A stretch of 64,000 nt of DNA, from NCBI GenBank assembly GCA_977020255.1, contig CDROCS010005781.1:1-64000 (forward strand), given 5' to 3'. Under the pieces are notes generated by a model that was not told the DNA's origin, did no database searches, and saw only the letters and a program-made list of their open reading frames with translations. Source of the stretch: Obrimoposthia wandeli. Its lineage: Eukaryota. Positions 1 through 64,000 of this stretch are shown piece by piece. Made by a program: the position numbers and the translations under genes. The number at the start of each line of letters is the position of its first letter. Positions within the stretch are counted from its first letter, which is position 1.

Positions 1-52
1 CCGCGACCGCGACATCGTTTAATTCATTTTATTGACGTTAAGGGGCTAGCCA

Positions 53-947
53 TTAGCCCTTCGCACAATTCCGACCACTTTCTTTTGCATCATATAAACC
101 TCGATCCGCGGCTTCTAATAGCTGCTCAGGGCTTTGAATAAACTCCCTGTCTGTTGCTGATAAACCAATACTCACAGTCACCGTCTGGCCATTATTATCG
201 AAAGCCAGAGTATTAAGGTGTTCTAAAATACGTCGACTTAATTCTTCCGCTCTATCAAATGGACAGTTTTCTAGTACAACTAAAAATTCATCGCCACCGT
301 AACGTCCAATAGCATCACTAGGGCGTAGTGAGCTGCGTAATACCTTGCTGATTTGTAGAATTACATCATCGCCAAAGGGATGGCCATGCTCATCATTGAT
401 TTGTTTGAAGTTATCAATATCGACCATCATTGCCGTTAATGGATCGGATGTTAATAAATGGCGGTGATAGGCTCTGCGTAAAATATCTTTAGTTGTGACT
501 TGATTCCATAGTCCTGTAAGGCCATCTAACTTAGCTTTTTGTTGTGCATGGTCTAAATCTGTAATCAGTTGGACTTGCATATCACTGATCTGCGTCAGGT
601 TGATCTCGGTTTGTGCCCACGAGGTAATATCACGCATTGTCTCAATATCATCTGTACTAAATTTACGTGTTTTAGTATCAGCCATACAGAGGGTTCCAAT
701 ATTGTGCCCTCGGCTTTTTAAAACAAAGCCGGCATAGAATCGAAGTTCTAAGCCCTCCGTCACAAGCAGTGAGTCACTGAAGCGCTCGTCTTGAATCATG
801 TCCTCGCACACAATATATTCTTCGACCAATAGTGTATGAGCGCAAAGGGAAGTACTGCGGGGTGAATCAACTGGCGTCGAGCCCTGAACATTCATGTAAG
901 GCTTCTAAGCGTTGTTGTTCATTCTCTGGAATAGAAGCGGAAGGCAT
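53..947 (-). CDS. GAF-GGDEF diguanylate cyclase; 5' end frameshifted or partly deleted
   Basis: ORF 53..895 has GRYGGDEF, an RPSD I-site and the GAF motif PRSTSLCAHT. An upstream ATG at 947 gives MPSASIPENEQQRLEAL, a typical GAF N-terminus, in another frame. Confidence 0.85.
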
Positions 948-1029
948 GGCGACTCTCAAATAATTAGGGACTAAACATGAGTATAGTTAAATTATAGGAA
1001 TCGCCACTGGGTAAGTGGTTTGATTCGGG

Positions 1030-2097
1030 TTATTCCGAATGCTGCTCTAACGCCCACTCAATATGTTCTGTTACCAGCTCGCTGGCCTCCGGTAAGCGCT
1101 GCTTGAGTGCTTCAATAATTTCAATGCTGGTGGGGGCATTGCCTAAAGCCACGGCAATATTACGCAACCAATTTTCATAACCCGTGCGACGAATTGGGTT
1201 ACCTTCGGTATGTTTTAGAAACGTCGATTCATCCCAAGCAAACAACTCTAGCAAGGTAGCATTATCAAGTGGGTGGCGTGGCGTGAAGTCGATTTCTTGG
1301 GTTGTTTTGCTAAAGCGATTCCAAGGGCAGCATAGCTGGCAATCATCGCAACCAAAAATACGATTGCCCATGCCTTTGCGTAAGTCGGTAGGGATTGGGC
1401 CTTTTAACTCAATGGTCAGGTAAGAGATGCAGCGTCGAGCGTCTAATACTTGCTCACCGACAAAGGCTTGGGTTGGACAAATGTCGATACAGGAGGTGCA
1501 GCTGCCGCAATGGTTTTTATCATCAGGTTTATCGATGGGTAGTGGCAGATCGGTGAGTAATTCACTTAGGAAGAAGTACGAGCCGGCTTTTTTATTGATC
1601 AGCATTGTATTTTTACCCAGCCAGCCAAGTCCTGCGTTACTGGCAAGGGCTCGTTCTAAAACGGGCGCGCTATCGACAAAAGCGCGGTAGCCATGACCGA
1701 CTTCTTCTTCGATCATTTTACCCAGTTGTGTTAAGCGTTTACGAATCACTTTGTGGTAATCACGACCTAGAGCGTAGCGTGAAACATAGGCTAGGGACTT
1801 GTCTTGTAGCTGTTCTTTAATGCGCGCATCGGCGGGTAGGTAATCCATACGCGCGCTGATAACTCTTAATGTGCCGGGCAATAAGTCAGCAGGACGGCTG
1901 CGCATATTATCGTGGGCCGCCATGTATTCCATGCTGCCGTGATAGCCTTTGGCGAGCCATTCTTTTAGGCGTGTTTCATGCTCACCCAGTTCGATATGAG
2001 TGATGCCGATTTGCTGAAAGCCTAGTTCACGGCCCCATACTTTGATCTTATCAGCCAAGTCTTGGAGTTCGCTTTGAGATAGCGCTATTTGTGTCAT
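1030..2097 (-). CDS. queG: Epoxyqueuosine reductase
   Basis: Motifs YALGRDYH, FVDSAPVLE, CGSCTSCIDICPT and IFGCDDCQLCCPWN; divergent from the nnr-tsaE operon as usual. Start taken at MTQIAL. Confidence 0.95.
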   Translation of the reverse strand: MTQIALSQSELQDLADKIKVWGRELGFQQIGITHIELGEHETRLKEWLAKGYHGSMEYMAAHDNMRSRPADLLPGTLRVISARMDYLPADARIKEQLQDKSLAYVSRYALGRDYHKVIRKRLTQLGKMIEEEVGHGYRAFVDSAPVLERALASNAGLGWLGKNTMLINKKAGSYFFLSELLTDLPLPIDKPDDKNHCGSCTSCIDICPTQAFVGEQVLDARRCISYLTIELKGPIPTDLRKGMGNRIFGCDDCQLCCPWNRFSKTTQEIDFTPRHPLDNATLLELFAWDESTFLKHTEGNPIRRTGYENWLRNIAVALGNAPTSIEIIEALKQRLPEASELVTEHIEWALEQHSE

Positions 2098-2193
2098 GAG
2101 ATTATCGTAGTTACCGCAATGATTATACCTTCGCCATCTTACCGCCAAGGACGTATAATTCTGCCAAAGAAACGCTTAGGCATACAGCATAGA

Positions 2194-3197
2194 ATGAATT
2201 TATCTCACATTGAGCCCCTGACAAGCCCCAATACTAAAGTCATAGTCACCGATATTAGTTGGCAAGTACTGCAGGGCAATGATCAGTTATTACCGATGCG
2301 GGCCCTCGATAGTCATGGCGCGGACGCGCCATGTGCAGGTGATTGGGGGGCGATTTATTATGCCGGTGCTGCTTTTGATGGCCTGCCGCGTTGGTGAGTG
2401 GTGCAGTGAGCTGACAGCCAGAACACATCAGTGCTTCTATCAGCGTTGCCCAGAAATTATGGTGGTTTCAGGCATAAACTCTGGTTTAGAGCTTCTGCCT
2501 TCATTGCCGCTGAACAGAATGAAAATAAGGTGCTGGTGGTTGGCCCAGGTTTAGGCAAGCAGGCCTTTGGTCAGTTGTTATTACAAACTGTGCTACAACA
2601 AATCTCTACAATCAAGCATTGGTGCTTGATGTGATGGTCTAAATCTTCTAGCAGCGAAACCATTAATCACAGGTGCTGAGGTTGATTTCACTAACCATGA
2701 TGTGATTATTACTCCTCATCCTGCAGAAGCTGGGCGTTTATTAAATATCAGTACTGCGGATGTTCAAGCTGATCGCTTAAGCGCTACAATCGCTTTGGTT
2801 GAAAAATATCATTGCACGGTGATTTTAAAAGGTCAGCACAGTTTGGATTGCTGGCCGTAATGCATCGGGTGAGTTACTTTGTTATCGCTGTTTAGATGGT
2901 AATCCTGAACAGCTCTGGCGGCATGGGAGATATCCTGTCGGGGAGTTGTAGGCGCTGTATTGGCACAATTTAAGGCGTTAGATTGTCGTCTTATCGGCGG
3001 CCAAATTAGCCTGCTGTGTTCACAGTAAAGCAGCGGATGATGCGAGTTATGAACGTGGCGAAATTGGATTGTTAGCGACGGATCTTTTACCTTTTATTCG
3101 GCGTGCTATTCAGATGCCAAAGAGCCAGATACAAAATTCTGATCTAGAAGTAGAGCTAGAATTTGAAAGCAAAGTAAGGGTAGAAAAAGATGATTGA
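2194..3197 (+). pseudogene. nnrD: NAD(P)H-hydrate dehydratase (NnrD/YjeF C-terminal domain), multiply frameshifted in this assembly
   Basis: Fragments across frames: LPMRALDSH..G, HVQVIGG, RCPEIMV, VLVVGPGLG, IITPHPAEAGRLL, VILKG, GGMGDILSG, LLATDLLPFIRR. Located between queG and tsaE. Confidence 0.75.
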
Positions 3198-3675
3198 TTT
3201 AATCGGTGAAGAAAACATGATGGCCTTTGCCGGTCAGTGCGCTGCTGTATTCTCTACTGCCGCGATTGATGGTGGGCTGATATTCTTAGAAGGTGATTTA
3301 GGCGCGGGTAAGACAACGTTTAGCCGAGGCTTGATGCGTGGTTTTGGTTATGCTGGTCCAGTGAAAAGCCCAACGTATACCTTGGTTGAAACTTATGATG
3401 TCATCACGACTCAAAAGAAGCCCTTAACCGTTTGTCATTTTGATCTTTACCGTGTGGCAGATCCAGAAGAGCTAGAATTTATGGGCATACGTGATTACCT
3501 TGAAGGCGCGCACTTATGTTTAATGGAATGGGCAGATAAAGGGTCAGGTTTTTTACCCACTGCAGACTTGGTATTATCCATTGCTGATATTAAAGATGGC
3601 CGACAATTAACTTGGCAAGCATCTACGGAACAAGGCTTGGCCTGGTGTGAACAATTAAATCAAATAGAAGTATGA
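3190..3675 (+). CDS. tsaE: tRNA threonylcarbamoyladenosine biosynthesis ATPase
   Basis: LEGDLGAGKTT, VKSPTYTLVE, HFDLYR, EWAD; conserved synteny. Confidence 0.95.
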   Translation: MIDLIGEENMMAFAGQCAAVFSTAAIDGGLIFLEGDLGAGKTTFSRGLMRGFGYAGPVKSPTYTLVETYDVITTQKKPLTVCHFDLYRVADPEELEFMGIRDYLEGAHLCLMEWADKGSGFLPTADLVLSIADIKDGRQLTWQASTEQGLAWCEQLNQIEV

Positions 3676-5060
3676 TGATAAAAATAATAAAACTTTTTTT
3701 TCTGCTGATTTTATTTAGCATTGAAGCTATAAACATTTGCAGATGTTGATGGTGTGCGAGTATGGCAATCACCTAGTACTCGCTTGGTTTTTGATTTATC
3801 AAAACCTCACCAGCACAAGATATTCACCTTAGAAAATCCTTATCGATTAGTAATCGATCTAGGAGGCAATGCTCAATTTAAGCCCCGTATTGATAAAGTA
3901 GATCTTGCAAGTACGTTAGTGACGAAGTTGCGTACAGGAAGACAAAAAAATAAAGACTTGCGCTTGGTTTTTCAATTGCGCGCAGATGTTAACCCTAAAA
4001 GTTCAATACTCGCCCCGAATAAAATTTATCCACACCATCGTTTAGTTGTTGATCTTTTTGAGAAAAATCAGCAAACCATTGAGTCTGTGATTACTGTGAA
4101 AACCGTTGCCGATAAAGTGGCGCATAATAAACGAGACATCATCGTTGCTATTGACGCTGGGCATGGTGGCGAAGACCGGAGCAGTGGGTTATCGCCGGAC
4201 CAAAGAAAGTTGTTGTTTTAAAAATAGCAAGAAACTAGCCGCTTTGTTAAAGGCAGAACCTGGCTATAAGCCCTATTTAACCCGCACTGGTGATTATTAT
4301 ATTCCGCTACGTGACCGTACGCGTAAGGCCCGTGATGCTAATGCTGATTTGTTTATTTCAATTCATGCCGATGCTTTTAGAAACTCACAGGCTCATGGTA
4401 GTTCGGTATTTGTATTGTCCGAGCGAGGCGCGTCCAGCGAAGAATCACGTTATCTAGCGCAAAAAGAAAATGAAGCAGATCTTGTGGGTGGGGTTAGTCT
4501 CGATGACAAGGATGATCACGTTGCAATGACCTTATTGGATTTGTCCATGACCGCACGCGTGGCTCAAGTTTGGCTGTGGGGAAGATGATTTTTAAAACGA
4601 ATGGATAAAATTTCTCGTCTGCATAAAAGCATGTAGGCGAGGCGGCCTTTTATGGCATTGGAAAGCCTGATATCCCAGCACTGCTAATTGAAACGGGATT
4701 TATTTCTAATCCTGGCGAAGCTAAAAAATTAGCGACTTCTAGTTATCAAAAGAAAATGGCTCGCGAAATATTCTCTGGCTTAACAGGCTATTTCCATAAC
4801 GAACCACCCGAAACAAGCTACGTTGCTTGGAAGAAAAATAGCCATAAATCGACGGTTGCATCGGTGAAACCGATACAACAAAAAGATTCGAAAAAGAGCA
4901 CTGGAACACCACGATATACGATTAGGCGTGGTGATACTCTATCGGATATCGCGGCAAAGAATAGAACGACCGTCGCGAATATGCGTCGCGTACACGGCAT
5001 TACAAATAACAGTATTCGCTGGGCAGCGCATTGCTGCCCGCGAGTTAGGCTTATTCTCAA
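3672..5060 (+). pseudogene. amiB: N-acetylmuramoyl-L-alanine amidase with AMIN and LysM domains, split by frameshifts
   Basis: AMIN-like [41 protein letters not shown] and Lys[14 protein letters not shown], spread over ORFs 3754-4221, 4106-4588 and 4756-. The end coordinate is approximate. Confidence 0.85.
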
Positions 5061-5061
5061 T

Positions 5062-7057
5062 ATGAAAAGAATTCATTTATTATCACCGCGCCTAGCAAAC
5101 CAAATTGCGGCGGGTGAAGTGGTAGAACGACCTGCCAATATCATTAAAGAACTGGTTGAAAACTCGTTAGATGCAGGCTCTACTCGCATTGAAATAGATG
5201 TTGAGCAAGGGGGTATTAAGTTATTACGTATTCGTGATGATGGCCATGGTATTCCTAAAGACGATTTGCCTTTGGCGTTGAGCCGACACGCGACCAGTAA
5301 AATTAGTACGTTAGATGATTTAGAAGCCGTGAGTAGCCTAGGGTTTCGGGGTGAAGCGTTAGCATCGATCAGTTCGGTTTCTCGTTTAACGATGACTTCT
5401 GCGACGGCGCCAGAAATATCTGGGCGAATCTGGAAAGCGGCAATGACAACGAAAGTGGGCAAGCTTGGCAAGTCGAAGTAGAAGGTCGTGAGATGGCTGC
5501 GAGTATTAAACCTGCGGCTCATCCCAAAGGCACTACGCTAGAAGTGCGTGACTTATTTTTTAATACCCCCGCTCGAAGAAAATTTTTACGCACCGAAAAA
5601 ACTGAATTCAATCACGTAGATGAATATTTTAAACGCTTAGCATTAAGCCGTTATGACGTTGCCTTTAGCCTGCGTCATAATCAAAAAGTAATTCATTCAC
5701 TGCGTCCGGCCATTCGAAACATTGATAAAGAAAAACGGGTTGCTGCGTTACTCGGTGCTAAATTTATTGATGCCGCTTTGCATATTGATGCCGAAGCCGC
5801 GGGTCTAGGCTTAACTGGCTGGGTTGGTTTGCCGACGTTCTCCCGCAGTGCTGCAGACATGCACAATACTTCTTGTTAATGGCCGAGTTGTGCGAGATAG
5901 GTTAGTCGCCCATATGATTAAGCAAGCTTTTGGCCGGAGACGTCTTGTATCACGGTCGTCAGCCAGCGTTTGTGCTTTATCTCACCGTTGATCCTGCTTT
6001 GGTTGATGTAAACGTGCACCCGACGAAACACGAGGTGCGTTTTCGTGATGGCCGCTTGGTGCATGATTATTTATTCAGAACTTTGCATAAAGCATTAGCG
6101 GATGTTCGTCCTGATCATCAATCCGCGCCAACCATTTGCAAGGCTCAGGGATTTGAAGGATGGAGAGGCTGTAGGCTTCTGATTGACGAGTCCTGCTTTA
6201 ATGGCCAATAGTCAGCAGCAGGTTACGGGTATTCAAGCGGGTGAGTTTAGCGAGCAGACACGCATGAGTTTGCTTGCCTGGTAGAACTTATGACTGGGCA
6301 GCCACCGGGCCAAAGTCCAGCGGGTGTACAAGAGCATCTCAATGCTTATCAGGCGTTATCGCAGCCTTTGAATGTCGCCTCAAATGGTATGATGACAGAA
6401 GAGAGGGTTGATCCGGAAACCGGTGAAATTGTCACCGTATCGGTTGAACATAAACATCCTCAAGAATCCGATGTTCCGCCATTAGGTTTTGCTATTGCTC
6501 AGTTACACGGCATTTATATTTTATCTGAAAATGCTCACGGTTTAGTGGTAGTGGATATGCACGCCGCTCACGAACGTATTACTTACGAACGTTTAAAAAT
6601 TGCCGTCGATCACCAAAACGTGCAAAGCCAACCGTTGTTAGTACCGATCACCATCAGTGTTTCTGAAGGTGAAGCGGATGCTGCTGAGCAATATGCCGAT
6701 GAATTCGCCCGCTTTGGTGTGTTATTGCAACGAGCGGCCCCCGAGTCGATTATGATTCGCCAAATACCGGTGATTTTGCAGCAAGCCGAAACAGAGCGTT
6801 TGGTGACTGATATGCTTGCGGACTTGATGCAACATGGCAGCTCAGATCGCATTCAAGCACACCGTAATGAGATACTCGGCACCATGGCCTGTCACGGTAG
6901 TGTGCGTGCTAATCGCAAATTAACGTTGCCAGAAATGAATGGCTTGTTACGCGATATGGAAGATACAGAGCGCAGTGGCCAATGCAATCACGGTCGCCCG
7001 ACGTGGACTCAGATGAGTATGTCGGATCTAGATAAATTATTTTTGCGAGGCCGATAA
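5062..7057 (+). pseudogene. mutL: DNA mismatch repair protein MutL, split into at least 4 frames (probably sequencing errors)
   Basis: [74 protein letters not shown]. Confidence 0.92.
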
Positions 7058-8017
7058 GTGACTTTCATATCCGCACCTTCACAGTCAACCAATCTTAAAG
7101 AGTTGCCCCAAGCTATTTTTCTTATGGGCCCAACAGCCTCAGGAAAAACAGCGTTAGCAGTTGATCTAGTCGAGAATTACAACTGTGAAATTATCAGTGT
7201 TGATTCCGCATTAGTTTATAAAGGCATGAATATCGGCACAGCAAAGCCGGATGCAGAGTTGCAGGCACGGGCACCTCATCGCTTGATTGATCTAATCGAT
7301 CCCGCTGAAGTTTATTCTGCTGCTAATTTCCGTGAAGATGCTTTGCGCGAAATGGCCGATATTACTGCCAAAGGAAAAGTGCCGTTATTGGTTGGCGGTA
7401 CGATGATGTATTTTAAATTCTTGCGTGATGGCGCTGCCCAATTACCCAAAGCGGATGAAGAAATTCGCAAACGTTTATTAGCCCAAGGTGAAGAGTTTGG
7501 CTGGCCTCATATGCATGCGAAGCTAGCCGAAATCGACCCCGTTGCGGCAGAACGTTTAAAACCGATGGATTCTCAACGAATTCAGCGTGCATTAGAAGTA
7601 TTTGAAGTCAGCGGCAAAACCTTAACTCAGTTTTGGGATGAGCAAGAAGAACAGCCATTACCTTACGACGTAATAAGTTTTGCAGTTATGCCAAGAGAGC
7701 GAAAAACGCTGCATAAACGCATCGCTCAGCGTTATCAAATTATGATGAAGCAAGGCTTTGTTGAAGAAGTGAAAACACTCTTCGCTCGAGAAGATCTTCA
7801 CGAAGAATTGCCGTCGATTCGTTGCGTTGGTTATCGTCAGGTTTGGCAGTACTTAAAGGGTGAAATCGACTACGATGAAATGGTTGAGCGTGGCATTATC
7901 GCGACTCGGCAGTTGGCCAAAAGGCAAATTACTTGGCTCAGAAGCTGGCCTGATTTGAACTGGTTGGACACAGAAGATCCAAATCTTCTTCAAAGTGCCT
8001 TGAAAATACTGCGATAG
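7058..8017 (+). CDS. miaA: tRNA dimethylallyltransferase
   Basis: [40 protein letters not shown]; GTG start. Confidence 0.97.
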
Positions 8018-8102
8018 ACCGCCATATTTAACCCATAATCTATTAAGTAGAGCACTTGCTCACTCATCTCGTACGTTTATTAACCTAATTTGGGGTTTTG
8101 GC

Positions 8103-8108
8103 TATAAT
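8103..8108 (+). promoter_or_regulatory. Putative sigma70 -10 box of an hfq-proximal promoter
   Basis: Perfect TATAAT in the miaA-hfq spacer, about 150 nt upstream of hfq; no clear -35. Confidence 0.45.
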
Positions 8109-8260
8109 GTAGTCAAGAATATCACTATTGGTCATACCAATTTGTGATTTATTATTCGTCTTGGTGTATTTAATCGGCTATATCAGCAAAACGTTGTTAT
8201 TAATTATTTTATTTCTGCTTGTCCGCATACTGGACAGCAAATTCTTCGAAGGAGAAGAAC

Positions 8261-8503
8261 ATGTCAAAAGGGCACTCTCTACAAGACCCTTACTTGAATG
8301 CACTACGTAAAGAGCGCATTCCTGTATCCATATTTTTGGTAAACGGTATCAAACTGCAAGGTCAGGTTGAATCGTTTGATCAGTTCGTTATTGTATTGAA
8401 AAATACAGTGAGTCAGATGGTTTATAAGCACGCGATTTCTACGGTAGTTCCTAGTCGTCCTGTTCGCTTGCAAGTTGAAACTCAAGAAGACGAAGCTGAA
8501 TAA
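8261..8503 (+). CDS. hfq: RNA chaperone Hfq (80 aa)
   Basis: [34 protein letters not shown]...[10 protein letters not shown]; SD GGAG upstream. Confidence 0.99.
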
Positions 8504-8619
8504 AGAGCTGAGTAAATAAGTTAGTGCTGTGTATGCTAATTATTAATAATGATTGTCATGCACAGTCGACTTTATCTACCAAGTCTAAATTTATAGACTA
8601 CTACATTTAGGTATTTCTA

Positions 8620-9942
8620 TTGTTTTTTGATCGCCCCGAAGCTGGCAGTAAAGCTAGCGACATCGCCATTCTAGTACATATCGATTTTCCGGAAGGGGAT
8701 AACCGCGAGGACCCTAACGAATTTAAAGAATTGGTATTATCTGCAGGCGGAAGCCCCGTTGAATTCATAACAGGTTCGCGTAAAGCGCCTGATCCAAAAA
8801 CCTTTGTCGGTAAAGGCAAGGTAGAAGAAATTAAAGCCATGGCGGAAGCTCATGAAGCAGATATCATTCTGTTTAATCATGCGTTAACCCCTAGCCAAGA
8901 ACGAAATCTTGAAGAAGCTTTAGAATTCCGAGTGCTCGACCGTACCGGTCTTATCCTTGACATTTTCGCTCTACGCGCACGTACCCACGAAGGTAAATTA
9001 CAAGTTGAACTGGCGCAATTACAGCATCAGGCAACGCGACTTATTCGTGGTTGGACTCACTTAGAGCGTCAACAGGGTGGTATTGGTTCTCGTGGAGCCG
9101 GTGAATCTCAGTTAGAAACTGATAGACGCTTAGTAGCAACCCGAGAAACATTGATTCGTAGTCGATTAAAAAAAGTTCGCGCGCAGCGTGAGCAAGGTCG
9201 CCGCAAGCGTAAGCGTTCAGAGATTCCGACAATCGCGTTAGTGGGCTATACCAACGCCGGCAAATCAACATTATTTAATGCCTTAACTAAAGCTAATGTG
9301 TATGCCGCTGATAAATTATTCGCGACCCTCGACCCAACCTTACGTCGTTTGAAGGTAATGGATGTTGGTGAGGTGATATTGGCCGATACCGTAGGCTTTA
9401 TTCGTCACTTACCACACAAATTAGTAGAAGCGTTTCGTGCTACCTTGCAAGAAACTACCGAAGCGAATTTATTACTGCATGTGATTGATAGCGCAACAGA
9501 TGAGCGCGATCACAATATTCAGCAAGTAGACAACGTGCTGGCTGAAATCGAGGCTGATCAAGTTCCACAATTAAAAGTCTACAATAAAATAGATTTATTG
9601 GAGACTGCTGAACCAAGAATTGACCGTGACGAACATGGTACACCGGTTGCTGTCTGGCTATCGGCTCAGGCAAAAGTAGGGTTTGAATTATTAACCCAAG
9701 CAATCTCCGAGCTAGTAGCGGAAGAGCTTTTTCAGGAAACGATTCAACTAACCCCTGCAGACTCTAGGCTTAGAGCATTGCTTTTTGAACAGGCAGCGGT
9801 TGCTGAAGAAACTTATGCAGACAATGGTGATAATATATTACGCTTACGTTTGCAGCTTGATGACTTCAAAAAGATATTAGCAAAAGCGGGTACTAGAGCA
9901 GATCGTTTTATTCCTGTTGTATTAGAACATTGGGAAAAATAG
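8620..9942 (+). CDS. hflX: Ribosome rescue GTPase HflX
   Basis: TTG start; ALVGYTNAGKST, LFATLDPT, DTVGFI, NKID; follows hfq. Confidence 0.97.
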   Translation: MFFDRPEAGSKASDIAILVHIDFPEGDNREDPNEFKELVLSAGGSPVEFITGSRKAPDPKTFVGKGKVEEIKAMAEAHEADIILFNHALTPSQERNLEEALEFRVLDRTGLILDIFALRARTHEGKLQVELAQLQHQATRLIRGWTHLERQQGGIGSRGAGESQLETDRRLVATRETLIRSRLKKVRAQREQGRRKRKRSEIPTIALVGYTNAGKSTLFNALTKANVYAADKLFATLDPTLRRLKVMDVGEVILADTVGFIRHLPHKLVEAFRATLQETTEANLLLHVIDSATDERDHNIQQVDNVLAEIEADQVPQLKVYNKIDLLETAEPRIDRDEHGTPVAVWLSAQAKVGFELLTQAISELVAEELFQETIQLTPADSRLRALLFEQAAVAEETYADNGDNILRLRLQLDDFKKILAKAGTRADRFIPVVLEHWEK

Positions 9943-10072
9943 CTTAGATACAGCTTTGAAAAAGCAAAGATAAGTAAAGTCGATGATTGTGATATGAATT
10001 ACACAATCAATCTTCTATTATTTGCTTCAAATAATTTAAACGATATGCAACCCAGAGATAATGGAGTGATTT

Positions 10073-11233
10073 ATGGCGTGGAATGAACCCGGTGGCGGTA
10101 AAGACCCTTGGGGCAATGGCGGTAATAACGGTGGCAATAAAGGCGGTAATAATCAGGGGCCACCTGATCTAGACGAAGCGTTAAAGCAGCTGATGGCTAA
10201 ACTGAACGGTATGTTTGGTGGCAAAGGCGGCGGTGGCGATAAGAAAGATAGCAATCAAGGTCTTGGTGGCATGATTGGTATTTTGGCAATCGTAGGCGTT
10301 TTGTTTTTAGGGTTTAGTTCAGTCTATACACTTGATGAAAAAGAACGTGGCGTGATTCTGCAGCTGGGTAAATACGATCGTACTGAAGGTCCTGGTTTGC
10401 ATTTCAAATGGCCTTTAGCAGAATCGTTAACCCGTATCGAAACCACTACCGTGCGTAAAGAAAATATTGAAGAGCGCATGCTGACCGAAGATAACAACAT
10501 TATTGAGATTGAACTTAACGTTCAATATCGCGTTAATGATCCTGTGTCTTATGCATTACGCATCGAAAATCCACGCTTAACCTTACAACATGCCGCGCAA
10601 AGTGCGTTACGTCATGATGTGGGTTCTACTGCGATGGATCCATTGTTGACGTCAGGTCGTGAAGCAACGGCTCAGCAAGTTAAGCTGCGTTTGCAAAGCT
10701 ATCTTGATCGTTATCAAACCGGTATTCAGTTGACCAACGTGAACGTTAAAGATGCTCGCCCACCTTCTCAGGTTAAGGCGTCATTTGATGATGTTCAGGC
10801 GGCTCGTCAAGATAAAGACCGTTTAATCAGTGAAGCAGAATCTTATGCTAACTCGATTGTGCCACAAGCACGTGGTCAAGCTCAGCGTCAGTTAGAAGAA
10901 GCCAGTGCTTACAAAGAGCAAGTTGTTGCAAAAGCAACGGGTGAAGCGGATCGTTTTGTCGCGTTATATACAGAGTATAAAAAGGCGCCAGAAGTTACTC
11001 GTGAGCGTTTATACATAGATGCTATTAGTGATGTTTACGCTAAAAGCAGTAAGGTATTGGTTGATGTTGAAGGAGGTAATAACATGATGTACTTACCACT
11101 GGATCAAATCATGAAAAATATACCTCAATCTAATACTGGCAGTACGTCATCCGTGGATGTCTCAGCCATCACCGATCAGGTATTGAACGAGATTCGTACT
11201 CGTCAAAATGATCGTAGTAAGGGGACTCGCTAA
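10073..11233 (+). CDS. hflK: FtsH protease modulator HflK
   Basis: MAWNEPG, QGPPDLDE, SPFH domain, VTRERLY. Confidence 0.97.
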   Translation: MAWNEPGGGKDPWGNGGNNGGNKGGNNQGPPDLDEALKQLMAKLNGMFGGKGGGGDKKDSNQGLGGMIGILAIVGVLFLGFSSVYTLDEKERGVILQLGKYDRTEGPGLHFKWPLAESLTRIETTTVRKENIEERMLTEDNNIIEIELNVQYRVNDPVSYALRIENPRLTLQHAAQSALRHDVGSTAMDPLLTSGREATAQQVKLRLQSYLDRYQTGIQLTNVNVKDARPPSQVKASFDDVQAARQDKDRLISEAESYANSIVPQARGQAQRQLEEASAYKEQVVAKATGEADRFVALYTEYKKAPEVTRERLYIDAISDVYAKSSKVLVDVEGGNNMMYLPLDQIMKNIPQSNTGSTSSVDVSAITDQVLNEIRTRQNDRSKGTR

Positions 11234-12102
11234 TGACTGGTAAGAGCTTAGGACTATTAATCGTATTAGGTTTGGCCATCATTGTTGGTAGCCAGAGTTT
11301 ATACATAGTTAAAGAAACTGAAACGGCTTTGACCCTGCAGTTTGGTCAAATCGTTGAAAATGACATTCCAGCAGGACTGCATTTTAAAACGCCTTTCCTA
11401 CAGAACGTTAAGATATTTGATGCGCGTATTCTGACCTTGGATGCACAGCCAGCACGTTACTTAACGGCCGGTAAAAAATACGTAATCGTTGATGCGTTTG
11501 TTAAATGGCGTATTAAAAACGTATTGAAATACTACAAAGCAACCTCAGGCGATCGTTTTGAAGCCAGTAACCGTTTAGCAGATTTGGCGAACAAAGGCAT
11601 GCGTAACGAGTTTGGTGTGCGTAGCTTGCATGAAGTTGTCTCTGGTGAACGTGATCAGTTAATGACTAAGTTAACCGCTGACCTTAACAAAGAAACCTTG
11701 GATAACTTTGGTATTGAAGTATTAGACGTTCGAATTAAAGCGATTGATCTACCGGAAGAGCTAAGTAACGATGTTTATCGTCGTATGCGCGCTGAACGTG
11801 ATCGTGAAGCGAAAGAGATTCGTTCTGAAGGTAGCGAGCTAGCGGAAGGTATTCGTGCAGAAGCTGATCGTAATAAAACGGTTACTTTGGCGAACGCTTA
11901 TCGTGAGTCTGAGCAGCTTAAAGGTGAAGGCGATGCAACAGCCGCGAGAATTTATGCGAAAGCGTATAACAAGGACTCTGAGTTCTATTCGTTTACGCGT
12001 AGCTTGAAAGCTTATACAGAAACCTTCCGTAGCCAAGATGTTCTACTATTGAAACCTGATAGTGACTTCTTCCGCTATATGAAAGATTCGAAGGGTAAGT
12101 AG
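11233..12102 (+). CDS. hflC: FtsH protease modulator HflC
   Basis: GLHFKTPF, VDAFVKWRI, RMRAER, EFYSFTRSL. Confidence 0.97.
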   Translation: MTGKSLGLLIVLGLAIIVGSQSLYIVKETETALTLQFGQIVENDIPAGLHFKTPFLQNVKIFDARILTLDAQPARYLTAGKKYVIVDAFVKWRIKNVLKYYKATSGDRFEASNRLADLANKGMRNEFGVRSLHEVVSGERDQLMTKLTADLNKETLDNFGIEVLDVRIKAIDLPEELSNDVYRRMRAERDREAKEIRSEGSELAEGIRAEADRNKTVTLANAYRESEQLKGEGDATAARIYAKAYNKDSEFYSFTRSLKAYTETFRSQDVLLLKPDSDFFRYMKDSKGK

Positions 12103-12213
12103 TCATTTTATAAATACGCTTTTTAACAAGAGCTTTGTAATATGAAGTACGAATCAATCGTTAAAGTGTCAGGTAAATGACTTCAACAAGTTGTTTGCTT
12201 TTGATACAATCAG

Positions 12214-12240
12214 AAAAACCGGACATTGATCCGGTTTTTT
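12214..12240 (+). terminator. Intrinsic terminator after hflC
   Basis: AAAAACCGGA-cattga-TCCGGTTTTTT. Confidence 0.7.
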
Positions 12241-12256
12241 TGTGTCTATCTGTCTA

Positions 12257-13435
12257 ATGGATAAATCTATGAGCACTGCCGATCGCTGGTTATTACCAGA
12301 TGGAATCGAAGAAGTATTGCCACCACAAGCGCGTGGTGTAGAGCAACTACGCCGTCATTTGTTGGACGATTTTGATCGTTGGGGTTATGACTTTGTTATA
12401 CCGCCAGCGCTAGAGTATCTTGATTCCCTGCTAACAGGCACCGCGCGTGGCCTTGACCTGCAGACGTTCAAGGTAACTGATCAACTCTCTGGCCGTTTAA
12501 TGGGCTTGAGTGCTGATACTACGCCACAAACCGCACGTATTGATGCTCATAGCTGGGCACAAGAAGGCGTTAGCCGTTTGTGTTACTGCCGTACGGTTTT
12601 TCATGCTAAAGCCGCCAGTATCCTTGCAGGCCGCACGCCGACGCAAATCGGTGCTGAGCTTTATGGTGAAGCCGGTAGCTCTGCTGATATCGAAATTATT
12701 AGCCTAATGCTTAATACGCTTCAACAAGCTGGATTGCAGGATTTACACCTGGATCTTGGCCATGTCGGTATATTTAAAGCATTTTCGGCAAAAGCTCAGC
12801 TGTCTAACATGGCAGAAGAGCAGCTTTTTGCGTTATTGAAAGTAAAATGCGCAACAGATTTAGATGCGTGGGCAGCAGAGCATTTAACTGACCCAGCATT
12901 AACCACTGCCTTTAAAGCGCTTGTTCGCTTACAAGGTGGCATTGAAGTACTTGATCAAGTTGCTGAGCAATTGGCCCCAGTGGTTCCTGAAGTGACAGCG
13001 ATTATTGAGCACTTGAAGCAAGTCTGCCAAGCGATTGCAGCACGCTACCATGTTCCTATGTACTTTGATTTTACCGATCTTCGTGGCTACAACTACCATA
13101 CAGGTTTGGTTTTTGCGGCTTACGTTCCCGGTTATGGCGATGCTATAGCTCAGGGCGGTCGCTACAATGAAACCGGTGCTGTTTTTGGACGTGCGCGTCC
13201 AGCAACGGGTTTCAGTGCAGACCTTAAGGTCTTGGCTCAGCTAGGTAACTTCACGACGGTACAAGCCGATATCGTGAAAGCACCAGCAGGCCAGCAGAAA
13301 GAATTATTAGACTTGATTGCCGAGCTACGTGCTCAAGGCTCCCGGGTTGAAGTGCAGCTGAGCGGCGAATTGCCAACCAGCGGTGCACGTATTGAGTTTA
13401 AAGACGATCAGTGGAAACTGATCGAATCCAATTAA
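12257..13435 (+). CDS. hisZ: ATP phosphoribosyltransferase regulatory subunit
   Basis: WLLPDGIEEVLP, DTTPQTARIDAH, TQIGAELYG, LRGYNYHTG, RPATGFS; upstream of purA as in Pseudomonas. Confidence 0.95.
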   Translation: MDKSMSTADRWLLPDGIEEVLPPQARGVEQLRRHLLDDFDRWGYDFVIPPALEYLDSLLTGTARGLDLQTFKVTDQLSGRLMGLSADTTPQTARIDAHSWAQEGVSRLCYCRTVFHAKAASILAGRTPTQIGAELYGEAGSSADIEIISLMLNTLQQAGLQDLHLDLGHVGIFKAFSAKAQLSNMAEEQLFALLKVKCATDLDAWAAEHLTDPALTTAFKALVRLQGGIEVLDQVAEQLAPVVPEVTAIIEHLKQVCQAIAARYHVPMYFDFTDLRGYNYHTGLVFAAYVPGYGDAIAQGGRYNETGAVFGRARPATGFSADLKVLAQLGNFTTVQADIVKAPAGQQKELLDLIAELRAQGSRVEVQLSGELPTSGARIEFKDDQWKLIESN

Positions 13436-13440
13436 TCTAA

Positions 13441-14751
<1,311 letters not shown>

Positions 14752-14811
14752 GTTTGATGTATAATCCTACACTTTAGGATTATCAGCGGGCTTTAAGCTT
14801 GCGAAATAAAG

Positions 14812-14842
14812 AACCCAGCTCAAGTAATTGATCTGGGTTTTT
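14812..14842 (+). terminator. Terminator after purA
   Basis: AACCCAG...CTGGGTT stem followed by a T run. Confidence 0.6.
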
Positions 14843-14899
14843 ACAACCAGCTGTTTTGTATGCTCTCGCCATTCCATGGTGATATGAAATGACAGGCAT

Positions 14900-14941
14900 A
14901 AAAAAACCCGCATTCTTAAATTAATAAGAAGCGGGTTTTTT
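14900..14941 (-). terminator. Bidirectional terminator ending the lipase-DUF1302-DUF1329 operon
   Basis: AAAAAACCCGC...GCGGGTTTTTT. Confidence 0.75.
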
Positions 14942-14981
14942 ATGAATCAAAACGCTAGCGAACTAGCATTATTGAATCAGA

Positions 14982-16340
14982 CTAGCGACGACCAGCACGG
15001 CGAAGTGCGGCAGGCGTATAGTCACCAGAAGAACGTTCGAAACCAAATTCATAAGAACCTGTTTCTTCGTTATCAAGACCTAGAACAAGGTAACGACCAG
15101 AGTTCAAGTCATATAGAGCTTCAACAGCATACCAAGGCACTAACGTATCATAGAACATGATGTTGTGTGCTTCGGCTACACGCCATAGTTGACCACGACC
15201 ATCATAATGATCGATAACAGTTGCCTGCCAAGTATCTTCATCAAGGTAGAAAGTACGCTTACCATAGACGTGACGCTTACCTTCTTTCAAGGTTGCTTCG
15301 ACTTTCCACACACGGTGAAGTTCGTAGCGCGTTAGATCTTGGTTGATGTGACCCGCTTTCACGATCTCATCATACTTAACATCGCCATCGTTCAGCTTGT
15401 ATGAGTTGTATGGAATGTATAGCTCTTGCTTGCCTTTAAGTTCCCAGTCATAACGGTCAGGAGCGCCGTTAAACATATCGAAGTTATCAGCAGTACGTAG
15501 GCCATCAGACGCTGTACCTGGTCCGTCATAAGCAACCTGTGGAGCACGACGTACACGACGCTGACCGGCGTTATATACCCAAGCTTTACGAGGCTCTTTA
15601 ATTTGGTCTAGTGTTTCATGAACCAAAAGAACGTTACCGGCTAAACGTGCTGGCGATACAACATCTTGCTTAAAGTAGAACAAAACGTTTGCGTCTTTAG
15701 ATGGATCAAAATCTGTTAGCTTATTACGGAAAGTGAATTCGTCTTTAAAGCGAACGATAGAGTAATCACCGTTTGCCTGTGGAGTCGCCTGACCCACAAC
15801 ACGAGAAACACTGCCACCACGATAACGAACAATGTGGTTCCAGATTGCCTCAACACCCGATGCAGGGATTGGGAAAGGAACACCATCGACATACTTATTC
15901 AAGCCGTTTCCGTCTTTTACAAGAGTAGTATCTGTCGCGTTTTTCTTAGTCGCGTCATAAATCTCTTGTGGATAAGCAGAAGAACGCTGTGTTGGGTAAA
16001 CAGGCATGCGATAAGTATCAGGATACTTTTCGAACATCGCCTTTTGACCAGCACTCAGCTTATCAGCGTAATCCTTATAGTTCGCTGCAGTAATGGTGTA
16101 TTTCACCTTATCTGCTGCGAAAGGATTAACGTGCTTATCGCCTTCGGTATAGCCAGCTGGAGGAGTAGTAATACCACCCGTCCAAGCAGTAACTTCACCG
16201 CTACCAGCCATTTCAGCGCCCATTGGTGTCAATGTTGTGCCAATTTTAGCGGCTTCTTGTGGTGAAACGGCTGCGTTAGCCGCTGCAACCATCAAGGAAA
16301 GCGCAATTGCGCTTCCCATTTTCTTATACTGTTTAAGCAT
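14982..16340 (-). CDS. DUF1329 family periplasmic protein
   Basis: Signal peptide; LTPMGAE, W.YNAGQRRVRRAP, DNFDMFNGAPDRYDW, KRTFYLDEDTW; paired with DUF1302. Confidence 0.9.
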   Translation of the reverse strand: MLKQYKKMGSAIALSLMVAAANAAVSPQEAAKIGTTLTPMGAEMAGSGEVTAWTGGITTPPAGYTEGDKHVNPFAADKVKYTITAANYKDYADKLSAGQKAMFEKYPDTYRMPVYPTQRSSAYPQEIYDATKKNATDTTLVKDGNGLNKYVDGVPFPIPASGVEAIWNHIVRYRGGSVSRVVGQATPQANGDYSIVRFKDEFTFRNKLTDFDPSKDANVLFYFKQDVVSPARLAGNVLLVHETLDQIKEPRKAWVYNAGQRRVRRAPQVAYDGPGTASDGLRTADNFDMFNGAPDRYDWELKGKQELYIPYNSYKLNDGDVKYDEIVKAGHINQDLTRYELHRVWKVEATLKEGKRHVYGKRTFYLDEDTWQATVIDHYDGRGQLWRVAEAHNIMFYDTLVPWYAVEALYDLNSGRYLVLGLDNEETGSYEFGFERSSGDYTPAALRRAGRR

Positions 16341-16378
16341 GTATATGCCCTCAATAACTCTATGTACGACTAACTAAA

Positions 16379-18277
16379 TTAGAATGAATAACTGGCTGAC
16401 AAAGCAATGTTGTCACGATCTTTCATGGTGTTGTAATCGCCACCTGCAAAGTTAGTGTAGTCCACACTTACCTGAGTTTGGTTTTGATACACAAATTTAA
16501 CACCAACAGCTGTGGTTAAGCGTTCATCAATGAACTGCGCACCAGGCTCTGGACCGTTACCTTTGTCATAAGACACTGCAAAAGTAGGTTTCATGTTCAC
16601 ACCGGCGAATGCGTTGTTATAATCGATAGCTGCGCGTAAGCGAATACCACCAGAAAGCTGTGTCACGTAGCCATCATCAGTACAGTTATCGGTATTTGAG
16701 TTAGCGCTTGAGCCGCCCACTTCGCAATAATTAACATTGCCAGTAGTATCACCTGGATATACACCGTCGTTATTACCGATACCAAAAGCACCTGAACGGC
16801 CATAGCGTGCATCATCTAGGCTTGGAAGGTCAGGAACATACGTTGCTCCAACTTCTGCTACAACCGCTAAACGATCAGCGCCCAATACTTGGTCATAGAA
16901 TTTGATGAATGTCATTTGGGCTTGCCAAATATCCATTTCATCATAGCCTTTTGCCAGCTCGCCATACAAAGACTCTGCATCGCCACCGACTTCAGCAGAA
17001 CGCTGTTGATATAAGCGGCTCCAAGGGGCTCCGTTACCGGCAAGAATAAGTTCAAATGCGTTCCATTGAATAGGTGCATCTGGACGATAGCTTATTTCAC
17101 CCGATATAGAAGCACCACCTTCGGTTGACGTAGCAAAACTGATACCCATTAATTGATTATCTTCAGGGTACGCAATTTGATACATGGGTCGGTAGCTATC
17201 ATAAGTCGCAGTATCATTAACTGAACGATCATCACCATTACCCAAGAAACCGCTACGATCTTGGTTTGTAAGAGTCCCGTTAATGAACGGTAGGCGGCTG
17301 TGAATGTTCATATAGTAGATACCAAATTCGGTATCGCCTAAAGCTTCAGAATACCAGCGCGCGGCAATACCATACTGGCCGTCATCTTTTGCTTCATCAT
17401 CAGCTAAACGTTCTGTAATAGGGGAAACACGACTAGGAAGAGGAACACCGGCCGCTATTTCTAGATCGCGGAATGCTATCATCGCACGCTCATCAGCTAT
17501 TCCACCTAGAATTACAGGACCACAGCCATCAGCAACAAAGTCAACTGACGAGAAGAAAGTGCCACAAGGGTCAGAACGGGTCTTCTCCCATTCTAGCTGG
17601 TAAAAAGCTTCAACACTTACATCAGCAGAAATGCCAATAGAGGTATAGACCATATTAACCGGTAGCAAACCTTCTTTAACTTCCGCACCTGGGCGACGGA
17701 AAGCAGAGGCATCTACTGGGTTGATGCTGTTAATGCCGCCTTGGATGAAAGTACTTTCACCCCAGCTCACTACTTGGCGACCTACGCGGAATGTCGCTGG
17801 CATTTCACCAAGGTCATAATCAGCCCATACAAAAGCATCTAACAGATCATAACCACTGCCAGATGCATCTTTAGTTTCGTCAACTAGTTCTTTGAATTCA
17901 CGCTCACCATCCATGATTTCAGTATCATAGAAAGCTTTTGCACGAAAGAAACCACCATAATTATTATAGTTGATCTCTAGATCAGTCGAGTACTTAACAA
18001 CATTGGTATATATGCTATTTTCTTTGAAGTTAAGCGTGCCGTCATCGTAGTTATACGAAGAAGCATTGCCTTCAATACCCATTGCGGCAGCATTACCTGG
18101 CATAACTGCACTGGCATCGGGTGCTTCCGTACGCCAAGCAACACCATAGCTGATTGTGTTATCCCACTGGACTGTCGTATCACCAAAGTTGAACTCGGTA
18201 GCATTTGCTGTGAAAGCCGCAGCTGCTAATGCCAGCGCCAGCGGAGCTTTCTTGAATATTTTATTCATTTTTCTCAT
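16379..18277 (-). CDS. DUF1302 family outer-membrane beta-barrel protein
   Basis: Signal peptide; NYDDGTLNF, GRQVVSWGES, GGINSINPVD, DRDNIALSASYSF with terminal Phe. Confidence 0.9.
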   Translation of the reverse strand: MRKMNKIFKKAPLALALAAAAFTANATEFNFGDTTVQWDNTISYGVAWRTEAPDASAVMPGNAAAMGIEGNASSYNYDDGTLNFKENSIYTNVVKYSTDLEINYNNYGGFFRAKAFYDTEIMDGEREFKELVDETKDASGSGYDLLDAFVWADYDLGEMPATFRVGRQVVSWGESTFIQGGINSINPVDASAFRRPGAEVKEGLLPVNMVYTSIGISADVSVEAFYQLEWEKTRSDPCGTFFSSVDFVADGCGPVILGGIADERAMIAFRDLEIAAGVPLPSRVSPITERLADDEAKDDGQYGIAARWYSEALGDTEFGIYYMNIHSRLPFINGTLTNQDRSGFLGNGDDRSVNDTATYDSYRPMYQIAYPEDNQLMGISFATSTEGGASISGEISYRPDAPIQWNAFELILAGNGAPWSRLYQQRSAEVGGDAESLYGELAKGYDEMDIWQAQMTFIKFYDQVLGADRLAVVAEVGATYVPDLPSLDDARYGRSGAFGIGNNDGVYPGDTTGNVNYCEVGGSSANSNTDNCTDDGYVTQLSGGIRLRAAIDYNNAFAGVNMKPTFAVSYDKGNGPEPGAQFIDERLTTAVGVKFVYQNQTQVSVDYTNFAGGDYNTMKDRDNIALSASYSF

Positions 18278-18300
18278 TTTTTTTATTCTCCAATGAATGC

Positions 18301-21300
18301 TTATTGTACTGGCTGGTAGTCAGTTTGTTCTGTTGCAATTCCATCAACAGCACCTGAATTAAGGGCCGTACCAGTAGAGCCAAAGAATGTAAGCATCTGC
18401 GTAACCATCGTTGTAAAGGTAGCAGAGTCATCTTTTGCAACAAACGTTACATGACTGCCTTTATCAAATGGGATGTATACTTTTTTGGCAATAGTAACCG
18501 ATCCAATATTGGTGCTATTAACTTGAATTAAGCCCATTTGCTCTGCAAGAGGGGTTGTTCCAGCTAAAGGCATCGCTGACGATTCCATATTTTGCAGTGC
18601 TGTCGCAGTACCATTAAGCGTATAAGTTAAGCCAGGCATCACGTTTACATAAGCATTGGTTTCAGCAGCTTTAAAGTAATCGTCATTAGGAACTACGTGA
18701 TCAGGTGGATATTTTCCACCAAACGCTTTAATGAATGCAGAAGGTATGCGATCTGTGCCATCACCACAAGTGCCTGCTGTTGCGTCAAAGTTAGGACAGT
18801 CACCACCACCAATCATGTTGAACGTCATAACAGGTGAGGCATCTGCTTTCAATGCACTCGCAAAGTTAATGGGGTCAACACTGCTAAGTGCAGCTTGCAT
18901 CATGCTTTCGTACTTTTGCAAACTACTAGAGTCTTGAGCAAGTTGTAATCCACCTAAAATATTCGTTGCGAATGCCGGTGAGTTTTCAAGCATCTTCGGC
19001 AAAGAACCACCTGGGCTTGCCAGTACAGTTGCTTGGATCAGTGGTAGTGCTCCACCATTACTAAGTCCGTTTTTAGCTTGTACTGCTGCACTGTTGTTCA
19101 CCGCAACAAATGTAGCACCAAGAATGGCACCTAGCGAGTTACCCGATAAATAAACTTTATCAGTATCTAAATCAGCATCGCCATCGCCATCAATGTCGAT
19201 TGAACCGATGGTAGCATTCAAGTGCATTAAATCGACCACGGCCTGACGCATGTTATCGCGCAAGCGTCCGATGTTGCCTAAATTAATGAAGAATGCACCA
19301 GACGTTCCAGCAAGCTCTGTTACATCGGCTCCATCAAAGTCCATTGCTACTCGAGCATTCGTGCCCGTTTGAGATGCGATATTGCGATGACGCTCTTCAA
19401 AATTAGCGAAGGTAGTTCCTGTTGAAGGATCGGCTGCTGCCTCTCCAAATGGTGAGGTTGCTGCCGTTTGATCGATATTGAATGTCAACTTATTAGCACT
19501 AGAATTGCCATCTCTATCTTTCGAAATTGGTGCCACACCGTGTAATGGTAGATCCATTGCAACGGTAACGTAGCAGTTAAGGGCTAAAGCTGTACCTAGG
19601 CCAATACTCGACGTACGATCTGAAGTGATCCCATGCACATAAATCATGGTTGGAAACTTAGCAATTCCAGTACAGTCAGAGCCACCAGCACTTAATGCAC
19701 CAGGGCCTACTGCAGAGTAATTTAGTTTTGACGGTACTGTCATTAATACAGGAACATATTCAGCTTGATCTAACTCAACTAAAGGATAGCGATACGTTAC
19801 GTTGGTCATACCACCGGTATACCCAGTAACAGTACCCGCAGAATCTTTAACTTCAGTTACTCCGACAGAGGTTAATTTCCCTGTAGCCGGGTCATACTTC
19901 ATGTTGTCAGAAGGCGGATTAAATTGATCTTCTGCAGACCAAACGCTGTCTGTTGCATAACTAAGCTTAACTGCACCAGCGATAGTGGCCGGATCACCAC
20001 TAGCTAATGCTGCTGCATTTGTCATTGCTGGAGCTGTTAAACCACTAGGTAGTTTGATTTGTCCTTGAATAAAGTTAATACCAACATTTCCAGGTGTAGT
20101 AACTCCGTTTGAGTTAAGTTTTTTTGGATTTGGTAAATCTGTTGGATCTTTAATTAAATCGAATGATTGAGCTTTTGGCGTTGCAAGCGTCGCTGTAATA
20201 CCCGCAACAATACCTGAACCTGGGTTACTTACAGTGCCAACAATAGTTGATTGGTAAGCCGCATTTGCTCTAACTGCATCTAGCTCAGCTGCTGTCGGGT
20301 TTGCTGGGTCAGTAATCGTTAAACCATCTTGCGATGCAACAATAGGAGATACAATATTGGTCATCCAGTTTGTGAATGCTGCGACCTCTGCATCTGCTTC
20401 TGACATACCTCCTTGCATCGCACCACCTTTTATAGCAGCTAGATAAAGAGACTCAGCCGTTTTTGGCTTAGAGGCTAGCGCTTCAACAAATAACTGCGGC
20501 GCAGCAATTGTTGTCAATACATCTGTTGTGCCGCTTGTGGTAAAGGCATAGCTTAAAACGATGTCTTTTTGAGTAACACTACCTGCGCTAACGCTAGCAA
20601 TATAACTTCCCGCAATAGATTCCCATCCCTGAACCGCTGATCTTACTGGTTCCAAAGCAGAACTCGCTAGTTCCAAGCTTCCCGATAGTAAGTTGTATTC
20701 AGCAGAAGCAGCGACAGCGTCACCACTTGAATCTTTAATTTTATTTGTTAGGGCAACAATATACTTAGTTTTTGGTTCTAAAGGATTGATTAGGTTGATG
20801 CGTAAAACCGATGTTGTACCGTCATCTAATGTTAAAAAACTAACCGTATAATCTGATCCTGGTACTGGCTGGCCTTGGCTGTCGATAGGATTGCCGCCCC
20901 AAAGCTCTGTGGCAACGGGAATGATACTTCCAGCTAAATCTAATGCGTCAATACGTGGATCATCTTGAGCATTACGCAGCTTAATAAGGTTTACTGAAAA
21001 CGTGTCATCGACAGTAGATGCATCAAGGTTAGCTGTAAATTCAATATCGATAGGAGCAACAATAGAAGCACCCGTTATCGAATTTAATGCGGTTGTTACA
21101 GGAGGCTGTGAATCACCAGCGCTTGCCGTGCCATCAGTGATGGAAGCACTAGCAAATAGCAAGTCATTAATTAGAGGCAGCTGAAGGTTACCAGGAGAGA
21201 AAACCGGTGTTGTTAAACCAAGATTTCCGGCTGTTCCTGCTAATACTGGACTAGTTGCTACATCATTATTATCGGCTGTACTACTGATATTACAGGCCGT

Positions 21301-21354
21301 TAATCCCGCTGTGCTTGCAGCAATCGCGAGACTGAGGAGGGTCTTCTTAACCAT
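18301..21354 (-). CDS. Large lipoprotein lipase/phospholipase (Pla-1/cef, VolA-like alpha/beta hydrolase)
   Basis: Lipobox LTAC; N-terminal PLINDLLF..DGT; IYVHGITS, AMDLPLHG, FFINLGN...RDNMRQAVVDL, nucleophile elbow GNSLG, D.VVPN, GSH. Confidence 0.8.
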   Translation of the reverse strand: MVKKTLLSLAIAASTAGLTACNISSTADNNDVATSPVLAGTAGNLGLTTPVFSPGNLQLPLINDLLFASASITDGTASAGDSQPPVTTALNSITGASIVAPIDIEFTANLDASTVDDTFSVNLIKLRNAQDDPRIDALDLAGSIIPVATELWGGNPIDSQGQPVPGSDYTVSFLTLDDGTTSVLRINLINPLEPKTKYIVALTNKIKDSSGDAVAASAEYNLLSGSLELASSALEPVRSAVQGWESIAGSYIASVSAGSVTQKDIVLSYAFTTSGTTDVLTTIAAPQLFVEALASKPKTAESLYLAAIKGGAMQGGMSEADAEVAAFTNWMTNIVSPIVASQDGLTITDPANPTAAELDAVRANAAYQSTIVGTVSNPGSGIVAGITATLATPKAQSFDLIKDPTDLPNPKKLNSNGVTTPGNVGINFIQGQIKLPSGLTAPAMTNAAALASGDPATIAGAVKLSYATDSVWSAEDQFNPPSDNMKYDPATGKLTSVGVTEVKDSAGTVTGYTGGMTNVTYRYPLVELDQAEYVPVLMTVPSKLNYSAVGPGALSAGGSDCTGIAKFPTMIYVHGITSDRTSSIGLGTALALNCYVTVAMDLPLHGVAPISKDRDGNSSANKLTFNIDQTAATSPFGEAAADPSTGTTFANFEERHRNIASQTGTNARVAMDFDGADVTELAGTSGAFFINLGNIGRLRDNMRQAVVDLMHLNATIGSIDIDGDGDADLDTDKVYLSGNSLGAILGATFVAVNNSAAVQAKNGLSNGGALPLIQATVLASPGGSLPKMLENSPAFATNILGGLQLAQDSSSLQKYESMMQAALSSVDPINFASALKADASPVMTFNMIGGGDCPNFDATAGTCGDGTDRIPSAFIKAFGGKYPPDHVVPNDDYFKAAETNAYVNVMPGLTYTLNGTATALQNMESSAMPLAGTTPLAEQMGLIQVNSTNIGSVTIAKKVYIPFDKGSHVTFVAKDDSATFTTMVTQMLTFFGSTGTALNSGAVDGIATEQTDYQPVQ

Positions 21355-21744
21355 AGGTCTACCTGTCTTCTTATATTGTTATGATTATTGTTATAAATCA
21401 GAGATGTCCTTTTTGGCCCATTTCTAACAGATACCCAGACTATAAACGCCTATCTAATCAACCTCATCACTCTTTAGTATGATTCGTAAAAGTTATTGCC
21501 CGAGTTTTTGTTTCAAAACGTAACAAGTTAGGCGATATACTGAATATTTCTTTATAAAAGCCGATATTTGAACTAAAAGCACTGATTGCTGAACAGTATT
21601 TGATCAGTTTTTGTCCTTTTGCGACTTAGGATTATTTATTAATAAACGGTAGGGGTGAGGGTGACTACTCCAGAAGCTCTAGATCGAATACAATAGCGCC
21701 TTTGTTTTAATCTTCATTTAATTTAATCCTTTGGGGAAACTGAA

Positions 21745-22932
21745 ATGGCTAAGCAAGATAACGTAGTAATCGTAGGTGCAGCACGAACTCCTATGGGCGG
21801 CTTCAATGGCAGCTTGAGTTCAGTGAGCGCAACAGACCTTGGCGCTATTGCTATTAAAGAAGCAGTATCACGTGCAGGCATTGATGCAGCAGATATTGAA
21901 GAAGTGATTATGGGTAACGTATTACCTGCGGGTCTTAAGCAAGGTCCTGCTCGTCAAGCGATGCGTAAAGCCGGTCTTGAAGATGCTACGGGCGCGACTA
22001 CGATCAACAAGCTTTGTGGTTCTGGTATGAAAGCCACTATGTTTGCTCATGATGCGATTAAAGCGGGTTCGGTAAACATTGCTGTATCTGGCGGTATGGA
22101 ATCTATGTCGAACGCACCTTATATATTAGAAGGTGTTCGTACCGGTTTGCGTATGGGTGCTGGCCCAGCGCCACAAGATCACATGTTTCTTGATGGTTTG
22201 ATGGATGCTGAAACAGGCCGTTTAATGGGTTCTTTCGCACAAGACGTTGCGACTGAAAAAGGCTATACCCGCGAAGAGATGGATGATTACGCGATCATGT
22301 CTTTGAATCGTGCTAAAGCGGCGATCGAAGCGGGCTTGAATAACGCAGAAATCGTTCCTGTAACGGTTAAGTCTCGCAAAGGCGATACGGTTGTTGATAA
22401 CGATGAGCAACCTTTCAACGCTAACATCGAAAAAATCCCTACTCTACGCCCTGCATTCGCTAAAGACGGTACGATTACCGCTGCGAACGCTTCTTCAATC
22501 TCTGACGGTGCTTCTGCATTAGTATTGATGCGTGAAAGTACGGCAGAAGAAAAAGGCGCTACGCCTTTGGCTCGCATCGTTGCTCACAGCACTCAATCAC
22601 AGCATCCTTCTGAATTCACTATCGCTCCTTGTGGCGCGATTGAAAAAGTTTTGGCTAAAGCAGGTTGGGCTAAAGACGACGTTGATCTTTTTGAAATCAA
22701 CGAAGCGTTCGCCATGGTTGCGATGATGCCAATTCGCGATCTTGAATTGGATATCGAGAAGGTAAACATCTACGGTGGTGCTTGTGCACAAGGTCACCCA
22801 GTTGGCTCTACCGGTTCTCGTTTAATCGTTACCTTGATCAATGCGCTTAAGAATACTGGTGGTACTAAAGGTGTTGCTGCTCTTTGTATTGGTGGTGGTG
22901 AAGCGACTGCAATGGCAATCGAACTGGTTTAA
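21745..22932 (+). CDS. Acetyl-CoA C-acyltransferase (thiolase)
   Basis: TINKLCGSGMKA, NEAFA, GHPVGSTG, LCIGGGE. Confidence 0.95.
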   Translation: MAKQDNVVIVGAARTPMGGFNGSLSSVSATDLGAIAIKEAVSRAGIDAADIEEVIMGNVLPAGLKQGPARQAMRKAGLEDATGATTINKLCGSGMKATMFAHDAIKAGSVNIAVSGGMESMSNAPYILEGVRTGLRMGAGPAPQDHMFLDGLMDAETGRLMGSFAQDVATEKGYTREEMDDYAIMSLNRAKAAIEAGLNNAEIVPVTVKSRKGDTVVDNDEQPFNANIEKIPTLRPAFAKDGTITAANASSISDGASALVLMRESTAEEKGATPLARIVAHSTQSQHPSEFTIAPCGAIEKVLAKAGWAKDDVDLFEINEAFAMVAMMPIRDLELDIEKVNIYGGACAQGHPVGSTGSRLIVTLINALKNTGGTKGVAALCIGGGEATAMAIELV

Positions 22933-22995
22933 TAACGACGTTATAAGTTGTTAATGCATACTGGCTGTTGGTAATTAACGTCAGTCGTTGCTAAT

Positions 22996-23035
22996 AAAGC
23001 CGCTGTTATCTTCACGATAGCAGCGGCTTTCTTTT
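22996..23035 (+). terminator. Terminator after thiolase
   Basis: AAAGCCGCTGTTATC-ttcac-GATAGCAGCGGCTTT followed by CTTTT. Confidence 0.75.
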
Positions 23036-23049
23036 GGAAGGCGCATAAT

Positions 23050-23190
23050 ATGCTAGAAGAAAAAGAAGCTGTTAAAGGTAATGAAGCAGAAGAGTTTATT
23101 AAGAAAATAGTCTTGAAGGTTTTATTCAGTACTATCGTGATGATAGTTGGTGTGGGTATTGCAGTTTATTATACCAGCGGTGCTGTTTAG
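23050..23190 (+). CDS. Small single-pass membrane protein, 46 aa (not in the ORF track)
   Basis: MLEEKEAVKGNEAEEFIKKIVLKVLFSTIVMIVGVGIAVYYTSGAV; charged N-terminus plus C-terminal hydrophobic helix; GGAAGG upstream. Confidence 0.5.
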   Translation: MLEEKEAVKGNEAEEFIKKIVLKVLFSTIVMIVGVGIAVYYTSGAV

Positions 23191-23271
23191 TCAGAAAATT
23201 GGTGCTTCCTACGACGCGCAGAATATAACGCATCAGCCAGCTTAAATCATGGATAACACGGAAATATCAAT

Positions 23272-23688
23272 ATGACGGTAGAACCGCTCTCAGAGCGCAT
23301 GCAGAACAATAAACAACACTGGCAGCAAGTGGGTGGTGAAATATTACTGCACTATGGCTGCGATGAAAATTATGCAGGAATTGGCCGTTGTATTGATTTG
23401 TGGAAGCAGCAGACGGATCTTAACGAGCGTAAATATAAAGAAACCGAAGTATTAGACGGCTTAGGTTTTCTATTAGGCGACTTGTGTATTTTAGAATTTG
23501 GTGGTGGCTGGGTTTGGATCACTGATGAGCACGGATCAACTCCAGCAATTTGTCACCCAGGTGCAGAAACGGTGAGTTATATTGTTGATTCCATTTCTCG
23601 CCGACTGCGCGATGAAAGTTGCGCAGAAGACGAAATACCAACCATTGTGGCCATGTACGAACGTAGCCAATTCAGCCAATTAAACTAG
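23272..23688 (+). CDS. Hypothetical protein, DUF3806-like
   Basis: LGFLLGDL...W.W.TDEHG.TPA pattern resembles DUF3806; SD-like sequence upstream. Confidence 0.55.
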   Translation: MTVEPLSERMQNNKQHWQQVGGEILLHYGCDENYAGIGRCIDLWKQQTDLNERKYKETEVLDGLGFLLGDLCILEFGGGWVWITDEHGSTPAICHPGAETVSYIVDSISRRLRDESCAEDEIPTIVAMYERSQFSQLN

Positions 23689-24521
23689 CTGAATTTCATC
23701 TTACTAAAATCTAATAAGTCGTCATGAATGAAAGAATAGCCCAGCTGTTCTTTGACTTTTTGATTGCTGATTACTTTACCTTCCGAATCAGTTTGGCCTG
23801 AAAATACAGGTTCATAATCTCCCAAATGGTTGAGTGCTGCTTGATAGAACTGACGTCGAGTCGGGTGTAGCGATGCGCAGGCATTAAATACCTCATCCCA
23901 GCAATTCTGTTTGATCACGGCATTGATAATCCCAATACAATCATCGCGATGAATCATGTTTACCCGAGCGTCTGGGTTCTTAATGGTTTTGCAATAAACA
24001 GTATCATCATCCGTTGTCGCTAAAAAGAAACGACCAGGGTGACGCTGATAGCCAATTAAGCCCGAAAAACGAATAATGCTGGTTTTAAAGTGCGCATTAC
24101 TTTGAAATAAACGTTCGATTTTTAATAATGGGCACGGCAGTAAAGCCGCCGCATCGTCTTCAGTCACCGCTGCAGAATCAAGCTTGGCAGAGTTTTTATA
24201 AACCGAAGTCGAACTAATAAATAAAACCTGCTGAATCGTTGAGTTTTCAATTTCTGATATTAACTGGGCGAACGCTTCAATACTTTTTGAAGTGATGTTA
24301 ATAATCAGGATGTCAGCCTGCAAAAAGTCATTTTCGTACGTGCTTTTTCGTGTGTCTAATACCTCAATATCGTAGGCATGGGCTTCAATGCCTGCTTTGC
24401 GAAGTTGAGCTAAGCGTTCTGGGCTGCGTGAGGATGCCTTGATGTGAAAATTGGCCTGGCTAAGTTCAATCGCCAGTGGTAATCCTAACCAGCCGCTGCC
24501 TAAAATGCTGATACGTTTCAT
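23685..24521 (-). CDS. NAD(P)-binding SDR/epimerase family protein (YeeZ-like)
   Basis: ISILGSGWLG, FISSTSVY, IRFSGLIG..RHPGRF, VNMIHRDD. Confidence 0.85.
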   Translation of the reverse strand: MKRISILGSGWLGLPLAIELSQANFHIKASSRSPERLAQLRKAGIEAHAYDIEVLDTRKSTYENDFLQADILIINITSKSIEAFAQLISEIENSTIQQVLFISSTSVYKNSAKLDSAAVTEDDAAALLPCPLLKIERLFQSNAHFKTSIIRFSGLIGYQRHPGRFFLATTDDDTVYCKTIKNPDARVNMIHRDDCIGIINAVIKQNCWDEVFNACASLHPTRRQFYQAALNHLGDYEPVFSGQTDSEGKVISNQKVKEQLGYSFIHDDLLDFSKMKFS

Positions 24522-24654
24522 AGTATTTTAACCTTGATGCTTCTATTTATAGTAATTAGCCTGTCTAACAGGAGGTTACCCTTGCCTTTCAAAAATTGAC
24601 CTTTACAATCGCGGCTAAAGTGATCATACCCAATCAAATTAGCGAAGTCGTGTC

Positions 24655-24816
24655 ATGAACCGTAAAAAGAAGATTAATAAAATTTTAGGCAAAAAGATGA
24701 GAAAGGCGAATGCGAAGCTTGCGCCTAAAGACACTAAGCCAGCGTATATTTCTAAAGCAAAGCGTGCAGAAGCAGAACTTGCTGCAAATCAGACAATGGA
24801 TAATGAATCGGCATAA
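24655..24816 (+). CDS. DUF2986 family small basic protein (not in the ORF track)
   Basis: MNRKKKINKILGKKMRKANAKLAPKDTKPAYISKAKRA matches the family pattern as recalled. Confidence 0.8.
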   Translation: MNRKKKINKILGKKMRKANAKLAPKDTKPAYISKAKRAEAELAANQTMDNESA

Positions 24817-24849
24817 GTCGTTCTTATTTCGTAGCAGATGCTTTATTAT

Positions 24850-24972
24850 GCCCTCATCCCAGGGGGTGGCGAGTTAGATTGATTCTTGATAAAAGAGTTT
24901 TGTTCTAATAAGCCTGAGATGCAATGCAAACTCCTTGAACCTGATCCGGTTAATACCGGCGTAGGAATGGGC
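24850..24972 (+). ncRNA. TPP (THI-box) riboswitch
   Basis: GGGGGTG...CTGAGA...CTTGAACCTGATCCGGTTAATACCGGCGTAGGAA. A downstream hairpin (about 25028-25056) can sequester the SD (GAGG) of the receptor gene. Confidence 0.93.
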
Positions 24973-25061
24973 AGTTGAATTGATATTTTGTTATTCCATC
25001 AACACTACACGCTTGCTACGCTCGACCGGGTCTTCTCTTATTTTTGAGGCAGACCTAACTA

Positions 25062-27135
25062 ATGAAAACCCTACCTTTATCCCTTGCTATAGCCTCTGCT
25101 ATTAGCGCTTCTATGATGGCTAATGTCGCCAGTGCAGAGCAAACGTCTAAAACCGTTGCGCTTGACGTTGGTGCCGATTTTCAATGATACCTAATGTTGC
25201 CGAAGCAGTTGCCTTATTGGTGCTGATAATATTGCAGCACGTTCTGCTGAGCATCTTGAATCTGTATTGAGCTTTGCACCCAATGTTAATTTTTCTTCGG
25301 GTGCATCTCGTGGTCGTTATTTTCAAATTCGCGGTATTGGCGTTGTGGCCGTTTGATCGTAAAATCCTTCTGTTGGGCTAATGATTGATGGCATCGACAT
25401 GACAGGTCTAGGCGGTGCAGCGACCTTGCTTGATGTTCAGCAAGTTGAAGTCTTGCGTGGACCACAAGGTACGCGTTTTGGAGCGAATGCCTTGGCTGGA
25501 ATGATCAATATTAAAAGCAAAGGTGCGACCAAAGAAACAGAAGGTTATGTTGCGGCTAAAGCAGGTAACTACAATATGCACAGTGAAAGCGCTGCGATTT
25601 CAGGTTCTGTTACTGACAATGTACAAGCACGCTTGGCGATTAATAGCTTTCAGTCTGACGGCTATATGGAAAACGAATATCTAGATAAAGAAAATACGAA
25701 TAATCTGGACGAGGTAGTTCTTCGCGGTAAATTAGCCGCTCAGCTATCAGAAAATACTGACTTAGGTCTGACCTATTTTTATGCTGATATTGATAATGGT
25801 TATGATGCGTTTAGTTTAGAAAAAAATCGCACCACCTCTACTGATGAACCAGGCACGGATGCTCAGGATACAAATGCGATAGCGCTTTCTATTAACTCTC
25901 GATTATCTGATGCACTTCAGCTTGAAACTGAAATTACGAGTAGCTGGACACAGTCAGAAATCAGTTATGATGATGATTGGAGTTATCCAGGTATAGCTCC
26001 AGGTTGGGAGTATAAAGCTTATGATCAGTATTTAAGGGAATATCAGAGAAGCTCAGCAGATTTTAGAATGTTGTCTGGAAGTGAGGGCCGCATATTATCT
26101 GATACCAGTGACTGGGTAGTCGGTTTATACCTATTACAAAGAAAAGAAGACTTTACTCGTAACTATCAATATATCCCTCAACAGTTTGAAAGTTCTTTAG
26201 AGTCGTCTTCAGTTGCAGTCTATGGCGAAATCGGTAGTGATTTGACTAGCTCTGTACGTTTGATCTCAGGGCTTCGTATAGAGAACTGGAGTAGTAGTTA
26301 TGATGATAATAACTCAGTTAAAGGTAATATAGACGAAGTTCTAATCGGTGGAAAAATAACATTAGAATCAATGCTGAACTTGAACCACCTTACATATATT
26401 TCTCTAGCTCGAGGCTATAAAGCAGGGGGGGTTAACACTGATGCTGATATCTCAGAAGCGAATAGAGAATATGATACAGAGTTTAATAATACTGTTGAAT
26501 TAGGAATGAAGTCATCAATGTTAGAAGATGATCTGACAACAAGATTGTCAGTATTTTATATTCAGAGAAAAAACCAACAGGTGAAAAGTTCTTATAGTTA
26601 CTTAGAAAATAATACACCTAAGTTTCAGGATTATTTAGACAATGCCGCTGAAGGTAAAAACTATGGGCTGGAGCTTGAGGGTGATTGGGATCTTAATAGT
26701 GAATTAAATTGGTCTTTGAGTGCAGGTTATTTGTTAACAGAGTTTGTTGATTATACTTATGAAAATGATGATGGCGTATTCAATAAAAATGGACGTAATC
26801 AGGCACATGCACCAGAGTATTCTTTGGCGTCAGCAATCAGTTATTTAATATCACCTGGATTAAGTATTCGCCTAGAATCAGAAGCGAAAGATAAATTTTA
26901 TTATTCCGATAGTCATGACCAGCAATCAGCAGCGTACGCACTTTTACATGCACGAATAGAATATAGTCAGTCTAATTACAGTATCGCACTCTACGGTCGA
27001 AATATTACAGATCGCGACTATACCGTTAAAGGCTATTATTTTGGTATCGATCCGCGCTTGGAGTATGCTAAGGAATTACAAGAGCAGCTAGGCGAGCCTC
27101 GCTTAGTAGGAATAGAAGGGCGATATAACTTCTAA
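25062..27135 (+). CDS. Thiamine-regulated TonB-dependent receptor; 5' part frameshifted (25140-25380)
   Basis: Signal peptide from ATG 25062; plug residues APNVNFSSGASRGRYFQIRGIG, NPSVGLMIDG and EVLRGPQGT; C-terminal GEPRLVGIEGRYNF. Several small indels precede ORF 25381. Confidence 0.88.
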
Positions 27136-27162
27136 CCCTGAAGAATTAATAGTGGTTTGTGA

Positions 27163-27349
27163 ATAAATTAAGTAACGGCTCAGGTAGTTCAAATTAAGAC
27201 AGAATTAGAGCTATGATTGGGTGTTTGTGGAGCAAATATGCGAGGCAGGAAGCCGAACTAAGGCTACAGGGAAGTATTTACGCCGTTTTGTGGAATAAAT
27301 ACCCAGTCATGGATCGTTTTTTAAAACCTTCTGAATAGTTACAGTTTAT
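27163..27349. repeat. Long imperfect inverted repeat (MITE/REPIN-like intergenic unit)
   Basis: ATGATTGGGTGTTTGT (27213) versus the reverse complement of ATAAATACCCAGTCAT (27295-27310); outer arms ATAAATTAAGTAAC and GTTACAGTTTAT. Confidence 0.5.
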
Positions 27350-27375
27350 TTAAATAAAGAATATAGGGATCCACA

Positions 27376-27648
27376 ATGCAACTATCAGTAGAAATCAGCA
27401 AATACCCGTTAGCGGATGATTATATTCCGGCGATTAAAGATTTTATCGAACGCTTACAAGCGATCGAAGGTTTGAGTGTGGTGGGTAATACCATGAGCAC
27501 TCAAGTCTTTGGCGATTATGATTTAGTCATGGATACGTTAAAAGAAGAGATGCGTCGCTCTTACGAACAGTTTGGCAAAGCCATTTTTGTCTGTAAGTTT
27601 ATTGGTGCTAATTTAGATCCGGCGTTAAATCCGCATGGCGATGTTTAA
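27376..27648 (+). CDS. YkoF-like thiamine/HMP-binding protein
   Basis: SVEISKYPL..DYIPAIKDFIERL, NTMSTQVFGDYD; member of a TPP operon. Confidence 0.8.
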   Translation: MQLSVEISKYPLADDYIPAIKDFIERLQAIEGLSVVGNTMSTQVFGDYDLVMDTLKEEMRRSYEQFGKAIFVCKFIGANLDPALNPHGDV

Positions 27649-27692
27649 TCGCCTAGTTTCTATTTAAACATATCCAAAGGGATGACATTTTA

Positions 27693-28370
27693 GTGGATGC
27701 ATTTTACCAAAGTATAATCGCCGCCGCTCAGGCTATGAGTATTTGGGAGGTGATCGCTGTTATTTTAGGCGTTGCTTATCTTGTCTTGGCGATGCGCCAA
27801 AATATTTTTTGCTGGTATGCCGCCTTTGGTAGCACGGCTATTTTTAGCTGGCTATTTTGGGATGTGAGCTTGCTGATGGAGTCAGGCTTGAATGTTTATT
27901 ATTTAATCATGGCTATTTATGGCTGGTGGGTTTGGCGCGGTAATACGCAGCAGAATAATAAAGGACAAATTACAGAACGTAGTGAGAAAAGCGCTGTAAG
28001 CAAAACCGTCGCGATTAAAACGTGGTCGTTATCTCGTCATACTTTAGTGATCGTTGGTATCGTATTAATCAGCCTTGCAACAGGTTATGGCTTAGAAAAA
28101 AATACCAGTGCGGCATTACCGTATTTAGACTCGTTCACTACCTGGGGTGCGGTGATTACAACTTATATGGTGACACAAAAAGTATTAGAAAACTGGTTGT
28201 ATTGGCTGGTGATTGATACTGTTGCGATTTATTTATACATCGATAGAGAGTTGTATTTAACCGCATTGCTCATGGCTATTTATGTTGTATTGGCCGTATT
28301 CGGTTGGTTTATGTGGCTAAAAGAATATCGCCAACAACATGAGCATTACTCAGTTCAGGCGGCTGTATAA
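27693..28370 (+). CDS. PnuC-family transporter (probable thiamine PnuT)
   Basis: Hydrophobic; PYLDSFTTWGAV, KVLENWLYWLVID; downstream of the TPP riboswitch. Confidence 0.85.
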   Translation: MDAFYQSIIAAAQAMSIWEVIAVILGVAYLVLAMRQNIFCWYAAFGSTAIFSWLFWDVSLLMESGLNVYYLIMAIYGWWVWRGNTQQNNKGQITERSEKSAVSKTVAIKTWSLSRHTLVIVGIVLISLATGYGLEKNTSAALPYLDSFTTWGAVITTYMVTQKVLENWLYWLVIDTVAIYLYIDRELYLTALLMAIYVVLAVFGWFMWLKEYRQQHEHYSVQAAV

Positions 28371-28372
28371 AA

Positions 28373-29221
28373 ATGATATTAACAGATGTGTTAGACGATT
28401 GGCCGCTATGGGGATTATCAACAAAACCAATTAGCGCAGATCAGATTTCTGTTTTAGAAGGCGGATTAACAAATACCTGTTATCAACTTTCACTTGAAAG
28501 TGGCGAGTACATTATTCGCATCAGTGCGGCGAATACTGCCGCGCTAGGCATTGATCGAAATGCCGAAAAAGCGATTCATCAGCTCGTCTCAAGTTTAAAT
28601 TTTACCAGCGCCATTCGCTATTGTGATGATGAACATCGTTACTGGATTCGGGACTATATTGAAGGCGAAGTACTGGCCGATAATATCGCCGCTCTGAGCC
28701 ATAATACCTTGTCTTATATGGTCGAGCAGCTGAAAGCGTTACACCAGATACCGATCGAAATAGAATTGCCAGTGATTAACATCAGTGACAAAGCAGAAGC
28801 GTATTGGCAGATGTTAGAGGTTCGACAACCCGATAATGAAATATTAAAGATGAAACCTCTTATGCAGGTGGCGATGAGTGAGCCGCCTGCAGGAGATTTT
28901 TGTTTGTGCCATCTAGATCCTGTATTAGCAAACTGGTTGTATACGCCGGAAGGATTGCAGTTATTAGATTGGGAGTATGCAGGTTTTGCCCATCCATTGT
29001 GGGATTTAGCGGCTTTATTCCAGGGAATTAAGCATTCAATTGAACAATTACAAAAAAAATCAAAAAAAAATAGTCACTCTGAAATTGAACAAAATTTAGA
29101 AAATCAGATTCTCACCTTATACGGCGTATCCGACCTAGTGGCGTGGCGCAGAGCCTGTGTGCAAATGGAATATTTGTCGTCACTCTGGTATCAGGCGCAA
29201 GACAAAACCAACTCATACTAA
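28373..29221 (+). CDS. Choline/ethanolamine kinase-like phosphotransferase (probable thiamine kinase)
   Basis: GGLTN, CHLDPVLANW, LLDWEYAG; follows pnuC in the TPP operon. Confidence 0.75.
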   Translation: MILTDVLDDWPLWGLSTKPISADQISVLEGGLTNTCYQLSLESGEYIIRISAANTAALGIDRNAEKAIHQLVSSLNFTSAIRYCDDEHRYWIRDYIEGEVLADNIAALSHNTLSYMVEQLKALHQIPIEIELPVINISDKAEAYWQMLEVRQPDNEILKMKPLMQVAMSEPPAGDFCLCHLDPVLANWLYTPEGLQLLDWEYAGFAHPLWDLAALFQGIKHSIEQLQKKSKKNSHSEIEQNLENQILTLYGVSDLVAWRRACVQMEYLSSLWYQAQDKTNSY

Positions 29222-29280
29222 AGAACTACTTCCGATGTTCCCTTGTTCTAAGCTGCCTAGATGTTAGACTGGTCTGTAAT

Positions 29281-29294
29281 TGAATGACCATTCA
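29281..29294. promoter_or_regulatory. Candidate BetI operator palindrome
   Basis: TGAATG-AC-CATTCA, 20 nt upstream of the betI start. Confidence 0.5.
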
Positions 29295-29314
29295 GTGGGA
29301 CAGAAAGTGTAATT

Positions 29315-29920
29315 ATGGCTAGAGTCGGAACAGAAAAATTACGTAAAAAAGAACTAATCGATGCCACTATTAAATCAATTGAAAGCCACGGTTTTCAAGG
29401 CACTACGATTTTAACAATCAGCCGCCAAGCTAACATGTCGGCGGGTATCATCAGCCACTATTTTGGCAGCAAGCAAGGTCTTATCCTTGCCACCATTCGA
29501 CATCTCCTAGAAGAATTAAAGCAGGGTTTATTACAGCAAATTGCTAGCTGTGAACAACCGCTTACGCCTGAATTAAGACTGCAAATGATCGTTGATACCA
29601 ACTTTGCTTGTTTTCAACAGTCTACTTCCGTGACCCGAACTTGGCTTTGCTTTTGGGCTCAAGCGTTACACGACCCTGAACTTGCTCGCTTACAAGCGGT
29701 GAATAGTAAGCGCTTACTGCAAAATTTATTATATTCCTATCGACAAATTATCCCGAATAAAGAACGAGCAGAGTTAGCGGCTAATATGACGGCCGCTATG
29801 ATTGATGGTTTATGGCTAAGAAGCAGTTTGAGTAAAACCAGCGAAGATGAATTTAAAAAAGCTGAGCAGTTGTGTAAGCAGTTCATCTCATCGCAATGCC
29901 AGTTGGAAAAAACATTATGA
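29315..29920 (+). CDS. betI: Choline-responsive TetR repressor
   Basis: MARVG...[27 protein letters not shown]...[17 protein letters not shown]. Confidence 0.95.
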
Positions 29921-31371
29921 TTTTAAAAAACTTTATCAATGGTGAATACCTTGATAATAGCAGTGGTGAAACATTTGACGTCATCAACCCAGCAACGGGT
30001 ATTTTGGCTTATAAAGTTGAAGTTGCTGATGAAAAAATTCGTTCAGCCGCCATTGAAAGTAGCCAGCAGGGTTTTGAAACCTGGTCTGCAATGACAGGGT
30101 TTGAGCGTAACCGCATTCTATTAAAAGCGGTTGAGTTATTACGTGAGCGTAATGATGCGCTAGCCGAAATTGAAGTGATTGATACCGGTAAGCCTTGGCA
30201 AGAAGCCTCGGTTGTCGATATCGTAACAGGTGCTGATTCAATCGAATATTTTGCCGCACTGGCACTTAGCATTGAAGGCACACAGCAAGATTTAGGCGGT
30301 GATTTTTATTATACCCGCCGTGAGCCGTTAGGCATTTGTGCAGGTATAGGCGCGTGGAACTATCCATTGCAAATTGCCTGCTGGAAAGCGGCACCTGCCT
30401 TAGCTTGTGGCAATAGCATGATTTTCAAACCGTCAGAAGAAACGCCACACGGTGCGTTAAAGCTAGCTGAAATATTTTTTGAAGCCGGTGTTCCTGCAGG
30501 CGTATTCAACGTCGTGCAAGGCGATGGCGAAGTTGGCGCTTGGTTAACGACGCATAATGATATTGCTAAAGTTTCTTTTACCGGTGAAGTTGGTACGGGC
30601 AAAAAAGTAATGGCGGCGGCGGCCACCAACTTGAAAGATGCCACGATGGAACTTGGTGGCAAATCACCCTTGATCGTTTTCTCTGATGCTGATCTTGATG
30701 AAGCGGTTTCTGCGGCCATGTTGGGTAATTTTTATACTCAAGGCGAAGTTTGTACTAACTGTACGCGTGTCTTTGTTCAAAAAGATATTTATCCAAAGTT
30801 TATTGAGCAGTTAAAACTACGCACCGAGAAGAATATTATTGCCGGTGATCCAATGGATCCAGAGACAAACTTTGGAGCATTGATATCACGAACACACCAG
30901 CAGTTAGTTTTAGGTTACATCGAAAAAGGCACCCAAGAAGGTGCCTTTTTATTGACTGGCGGAAAAGCATTACAGCCAAAAGGTGTTGAAGGCGGCTACT
31001 TTGTTGCTCCGACAATTTTTACTGACTGTACTGATGACATGACCATCGTTAAAGAAGAAATCTTTGGCCCAGTCATGTCGGTCTTAACTTTTGAAACGGA
31101 AGAAGAAGTCATTCAGCGTGCCAACGGTACGGAGTTTGGTTTGGCGGCAGGGATCTTTACCAATGATCTCCGTCGCGCGCATCGAGTTGTTAACCAAATG
31201 GAAGCAGGCATTTGTTGGATTAATGCTTACGGCGCATCACCCGCTGAGATGCCAGTAGGAGGCTATAAGCTTTCCGGTATTGGTCGTGAAAATGGATCGT
31301 CCACGATGAATCAATATACTCAAATAAAATCTGTCTACGTAGGCATGCAGCCACTAGAAAGTCCTTTTTAA
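29917..31371 (+). CDS. betB: Betaine aldehyde dehydrogenase
   Basis: [38 protein letters not shown]; ATGA overlap with betI. Confidence 0.96.
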
Positions 31372-31393
31372 TGTTTATTGTGATGATGAGTCA

Positions 31394-33100
31394 ATGAAAA
31401 ATCAAATGAGCGGTCTAGGTTACGATTACATTATTGTGGGTGCAGGATCAGCGGGTTGTGTATTAGCCAACCGTTTATCTGAAGACCCTAATGCTTCGGT
31501 TTTATTATTGGAAACCGGAGGCAGTGATCGCAGTATTTTTATTCAGATGCCAACGGCTTTATCGATTCCGATGAATACCAAGAAATACGCTTGGCAGTTT
31601 GAAACAGAAGAAGAGCCTCATTTAGATAGCCGAAAAATGCATTGTCCAAGAGGCAAGGTATTAGGCGGCTCATCTTCAATCAATGGCATGGTGTATGTTC
31701 GGGGTCATGCAAAAGATTTTGATCAGTGGGCAGAAAAGGGCGCTATTGATTGGGATTATGCCCATTGCTTACCGTATTTTAAAAAATCTGAGACTTGGGC
31801 GCTAGCGGCAGAGAATCCTGATACTCAAGCGTATCGTGGTACCGAAGGTCCGATGGGTGTGAATAACGGTAACCAGATGCAAAACCCACTATACCAAGCA
31901 TTTGTTGATGCTGGTGTAGAAGCGGGATATATGGATACTGCTGATTATAATGCCAAGCAGCAAGAAGGCTTTGGCCCAATGCACATGACGGTTAAAAACG
32001 GCGTGCGCTGGTCAACCTCTAATGCGTATTTAAGACCCGCTCTTGCGCGTCCTAATTTAACGGTGGTAACTCATGCACTGGTGCATAAAGTTTTATTATC
32101 AGTTGATGCGGGTGAGAAAAAAGCAATAGGCATACGCTATGAACGTAAAGGAAAAATTGTCGACGTTCTGGCGAAGCAAGAAGTTATTTTATCGGCGGGT
32201 TCAATCGGTTCACCGCATTTATTGCAGCTATCCGGTATTGGCGAAAAAGAAACATTAGAAAAAGCCGGTATCGAATGCCTGCATAACTTGCCAGGGGTGG
32301 GTGAAAACTTACAAGATCACCTTGAGTTTTATTTTCAGTTTAAGTGTAAGCAGCCAATTACGCTAAACGGAAAATTAGCGTGGTGGAATAAGTTAATGAT
32401 TGGTACTCGCTGGTTCTTTTTTAAGAAAGGTTTAGGCGCGACCAATCATTTTGAATCTTGCGGTTTTATTCGTTCTAAAGCGGGTATTGAGTGGCCTGAT
32501 TTACAGTATCATTTTTTACCTGCTGCAATGCGTTACGATGGTCGTACAGCATTTGATGGTCATGGTTTTCAGGTGCATATAGGACATAACAAACCGTTAA
32601 GTCGTGGCGCAGTAAAGGTGACCAGTGCAGATCCTAAAGCACAGCCAAGTATACGATTTAATTATCTTGCAGAAGAAGCCGATAAAGAAGGTTTTCGTGA
32701 TTGTGTAAAACTCACGCGTGAAATTATTAATCAACCGGCGTTTGATCAGTATCGTGATGATGAAATTCAGCCGGGCGTGCAAGTACAAACAGATGAAGAA
32801 ATTGATGCGTTTGTGAGAGCGAATGTTGAAAGTGCTTATCATCCATCTTGTTCATGCAAAATGGGAACCGATGATATGTCGGTTGTTGACCCGCAAACAC
32901 GAGTTCATGGAATTAAAGGCTTACGAGTCGTTGATTCCTCTATATTTCCAACCATTACTAACGGTAATTTAAATGCTCCGACCATTATGGTTGCAGAGCG
33001 AGCAGCGGACTTGATTAAGTCCAATGTTACTTTACCTCCAAGTGATGCAGAAGTGAAAATGGCTTCAGATTGGAAAACAGTGCAGCGCAGTAAATTTTAA
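31394..33100 (+). CDS. betA: Choline dehydrogenase
   Basis: [47 protein letters not shown]. Confidence 0.96.
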
Positions 33101-33134
33101 AATTAAAAAAACATAACGACATAGGATAAAAAGC

Positions 33135-34058
33135 ATGATGATAAAAACTTTAGCACTGTCAGCAAGTTTGTTGGCAGCAAGTTTTACCCAGGCAAATCAG
33201 TGTGACACTGTTCGCTTTGCCGATGTGGGCTGGACCGATATTACTGCGACCACCGCTTTAACCTCGGTTGTTTTAGAAAGTATTGGTTATAAAACCAAAA
33301 CACAAGTTTTGTCTGTGCCTATTACTTATAAGTCGTTAGAAAATAACGACATTGATGTGTTTCTAGGTAACTGGATGCCTACCATGGAAGCGGATATTAA
33401 GCCGTATCTTGAAAATGGTTCTGTAGAAAGTATCAAGAAGAATCTAACAGGGGCTAAATATACATTAGCCGTGCCTAAGTCTGTTTTTGACGCAGGTGTT
33501 AAATCTTTTGCTGATATCGTTAAGTTCGCTGATAAGTTTGATAACCGAATTTATGGTATCGAGCCAGGCAATGATGGCAACCGTTTGATTCAATCTATGA
33601 TTGATACAAATGCATTTGGTTTGAAGGGATTTGAAGTTATTGAATCAAGCGAAGCGGGTATGTTGTCTCAAGTTAAGCGCATGACTCGTCGTAACAAATG
33701 GATTGTATTTTTAGGTTGGGCTCCACACCCAATGAATGCAAACTTTGAATTGGCTTACTTAGAAGGCGGAGATGATTTCTTTGGTCCTAATTATGGTGGT
33801 GCTAGCGTTCATACAAACGTACGCAAAGACTATACGACTGAATGTAAAAACGTAGGTCAGCTATTAGATAACCTTACGTTTACTTTAGCGATGGAAAACG
33901 AAGTAATGGCCGCCATTTTAGATGCGGGCAAAAAGCCAAATGTTGCAGCAAAAGACTGGATCAAAAAGAATCCTGCTATTTTGGATGCTTGGCTAAAAGA
34001 TGTAACAACGCTTGATGGTAAGCCTGCATTAGCAGCCGCTAGTGCTATCCTTAAATAA
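33135..34058 (+). CDS. choX: Choline ABC transporter substrate-binding protein
   Basis: Signal peptide; VRFADVGWTDIT, DVFLGNWMP, YGIEPGNDGN, FLGWAPHPMN. Confidence 0.9.
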   Translation: MMIKTLALSASLLAASFTQANQCDTVRFADVGWTDITATTALTSVVLESIGYKTKTQVLSVPITYKSLENNDIDVFLGNWMPTMEADIKPYLENGSVESIKKNLTGAKYTLAVPKSVFDAGVKSFADIVKFADKFDNRIYGIEPGNDGNRLIQSMIDTNAFGLKGFEVIESSEAGMLSQVKRMTRRNKWIVFLGWAPHPMNANFELAYLEGGDDFFGPNYGGASVHTNVRKDYTTECKNVGQLLDNLTFTLAMENEVMAAILDAGKKPNVAAKDWIKKNPAILDAWLKDVTTLDGKPALAAASAILK

Positions 34059-34173
34059 TCTGATACCGCATAGTTAGGTAGTCAGTATTTAAATAGTAAT
34101 AGAAAAATTAATAATGCAATTAATAACATGAAGAGGCTGCGAGTAGTAATAACTGCTCGCAACAAGAGATTCC

Positions 34174-35001
34174 ATGGAACAGTTTAAATTACCTTTGGGT
34201 AATTACATTGAAACATTTGTCGACTGGTTAGTTGATAACGGCGCATCGTTTTTTGATGCCATATCTGAGTCATTAGAATGGCTGATCAGCTTATTTACGA
34301 ATGCGCTACTCTGGCTACATCCCATCGCCTTTATCACACTGGTCGTTGCAATCGCACTTTACTTTCGACGTTCTGTGAGTCTTGCTGTTTACGCGATCGT
34401 CGCGTTAGCCTTGATTTGGAATCTAGGCTATTGGGTTGAAACGATGCAAACTCTGGCCTTGGTTTTGTATGCGGCCTTATTCTGTATGCTGATTGGTTTA
34501 CCCATTGGTATTTATGCAGCGCATCACCCGACCTTCTATAAGTTTTTGCAGCCGGTATTAGACCTTATGCAAACGGTTCCTACCTTTGTCTATTTAATTC
34601 CAACACTGACACTGTTTGGTTTAGGTGTTGTTCCCGGCTTAATTTCTACGATTATCTTCGCCATTGCTGCGCCGATAAGATTAACGTACTTAGGGATATC
34701 CGAAGTCCCACAAGATATTCTAGAAGCGGGCCGATCGTTTGGTGCAACGAAGCGCCAAATATTATTCCGTATTGAGTTACCTGCGGCTGCGACCAGTATT
34801 GCTGCCGGTGTGACGCAATGTATTATGCTGTCGTTATCAATGGTTGTTATTGCTGCACTTGTTGGAGCAGATGGCCTAGGTAAACCCGTCGTACGTGCTT
34901 TGAATACCGTTGATATTGCCAGTGGTTTTGAGGCGGGTTTAGCCATCGTACTATTAGCCATTTTACTTGATCGTATGTTTAAAGCGGGGCAAGCAAAATG
35001 A
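34174..35001 (+). CDS. choW: Choline ABC transporter permease
   Basis: PVLDLMQTVPTFVYLIP, EAGRSFGA, GADGLG. Confidence 0.9.
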   Translation: MEQFKLPLGNYIETFVDWLVDNGASFFDAISESLEWLISLFTNALLWLHPIAFITLVVAIALYFRRSVSLAVYAIVALALIWNLGYWVETMQTLALVLYAALFCMLIGLPIGIYAAHHPTFYKFLQPVLDLMQTVPTFVYLIPTLTLFGLGVVPGLISTIIFAIAAPIRLTYLGISEVPQDILEAGRSFGATKRQILFRIELPAAATSIAAGVTQCIMLSLSMVVIAALVGADGLGKPVVRALNTVDIASGFEAGLAIVLLAILLDRMFKAGQAK

Positions 35002-36206
35002 TTAATATTAAAAATCTTGATGTAATTTTTGGTGATCAACCTGAGCGTGCACTCGAGCTGCTAGATCAGGGGCAAGAGCGCGATGAAATACGCGACAATA
35101 CTGGATTAGTGGTAGGCGTTAATAAAGCAAACCTGAAAATTAATAAGGGTGATATCTGTGTCTTGATGGGACTTTCGGGTTCTGGTAAGTCAAGTTTGTT
35201 ACGCTGTATTAACGGCTTAAATGATACGACTCGTGGGTCTATTGAAATAGATCATGACGGTGAAATTGTTGATTTAGTCAGTGCCGATGCTGATATGTTA
35301 CGAGACATACGCACGAAGCGGATGTCGATGGTATTTCAGAAGTTTGCCTTGATGCCTTGGTTAACGGTCGCGCAAAATGTTGCTATGCCACTTGAATTGC
35401 AAGGTCTTGATAAAAAAGAAATTAAACAGCGCGTTGAAACTCAGCTTGAACTTGTAGGTTTGCAGCAATGGGCGAAACTGAAGCCAAATGAATTATCGGG
35501 TGGTATGCAGCAGCGTGTTGGTCTTGCGCGTGCGCTCGTTACCGAATCTGATATTTTATTAATGGACGAGCCATTCTCGGCTTTAGATCCATTAATTCGA
35601 ACTCAGCTGCAAGATGAACTTATTCAGTTGCAAGAAAAGCTGCAAAAAACGATTATTTTTGTGAGTCATGATTTAGACGAAGCGTTGAAGCTGGGTACTA
35701 ATATTGCGATTATGAAAGATGGTGAAATTGTTCAGCAGGGTAAGCCAGAAAGCATCGTATTAAATCCTGTGAATGATTATGTGAAGCAGTTTGTTGCGCA
35801 TACCAATCCTATTCATGTGTTGAAAGCAAAATCAATTATGCGACCTATCAGTGACATGTTGTTCACTGAAAAAGGTTATTGCTTAAGTAAGCGTCATGAT
35901 TATTGGTTGAGTTCAGATCAGAAGCAGGTTTATTACAAAGGGGAAGAATTTTCTCCTCAACTGTGGCAAACAGGGCAAGACATTGTTAAGTTAAGTGCAG
36001 CACCGACTTGCGTGGCAGCAGATACTGGTATGCAAGATGTAATGGAAATTCGTTATCATACTGATCATGCGGTATTTATAATGAAAGATCTTGATGAAGA
36101 TCTGGATGATGATGAAAGAGTTCATCGTGATGAAAAAATTCAAGGGGTCATCGGTGATAAAGAGTTATATCACACCTTGTTGGGTAAAATGATGTTAGAA
36201 GATTAG
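34998..36206 (+). CDS. choV: Choline ABC transporter ATP-binding protein
   Basis: MGLSGSGKSS, LSGGMQQRVGLARA, LLMDEPFSALDP. Confidence 0.9.
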   Translation: MINIKNLDVIFGDQPERALELLDQGQERDEIRDNTGLVVGVNKANLKINKGDICVLMGLSGSGKSSLLRCINGLNDTTRGSIEIDHDGEIVDLVSADADMLRDIRTKRMSMVFQKFALMPWLTVAQNVAMPLELQGLDKKEIKQRVETQLELVGLQQWAKLKPNELSGGMQQRVGLARALVTESDILLMDEPFSALDPLIRTQLQDELIQLQEKLQKTIIFVSHDLDEALKLGTNIAIMKDGEIVQQGKPESIVLNPVNDYVKQFVAHTNPIHVLKAKSIMRPISDMLFTEKGYCLSKRHDYWLSSDQKQVYYKGEEFSPQLWQTGQDIVKLSAAPTCVAADTGMQDVMEIRYHTDHAVFIMKDLDEDLDDDERVHRDEKIQGVIGDKELYHTLLGKMMLED

Positions 36207-36264
36207 TTGTTGTTTTAGTGTTACTAAATAGCAAATTATAAAAAATGTACTGGAGAGATCAAAA

Positions 36265-36963
36265 ATGAAAAAAATCTTATTAGCGACAGCAGTTACTTCT
36301 GCTATGTTACTGCCTTCTTTCGCGTCTGCTGACTTATCAGCAACAGTGGGTGTTGTATCTGATTATACTTTTAATGGTGTGAGCCAGACTGACAACGGAC
36401 CTGCTCTGCAATTAGGTCTAGATTATGGAACAGATGATTTCTATGCAGGTACTTGGGCATCGAATGTTGATTTTGGTGGTGATACGGTTGCAGAACTTGA
36501 TGTCTATCTTGGTAAGTATTTTCAACTAAGCCAAGCAGCAAGTATTGATACAGGTATCTCTTATTACACCTACCATGGTGAAGACTCGTCTGCAGAAGGT
36601 AACTATGCAGAAGTATATGGTAAGTTCGGTTTGGCTTCTGAGTTTGGTCAAACTGAATTGAACCTTTGGTATGCATGGGATTACTTTGGTTATGGTGAAG
36701 GCCATGCCGTTGCTATGCTAGCTCACAGCTATGAAGTTGCTGAAGGTCATACTTTGCGTCTAAGTGTTGATCAGTCTATGTTTATGGATTCTGATACTAA
36801 GGATTGGGCAGGCGAGTCTTCTTATACTCATTACCGTTTAGGTTATGAAACGAGTGTAGAAGGTTTCGATTTAAGCCTAGCTGTTGAAGATACAAGTATG
36901 GAAGATAATAAAGCTGCTGATGCTCGCATCGTTGCGGGTGTATCTCATACATACGCATTCTAA
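36265..36963 (+). CDS. TorF-family (TIGR02001-type) putative outer-membrane porin
   Basis: Signal peptide; VVSDY.FNGVSQTD.GPALQ.G.DY, G.WASNVDF, ELD.Y.G; terminal Phe. Confidence 0.8.
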   Translation: MKKILLATAVTSAMLLPSFASADLSATVGVVSDYTFNGVSQTDNGPALQLGLDYGTDDFYAGTWASNVDFGGDTVAELDVYLGKYFQLSQAASIDTGISYYTYHGEDSSAEGNYAEVYGKFGLASEFGQTELNLWYAWDYFGYGEGHAVAMLAHSYEVAEGHTLRLSVDQSMFMDSDTKDWAGESSYTHYRLGYETSVEGFDLSLAVEDTSMEDNKAADARIVAGVSHTYAF

Positions 36964-36976
36964 TTTCGATTAGCGT

Positions 36977-37018
36977 AAAAAAATACCCGCAAGGCTTTCG
37001 CTGAGCGGGTATTTTTTT
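36977..37018. terminator. Bidirectional terminator
   Basis: AAAAAAATACCCGC...GCGGGTATTTTTTT between convergent genes. Confidence 0.8.
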
Positions 37019-37064
37019 GTCTGCAGTTTATCTGTCTATGTACTAAATGATATTTAGAAATACC

Positions 37065-37460
37065 TTACTTTTTATATTGTAACCAAGCATAAAAGAACAT
37101 CAGGCCAAACAATAAATCATTCAGACCGTAGATCACCATGAATATCGTTGTCAGAATCGATTCATTCCACATCACCATAATATCTGGCTTCATTACAAAC
37201 CAAAAATACACAGCCGTTCCAACATAAACCATTTTTTCAATAAAGAATACAAAGATTAAGCGCGAAGCGCGTGGATGTTCCGTTGAAACTGAAATGTACG
37301 CCATGCCCCATAAAATAATCATGCCTAAACCAAAGTGACTGAATATTTGAGGATAGTAGCTGGTTAATAGTTCGTTCTGAAAGCCTAACGAAAAGCCTAA
37401 AACACCAAAAATATTAACGAGGCCTGCAAGCACAAAACCAAAGGTTAAGTATTGTTTCAT
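37065..37460 (-). CDS. Hypothetical 4-TM membrane protein
   Basis: 131 aa with four hydrophobic segments. Confidence 0.7.
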   Translation of the reverse strand: MKQYLTFGFVLAGLVNIFGVLGFSLGFQNELLTSYYPQIFSHFGLGMIILWGMAYISVSTEHPRASRLIFVFFIEKMVYVGTAVYFWFVMKPDIMVMWNESILTTIFMVIYGLNDLLFGLMFFYAWLQYKK

Positions 37461-37578
37461 AAAAATAATCCGTCATCAGATTGTAGGATAGAAAAGTTGG
37501 CAGCATTCTATCAGTCGTTGCGGCTTGGCTCCATGGTGAGAAGCCGCCATTCGATTAAAAAACTGAGCTAAATAGATC

Positions 37579-39576
37579 CTAGTCAAACAAGTCAGGAGTT
37601 GGGCACTCCAAAATAGCGGCGATTGTCTGTACCAGCTCACGCTCAGCGACTTCTACCCCGTTTACCCGCACACAAGCCGCTAGGGCCTTCATTATACGGC
37701 CTTTAACGTGAGGGAAGGCTTGGATAAGGGTATCAAGGGCAATATTAAAGCTTTTAAATGATGCTGTTTTAGCTTGTAGCTGTAAGCCTTCAAATCCCGC
37801 TGTGCTGGCGGCAATCGAAAAACTCTCTAATGCGCCTTCTAATGAGTTGTGGCCATGATTAGCGACAAAAGATAAAACCGTTTCAATTTCTGAATTTAGC
37901 TTTTTAACATTACCGTGCTTGGCTTTAATCGCTTTGGCTTTATCAAAGGTTGGATTTAGATATTGAAGAATCATGCGATACAGGCACCATTCAAATAAAT
38001 CTATCTTGCCATCAGCTTGAACCAATTTAATGAGCAGTTGTTTAAATTCGGTATATTGATCTTGGGATAATAGCTTTAATGCTGGGATGGTTTTTTCGAT
38101 GATAGGTAAGCGCTTACTTTCATCCAGCAGTGCGACCAGGGGGATTAATTGCTGAACTGATTGCAATAAGCCCTCACCACAATATTGTTTTATCAAGTCG
38201 AGCTGTTGCTCGTGTACCAGCGAGGTATTGGGTGCCAATAGTAGGGCATAACATAAGCCGCGTGCACCAGTCGGGTCATGGGAGGCGTTGGTTAGTTCGG
38301 CTTCGGCATTCATCGTATCTTGAGTCGGTTTGCTCTCAGCCTCCGCTGTGTTGCTAGGTGCCTCAAAATCAATCGCCGCTGACATGGCTGCTGCGACTCC
38401 GGTTAAAAGTTCTTCAGGTCTTATTTTACTCTTTGGCGCAAGCTTAGGTGACTCATCGTAAGCTTGTTTTAATGTTTGTGGCTCAACCCATTCACCATCC
38501 CAATTTTTATCGATACGACGAATGCGTTCTTCCAATTTAGGATGCGTCGATAGAAAACCAAAATGGCTGGAAAAGTGACTGTAAATTGCATTACTAAAGA
38601 AAGCATGGCTGAACTCTTCGCGGCGACTGTGGCCAATGGCAGAGCCAACACCACCATGGCCAATAACTTTTAAGGCTTCGGCAATCGCTTGCGGGTCTCG
38701 GGTAAATTGTACTGCACTCGCATCGGCTAGATATTCGCGCTGACGGCTAACCGCAGCCTGTATTAATTTTCCAAAAAACACTCCACTATAGCCGAGTATC
38801 ATGAAGCCTAAACCAATAAAAAAGAGCGGAACCCCACCTTCTTTTTTATTGCTTGATGAGGAAGAAAAAAGACTGCTAGAGCGCTGTGAATTTTTTGCTA
38901 AGCTGTGTCGAGCACCAAGTTCTAATATCCCTCGACCTAATAAACCAATGCATAAAATGCCAAACAGAATTGCGATTAAACGCATATTCATACGCATATC
39001 ACCATTCAGGATATGGCTGAATTCATGGCCAATAACGCCTTGAAGTTGTAAGCGCGATAGTTTGGTAAGGCAGCCTTTTGTTACACCTATAATCGCATCG
39101 GAAGGTTGAAAACCTGCGGCAAACGCATTGATACCTATTTCATCGTCTAATAAAAATACTTGCGGAACGGGCATGCCAGAAGCAATGGCCATTTCTTCAA
39201 CGATGTTTAATAATCGTCTTTCGTAAAAGTCATCGCTATCGGGCAGTAATAAACGTCCGCCCAATGACTCAGCAATGGAAGCACCGCCACCACTGAGTTT
39301 AATTGATTTATACAGGTAAGCTAGACCGACAAAGCCGCACACGCTGGCCGAAATCGTTAGCCAAGCTTGCCAAGAAATATAATGAAAAATATCGAGCAAG
39401 GAAGGGTCTTGAATTGCCTTGTTACCCAAGGTCGGAAATATATCTGGGTTCCCCCAGAGAAAACCGGCGACCAGCAAGTTGGTTAAAAAAATCAGCGTGA
39501 GTAACGCTAAGGCAAATAATAAAACCAGTTGCCTTGTGCGTTTTCGCGCTTGGTCTTGATGGCCGAAGAAATCCAT
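37579..39576 (-). CDS. M48 family (HtpX-like) membrane zinc metallopeptidase with C-terminal extension
   Basis: MDFFGHQDQAR, INAFAAG, GVIGHEFSH (HExxH), SRQREYLADA, LSTHP.LEERI; directly downstream of lemA. Confidence 0.9.
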   Translation of the reverse strand: MDFFGHQDQARKRTRQLVLLFALALLTLIFLTNLLVAGFLWGNPDIFPTLGNKAIQDPSLLDIFHYISWQAWLTISASVCGFVGLAYLYKSIKLSGGGASIAESLGGRLLLPDSDDFYERRLLNIVEEMAIASGMPVPQVFLLDDEIGINAFAAGFQPSDAIIGVTKGCLTKLSRLQLQGVIGHEFSHILNGDMRMNMRLIAILFGILCIGLLGRGILELGARHSLAKNSQRSSSLFSSSSSNKKEGGVPLFFIGLGFMILGYSGVFFGKLIQAAVSRQREYLADASAVQFTRDPQAIAEALKVIGHGGVGSAIGHSRREEFSHAFFSNAIYSHFSSHFGFLSTHPKLEERIRRIDKNWDGEWVEPQTLKQAYDESPKLAPKSKIRPEELLTGVAAAMSAAIDFEAPSNTAEAESKPTQDTMNAEAELTNASHDPTGARGLCYALLLAPNTSLVHEQQLDLIKQYCGEGLLQSVQQLIPLVALLDESKRLPIIEKTIPALKLLSQDQYTEFKQLLIKLVQADGKIDLFEWCLYRMILQYLNPTFDKAKAIKAKHGNVKKLNSEIETVLSFVANHGHNSLEGALESFSIAASTAGFEGLQLQAKTASFKSFNIALDTLIQAFPHVKGRIMKALAACVRVNGVEVAERELVQTIAAILECPTPDLFD

Positions 39577-39642
39577 TATCTATTTCCGCTTATATTTAGA
39601 ACTTACTTTTAAAATAATTTTAAAACTTACGTAATATTAGGT

Positions 39643-40239
39643 TTAAAAGCTAACTTTAGGTGCAACTTGTATTTGTACGCTGTCTTCAAATTCTAATAAA
39701 GTAGCATCTTTAGTATGGCCAAATTTATTAGCAAAGAAGATCGGTGGAAAAGACTGACGGTAAGTATTATAAGTGGTCACTGCATCGTTAAAGGCTTGGC
39801 GTGCGAACGCGACTTTGTTTTCAGTACTGGTTAGCTCTTCGGTTAGCTGCATCATATTAGTATTAGCTTTCAGCTCTGGGTAGGCTTCAACGGTAACATT
39901 GAAGCGACTCATTGCTCCGGCCAAAGCCCCTTCAGCTCCTGCAAGTTTACCCATCGCAGCGGCACTAGAAGGATTACTCGCAACGGCTTTTAATCCAGCC
40001 ATGGCTTCATTTCTGGCTTCAACAACGGCGGTTAATGTTTCAGACTCATGTTTTAAATAAGCTTTTGCTGTTTCAACTAGGTTCGGGATAAGGTCATAGC
40101 GACGCTTCAGTTGAACTTCTATTTGAGAAAAACCATTTTCATAGCGATTCTTAAAAGCAACGAGATTGTTGTAAATACTGATGATATAAAAGATGACAAC
40201 AGCAATCACGACTAGGGTGATGATAGTGGATATTTCCAT
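39643..40239 (-). CDS. lemA: LemA family protein
   Basis: YNNLV, QLKRRYDLIPNLV, EAYPELKAN, ENKVAFARQ.FND. Confidence 0.93.
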   Translation of the reverse strand: MEISTIITLVVIAVVIFYIISIYNNLVAFKNRYENGFSQIEVQLKRRYDLIPNLVETAKAYLKHESETLTAVVEARNEAMAGLKAVASNPSSAAAMGKLAGAEGALAGAMSRFNVTVEAYPELKANTNMMQLTEELTSTENKVAFARQAFNDAVTTYNTYRQSFPPIFFANKFGHTKDATLLEFEDSVQIQVAPKVSF

Positions 40240-40320
40240 GAGCTAATCCTTGTTATATTAATAGGTGCTATCTTTACGAGTTAATTAGTACAAGCTATTG
40301 GTATGAGCTATTAGTACTTG

Positions 40321-40647
40321 TTATTTTTTATGCCACTGGCCATCAGAATCTTTAAAGAATTCACCGGCATTTAGTTTGCTAGTGATTTTTTCACCGGCTA
40401 TTTTTTCAATGCTTTTCAGATCTGTTTTTTGCTTATCTGCAATGCTCTGATATTTAGCTTTACGCTTGCCATTAATGGTATTCATTAAGCTTTTAGCTTC
40501 GGCATTGCCTCTTGGGGTCATTTCTAAATAACCGCTGGCATTTTCGCCTAACAAACCTTTGCTTTGAGCTTCATCAAGAGTCAGTGCTAAAGCAAGTTGG
40601 CTCATCATTAAAAGAGAAGCCGTTATAAATAAAGATTTTAAAGTCAT
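40321..40647 (-). CDS. ydbL: YdbL (DUF1318) family protein
   Basis: LTLDEAQSKGLLGE...GYL, IN..R..KY; ydbH-ynbE-ydbL order. Confidence 0.88.
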   Translation of the reverse strand: MTLKSLFITASLLMMSQLALALTLDEAQSKGLLGENASGYLEMTPRGNAEAKSLMNTINGKRKAKYQSIADKQKTDLKSIEKIAGEKITSKLNAGEFFKDSDGQWHKK

Positions 40648-40694
40648 GTTATGTTCCTTTTTTCAATGTTTTAACGTGCACGTTAGGCCGCTGG

Positions 40695-40871
40695 TTAGAA
40701 AAGATTACTCTCTTCGCTGAATAAATCTTCCAGCTCTTTTTCAACTTTAATGCGAACTTCGTGTTCGATTTTTACATTCAAATTGATGGTGATGGGTTTG
40801 TCGGGTGCGGCAACTTTTACGGTGCAAGCACTGGTTATTATTATCAGTGCTAGTAGGGTGATCGCTTTCAT
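40695..40871 (-). CDS. ynbE: YnbE family lipoprotein, 58 aa (not in the ORF track)
   Basis: MKAITLLALIIITSACTVKVAAPDKPITINLNVKIEHEVRIKVEKELEDLFSEESNLF. Confidence 0.9.
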   Translation of the reverse strand: MKAITLLALIIITSACTVKVAAPDKPITINLNVKIEHEVRIKVEKELEDLFSEESNLF

Positions 40872-40942
40872 AGTCTTTCCCAGTGATTCATGCGTTTTTA
40901 GTGCGTTCTAGTGTGCGTTTCTAATTAATAGGTACTTTTGCA

Positions 40943-43780
40943 TTATTGATACTTATTCTCAAGCTTTTGCACAATATCATTACTGATGCGCAAGCTTTCA
41001 AGTAAATCGAGCAAGTTGTAGTCTAGGTTTAAATTAAAATGCGTTGCCTGGCCATCAAAGAAAGTTGGGTTATGTCCCTGAAACTGTAAGCCTAATTTTA
41101 GCTCGCCATCGGGCTGATAGGTGATATCCGTTTGTAGTTTGTCATAGCGAAAATCGTTTAAAACTTTCATCGCTAGGCCTACGCTAGGGTCACTTTCTTT
41201 CAAACTATCTGCGGTAGCCCCACGAAACTGAACTATGCCTCCTGGGGCTCTGGCATATAAGCTGCCAGCAGGTACTTGTGCCCCTTCAGCTAATAATATA
41301 ATGGGTAATACACCGTCTAATTGCCCGGTTGCGGTAATACCAGAACCTGCTTCTAAAGCTGCTAGCTGCTCTAGTTTCAAACCTTCTATTTCGATGCCAA
41401 AAGCATTCACTTCTTGACGGGTATCAAAGCGAATTAAAGGAACATTGATTCGGCCTCCTAGAACATCCGAGTGGACTTCTTCGATAACGATTAAGGCTTG
41501 GGAGAAATCTGATTGAATAGTCGTTGTACTGCGCGCTAATACATTGGCGATATTAATCCCAGGGTTAATACTGAGCGCCGAGATTTGGCTGTCGATACGG
41601 AAGTCCGTATAGAAGGGGCGTCGTATCGCGAGCTGCACATCGATGTCTTCCCATGTGGTGACCTTCTGATAGATGCCTGACATGTCATCGATGCGTAACA
41701 TTAAGTCAGGCTGCCAGCGCCAAGCAATGCTTGAATCGTCAAAGATGTCTTCTTGATACTGCTGCCATTGCACCCAGCCTTGGGCGGATATGCTGCCCGC
41801 TAAGAGTTGGGCCTGAGTTAACTCAGCCATTTTTATGAGCCCCATTTTTTGCCAATCGAGCTTTAAATTCTTTAAATACAGTTGGGCACTGCCTTGCTGC
41901 AAATTGCTAAAATCGTGTTGGGCTAATAACGTTAAATCTAGACTATCGGCTAAACCAGATAAGCTCATTGAGGTGCTCAGTTTTGCCTGTTTCAAATCAA
42001 GAGAGGTCAGGTCGATATTACCTTTGAATAATAGCGCAGGCACGGGCCACTGATTCCAATGGCTGGGGCGATTTTTTATTTGCCAATGACAGGCTAGCGG
42101 CAGTTGTGAAATGGCTTGCTGGCTTCTGAGTTGTGGAGAATATTGTAACTTTAGCCAATCGAGATTGCAGCTGACCTGAGCATTTTCTAATTGTAATAAC
42201 TCTTTTTTATGTTGCCATTTTAGTTGTTCAAAAACGATAGAAAAATCTTTTGCTTGGGTGAGTTCATTATCGATTCCTTCGATGAACCAATCGGGTAATA
42301 ATTGCCAGTGTACGGTAGATAGCTGTGCATTAGGCTTATCGGCGAAGAGAGTTTCTAGATACTGGCTTTGATTATTTAGGCCATGGGGTAAGCTTACTTG
42401 CCAATGCCAGTTATTATCATTCTGCTGCCCTTGAACAATAACTTCACCTTGGCTTTCATTTTTGAATCTTGGCCATAATGAGTTTTCTTGTTGCGTACTA
42501 AAATTGAGTATTTGCTGGCTGATAAATTGGCTAGTGCTATTGAGTTCGTTAGTAAACTGACCTTCTAATGTCAGTTCTGTTTTATGTGTTATTTGTTTAC
42601 CGCTTAACTGCTGTGCGAGCTGCCCTTGCCATTGGCATTTGTTGCTCTCTGGCTTAAAGGCACAGGTTAATGAGATGGCTTTTTTAAGGGTTTGTTTAAT
42701 TTTAAGATTGATTGGCGCTAGCGAATTAATGTCTCCTGCCAGATCAAACGTATGCAAACTAAATTGCCATTGCTCTTCACGCTGCTGATCAATATGGGTA
42801 TTCACATTAATGGCTAGTTCGGCATGTTCAATAATGTTTTCTTTTTTTGTACGATCAAAAACATTGAAGTCAGTCACCTTAATTTGTAATAAACCATTAG
42901 CAGAAAGCTGGCTTAAAAATTGTTGCTGGCTATCAATTATTCTGGGTAGGTTGAGTTCTAAGCTCCAGGCTTGAATTGCGACTTTCGCCTTTAATACATG
43001 AGCTTGATCTTGTTGTTCTAAAAGCGTTAGCCAAGATTGAATGTCTGCGCTTTGTTGCAGGCTTAACGTTGCGTGCTTTGTCGGATCGCTGGGGAGTGTC
43101 CAGTTAGCGTGCAAATCGAAAATAGGGGTAGGTTGCTGGTCGATGAATACAAGGCTATTCATGTCGCCTTGATTATTGAGAGTGAAGCTGTGGTTTAGTT
43201 TTTTCGTTAAACGACGGGATTGAATTGTATTGTTGATGCTGAGCTGCTGCTTATTAAAGTCGATGCTGCTATCAATTGTTGCTTGAGGGTGAATCAGCTG
43301 AAATTGTTTTATCGTTAGAGTGTTGATGGGCAGTTGCTGAAAAATCTGTTCTAAACTCGCCAGTTCAAATGCTGGCGTCTCGGTTGCTTGAGTCCCCGTA
43401 ATTTGGGGTTGAACTTTGTTGGTGAGGTTGTGATTATTAAGAGGGGCATTAGCAAGAGTGGGTAGGATTTCTAACTGAGCATACTCTACCGTGACATCGT
43501 TAACCTGTCCTGAGGCGATGCTCCAAGGAGAGAAAGTGATCTCCATTTCTTGTAGTTTTATTTGGCTATTTTGTGCGGGCAAGAAAAATTGAATCTGGGC
43601 AATATGAAGTTTATGCCAGGTTAATTGGCTAATGTGGGCTTGGCCTTGTTCAAGATCGGCTTGCTCCATGGCCCAAGGCAGCAGGGAATTAATTCCCTGC
43701 TTAACCAGAGTAGGCAGATATAAAATACAGCCAGCTAATATAACGACACTGATCAACAGTGCTTTAAGCCATGATTTCAT
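40943..43780 (-). CDS. ydbH: YdbH-domain (AsmA-like) intermembrane protein
   Basis: N-terminal TM anchor; C-terminal G.LDG.LPI, AM..L.DFRYD.L, FNLNLDYNLLDLL.SL. Confidence 0.85.
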   Translation of the reverse strand: MKSWLKALLISVVILAGCILYLPTLVKQGINSLLPWAMEQADLEQGQAHISQLTWHKLHIAQIQFFLPAQNSQIKLQEMEITFSPWSIASGQVNDVTVEYAQLEILPTLANAPLNNHNLTNKVQPQITGTQATETPAFELASLEQIFQQLPINTLTIKQFQLIHPQATIDSSIDFNKQQLSINNTIQSRRLTKKLNHSFTLNNQGDMNSLVFIDQQPTPIFDLHANWTLPSDPTKHATLSLQQSADIQSWLTLLEQQDQAHVLKAKVAIQAWSLELNLPRIIDSQQQFLSQLSANGLLQIKVTDFNVFDRTKKENIIEHAELAINVNTHIDQQREEQWQFSLHTFDLAGDINSLAPINLKIKQTLKKAISLTCAFKPESNKCQWQGQLAQQLSGKQITHKTELTLEGQFTNELNSTSQFISQQILNFSTQQENSLWPRFKNESQGEVIVQGQQNDNNWHWQVSLPHGLNNQSQYLETLFADKPNAQLSTVHWQLLPDWFIEGIDNELTQAKDFSIVFEQLKWQHKKELLQLENAQVSCNLDWLKLQYSPQLRSQQAISQLPLACHWQIKNRPSHWNQWPVPALLFKGNIDLTSLDLKQAKLSTSMSLSGLADSLDLTLLAQHDFSNLQQGSAQLYLKNLKLDWQKMGLIKMAELTQAQLLAGSISAQGWVQWQQYQEDIFDDSSIAWRWQPDLMLRIDDMSGIYQKVTTWEDIDVQLAIRRPFYTDFRIDSQISALSINPGINIANVLARSTTTIQSDFSQALIVIEEVHSDVLGGRINVPLIRFDTRQEVNAFGIEIEGLKLEQLAALEAGSGITATGQLDGVLPIILLAEGAQVPAGSLYARAPGGIVQFRGATADSLKESDPSVGLAMKVLNDFRYDKLQTDITYQPDGELKLGLQFQGHNPTFFDGQATHFNLNLDYNLLDLLESLRISNDIVQKLENKYQ

Positions 43781-43830
43781 TCTCTACCTTGCTCCTTGCG
43801 ATGATTTGCTGGTGCTCTTTGAACTTGATA

Positions 43831-44541
43831 CTAGGACGCTTTTATCGTCTTAACACCTTCTTGTGTTGCAAGCAGCAAAGTATCCGCAGGGCGAACAGCA
43901 AATAAGCCGTTAGTGACCATGCCGGTTAGCTGATTGACCTTGGCTTCTAGTAGCTTAGGGGCAATATTAGAATCCGGTGCCATGTTGAAATGATGGACAT
44001 CTAGAATCACATTGCCATTATCGGTCACAAAATCTTGGCGCAATACAGGGTCACCACCGAGCTTAACCATTTCGCGAGCAACAAAACTGCGTGCCATTGG
44101 AATCACTTCAACAGGCAGTGGGAATTTGCCCATATCATCGACTAGCTTGCTTTCGTCAGCCACACAGACAAATTCTTTGGCGACGGCCGCGACGATTTTT
44201 TCGCGAGTTAACGCACCACCACCACCTTTAATCATTTCTAACTGGTGATTAATCTCGTCAGCACCATCGACATAAAACTCAAGTTCAACCACTGAATTGA
44301 GGTCGTAAACAGGAATACCATGGCTTTTTAGGCGTTCAGCGGTTGCTTCAGAGCTGGCAACAGCACCATCAAAATAATGCTTAAACTCGGCTAATGCATC
44401 AATAAAGCAATTGGCTGTAGAACCTGTGCCAACGCCAATAATAGAGTCGGTTTCTAAATGCGGCTTGATGTACTCAGCGGCGGCTTTACCGACTGCGGCT
44501 TTTAATTGGTCTGATGTTAATACATTCGCAGTTGAGGACAT
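43831..44541 (-). CDS. rpiA: Ribose-5-phosphate isomerase A
   Basis: [27 protein letters not shown]. Confidence 0.97.
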
Positions 44542-44661
44542 GTCTGGACTCTAATGGATGGGTTAAAGATAGGGAGATTTAAAAATTAATCATGCGCACA
44601 AGCATTATAAATCCTTATTCGCTACAATGCTTGTCTTCATACATTTAAAAAAGTATAGATC

Positions 44662-46221
44662 ATGACTGCTCGTGCTTCTGCTAATTCAAATCCTAAGCTG
44701 CTAGACCAATATATCAAGAAGATCCTCTCTGCTAACGTTTATGACGTTGCGATTGAGTCGCCTTTGCATATTGCCCCATTTCTTTCTGAGCGCATGGGTA
44801 ATAATATTTGGGTGAAGCGCGAAGATAAGCAGCCGGTCTATTCTTTTAAGATTCGCGGTGCCTACAATAAGGTCGTTCAGCTTACCGATAAAGAGAAGGC
44901 GGCGGGTGTCGTTGCTGCCTCTGCTGGTAATCATGCCCAAGGCTTGGCCTTAGCATCGAAAGAGTTAGGCATTAAGGCAACGATCGTAATGCCACTGACC
45001 ACACCTGAAATTAAGGTTAAGTCCTGCAAGGCCCGTGGCGCGAAAGTGATTTTGCACGGTGATACCTTTGATGAAGCCTTTGCGCATTCGCAAAAATTGG
45101 TAGAAGAAAAGGGTTACACCTATATTCATCCGTACGATGACCCTGAAGTTATTGCTGGCCAAGGCACGATTGGCATGGAGATCTTACGTCAGCTTAATGA
45201 TCCTATTGATGCCATTTTTGTCCCTGTGGGCGGCGGCGGTATCATCGCGGGTATTGCTGCGTATGTTAAATTTTTGCGTCCTGAAATTAAGATCATTGGT
45301 GTTGAATCGACAGAGTCTGCGTGTTTGCACGCTGCCTTAGCCGCTGGTCGTCGTGTGACTTTACCTAGTGTCGGCATCTTTGCCGATGGTGTTGCGGTTG
45401 CTCAAATTGGTAAAAATACTTGGGAAATTGCTCGTCACTATGTCGATGAAGTGATTACTTGCTCACCTGATGAACTTTGCGCAGCGATAAAAGATATCTT
45501 TGATGATACCCGTGCGGTCTGTGAACCGGCCGGTGCCTTAGGCGTGGCAGGAATGAAGAAGTACGTTGAGCGTGAAGGCATTCAAGGGGCTAATCTAGTT
45601 TCGATCTTGAGTGGCGCTAATGTCAATTTTGATCGCTTGCGTTATATCTCAGAAGTCGCAGAAATCGGTGAAGGTCGAGAAGCGATTCTAGCCGTTACTA
45701 TTCCTGAGCGTGCTGGCAGTTTTCAGCAGTTCTGTAGCCTCTTAGGCAAGCGTCCGATTACCGAGTTTAATTACCGTTATCGCGATGATAAGTCCGCGCA
45801 AATTTATGTTGGGGTAAAGGTGGGAGCCGAGAAAGATGCGCGCCAGAAATTAATGGCCGAGCTGGAAGCGAAAGATTATCCCGTATTGGATTTAACCGAA
45901 GATGAAATCTCAAAATATCATATTCGCCATATGGTAGGCGGGCATGCACCTGACTCAGTGAATGACGAGTTATTGTATCGTTTTGAATTTCCAGAGCGCC
46001 CAGGAGCGTTATTGCAGTTTTTAAAATCTTTGGGTAAGAAGTTTAATATCTCGTTATTCCATTACCGCAATCATGGTGCGGCGAATGGTCGAGTATTGGT
46101 GGGTTTGCAAGTTCCTAAAGATAAGAATCAACAGAAGGAAGTAGAGACTTATTTAACTGAACTTGGTTATACCTATTGGAACGAGACGGATAACCCAGCG
46201 TATCAACTCTTTTTACGTTAA
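44662..46221 (+). CDS. ilvA: Biosynthetic threonine dehydratase
   Basis: SFKIRGAYN, ASAGNHAQG, two ACT-like domains (IPERAGSF, FPERPGAL). Confidence 0.97.
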   Translation: MTARASANSNPKLLDQYIKKILSANVYDVAIESPLHIAPFLSERMGNNIWVKREDKQPVYSFKIRGAYNKVVQLTDKEKAAGVVAASAGNHAQGLALASKELGIKATIVMPLTTPEIKVKSCKARGAKVILHGDTFDEAFAHSQKLVEEKGYTYIHPYDDPEVIAGQGTIGMEILRQLNDPIDAIFVPVGGGGIIAGIAAYVKFLRPEIKIIGVESTESACLHAALAAGRRVTLPSVGIFADGVAVAQIGKNTWEIARHYVDEVITCSPDELCAAIKDIFDDTRAVCEPAGALGVAGMKKYVEREGIQGANLVSILSGANVNFDRLRYISEVAEIGEGREAILAVTIPERAGSFQQFCSLLGKRPITEFNYRYRDDKSAQIYVGVKVGAEKDARQKLMAELEAKDYPVLDLTEDEISKYHIRHMVGGHAPDSVNDELLYRFEFPERPGALLQFLKSLGKKFNISLFHYRNHGAANGRVLVGLQVPKDKNQQKEVETYLTELGYTYWNETDNPAYQLFLR

Positions 46222-46228
46222 TAGAAAT

Positions 46229-46263
46229 AAAAAAGGCTAACTGATTTCAGTTAGCCTTTTTTT
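46229..46263. terminator. Bidirectional terminator
   Basis: AAAAAGGCTAACTG-attt-CAGTTAGCCTTTTT. Confidence 0.85.
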
Positions 46264-46275
46264 ATTCGCGTTATT

Positions 46276-46497
46276 TTAACTTTTAGTTATTTTTTCATAA
46301 CCGCTTTTCAGTTTTTCAGTACAGGCCTTTTTTGCCTCGTCATCAGACATTGTCTTTTTATAATCTTCTAAGCAAGTTTGGTATAAAGGCTGTGCTTCTT
46401 TTAATAGATCTTTATTGATCATATCTTTCGACATGTTTTTATTTGCACACGCTGTTGTTGCGAGTATAAGAGCTAGAGTTGCTAGTGTTTTTAGCAT
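46276..46497 (-). CDS. Small lipoprotein of unknown function
   Basis: Lipobox TTAC after a hydrophobic signal; two further Cys; GGAAG SD upstream. Confidence 0.7.
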   Translation of the reverse strand: MLKTLATLALILATTACANKNMSKDMINKDLLKEAQPLYQTCLEDYKKTMSDDEAKKACTEKLKSGYEKITKS

Positions 46498-46647
46498 GAT
46501 GCTTCCGTAGAGTTATTTTATGTTGTGTATGAAGCATTTTAAGTTTAATTATTGGATGAAGATAGGCTGCGATATGAATACAGCCTATCTTTGATAGAAT
46601 TTTACATTTACTAAATAAGAGTTTAGGTAGGCTGGAGTAAAACTATT

Positions 46648-47202
46648 TTAGTCTGATCTTTTCTTATTTTGATTTCTTAGCAGTACATAAAAAGCCCCTG
46701 CGCCACCATCTTTTGGTTGTGCAGTATGGTAAGCCAATACATCGTGTAGCTGCGGTAACCAGTGAATAAGGTAACTCTTCAGCAGTGCAGGATCTTCAAT
46801 GTTGCGATCGCCTTTACCGGGTAGAATCAGCACCGTTCTAAGATCGTACTTCACGCAATCGTTGATGAAGCTAAATACGATCTCTCGTGCTGTTTCTATG
46901 GTCATTCTGTGTAGGTCTAAGCGTGCGTCAATCTGATTTTTGCCTTGGCGTAATCGACGAAAAATATTATCTTGAATTCCATGGCAACGATACCCTAATT
47001 CATCATGAGGCTGAACGCGATCAACTTCATAATGCTGTAGGTGATTAGGGTCAGCACTGTTCTGTTCTAAGGTCGCCGCTTGTTGACGAAGCTTTTGGGC
47101 TTCGGTCGTTTTATGCGGTTGGCTCAAGTTGGCCTTTTTGACCTGTTTAATCTTTTTAATCCCCTGCATTTCCTGCAGAAAGAAGTCATCATCGTCAGTC
47201 AT
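46648..47202 (-). CDS. smrA: Smr-domain endonuclease (SmrA-like)
   Basis: LDLHRMT..AR, VLILPGKG, LKSYL.HWL, DGGAGAFYVLL. Confidence 0.85.
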   Translation of the reverse strand: MTDDDDFFLQEMQGIKKIKQVKKANLSQPHKTTEAQKLRQQAATLEQNSADPNHLQHYEVDRVQPHDELGYRCHGIQDNIFRRLRQGKNQIDARLDLHRMTIETAREIVFSFINDCVKYDLRTVLILPGKGDRNIEDPALLKSYLIHWLPQLHDVLAYHTAQPKDGGAGAFYVLLRNQNKKRSD

Positions 47203-47273
47203 AGCTGTCTAATCGGGATTTTCGCGATTGAGTAGGGCTGGAGTATAACATCTTGTTAATTGACTCGAAAATA

Positions 47274-47288
47274 TTGACGATTCTTTAC
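47274..47288 (-). promoter_or_regulatory. Candidate CpxR/OmpR-family direct-repeat site
   Basis: Minus strand GTAAA-N5-GTCAA, about 100 nt upstream of a Spy/CpxP-like gene. Confidence 0.35.
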
Positions 47289-47384
47289 TTATTGGTGACA
47301 TAACTTACGCAACAAAAGTCTATATTGTCTGTCTACCTATACAAGTTGTCATGAACATTAATAAAAACAATAAAAGGTTAGATT

Positions 47385-47975
47385 ATGAAACGGTTAATGA
47401 TTGCACTGATGTTATCGATTGGCATTAGTTCCGTCGCAATGTCTTTGCTGGGTGACCATGGTCAGCGCTTAGACTGGGATCAATTAAATCTGTCAGATCA
47501 GCAGACTCAACAAGTTCAAGCTATTCGTAAAACCTACCGTGATGAATTTCAGCGTTTGCGTAAATATGATATTGAAACGTTAGAGAAAAAACGTCAGATG
47601 CTAGTATTGCGTGACAATATGATCGCGAATATAACTCAAGTACTTTCTGACGCGCAGAAGGCACAAGCAGGCGCTATGATGGTTGCGCAGGCGGAAACAC
47701 GTATCAATAAGCGCTTAGATCGTTTAGCGGATAAATTGGCACTGACTTCTAAACAACAGGATGTGATGCGTTCGTTGGTGAGTACTAACTTAGTTGAGAG
47801 CACTAACTTAGTTAAGAGTACTGACTCATTTTTGGCCGTAAGTGCGATGGGCATAGAGCGTCGCCAATATGTATTCGACCAAGTGGATCAGTTTATGCCT
47901 AACATTTTATCGTCAACTCAGCTTGCTCAGTGGCAAAGAATTAAAGATAAGCGCATGAAGCATCTTGCATCATAA
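47385..47975 (+). CDS. Periplasmic Spy/CpxP-like (LTxxQ) protein
   Basis: Signal peptide; repeated LNLSDQQ, LSDAQK, LALTSKQQ and LSSTQL motifs. Confidence 0.65.
   Translation: MKRLMIALMLSIGISSVAMSLLGDHGQRLDWDQLNLSDQQTQQVQAIRKTYRDEFQRLRKYDIETLEKKRQMLVLRDNMIANITQVLSDAQKAQAGAMMVAQAETRINKRLDRLADKLALTSKQQDVMRSLVSTNLVESTNLVKSTDSFLAVSAMGIERRQYVFDQVDQFMPNILSSTQLAQWQRIKDKRMKHLAS
47781..47828 (+). repeat. In-frame 18-bp tandem repeat (about 2.7 copies)
   Basis: AGTACTAACTTAGTTGAG / AGCACTAACTTAGTTAAG / AGTACTGACTCA = STNLVE STNLVK STDS. Confidence 0.85.
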
Positions 47976-48037
47976 GCATCATCCGCTAGACGGTGTGGCC
48001 ATCTTTGGAAATATCGTATCTATTAATTAATCACTAT

Positions 48038-48457
48038 TTAGTTAAAAGCCCACTGGGTAAGCGCTATCAATACGGCATAGCGTGCGCCTTTTCCTAGCGT
48101 GACCAATAGGATGAATAATTTAAAATTGGTTTGTGCTAGGCCCGCAATCAAAGTGATAGGATCTCCAATGATAGGCAGCCAAGCCAATAATAAACTCCAC
48201 ACACCGTAGCGGTTATACAGTCGCTGTCCTTGCTGCCATGAGCGCGCTTCTTGATATTTATTCGTTACATATTCACTTGCCCAATAGCCGATCGCATAGT
48301 TAATGCAGCTGCCCAGTACATTTCCGCTGGTGGCGATTAACCATAAAAGCAAGGCATTATGGCCTTGATCTAATAGCGCAATGAGCACGACTTCTGATCC
48401 CATTGGAAAGAGTGTTGCGGCGATGAGTGCAGAAAAAAACAATCCAATTAATGCCAT
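48038..48457 (-). CDS. YqaA/DedA (VTT) family membrane protein
   Basis: LFFSALIAATLFPMGSE, GNVLGS.INY, LLAWLPIIGDP, KGARY. Confidence 0.9.
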   Translation of the reverse strand: MALIGLFFSALIAATLFPMGSEVVLIALLDQGHNALLLWLIATSGNVLGSCINYAIGYWASEYVTNKYQEARSWQQGQRLYNRYGVWSLLLAWLPIIGDPITLIAGLAQTNFKLFILLVTLGKGARYAVLIALTQWAFN

Positions 48458-49122
48458 CAGTTTTTAGCGTCCATATTTTTAACGCCTATATTCTTAATGT
48501 TATTGGAAGAGGTGTCGAGTGCAATGCGATGCAGCACTTGGTAGCGGCCTTGAATCTCGTTAGTATTATAGTGAGCGAATATAATTTCGTTCACTATAAA
48601 TTCAGTTTCTTGCGTACATAGATTAGAAAGTTGTGTGGCTAAATTCACTGTTTTATAAGCTTGATCATAAAAACCAAGAGTTACATGCGGTATGTATTCA
48701 GCCGCGCCTTCTTCTATAGAAATAGCATTCAATAATTGACGAATTTTTTCTAACGAATTGAAAGGATCACAAATAGAAAGATAGGGTGACGTGGTAAAAC
48801 TGTGGCCTTTTGATAGTTGAAGAGGAAAGGCGGTGAGATTAGTTTCTTGAAGTTTTTTTATTTGTAGTTGCAGTGAGGCTTTGGTGAAATGTTGTTCATC
48901 AAGTAAGCCCGATGCACTCAATGTAATGTGAGGTTGGCGTAGATAGTTTGGGTGTAATTTATCCGCGAGCTGCTGTTGGCATAGCTGGACTTGTTGTTGG
49001 CAGTCTTGATTGCTTATTTCAATCGCCCAAAATCCATAGTGTTTAATGCCTTGATGCCATTCAAAAAAATCACGCAGCTCGATTGGCTGCGTGGTTTCAT
49101 GATCTAGAAAATAATCCGTCAT
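48457..49122 (-). CDS. 2H phosphoesterase (2'-5' RNA ligase family)
   Basis: Two HxT motifs, QPHITL and IPHVTL. Confidence 0.75.
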   Translation of the reverse strand: MTDYFLDHETTQPIELRDFFEWHQGIKHYGFWAIEISNQDCQQQVQLCQQQLADKLHPNYLRQPHITLSASGLLDEQHFTKASLQLQIKKLQETNLTAFPLQLSKGHSFTTSPYLSICDPFNSLEKIRQLLNAISIEEGAAEYIPHVTLGFYDQAYKTVNLATQLSNLCTQETEFIVNEIIFAHYNTNEIQGRYQVLHRIALDTSSNNIKNIGVKNMDAKN

Positions 49123-49130
49123 CAGCTCGA

Positions 49131-49922
49131 TTAAAAGCTATAAACGAGAGTCACGCCGACAAGAGAGTCTGTGTTCTTTTTATCTTCAGGCACTTCTGTT
49201 GTATGTTTTATTTGGTAATTTACTTTCATGGCTAGCTGACCAATTAAGGTGCTTTGTATGCCCATATCTGATTTATAGACTACTTTTGAATCGCCGCCTT
49301 CAACCGATAGTGCTTCGGTAAATTTAGCATTGTCACCTATTTTTACCAATAAATTTAGGCTAGCACGGCCAATAGCCTCTTCTTCTATTTTATCACCATG
49401 TTCATTGCGTTCTTCTAATGCATTGCGACGATAACCAGGACCGACTTCTAGATCTAACTTTCCTTGCTTGTCATTCCACGCGCGATAACCATAACCAACC
49501 GATAATGTACTTTGGTACTGATAACCATTAAAGCGATCATCTTCATACGATAATAGCGAAGTTACGTAGCTGTATTTCCCAAGAGAGTAATCGTACTTTA
49601 ATTCAGAAAGATATCTTTCTTTTGATGAATCACCATCTTCTTCACTGGTTAGTGCTTCTAGCTTGAATGATGTTGTGGTGGGTTCTAGTTCACGCACAAG
49701 GTTGAACTTACCATTAAAGCTTTGAGTATCACTATTACCACGGGTTTGAATAAAGCCAAGTTCAGCATTACCCGACCAAATGGCTCCGGCTGGCGCGTCA
49801 GTTGCTGCGGCATCTGCGCTTGGTGGGATAACGTCTTCAGCTAGGCTGAGGCTAGGCAGTAATAATAAACCAGTAAATAAACTAGAAGATAATAAGGTTT
49901 TATTCATCATAATATTGGCCAC
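49131..49922 (-). CDS. DUF481/YdiY family outer-membrane beta-barrel protein
   Basis: W.GNAELG....GNSDT, DRFNGY.YQ, GPGYR, terminal LVYSF. Confidence 0.85.
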   Translation of the reverse strand: MANIMMNKTLLSSSLFTGLLLLPSLSLAEDVIPPSADAAATDAPAGAIWSGNAELGFIQTRGNSDTQSFNGKFNLVRELEPTTTSFKLEALTSEEDGDSSKERYLSELKYDYSLGKYSYVTSLLSYEDDRFNGYQYQSTLSVGYGYRAWNDKQGKLDLEVGPGYRRNALEERNEHGDKIEEEAIGRASLNLLVKIGDNAKFTEALSVEGGDSKVVYKSDMGIQSTLIGQLAMKVNYQIKHTTEVPEDKKNTDSLVGVTLVYSF

Positions 49923-50174
49923 TGTTAATCTAAATTAGATTGTTAGTTTAAGGCTGTACTTGCAAGACAGTTGATTGCAAAGCCGTTAGATAGAAGCCTA
50001 ATTTAGAGTATTTTTTCTGCTTTGTAAAAGTGATCTCAGCAGCTTTTACAGCATTTAACGTATGCAGGTATCACTTCGCTGCTTGAAAATGGAACAATGA
50101 GTTCGAACCGCATAATTATTGATCTGTTATTATGAGCACAATTAAAACCAAAATATAAATTTAGTGGTGTCTGT

Positions 50175-51554
50175 GTGAGAGATGAGATTGTTTCAGCCCC
50201 AGTGGGTCGTGTTCTTTATAAACTGACATTACCTATGGTCATCGGCATTGTTGCCGTCTTTTTCTTTAACCTAGTTGATACATTCTTTATCGCCTTGCTA
50301 GGAACGCAGAGCTTGGCTGCTGTGAGTTTTACCATGCCGATAGCGATGATCGTGATGAACTTGGCGATTGGTTTGGGCATTGCATCATCGGCGTTGATCG
50401 CGCGTGCATCTGGATCCAGAGATCATTCCTTGGCGCAACATTATGTCGCCGCTACGTTATTACTTACCCTCGCTATTGCTGCTTTGATGTTGATCGCTGG
50501 GCTGGTTTTTAATGATGATTTATTTTTGTTGCTCGGAGCCGATGAAGAACTACTGCCTTTAATCTGGCAATACATGCAATTTTGGTGGCCTGGGGTTGTG
50601 GTGATGATGTTGATGATTGTCATCAATAGCTGCATGCGCGCGGTCGGTAATACCAAGTTACCCAGTATGATGATGCTAGGGTCGGCAGTGCTGAATGCGA
50701 TTCTCGACCCTATATTGATTTTTGGTTTCGGCCCTATCGAAGGGATGGGGATTGCGGGTGCTGCTCTTGCCAGTACTTTGTGCTGGCTCATTGTGGTTAT
50801 TGTGATGATGTATTCTTTGGCTAAAATTGATTTACTGCATTGGGGTAAGCTGACCTTTAAGGCCCTAGTCAGTATTTGGCAGCGCTTAATCTCCCTGGGT
50901 ATACCCGCGATTATTACCAATGTATTAGTGCCAGTGGCGAGTGGTTTTTTATTAGCGATGATCGCTCCGATGGGCGAGCAATCGGTCGCGGCTTTTGGCG
51001 TAGGCGCAAGAATCGAACCTTTTGCGATTGTCGTGATATTAGCGTTAACCTCGACCTTACCCGTTTTTGTTGGGCAAAATTTTGCCGCAGGTCAGCACGA
51101 TCGAATCTGGCAGGCGCTGTCTATCGCTGTACGTTTTATTTTAGTTTGGCAAATAGTTGTGTGGCTATTGCTATGGGCTATCGCCCCGTTTTTGGCGACG
51201 ATCTTTTCACAAGACCAAACTGTGATCGATAAAATTGTGAATTACTTAATGATTATGCCCATTGGTTATGCGGGCATGGGAATTGTACTGTGTGCGAATT
51301 CGGCCTTGAATGCATTGCAGAAAACCAGTGTTTCCATGTTACTAAACCTAGTTCGACTCAGCGCATTTTACGTACCGCTGGCATGGCTGGGTGGGCACTA
51401 TTATGGTTTTGAGGGATTATTATTAGGTGCGTCGATTGGGAACTTGATTGCAGGCTTTATTGTTTGGGGCTTAATCCGTAAAGCTCAAGCCAAAGAAGCC
51501 TTTGGCGTGAGAAACTATTCTACGAAACTTTCTTTAGAGCCATCACAAACCTAG
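50175..51554 (+). CDS. MATE family efflux transporter
   Basis: NLVDTFFIA.LG...LAAVSF, MRAVGNTK, LNAILDP.LIFG, GIAGAA.AS; about 12 TM segments. Confidence 0.92.
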   Translation: MRDEIVSAPVGRVLYKLTLPMVIGIVAVFFFNLVDTFFIALLGTQSLAAVSFTMPIAMIVMNLAIGLGIASSALIARASGSRDHSLAQHYVAATLLLTLAIAALMLIAGLVFNDDLFLLLGADEELLPLIWQYMQFWWPGVVVMMLMIVINSCMRAVGNTKLPSMMMLGSAVLNAILDPILIFGFGPIEGMGIAGAALASTLCWLIVVIVMMYSLAKIDLLHWGKLTFKALVSIWQRLISLGIPAIITNVLVPVASGFLLAMIAPMGEQSVAAFGVGARIEPFAIVVILALTSTLPVFVGQNFAAGQHDRIWQALSIAVRFILVWQIVVWLLLWAIAPFLATIFSQDQTVIDKIVNYLMIMPIGYAGMGIVLCANSALNALQKTSVSMLLNLVRLSAFYVPLAWLGGHYYGFEGLLLGASIGNLIAGFIVWGLIRKAQAKEAFGVRNYSTKLSLEPSQT

Positions 51555-51677
51555 AACTGAACTTTAGGATGAAAATATCCTAAAGTCTCTTTCTTCTTTA
51601 GACACCCACCTTAGTGAAAAAGTCTAAATCATGATCTAAAGTTAAATTAAGTCTTTTAATCTACTTTAGTGATCATT

Positions 51678-52630
51678 ATGCCTAAACCCCGAAAAACACT
51701 TATCTCTGTAGAGAGTACCTTTAGTTATCGGGCCGTGTTGCCTCGTTGTGTGCGTAGGGCGTTTCTGTGCAGTAATGATCTGAAGTTAGCTTGCAACAGT
51801 TGAGCAACGCAGAGCTTGGCTTCGAGGGATAGATGTTTTGAGCTCAAAGTCTTTGCCATAGACATCGCTGCCTATGCGGTTATGAGTAATCACTATCATG
51901 TGATTCTGCATATTAATACAGCTCGCGCTAAAGCTTGGGCTGATTATGAGGTTGTTGAGCGCTGGCATCAGCTGTTTAATGGTGAAGAACTGCAAGTTGG
52001 CGTTGAAATGTTGGTTTTTCGGCTAGTTGGGTTTGATGAGTGGCGTCTACAAGCTGCAAAAGATATCAGTTGGTTTATGCGCATTTTAAATGAAGCGATT
52101 GCTCGAGAAGCAAATGCAGAAGATGAATGTACGGGTAGATTCTGGGCGTTTAAACCTGCCACTTAGATGAAGCGACCAAGCCTGTATATTATGCTGACCT
52201 GAACTCAGCGCGCAGGTATGGCCAAAACTCCGGAAGAATCTGATCATACTTCGGTTAAAAAACGCTGTAAAAAGGCTGGGGAAAGTAAGAGAGTCATGAA
52301 TCAGTCAAAGTGCTGAAAACACCTTTCTGTCGGAAACCCAAAAAAAGATCAGCCTGAAGGTATTCAAATGAAATGAAAGCTTTATTGAGGAACTGCTTTA
52401 TACAGTCGAATTAAAGCAGAAATGATAAGCGAGGTGTTATCACCACAGGCACTGAAAATATTTTAGATCGATTGGGTATTGATGAGGATCAATGGTTGGA
52501 AATGACATCTAACTTTGAAGGCTGTTTTAGTTCATTTGTTGGTGGGGAAAGTAGTTTGCGGATGGCTTGTGCAAACCTTCATTACCAGCGACCACCGGGG
52601 CTAGCCAGTTGTAAATTGATGTTTCATTAA
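51678..52630 (+). pseudogene. REP-associated tyrosine transposase-like HUH endonuclease, frameshifted and internally deleted
   Basis: MPKPRKTLIS, RCVRRAFLC, FAIDIAAYAVMSNHYHVIL (HUH), DISWFMRILNE.IAR.AN.ED.CTGRFW, remnants of Y.DLN..RAG.A.TPE.SD.TS. Confidence 0.88.
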
Positions 52631-52812
52631 CTCAAGCGCCTAACACTTTACGTTAGCATCAGAATCAAAAATCGTTCTGAGGTTTCAGTGTGCCTCTATA
52701 TTTCCCTTGATGCTTGAATGCCTAATGTTTCTGTTAAATACCAACTTATTCTGAGAGTTTTTAAATAGAAATAGGTAATCAGAAGATTTTCACATTTGCA
52801 GAATAGAAATTC

Positions 52813-52863
52813 TTTAAGATGGCTGTCCAAATAAAAAGAATATTTAAGATGGCTGTCCAAATA
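52813..52863. repeat. 21-bp direct repeat, 2 copies, 30-bp period
   Basis: TTTAAGATGGCTGTCCAAATA at 52813-52833 and 52843-52863. Confidence 0.95.
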
Positions 52864-52910
52864 GAGGGAAGGGTTTTAGTAGAAAATATGGGTATACGAA
52901 GGGATTTGAT

Positions 52911-52935
52911 GCAGTGCGAGTTAGTTTCGCACTGC
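52911..52935 (-). terminator. Hairpin downstream of the second thiolase
   Basis: GCAGTGCGA-N7-TCGCACTGC; no clear U tract. Confidence 0.55.
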
Positions 52936-52956
52936 GTTTGCATTCGGAATACTTGT

Positions 52957-54132
52957 TTATCGTTCAATCGACAGCGCAACACCCATTCCACCACCGATGC
53001 AAAGTGTCGCTAGACCCTTGTGTGCATCTTGACGAATCATTTCATGCAGCAGTGTCACAAGAACACGACAACCGGAAGCACCAATAGGGTGGCCTAGTGC
53101 AATAGCACCACCGTTGACGTTTACCTTGTTAATGTCCCACTTCAGTTCTTTATTTACTGACAAAGCTTGTACTGCAAACGCTTCGTTTGCTTCAATTAAG
53201 TCAAGATCGTTAATATCCCAACCCGCTTTCGCTAAGCATTTTTTAACTGCAGGGATAGGGCCTGTTCCCATGATCGTTGGGTCAACTCCAGCACTGGCAT
53301 AACCAGAAATCGTCGCCAAAATAGGTAAGCCTAACTCTTCGGCTTTTTCACGGCTAGCGAGCATAACGGCTGCAGCACCATCGTTTAATGAAGAGGCGTT
53401 GCCCGCGGTGACGCTGCCGTCTTTTTTGAAGGCTGCGCGCATAGCCGAAAGTTTTTCGGCGGTAACAGCGCGAGGGCCTTCATCGGTATCAAATACGATG
53501 TCATCGCCACGGCGTTGAGGAATGGTTACGGCGGTGATTTCGTCTTTGAATTTTCCCGCTTCAATAGCTGCGACCGCTTTTGCTTGGGATTGCGCTGCGA
53601 ATTCATCCTGGTCACAACGAGGAATTGCAAACTGCTCAGCAATGTTCTCGGCGGTAATACCCATGTGGTAATCATTGAAGGCATCCCAAAGGCCATCAGT
53701 AATCATGGTATCGACCATGTTCCAGTTGCCCATGCGCTGACCATTACGCGAGTTAGGCAGGACGTGCGCCGAGTTGGACATTGACTCTTGGCCACCCGCG
53801 ATGATGATATCTGCGTCGCCCGCTTTAATCGCTTGTGCCGCTAAATGCAGGGCTTTAAGGCCGGAACCGCATACTTTGTTGATGGTCATCGCAGAAGCCG
53901 TTGCAGGAATGCCTGCTTTAATCGCCGCTTGGCGTGCTGGATTCTGTCCACAGCCCGCTGCAAGTACTTGGCCCATTAATACTTCATCAACCGCATCGGC
54001 AGAGATGCCGGTTTTTTCGATTAAAGAACGAATAACAATCGCGCCCAATTCTGTGGCCGGTAAGCTTGCCAGCGAGCCGCCAAACGTACCTATAGCAGTA
54101 CGAGTTGCAGCAACAATAACGACATCTGTCAT
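52957..54132 (-). CDS. Acetyl-CoA acetyltransferase (AtoB/PhaA-type thiolase)
   Basis: [41 protein letters not shown]; SD GGAG before MTDVV. Confidence 0.95.
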
Positions 54133-54266
54133 AAGGTTCTCCAAATATTGATAATATAAATCATGATAAAGAATTACTAATATGGCGCATTATACCCTTT
54201 GAGGCTGATTCTTGCTCATTAGGTTTAGTGCCCACTATTTCTTGTATCTTCAATACCATTACCCGC

Positions 54267-55298
54267 TTAGCGTGACATCACCATCGCGACAGTTTCATGA
54301 CTGGGCTGAAGAATTAATCCTTTTTCTGTAGCAATCACATCAATTAATGCGGCGGGGGTAATATCAAATGCAGGGTTAATTGCTTCACAGCCTTCAGGCG
54401 CAATTGCCTGGCCTTTATGATGAGTCACTTCAGAAGAACAGCGTTGTTCTATTTCAATGTCATCCCCCGAAGCGGTCTGCATATCGATGGTGCTGGTGGG
54501 TGCGGCAATCATTACCTTAATACCATGATGCTTGGCTAATAAAGCAAGCCCATAAGTGCCGATTTTATTTGCGACATCACCATTTGCGGCAATACGATCA
54601 GCACCGACGATAAGCCAGTTAACGTTTCCTTGACGAAACAATTGAGCGGCAGCACCTTCGGCGCAGAGTTTAACCGGAATATTTTCTTGCATTAACTCCC
54701 AAGCGGTTAAGCGCGCTCCTTGCAGCCAAGGGCGGGTTTCTCCAGCATAAACTTGAGTTAACTTGTTATCGCGATGGGCCGCGCGGATAACGCCTAAGGC
54801 GGTGCCGTAGCCTCCTGTCGCTAACGCTCCTGCATTGCAGTGAGTATAAATTTGGCTATTGTCAGCGATAAGTCCCGCACCGAGCTGTCCGAGTCTTAAA
54901 TTGGCTGCTATATCTTCTGCGTGAATTGCTTTGGCTTCGGCTAATAATGTACTGAAGGTTTGTGGCTGTACGTTACGCATGCGCTCTAAAGCCCAGAATA
55001 AGTTCACTGCAGTCGGGCGTGATTGTGCTAGCTGCTGATAAGCGTTATCTAGGTTTTCATTATTGCGTGCGGCAATCGCAATACCGTAGGCGGCGGTGAT
55101 GCCTATGGCCGGCGCTCCCCGTACCACCATGTCGGTAATGGCGGCTGCGGTTTCAGCTGCGTTTGATAGTGTGAGGTATTTTATTTGATGGGGAAGAATG
55201 CGTTGATCTAATAATTGTAATTCATTATCCAGCCAGCGAATCGCTGGGGCTGTTTTGCCCAGCTTGGCATGGTCAAAAGTATCGACATCATTCAACAT
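54267..55298 (-). CDS. mtnA: S-methyl-5-thioribose-1-phosphate isomerase
   Basis: [55 protein letters not shown]. Confidence 0.95.
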
Positions 55299-55391
55299 TA
55301 TTGCGCCCTAATTATTTATCAATAATCATGTTATTTAGGGCGCTAGTGTAGCGGGATTTCATGACGGAACGAATAGTGTTCTGAAGTTTAT

Positions 55392-57008
55392 TTAAACCTT
55401 AAACTCGTTAACGATTTTACTGAGGTTTTTAGCCTGCTCAGCAAGATCTGAAGACGCTTGAGAAGTCTTAGCGGCTTCATCGACGGTATCTTCAGAGACT
55501 TCGTTAATCTTCACAATATTCGCGCTCACTTCTTCCGACACCGCACTTTGCTCAACCGCCGCGCTGGCGACTTGGCTATTCATATTACTGATGGTATCGA
55601 CATTGGTCATGATGTGGGTGAGAGAGTTTTCAGTCGCTTGAGATTGGTCCACAACTTTGACGGCTTTTTCGCGGCTACTTTCCATTGCGTTAACAGCTTG
55701 TTCCGTTCCTGCTTGCAGGCGCTCAATGATTGACTGAATTTCTGTGGTTGACTCTTCTGTCCGTGCGGCTAACGATCGAACTTCGTCAGCAACAACCGCA
55801 AATCCTCTACCTTGCTCGCCGGCTCTGGCCGCTTCAATTGCAGCGTTTAAGGCCAGTAGATTAGTTTGTTCAGCAATGCCTTGAATTACCTGTGAGGCAT
55901 TACCAATTAAGGCACTCTCTTTGGCTAAGTTTTTAATCACTTCTCGGGCATGTTCAACATCTGCAACCAAAGCGGAAATAGAAGAGATATTTTCTGCCAT
56001 GATTTTTTGTGACTGGTGGGTGCCTTCTTGAGCTTGTCTTGTGGCGTTTGCTGCTTCTTCTGCGTTACGAGAAACCTCTTGTGCGGTGGCGGCCATTTCA
56101 TTGACTGCGGTTGCTACTAAATTAATTTCATCCTGTTGATTATGGATGCCTATTTGAGTTCTGCCTGCAATTGTTTTTACTTCATCTGCACCATCTGAAA
56201 CCCCTTTACTGAGGTTTGCCATAACTTTTATCAACAGCTGTAGGTGGGTAATAAAGCCATTAAAATTATTGACCAAATCTCCAACTTCATCTTCAGCGCG
56301 AGTTTGCAGGCGGATAGTGAGGTCTCCTTTGCCGGTAGACATGTCAGCGAGAGAATTAACAATTCGGTTAATGGTTTTGGTAATAATGTTAGCAATTGAC
56401 CACGCTGAAAATGTGAGAACAACGATAACGACGAGGGCAATAATAATACCCATGATGCTCGTATGTTTATTTTGTTCATTAGTTGTTTTTATGGACTGTG
56501 CAAAAGTGTTGTAGCTTTGATCGCGAAACTTAGATAACTCATCACTAAAGCTGTCATACGATTGGTTGACCTTTTGAGCCTGGCTAGCCAGTTGTGTGAA
56601 ATCGATAGAGCCATCGAGCATGCCGCGAGCAAGTTCGATGGAAGGTTGCTTGTAGGCACGATACGCTTTTTGTAGTTGTAACGCATCTTGATTTTTTTCA
56701 TTTAAACTAATGATTTCAATTAATAGCGCATCGAGCTTTTGTGCCGATGTTTCAGCTTCAGTGACTAGATCGATATCTTCTTCGCTTAAGGCCGTGCCTA
56801 ATTGATTACGCAGTTTAAATAATAAACTACCGCTGCGATCAACTCGTTCAATCGTAGGGAATATGATTTGCTCAATTCTATCTAGCTTAGCTTCGGTTGC
56901 TTGCTGGGCCTGAATTGAGAAAAATAAGTAAATAGAGAGTCCCAAAATCCCGATGAAGGCAATAGCCATGATTTTGTATTTGATGGACAGTCGGAGAAGA
57001 AACTTCAT
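55392..57008 (-). CDS. Methyl-accepting chemotaxis protein
   Basis: Two TM segments, HAMP (GDLT.RL), signalling domain [34 protein letters not shown]. Confidence 0.95.
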
Positions 57009-57170
57009 TGCTATTCCTTGCTAAAAATAAGGGTATACGTTCATGTAAGCTTATTAATAAATAGTTCAAGAGTCGCAATACAACAAGGATATGGAGGGAG
57101 AAATGTAAAAAACTATAACAACGGGGTTATCTAAAAATAATAGTTCTAGGAAATTGATAAAAAAGCATGA

Positions 57171-57199
57171 ACTTGGCTCATTTTTACCATGAGCCAAGT
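57171..57199 (-). terminator. Hairpin downstream of pgi
   Basis: ACTTGGCTCAT-N7-ATGAGCCAAGT, a perfect 11-bp stem. Confidence 0.55.
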
Positions 57200-57229
57200 G
57201 TCATTTAACGACGCGTAAATTGCAGGATA

Positions 57230-58882
57230 TTATAATAAATCCTGCATCTTTTTATAGGCCTGTACTAAGCCGCTCGTCGAGCTATCGAAGGCTGAGCTAC
57301 TGGCGCGTCCTTCCAGTGCGGCTAATACGTTATTGCCCATGTCTTTCCCGAGTTCAACGCCCCATTGGTCAAATGAGTTCACGCCCCAAATCATGCCCTG
57401 AGCCGCCACCTTATGTTCGTAGAGTGCAATTAAGGCACCGACGGAGTGAGGTGTTGATTTTGGAAAATAGAGGGTATTGCTAGGACGATTTCCTGGAATA
57501 ACTTTTTGCGCCGCGAGTGCTATTGCTTCAACTTCGCTCATGCCAGCGGCTAAGCATTCATCGATCGCTTGCTGTTCTGTTTTACCCGTCAACAAAGCTT
57601 GGCTTTGTGATAGCGCATTAGATACGAGCATGGCGTGGAAGTTATCAATAGGGTTATGACTACGCATCGGCATAATGAAATCACTGGGTGAAAAGTGAGT
57701 CCCTTGATGCAATAGCTGATGGTAAGCATGCTGACCGTTAGAGCCAACGCCACCCCAGATAATAGGGCCGGTATGATAATCGACTTTGCGCCCATCAATA
57801 CCGATGGATTTGCCGTTACTTTCCATATCCAGCTGCTGCAAGTGAGCAGGTAAACCGCGTAAATAATGATCGTAGGGCAAAATGGCTTGGGAGTTAATAC
57901 CAAAGAAATTTACATACCAAACACCCAATAATGCCATGATCACGGGCATGTTTTTTTCCATGGGTGCCGTGCGAAAGTGTTCATCCATTTCGTGAGCGCC
58001 GCGCAGCATGTCACGAAAGTTGTCGATCCCTATCGCTAGGGCTAATGGCAAGCCAATGGCTGACCACAGTGAATAACGACCACCGACCCAGTCCCACATT
58101 GGGAAGATGTTTTCTTTGGCGATACCAAATTCAACGGCTTTTTCTACGTTGGCAGAAACCGCGGCAAAGTGCTTTGGTAAATCATCGACTTCACCGCCGT
58201 TGTCGAGAAACCATTGGCGACAAGCCAGCGCATTTTTCAGCGTTTCTTGCGTACCAAAAGATTTTGACTGCACAATGAATAACGTACTTTCAGGGCTTAG
58301 GTGTTTCAAAATTTCGGTAATGTGCGAGCCATCGATATTGGCTAGGTAGTGCACATTAATTTGATTGTCGTTATAAGGCTTCAGCGCGCTTGAAGCGAGC
58401 TTAGGTCCTAAGAATGAGCCACCAATACCGATAGAAACAACATCGGTAAAAGGTTTATTAGAATAGCCACGCCAGTGTTTACGACGTACTTTCCAACAGA
58501 ACTCTTCCATGCGATTCATGGTATCGCGCACTTCTGGCATCACATCGATACCATCGACCATCACGGGACGATCACTGAAGTTTCGAAGGGCGGTATGCAA
58601 GGCAGGGCGTTGTTCGCTGCGGTTAACCAGTTCGCCGTCAAATAAAGCTTTGATTTTAGCCGGGAGGTCGCGCTTCTTTGCTAACTCAGTCAGCAGTGCC
58701 ATGGTTTCGGTGGTGATGCGATTTTTAGAATAATCTAACGTCAGGCCAGCGGCTTCGATATTAAAGCGATCAAAGCGTTGGTTATCTTGTTTAAACCAAT
58801 CCAGCATGTGTTGCTGGTGGATATCGGTAAAGTGATGTTGTAATTGTTGCCAGATGTCGAGACGTTGTAGCGGTGTGCTCAT
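57230..58882 (-). CDS. pgi: Glucose-6-phosphate isomerase
   Basis: GIGGSFLG, DWVGGRYSLWSAIG, LQQLDMESNGK, FDQWGVELGK. Confidence 0.98.
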   Translation of the reverse strand: MSTPLQRLDIWQQLQHHFTDIHQQHMLDWFKQDNQRFDRFNIEAAGLTLDYSKNRITTETMALLTELAKKRDLPAKIKALFDGELVNRSEQRPALHTALRNFSDRPVMVDGIDVMPEVRDTMNRMEEFCWKVRRKHWRGYSNKPFTDVVSIGIGGSFLGPKLASSALKPYNDNQINVHYLANIDGSHITEILKHLSPESTLFIVQSKSFGTQETLKNALACRQWFLDNGGEVDDLPKHFAAVSANVEKAVEFGIAKENIFPMWDWVGGRYSLWSAIGLPLALAIGIDNFRDMLRGAHEMDEHFRTAPMEKNMPVIMALLGVWYVNFFGINSQAILPYDHYLRGLPAHLQQLDMESNGKSIGIDGRKVDYHTGPIIWGGVGSNGQHAYHQLLHQGTHFSPSDFIMPMRSHNPIDNFHAMLVSNALSQSQALLTGKTEQQAIDECLAAGMSEVEAIALAAQKVIPGNRPSNTLYFPKSTPHSVGALIALYEHKVAAQGMIWGVNSFDQWGVELGKDMGNNVLAALEGRASSSAFDSSTSGLVQAYKKMQDLL

Positions 58883-59002
58883 AAATATCCTTTATATGAG
58901 TCAAATATCATTATTAGCAGCAGTATAAGCTTTTGTGCTTTGTTGGGACAGGGTGCAAAGTATGCAATTGACTATCGACTGACTAACTAAAAGTGTAGAA
59001 AC

Positions 59003-59030
59003 AAAAACGCCACAGCAAGTGTGGCGGTTT
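59003..59030 (-). terminator. Terminator after panD
   Basis: CGCCAC...GTGGCG stem with a T run on the minus strand. Confidence 0.55.
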
Positions 59031-59064
59031 GATCGTTAAATTGCTCGCATCGAATTAGAATCGA

Positions 59065-59445
59065 TTAAGCAACCTGAACGGGAATATCGAAGCTAGTATG
59101 GCTAACGGTATTATCGGCGTTGGTATAAACCATTTTAGGTTTAAAGTTAGCCAATTCTTTTTCGTCGTAAGTGCTGTAAGCACAGATGATCAAGCGATCG
59201 CCTACTTGAGCTAGACGTGCTGCGGCACCATTGACAGAAATAATACCTGAATTATCTTCACCACGGATAACATAAGTGGTGAAACGAGCACCATTTTCCA
59301 TGTTGTAGATTTGAATTTGTTCAAATTCGCGCATGCCTGCCAACTCTAACAACTTACCGTCGATAGCGCAGGAGCCTTCATAATTCAATACGGCCGATGT
59401 GACTCGAGCCTGATGTATCTTGGCTTTCAGCATAGTGGACTGCAT
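59065..59445 (-). CDS. panD: Aspartate 1-decarboxylase
   Basis: [15 protein letters not shown] (G/S cleavage site), RFTTY, NGAAAR. Confidence 0.97.
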
Positions 59446-59552
59446 AGAAAAAACCTTTAATTCGGTAACGTCTCAATGACTCAGCAGACTAGTGTAGTCT
59501 CTGTTCTCATTGGTTAATTTATAGCCTCATTGTAGGCGGTGCGCAGTATGCC

Positions 59553-60419
59553 CTAATCGGTAGTACGATTCAACGAAAATGGCAAATTATCAATAAGGCG
59601 CGCACTGCCTAAAAAGGCTGCAATAAGTACTACAAGCTTGTCATCTTCAGCCGTGGCGGGCTTTAAATCGGATTCGCGACACAACGCTAAATAGTCAACT
59701 TTGAAACCTTGCTGGTTTAACCTTTGCTGAGTTTCATCCAATGTTGTTGCAAAATCATTACCCTGCTGAATAGCGGTAGCCACATCTTGCAAGGCCTTAA
59801 AGATAGCAGGTGCTAATGCTAATTCATTGGCCGACAAGTAGCCATTGCGTGAACTTAAGGCCAAGCCTTCAGCATTTCGCTCTGTTGCGACACCCACCAC
59901 TTCCACAGGAATGCATAGGTCGGCCACCATCTTACGAATCACGGCTAGCTGCTGAAAGTCTTTTTCACCAAAGAAAGCTTTATCCGCTTGCACCATATTG
60001 AACAGCTTAGTCACTACCGTTGCGACACCATTGAAGTGTCCTGGGCGAGCACCGCCACACAATCCCATAGAAACATCAGGCACTGAGACGATTGACTGGC
60101 TTTCTTGGCCGTTAGGGTACATTTCATCAACAGTCGGGGCGAAGAGCAGGTTACAGCCATTGTCTGCTAACAAGGCCTGATCTTGTTCTAATGTACGTGG
60201 GTAGTTGGTTAAATCACTTGGGTCGTTAAACTGCAAAGGATTAACAAAAATACTCGCAATAACAACATCACACTGTTTATTGGCGTTCTTAATCAGGCGC
60301 ATATGGCCTGCATGCAAGTTTCCCATTGTGGGTACAAAACCAATACTTAAGCCTTTAAATCTTGCTTGGTGTACATATTCACGTAACCCAGCGACGGTAG
60401 AAACCGTTAATAAACTCAT
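59553..60419 (-). CDS. panC: Pantoate-beta-alanine ligase
   Basis: VPTMGNLHAGH, SIFVNPLQF, RPGHF.GV.TVV, FGEKDFQQ, SSRN, RLIDN. Confidence 0.97.
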   Translation of the reverse strand: MSLLTVSTVAGLREYVHQARFKGLSIGFVPTMGNLHAGHMRLIKNANKQCDVVIASIFVNPLQFNDPSDLTNYPRTLEQDQALLADNGCNLLFAPTVDEMYPNGQESQSIVSVPDVSMGLCGGARPGHFNGVATVVTKLFNMVQADKAFFGEKDFQQLAVIRKMVADLCIPVEVVGVATERNAEGLALSSRNGYLSANELALAPAIFKALQDVATAIQQGNDFATTLDETQQRLNQQGFKVDYLALCRESDLKPATAEDDKLVVLIAAFLGSARLIDNLPFSLNRTTD

Positions 60420-60479
60420 GCAAAAACCTATTTAAAATACGACTTCGTTTTCAATGCAAGCGACCAAAAAACGGAGCGC

Positions 60480-61274
60480 TTAAGAAAACGCGTGTTCGAC
60501 GCTTGGGAATATGCCCGCTTTCACTTCTTCGCCATACGCTGCAATGGCTTGCTGAGGTGTGCGGCCATCAACCATAAAGTTCTTAACAAATTTAGGGATA
60601 TGGCCAGCGTTAAGCCCTAGCATGTCATAGACGACTAAGACTTGCGCATCGGTATCGCTACCCGCGCCAATGCCAATAACAGGAACGTCTACCGCTTCTG
60701 TGATGGCTTTGCCTAAGCTGCTAGGAACACACTCTAATAAGATACAATCTGCGCCTGCGGTGACGAGGGCTTTAGAATGCTCAATCATCGCTTGAGCTGT
60801 CGCTTCGTCACGCCCTTGAACACGATATCCGCCGAGTTTATTCACGGACTGTGGGGTTAAGCCTAAATGAGCGCAAACCGGAACACCTTGGCGCGCTAAA
60901 CACTCAACCAAAGGCACCAACCAATCATCACCTTCAACCTTCACCATATTGGCGCCCGCTTGCATTAATAGGGCTGCGTTAGCTTGGCCTTGCTCTAATG
61001 TGCTGTAACTCATAAATGGCATGTCAGCCATAATAAGAGAGCCTTGGTTACCTTGTGCGACACAGCGGGTATGGTATTCCATGTCCGTCATGGTGACGGG
61101 CAGGGTGCTGTCTTTACCTTGGCAAACCATACCTAGAGAATCGCCGACCAATAATACTTCAATGCCCGCAGAGCTTGCGAGGTGACTAAAGGTTGCGTCG
61201 TATGCGGTCAATACGCTGAATTTCTCGCCCTTGTTTTTGCATTCACTAAGGGTACGGATACTGACATTATTCAT
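60480..61274 (-). CDS. panB: 3-methyl-2-oxobutanoate hydroxymethyltransferase
   Basis: [30 protein letters not shown]; start taken at MNNVSIR. Confidence 0.97.
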
Positions 61275-61337
61275 GCTGTGCCTCAGGTATTCTAATGATA
61301 TTAACAATTCATAAAGGGTGCTAACTTGCCGCCAAGA

Positions 61338-61817
61338 CTAATCGCGGATGCGGATTAAATCATTATCCAGCCCAGTGAGCAATTGCTCTAAAGCCATGCC
61401 ATCAGGAAAGATAAGTTCAGGGTTGATTTCAGACAAGGGAATTAAAACAAAGCTTCGGTGCTGCGCATGGGGATGCGGTACTTGTAAACGCTCATTATTA
61501 ATGATTTTATTATCGATTAATATGATGTCCAAATCCAGTGTGCGTTCACCCCAGTGGCGTTTACGGATACGGCCGTGATTTTGCTCTAGCTGCTGCAATG
61601 CATTCAGTAACTCTAGAGGTGCTAATTGAGTTTCTAGCAATGCAACGGCATTGACATAATCTGGCTGATCTTGCGGGCCGACAGGCTTACTATGATAAAG
61701 CGACGAATGTGAAACGAGGGTGGTGCTGGGCAACCGAGCAAGCTCAATTAAGGCCTGCTCTAATTGCTGCTGGGGCTGATCAAGATTCGCCCCTAAACCG
61801 ATATAAACCAATGCCAT
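61338..61817 (-). CDS. folK: 2-amino-4-hydroxy-6-hydroxymethyldihydropteridine pyrophosphokinase
   Basis: YIGLGANL, QPDYVNAV, HWGERTLDLDI, VPHP...R.FVL.PL. Confidence 0.97.
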   Translation of the reverse strand: MALVYIGLGANLDQPQQQLEQALIELARLPSTTLVSHSSLYHSKPVGPQDQPDYVNAVALLETQLAPLELLNALQQLEQNHGRIRKRHWGERTLDLDIILIDNKIINNERLQVPHPHAQHRSFVLIPLSEINPELIFPDGMALEQLLTGLDNDLIRIRD

Positions 61818-61842
61818 TAATTAGCCTGCTAAAACTCTTGTT

Positions 61843-63237
61843 TTAAGACTCTGGATTACGAGAGCGTTGGCGACCATTCGGTGTGCCACGGTCAGTACGA
61901 CGCGGGCGACGCTTCTTAGTATGGCGTTCTTCAGGCTTACGGTTGGCGGCAACTTCTTTGTATTCATCGGTTTCTTGATACTGAGTCCACCAATTGCCTA
62001 AACCTTTCAGGTTTTCACCACACTGTTCACGCAACAGGACAAAATCATAGGCCGCGCGGAAACGATTACTTTCAGCAGCTTCAGCGGCTTTCTTGCCTCT
62101 TTTTCGTTCTAGGCGAGACTGCATATCCCAAATTTCTTTCATCGGAATCGTAAAACGCTTAGGAATAGAAGTGCGCTTCAGCTGTTGCTCGATGACTCGG
62201 CTAGCGGCTTTATGCAAGGCTGGCTGAGGAGGAATTCCTTGCTCTAAAAATTCCGCTTGGACTCTTTGTAGAGATGGCCATAGTAAAGCCGCAAAGAAAT
62301 AATAAGGCGTTACTGACTTGCCTGATTGAATACGCGTATCGGTATTAATCATGGTCTGTTCAACAAAGCGTGCAGCAAATTCATCGTCTGCCACGCACTG
62401 CTCCGTTAACGGAAACAACTCACCAAATAGCTTATATTCACGCAATAAACGGTAGGTTACTAGAGCATTACCGGATAAAAACAGCTTCAAAACTTCTTCA
62501 AATAAGCGCGGCGCAGGGATCTGCTCCATTAGCGGCGCCATCATTTCAATCGGAGCTTTAGTCTTGTGCTCTATTTCAAAATCCAATTTACCCGCAAAGC
62601 GAATAGCTCGCAGCATGCGCACAGGATCTTCGCGGTAGCGGGTCTCAGGATCACCCATCAAACGGATTAATTTATCTTGAGCATCTTGATAGCCACCGGC
62701 ATAAGACAGCACAGTAAAATCATCAACGGCGTAATACATAGCATTAATGGTGAAATCACGGCGCATAGCATCATCATCGATGTTGCCATAGACGTTATCA
62801 CGTAAAATCATGCCGCTATCGCCAGTTTTAGCCTGGTTACTATTGTGCTCTTCTTTCGGAGACGTTCTGAATGTGGCGACTTCAATCACTTCGCGGCCAA
62901 ACAAAACATGAACCAATTTAAAGCGACGGCCAATTAAGCGAGAGTTGCGAAACAGTTGATTGACTTGTTCTGGAGTTGCACTCGTCGCCACGTCAAAATC
63001 TTTGGGGTGTGCGCCCAACATGGAATCGCGGACACAGCCGCCTACAAGATAGGCTTGATAGCCCGCGCTATTTAAACGATACAGGACTTTCAGTGCATTC
63101 TCGCTCAGCTGACGACGGCTAATGCCGTGCTCTTTGCGCTGAAGAATTTGCGGTTTGATCTCATTATCCGCGTTTTTAGCTTTGCGGCCCCCCATTAAAG
63201 AAGGGAAGAAGCGCGCTACAGTATTAACTATGGACAT
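61843..63237 (-). CDS. pcnB: Poly(A) polymerase I
   Basis: LVGGCVRD..LG..PKDFDVAT, IGRRF.LVHV, RRDFTINA, EDPVRMLRA, FRAAYDF..LR. Confidence 0.97.
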   Translation of the reverse strand: MSIVNTVARFFPSLMGGRKAKNADNEIKPQILQRKEHGISRRQLSENALKVLYRLNSAGYQAYLVGGCVRDSMLGAHPKDFDVATSATPEQVNQLFRNSRLIGRRFKLVHVLFGREVIEVATFRTSPKEEHNSNQAKTGDSGMILRDNVYGNIDDDAMRRDFTINAMYYAVDDFTVLSYAGGYQDAQDKLIRLMGDPETRYREDPVRMLRAIRFAGKLDFEIEHKTKAPIEMMAPLMEQIPAPRLFEEVLKLFLSGNALVTYRLLREYKLFGELFPLTEQCVADDEFAARFVEQTMINTDTRIQSGKSVTPYYFFAALLWPSLQRVQAEFLEQGIPPQPALHKAASRVIEQQLKRTSIPKRFTIPMKEIWDMQSRLERKRGKKAAEAAESNRFRAAYDFVLLREQCGENLKGLGNWWTQYQETDEYKEVAANRKPEERHTKKRRPRRTDRGTPNGRQRSRNPES

Positions 63238-63339
63238 CTATGGTTGCCTGAATTTTCGCGATTGCAGGGGAAAGGTACTTCAAAGAAGAACTTGCGCCTG
63301 TCGAGTATGATTATTGTTCGATATTAGTTAGTTAGCGAG

Positions 63340-63727
63340 TTTACATGATGGGTTGGCGCTTTCAAAGCACCTGTGGCTATAAAAGCCTTGCCTGTAAATA
63401 AAAGGGGGGTAATAAAGGAAGTAAAACTCAGGTTTGGCGATTGTTATTTTTATTATTGCCAAACCGAGATAAGTAAACCAACTGTTTTGAATACGCAGGA
63501 ACTAAAAGCTCCGTTATTATTCTTATTATATGTGTGCTAAGTGATGCTCACTTCGCACTCAAAACAACTGATTTTTCATTTTTCTATGCCTCTTTATTGT
63601 TTTTATTGTGAGACCACCTCTTCATGGGTGTTTTGATATTCATAAACGCGATTTTTATTTTTATTATTGCGTTTAACTTCAATCTTACGTTTTAGCTTTA
63701 TTATTTTTGTTAGTGCTTAACGTTATA
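63340..63727 (-). ncRNA. CrcZ-like Hfq/Crc-sequestering small RNA (3' end approximate)
   Basis: ORF-free; starts ~12 nt below a sigma54 promoter; five AANAANAA-rich loops; sits immediately upstream of pcnB-folK-panBCD-pgi, like Pseudomonas crcZ. Confidence 0.8.
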
Positions 63728-63737
63728 TTTAATATAT

Positions 63738-63754
63738 AGCCATAACCGTGCCAA
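63738..63754 (-). promoter_or_regulatory. Sigma54 (-24/-12) promoter
   Basis: Minus strand TTGGCACGGTTATGGCT, exact GG-N10-GC spacing. Confidence 0.88.
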
Positions 63755-63772
63755 CTTTATAAAACTCTTTAA

Positions 63773-63785
63773 AATCAATGGCTTG
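63773..63785 (+). promoter_or_regulatory. IHF binding site
   Basis: AATCAA-TGGC-TTG matches the consensus WATCAANNNNTTR, between the sigma54 core and the UAS. Confidence 0.75.
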
Positions 63786-63813
63786 AGTAATCTAGTGCTT
63801 TAGATGAACAACT

Positions 63814-63877
63814 TGTTACGCCAAAAGTGTTACCTGAAGTAATGTTCTCCCGTAACAAAAGTAACGATTAAGTAACA
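63814..63877. promoter_or_regulatory. Enhancer (UAS) with CbrB-type half-sites
   Basis: TGTTAC at 63814 and 63828; GTAACA at 63852 and 63872; GTAACG at 63861; about 87-150 nt upstream of the predicted TSS. Confidence 0.7.
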
Positions 63878-64000
63878 CTGTGTAAGTTTTTACCTAAAGT
63901 GAGCCACTTTAAGCCTTGATTGACGGATTTTGTAGTAAGTTTCTGAAGGTATAAAAGTCAGGTGCTGGTTGAGTGTTGGGTTTATTGGCGGCAATTTGGC

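Follow-up and report, generated by a model that had tools for sequence, protein, structure and literature searches.

A putative protein-sponge RNA in the crcZ position upstream of pcnB in Oleispira

Sponge RNAs of the CbrAB system

The sponge RNAs CsrB, RsmY and RsmZ carry many short protein-binding motifs in hairpin loops, are driven by two-component systems and titrate a translational repressor. RNAs of the CrcZ family are placed in Pseudomonas and Azotobacter by the literature that we found, and the CbrAB two-component system has been stated to be exclusive to the Pseudomonadaceae (PMC6296734). For P. putida the subsites of CbrB have been mapped as TGTTAC (F) and GTAACA (R), and both crcZ and crcY of this species are IHF-dependent (PMC6296734). 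P. aeruginosa Hfq binds the A-rich stretches of CrcZ by its distal face; a fragment with three such stretches gave three shifted bands, interpreted by the authors as the binding of one Hfq hexamer per stretch, and the distal-face mutant Y25D lost CrcZ binding (PMC4063720). Beside CrcZ, additional A-rich sponges driven by CbrB and RpoN occur as CrcY in P. putida, P. stutzeri and A. vinelandii and as CrcX in P. syringae. No description of CrcZ or of CbrAB regulation in genera of the Oceanospirillales, such as Oleispira, Thalassolituus and Bermanella, was found in the literature searched, which agrees with the original prediction, in which no such RNA was known from the lineage discussed here.

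The window analysed in this study is the whole stretch of 64,000 nucleotides, for which a CrcZ-like RNA had been proposed upstream of pcnB. Because its PcnB is 89-96% identical to PcnB of Oleispira MAGs, the organism is, as judged from this protein sequence, an Oleispira. We consider the RNA to be the crcZ-position gene of Oleispira, i.e., a transcript of ~309 nt that is made from a sigma-54 promoter and acts as a protein sponge, and we put the probability of this reading at roughly 0.8.

The RNA gene and its control region

The end of the window and pcnB are separated by 760 bases in which, read on the minus strand, a TGTTAC/GTAACA cluster, an IHF-like site, a sigma-54 promoter and the A-rich RNA follow each other (Table 1). 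Downstream, the predicted gene order pcnB, folK, panB, panC, panD, pgi was confirmed with NCBIfam. An ORF scan detected no ORF of at least 60 aa on the minus strand of 63340-63727, a region that had indeed been described as ORF-free on this strand. The longest minus-strand ORF there encodes 44 aa from a TTG start (63328-63462); it overlaps stem-loop 5 and for the rest consists of spacer that aligns poorly among relatives. This ORF and a 55-aa ORF on the plus strand were both rejected as genes, since they consist of the poorly aligning spacer except where they overlap the conserved RNA.

Table 1. Positions of the RNA, its structural elements, its control sites and associated genes in the 64,000-nt window.
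Feature	Position	Strand	Remarks
hfq	8261..8503	+	80 aa; in the cluster mutL-miaA-hfq-hflXKC; presumed protein partner
pcnB (poly(A) polymerase)	61843..63237	-	TIGR01942, 523 bits; downstream neighbour, as after crcZ
Sigma-70-like promoter	63338..63365	-	TTGAAA-16-TAAACT; consensus scan; block conserved in relatives
Candidate sponge RNA	63419..63727	-	~309 nt; 5' end predicted from promoter; 3' end after stem-loop 5 and U-rich tail, ±~10 nt
Stem-loop 5	63423..63468	-	11-bp stem, 19-nt loop with (ARN)6 at 63457-63440, then UUUU
Long helix	63475..63574	-	21 bp; encloses two small hairpins and single-stranded A-rich site 4, (ARN)5 at 63527-63513
Stem-loop 3	63588..63614	-	GUCUC/GAGGC with (ARN)5 at 63607-63593; preceded by a small hairpin (63630-63615)
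Stem-loop 2	63643..63675	-	7-bp stem, 19-nt loop with perfect (ARN)6 at 63668-63651
A-rich loop 1	63696..63713	-	(ARN)5 at 63711-63697; closed by GC/GC and outer ACGUU/AACGU stem; helices 1 and 2 covary
Sigma-54 promoter	63738..63753	-	TGGCACGgttaTGGCT; TGGCACG-N4-TGGCT; GG at 63752-63751, GC at 63740-63739
IHF-like site	63773..63785	-	CAAGCCATTGATT; reverse complement of WATCAA-N4-TTR; between enhancer and promoter
CbrB-type enhancer (putative)	63814..63877	-	TGTTAC 63877-63872, GTTAC 63865-63861, TGTTAC 63857-63852, GTAACA 63833-63828, GTAACA 63819-63814

The half-sites of the putative enhancer are identical to the F and R subsites of P. putida and lie 87-150 nt upstream of the predicted start. 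Their composite pattern, TGTTAC..TGTTAC..GTAACA..GTAACA, has one match in the window with none expected from shuffles, and the enhancer is invariant in 11 relatives. The IHF-like site is conserved in the alignment of the Oleispira clade, and the same element is found before tandem units of other genera (see below). TGGCAC-N5-TKGCW, the pattern of the sigma-54 promoter, matches a single time in the 64 kb (both strands; 0.22 expected), and among relatives TGGCACG is invariant and the -12 element nearly so (TGGCT or TAGCT). At the level of sequence, therefore, the proposed control of the sigma-54/CbrB type is borne out by a -24/-12 promoter, an IHF-like site and CbrB-type half-sites that are all present and conserved. 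The start proposed near 63727 fits this promoter, which the original prediction had not spelled out. The sigma-70-like promoter further downstream is probably, from its sequence, pcnB's own.

The RNA is exceptionally rich in the candidate binding motif. Within its 309 nt, AANAANAA occurs 17 times (overlapping occurrences included) vs. 3.0±2.0 expected from 2000 dinucleotide shuffles, all of which stayed below 17; tiles of 309 nt from the 64-kb window (both strands) hold 0.34 on average, and no tile outside the RNA locus holds 8 or more. Of the 19 (ARN) runs with at least five repeats in the 64 kb (both strands), five fall inside the RNA. All five A-rich stretches, read on the minus strand, were found at the positions originally claimed for them and, as triplets for the distal face of Hfq, loops 1-5 read (ARN)5, 6, 5, 5 and 6, respectively. 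These tracts of 15-18 nt each are retained in nearly all of 14 orthologues and are unpaired in the consensus structure. The 76 nucleotides covered by AANAANAA are likewise all unpaired, compared with 55% unpaired for the RNA overall.

Fold, conservation and covariation of the RNA

The RNA could be aligned across 13 related loci between the promoter and a point just past stem-loop 5, beyond which conservation collapses. The RNAalifold consensus contains 69 pairs, arranged in three A-loop hairpins, a small extra hairpin, the 21-bp helix and an 11-bp terminal hairpin, with canonical pairs in 98% of the cells. Fifteen of the 69 pairs have changed on both sides, as against 2-4 when the partners are slid by 1-3 columns, and none of 500 column shuffles was as good. 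Addition of metagenome contigs, recruited with an invariant 21-mer from the RNA, brought the alignment to 23 distinct sequences of the Oleispira clade with 67 pairs, 16 of them compensatory. The window RNA itself folds with an MFE of -69.9 kcal/mol (z -4.73 vs. shuffles).

The individual helices reported in the original prediction were recovered as well, i.e., the 7-bp stem UAAACGC/GCGUUUA (63675-63669 with 63649-63643) and the 8-bp stem GGUUUGGC/GCCAAACC (63465-63458 with 63438-63431), and two of the 19-nt loops (63668-63650 and 63457-63439) do differ by a single base. Compensatory changes affect seven of the 11 pairs of stem-loop 5, for example GGUUUGGC/GCCAAACC vs. GGUUCGAC/GUCGAACC. Across genera, 24 of the 27 pairs of the 5' module are compensatory (5-11 when slid; 0 of 500 shuffles as good), including all seven pairs of stem-loop 2, in an alignment of 20 matches that was fitted by a covariance model and thus leans towards the structure of that model. 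The model, R1, covers the 5' three-hairpin module only, and the covariation of the whole RNA was counted separately. Stem-loop 5 is, on the modelled fold, likely the terminator of the RNA; it was missed by a simple terminator scan because its loop is longer than 8 nt.

The arms of the long helix are almost invariant (14 sequences) and GUUCCUGCGUAUUCAAAACAG is invariant in 14 sequences and present exactly in 22 metagenome contigs, which is more conservation than pairing alone requires. This would suit an RNA that is mainly base-pairing or has a dual function, i.e., an Hfq-dependent antisense regulator whose invariant segments outside the A-rich loops pair with mRNAs and whose loops recruit Hfq. 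However, in the consensus fold the invariant segments form pairs among themselves, and typical base-pairing sRNAs use a 3' U-tail and the rim of Hfq, not five distal-face sites. An antisense role of this kind seems unlikely to us.

The locus in related bacteria and in metatranscriptomes

The window stops at 64000 before cbrB, and the placement of cbrAB thus rests on close relatives (PcnB 89-96% identical), in which a cbrA-like and a cbrB-like gene are seen upstream of the RNA locus, where the original prediction expected them. One of these Oleispira relatives (L003) has the order dksA-gluQ-cbrA-cbrB-gap-pcnB. A kinase of 990 aa (PAS-HisKA-HATPase) is followed there by an NtrC-type activator of 460 aa (receiver/sigma-54-activator), both with orthologue-level identity to described proteins: along 99% of its length the CbrA-like kinase shares 56% identity with the NCBI-named CbrA of Halopseudomonas, and it is 58-68% identical to NCBI-named CbrA of Bacterioplanes and Oceaniserpentilla, whereas for the CbrB-like protein the identity to Halopseudomonas CbrB is 65% over the full length, with a near-identical C-terminal DNA-binding end. 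Similarly close relatives of the kinase occur in Thalassolituus, Bacterioplanes, Bermanella, Oceaniserpentilla and Oceanobacter. None of the 25 best NCBIfam families listed per protein is specific to CbrA or CbrB, and the N-terminal 620 residues of the kinase had no Pfam match. NCBI already names some kinases of marine genera CbrA.

The order sfsA-aminotransferase-dksA-gluQ-cbrA-cbrB-gap-pcnB-folK-panB is found in Halopseudomonas, Bermanella, Bacterioplanes, Thalassolituus, Oceaniserpentilla and a gammaproteobacterial MAG; Oceanobacter shares it as far as folK, where the locus ends. Synteny is seen in seven genera overall. The cbrAB-sRNA system is not universal in the order, since at more distant loci, in Njordibacter and further Oceanospirillaceae MAGs, gluQ immediately precedes pcnB, without cbrAB and without the sRNA gap.

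The gap between cbrB and pcnB measures 1.0-1.3 kb and holds two RNA units in the Oleispira relatives, Bermanella, Bacterioplanes, Thalassolituus and Oceaniserpentilla, and in Oceanobacter it measures 2 kb and holds three. Every unit comes with enhancer hexamers and A-rich clusters of its own, and in most of them a GG-N10-GC promoter and an IHF-like site are present too, some of these sites and promoters being seen by eye or in other scans only. Three or four sites and a strong terminator characterise the short copy, whereas the long copy has 5-6 sites. As the window ends ~250 nt upstream of the promoter of the long RNA, a short copy would lie beyond 64000.

Comparison with the Rfam model of CrcZ (RF01675), which had been suggested as a check, turned out negative: there was no match at the gathering threshold (95 bits), and in E-value mode the score was 16.0 bits (E 0.054) with a large composition bias (12.5). 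The RNAs of Bermanella and Bacterioplanes score equally weakly. Because the score is below the threshold, automatic annotation would leave the RNA blank, as had been anticipated. Two eukaryotic snoRNA matches at permissive Rfam thresholds were dismissed as chance. In Halopseudomonas and the gammaproteobacterial MAG, the cbrB-pcnB gap of 830 nt does contain an Rfam CrcZ (116.8 and 146 bits, respectively), in front of which the TGTTAC...GTAACA arrangement recurs together with a TGGCAC-N5-TGCT promoter. De novo models, also suggested beforehand, succeeded in part. An nhmmer profile of the Oleispira RNAs detected those of Bacterioplanes (E 3e-7) and Bermanella (E 2e-6), and R1 found the long RNA of Bermanella at 42 bits, the RNAs of Bacterioplanes and Oceaniserpentilla, and the shorter second RNA between cbrB and the long RNA at 32-37 bits (Oleispira clade, Bermanella and Oceaniserpentilla), but both missed the bona fide CrcZ of Halopseudomonas and the MAG. 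Sequence comparison therefore does not establish common descent with CrcZ, and the kinship rests on position, promoter and motif.

Strandless contigs from four metatranscriptome runs of four studies, runs that were chosen for holding the RNA stretch, were placed on 62800-64000 at 90% likeness and span 63180-63763, with a summed depth of up to ~1500 at 63480-63720 and of ~20-200 between 63194 and 63480. No contig was placed at 63784-64000, where the search stretch reached 63900, and none over 62800-63086 (pcnB) except one 33-nt piece in run X3. One contig terminates in an Illumina adapter, which puts a cDNA end at 63715, 12 nt downstream of the predicted start. Conserved, covarying and present in RNA libraries, the RNA is a real gene. 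One contig of 139 nt extends past the promoter as far as 63763, which exceeds the predicted start by 36 nt on the upstream side, and another (63113-63715) runs from the RNA into pcnB, of which it covers the first 125 nt. Since the former passes the promoter and the lower coverage enters pcnB, read-through in from upstream and out into pcnB may occur; in Azotobacter, read-through between cbrB and crcZ is known.

Such coverage raises the question whether the RNA acts in cis, as the leader of a pcnB-folK-pan operon, in which case the sigma-54 promoter would drive pcnB and the A-rich hairpins would regulate their own mRNA. Lower-depth coverage that continues beyond stem-loop 5 and reaches the start of pcnB, with the contig 63113-63715 among it, would fit this arrangement, as would the short U-tail after stem-loop 5, for which the terminator scan made no call. 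However, depth drops 5- to 50-fold after ~63480, and between stem-loop 5 and the separate sigma-70-like promoter block conservation collapses and the relatives have insertions of variable length. Moreover, the same arrangement in Pseudomonas holds an independent sRNA, and the upstream tandem copy cannot be a pcnB leader because of the strong terminator at its end. All this makes a leader a quite improbable explanation. That the region is merely an AT-rich intergenic spacer or a decayed repeat without RNA function, as its G+C content of 29-34% (~45% in the flanking genes) might suggest, is hardly credible in view of the compensatory changes, the invariant loops, the conserved promoter and enhancer, and the high depth in RNA libraries.

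Proposed function and comparison with known sponge RNAs

A diverged CbrAB-CrcZ-Hfq/Crc circuit, as put forward in the original prediction, is supported by the upstream cbrAB, the set of promoter elements, the conserved and covarying RNA, and hfq. For the RNA as a protein sponge in the crcZ position we infer Hfq binding, dependence on CbrB and RpoN, and the following physiological output. Activation of CbrA/CbrB would act through the enhancer, IHF and sigma-54 to produce the RNA; IHF would bend the DNA and the RpoN-polymerase would start near 63727. The transcript would display five single-stranded (ARN)5-6 tracts on stable hairpins, and each tract would occupy the majority, if not the whole, of the six pockets on the distal face of an Hfq hexamer. 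Because each tract is long enough for the distal face of one hexamer, the RNA may tie up Hfq, with up to five hexamers sequestered per RNA. With Hfq occupied in this way (together with Crc, if the genome has crc), the Hfq-mediated translational repression of catabolic mRNAs would be lifted.

The Hfq component of the proposed circuit is encoded in the window. Its best match among solved structures is P. aeruginosa Hfq (E 3e-40), with which 65 of the first 70 residues are identical; position 25 is F here vs. Y in P. aeruginosa. F25 keeps the aromatic ring of Y25, but the exchange affects the very residue at which the Y25D mutant loses CrcZ binding and so counts against the sponge reading. An 80-aa Hfq is among the proteins detected in the O. 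antarctica proteome, and the portion covered of the supplementary protein tables of the proteomics study does not name Crc. The Exo_endo_phos domain, searched for as a mark of crc, is absent from all ten ORFs of 232-289 aa in the 64-kb window.

The tandem copies allow a more tentative suggestion, which we hold to be rather doubtful at present, namely that marine Oceanospirillaceae, including the oil-degraders Oleispira and Thalassolituus, possess a lineage-specific array of 2-3 tandem sponge RNAs with their own CbrB enhancers and a shared three-hairpin module. Graded titration of Hfq by such an array would set the use of alkanes vs. other substrates, and it might work without Crc and with the F25 distal face.

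Oleispira and no fewer than five further marine genera show the whole upstream half of the circuit, which consists of a sensor kinase with its activator, an enhancer accompanied by an IHF site and a sigma-54 promoter, the sponge RNA, and Hfq; the form it takes there is invisible to the Rfam model. This offers a handle on how hydrocarbon-degrading bacteria rank their carbon sources, which bears on oil-spill microbiology. The diverged sequences could widen the CrcZ family model, and the natural variants (tandem copies, modular sizes and Hfq F25) are suited to asking how many Hfq sites a sponge needs.

Among the described systems, the locus most resembles crcZ of Pseudomonas and Azotobacter. It lies downstream of cbrA-cbrB (as seen in the relatives) and upstream of pcnB, has a sigma-54 promoter with IHF and CbrB TGTTAC/GTAACA subsites, and encodes a non-coding RNA of a few hundred nucleotides; the five or six unpaired A-rich AANAANAA/(ARN)n loop sites of CrcZ have their counterpart in five tracts that are unpaired in the consensus fold. 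It differs from CrcZ in its length (~309 vs. 407 nt), in the distance of the first motif from the -12 element (28 vs. 13 nt), in that the last candidate Hfq site is located in the loop of the putative terminator, and in a host that does not belong to the Pseudomonadaceae, the family to which CbrAB is restricted in the literature. By its position and its presumed function the RNA is a crcZ, unrecognisable as such by its sequence. The CsrB, RsmY and RsmZ sponges are more distant, since they combine GGA motifs with CsrA/RsmA, GacA/UvrY and sigma-70, whereas the Oleispira RNA combines ARN repeats that suit the distal face of Hfq with sigma-54. With respect to CrcY and CrcX, the relatives of Oleispira likewise carry a second copy, and Oceanobacter a third. 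However, crcY of A. vinelandii occupies a separate locus between two hypothetical genes, whereas the copies in the Oleispira relatives are arranged head-to-tail within the cbrB-pcnB gap. The design of the locus is, therefore, a known one, and the tandem modular array is its more novel aspect.

Short A-rich RNA and upstream conserved block

In relatives, between cbrB and the counterpart of the ~309-nt sponge RNA of the window, there is a second, shorter A-rich RNA (see table), which carries 3-4 loops of (ARN)n, the triplet repeat bound by the distal face of Hfq, and ends in a strong terminator. It is preceded by enhancer hexamers and a GG-N10-GC promoter, with an IHF-like site in most loci. Since R1, the covariance model of the 5' three-hairpin module, scored 32-37 bits in three of the pcnB loci searched (L008, L044, and L047) and 23 bits for the short RNA of the Oleispira-clade relative L003, the short RNA seems paralogous to the 5' module of the long RNA. 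In the genome of the window itself, it would be positioned just past base 64000.

A conserved block, GTGGCTCACTTTAGG...CTTACA, has several positions that are invariant across 11 relatives and may be an additional site for protein binding.

Features of the window and of the pcnB loci of relatives
Feature	Location	Strand	Remark
TPP riboswitch (RF00059)	window 24852-24984	+	Rfam, 65.1 bits vs threshold 54.3
Conserved block	window 63880-63920	-	just upstream of CbrB-type hexamers
Short A-rich RNA	L003:8870-9330		between cbrB and long RNA
Short A-rich RNA	L044:9440-9810		between cbrB and long RNA
Short A-rich RNA	L045:9330-9650		between cbrB and long RNA
Short A-rich RNA	L046:9390-9650		between cbrB and long RNA
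Short A-rich RNA	L047:9410-9720		between cbrB and long RNA

Distribution among relatives

The 2-kb cbrB-pcnB gap of Oceanobacter (L048:9323-11307) includes TGTTAC/GTAACA hexamers in three sets, with A-rich motifs clustered after each set, and looks like a tandem array of three copies. A CrcZ-like unit was also encountered 5' of pcnB in Reinekea sp. G2M2-21 (L032:9440-9830). This unit contains GTAACA/TGTTAC hexamers together with TAAGCTATTGATA and TTGGCACAGCATCTGCA, as well as five A-rich stretches; its terminator is GC-rich. The range of the sponge RNA thus appears to reach Reinekea, with the regulators encoded at another place because no cbrAB is present directly upstream of this unit. In Njordibacter and other Oceanospirillaceae MAGs (L012-L026, about 9860-10000), the loci checked (e.g., L012, L013, L016, L018, and L019) possess a 290-aa ORF in the gluQ position, ~60-145 nt from pcnB, and neither cbrAB nor an RNA gap before pcnB; the circuit is absent from the pcnB-upstream position in these loci.

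Other features of the window and Hfq residue 25

The TPP riboswitch is the only gathering-level Rfam match in the window. The amiB and mutL genes appear to be broken up: at positions 3754-7057 (+), the domains AMIN, Amidase_3, and LysM, followed by HATPase_c_3, DNA_mis_repair, and MutL_C, are spread over six consecutive ORFs that do not share one reading frame, and one in-frame stop is present. Either the assembly is in error here or a mismatch-repair gene is decaying; the adjoining tsaE, miaA, hfq, and hflX are intact.

Substitution of the distal-face Y25 by D in Hfq of P. aeruginosa results in loss of CrcZ binding (PMC4063720). The Hfq encoded in the window (8261-8503, +) has F25 instead of this Y25, by which the aromatic ring at position 25 is retained.
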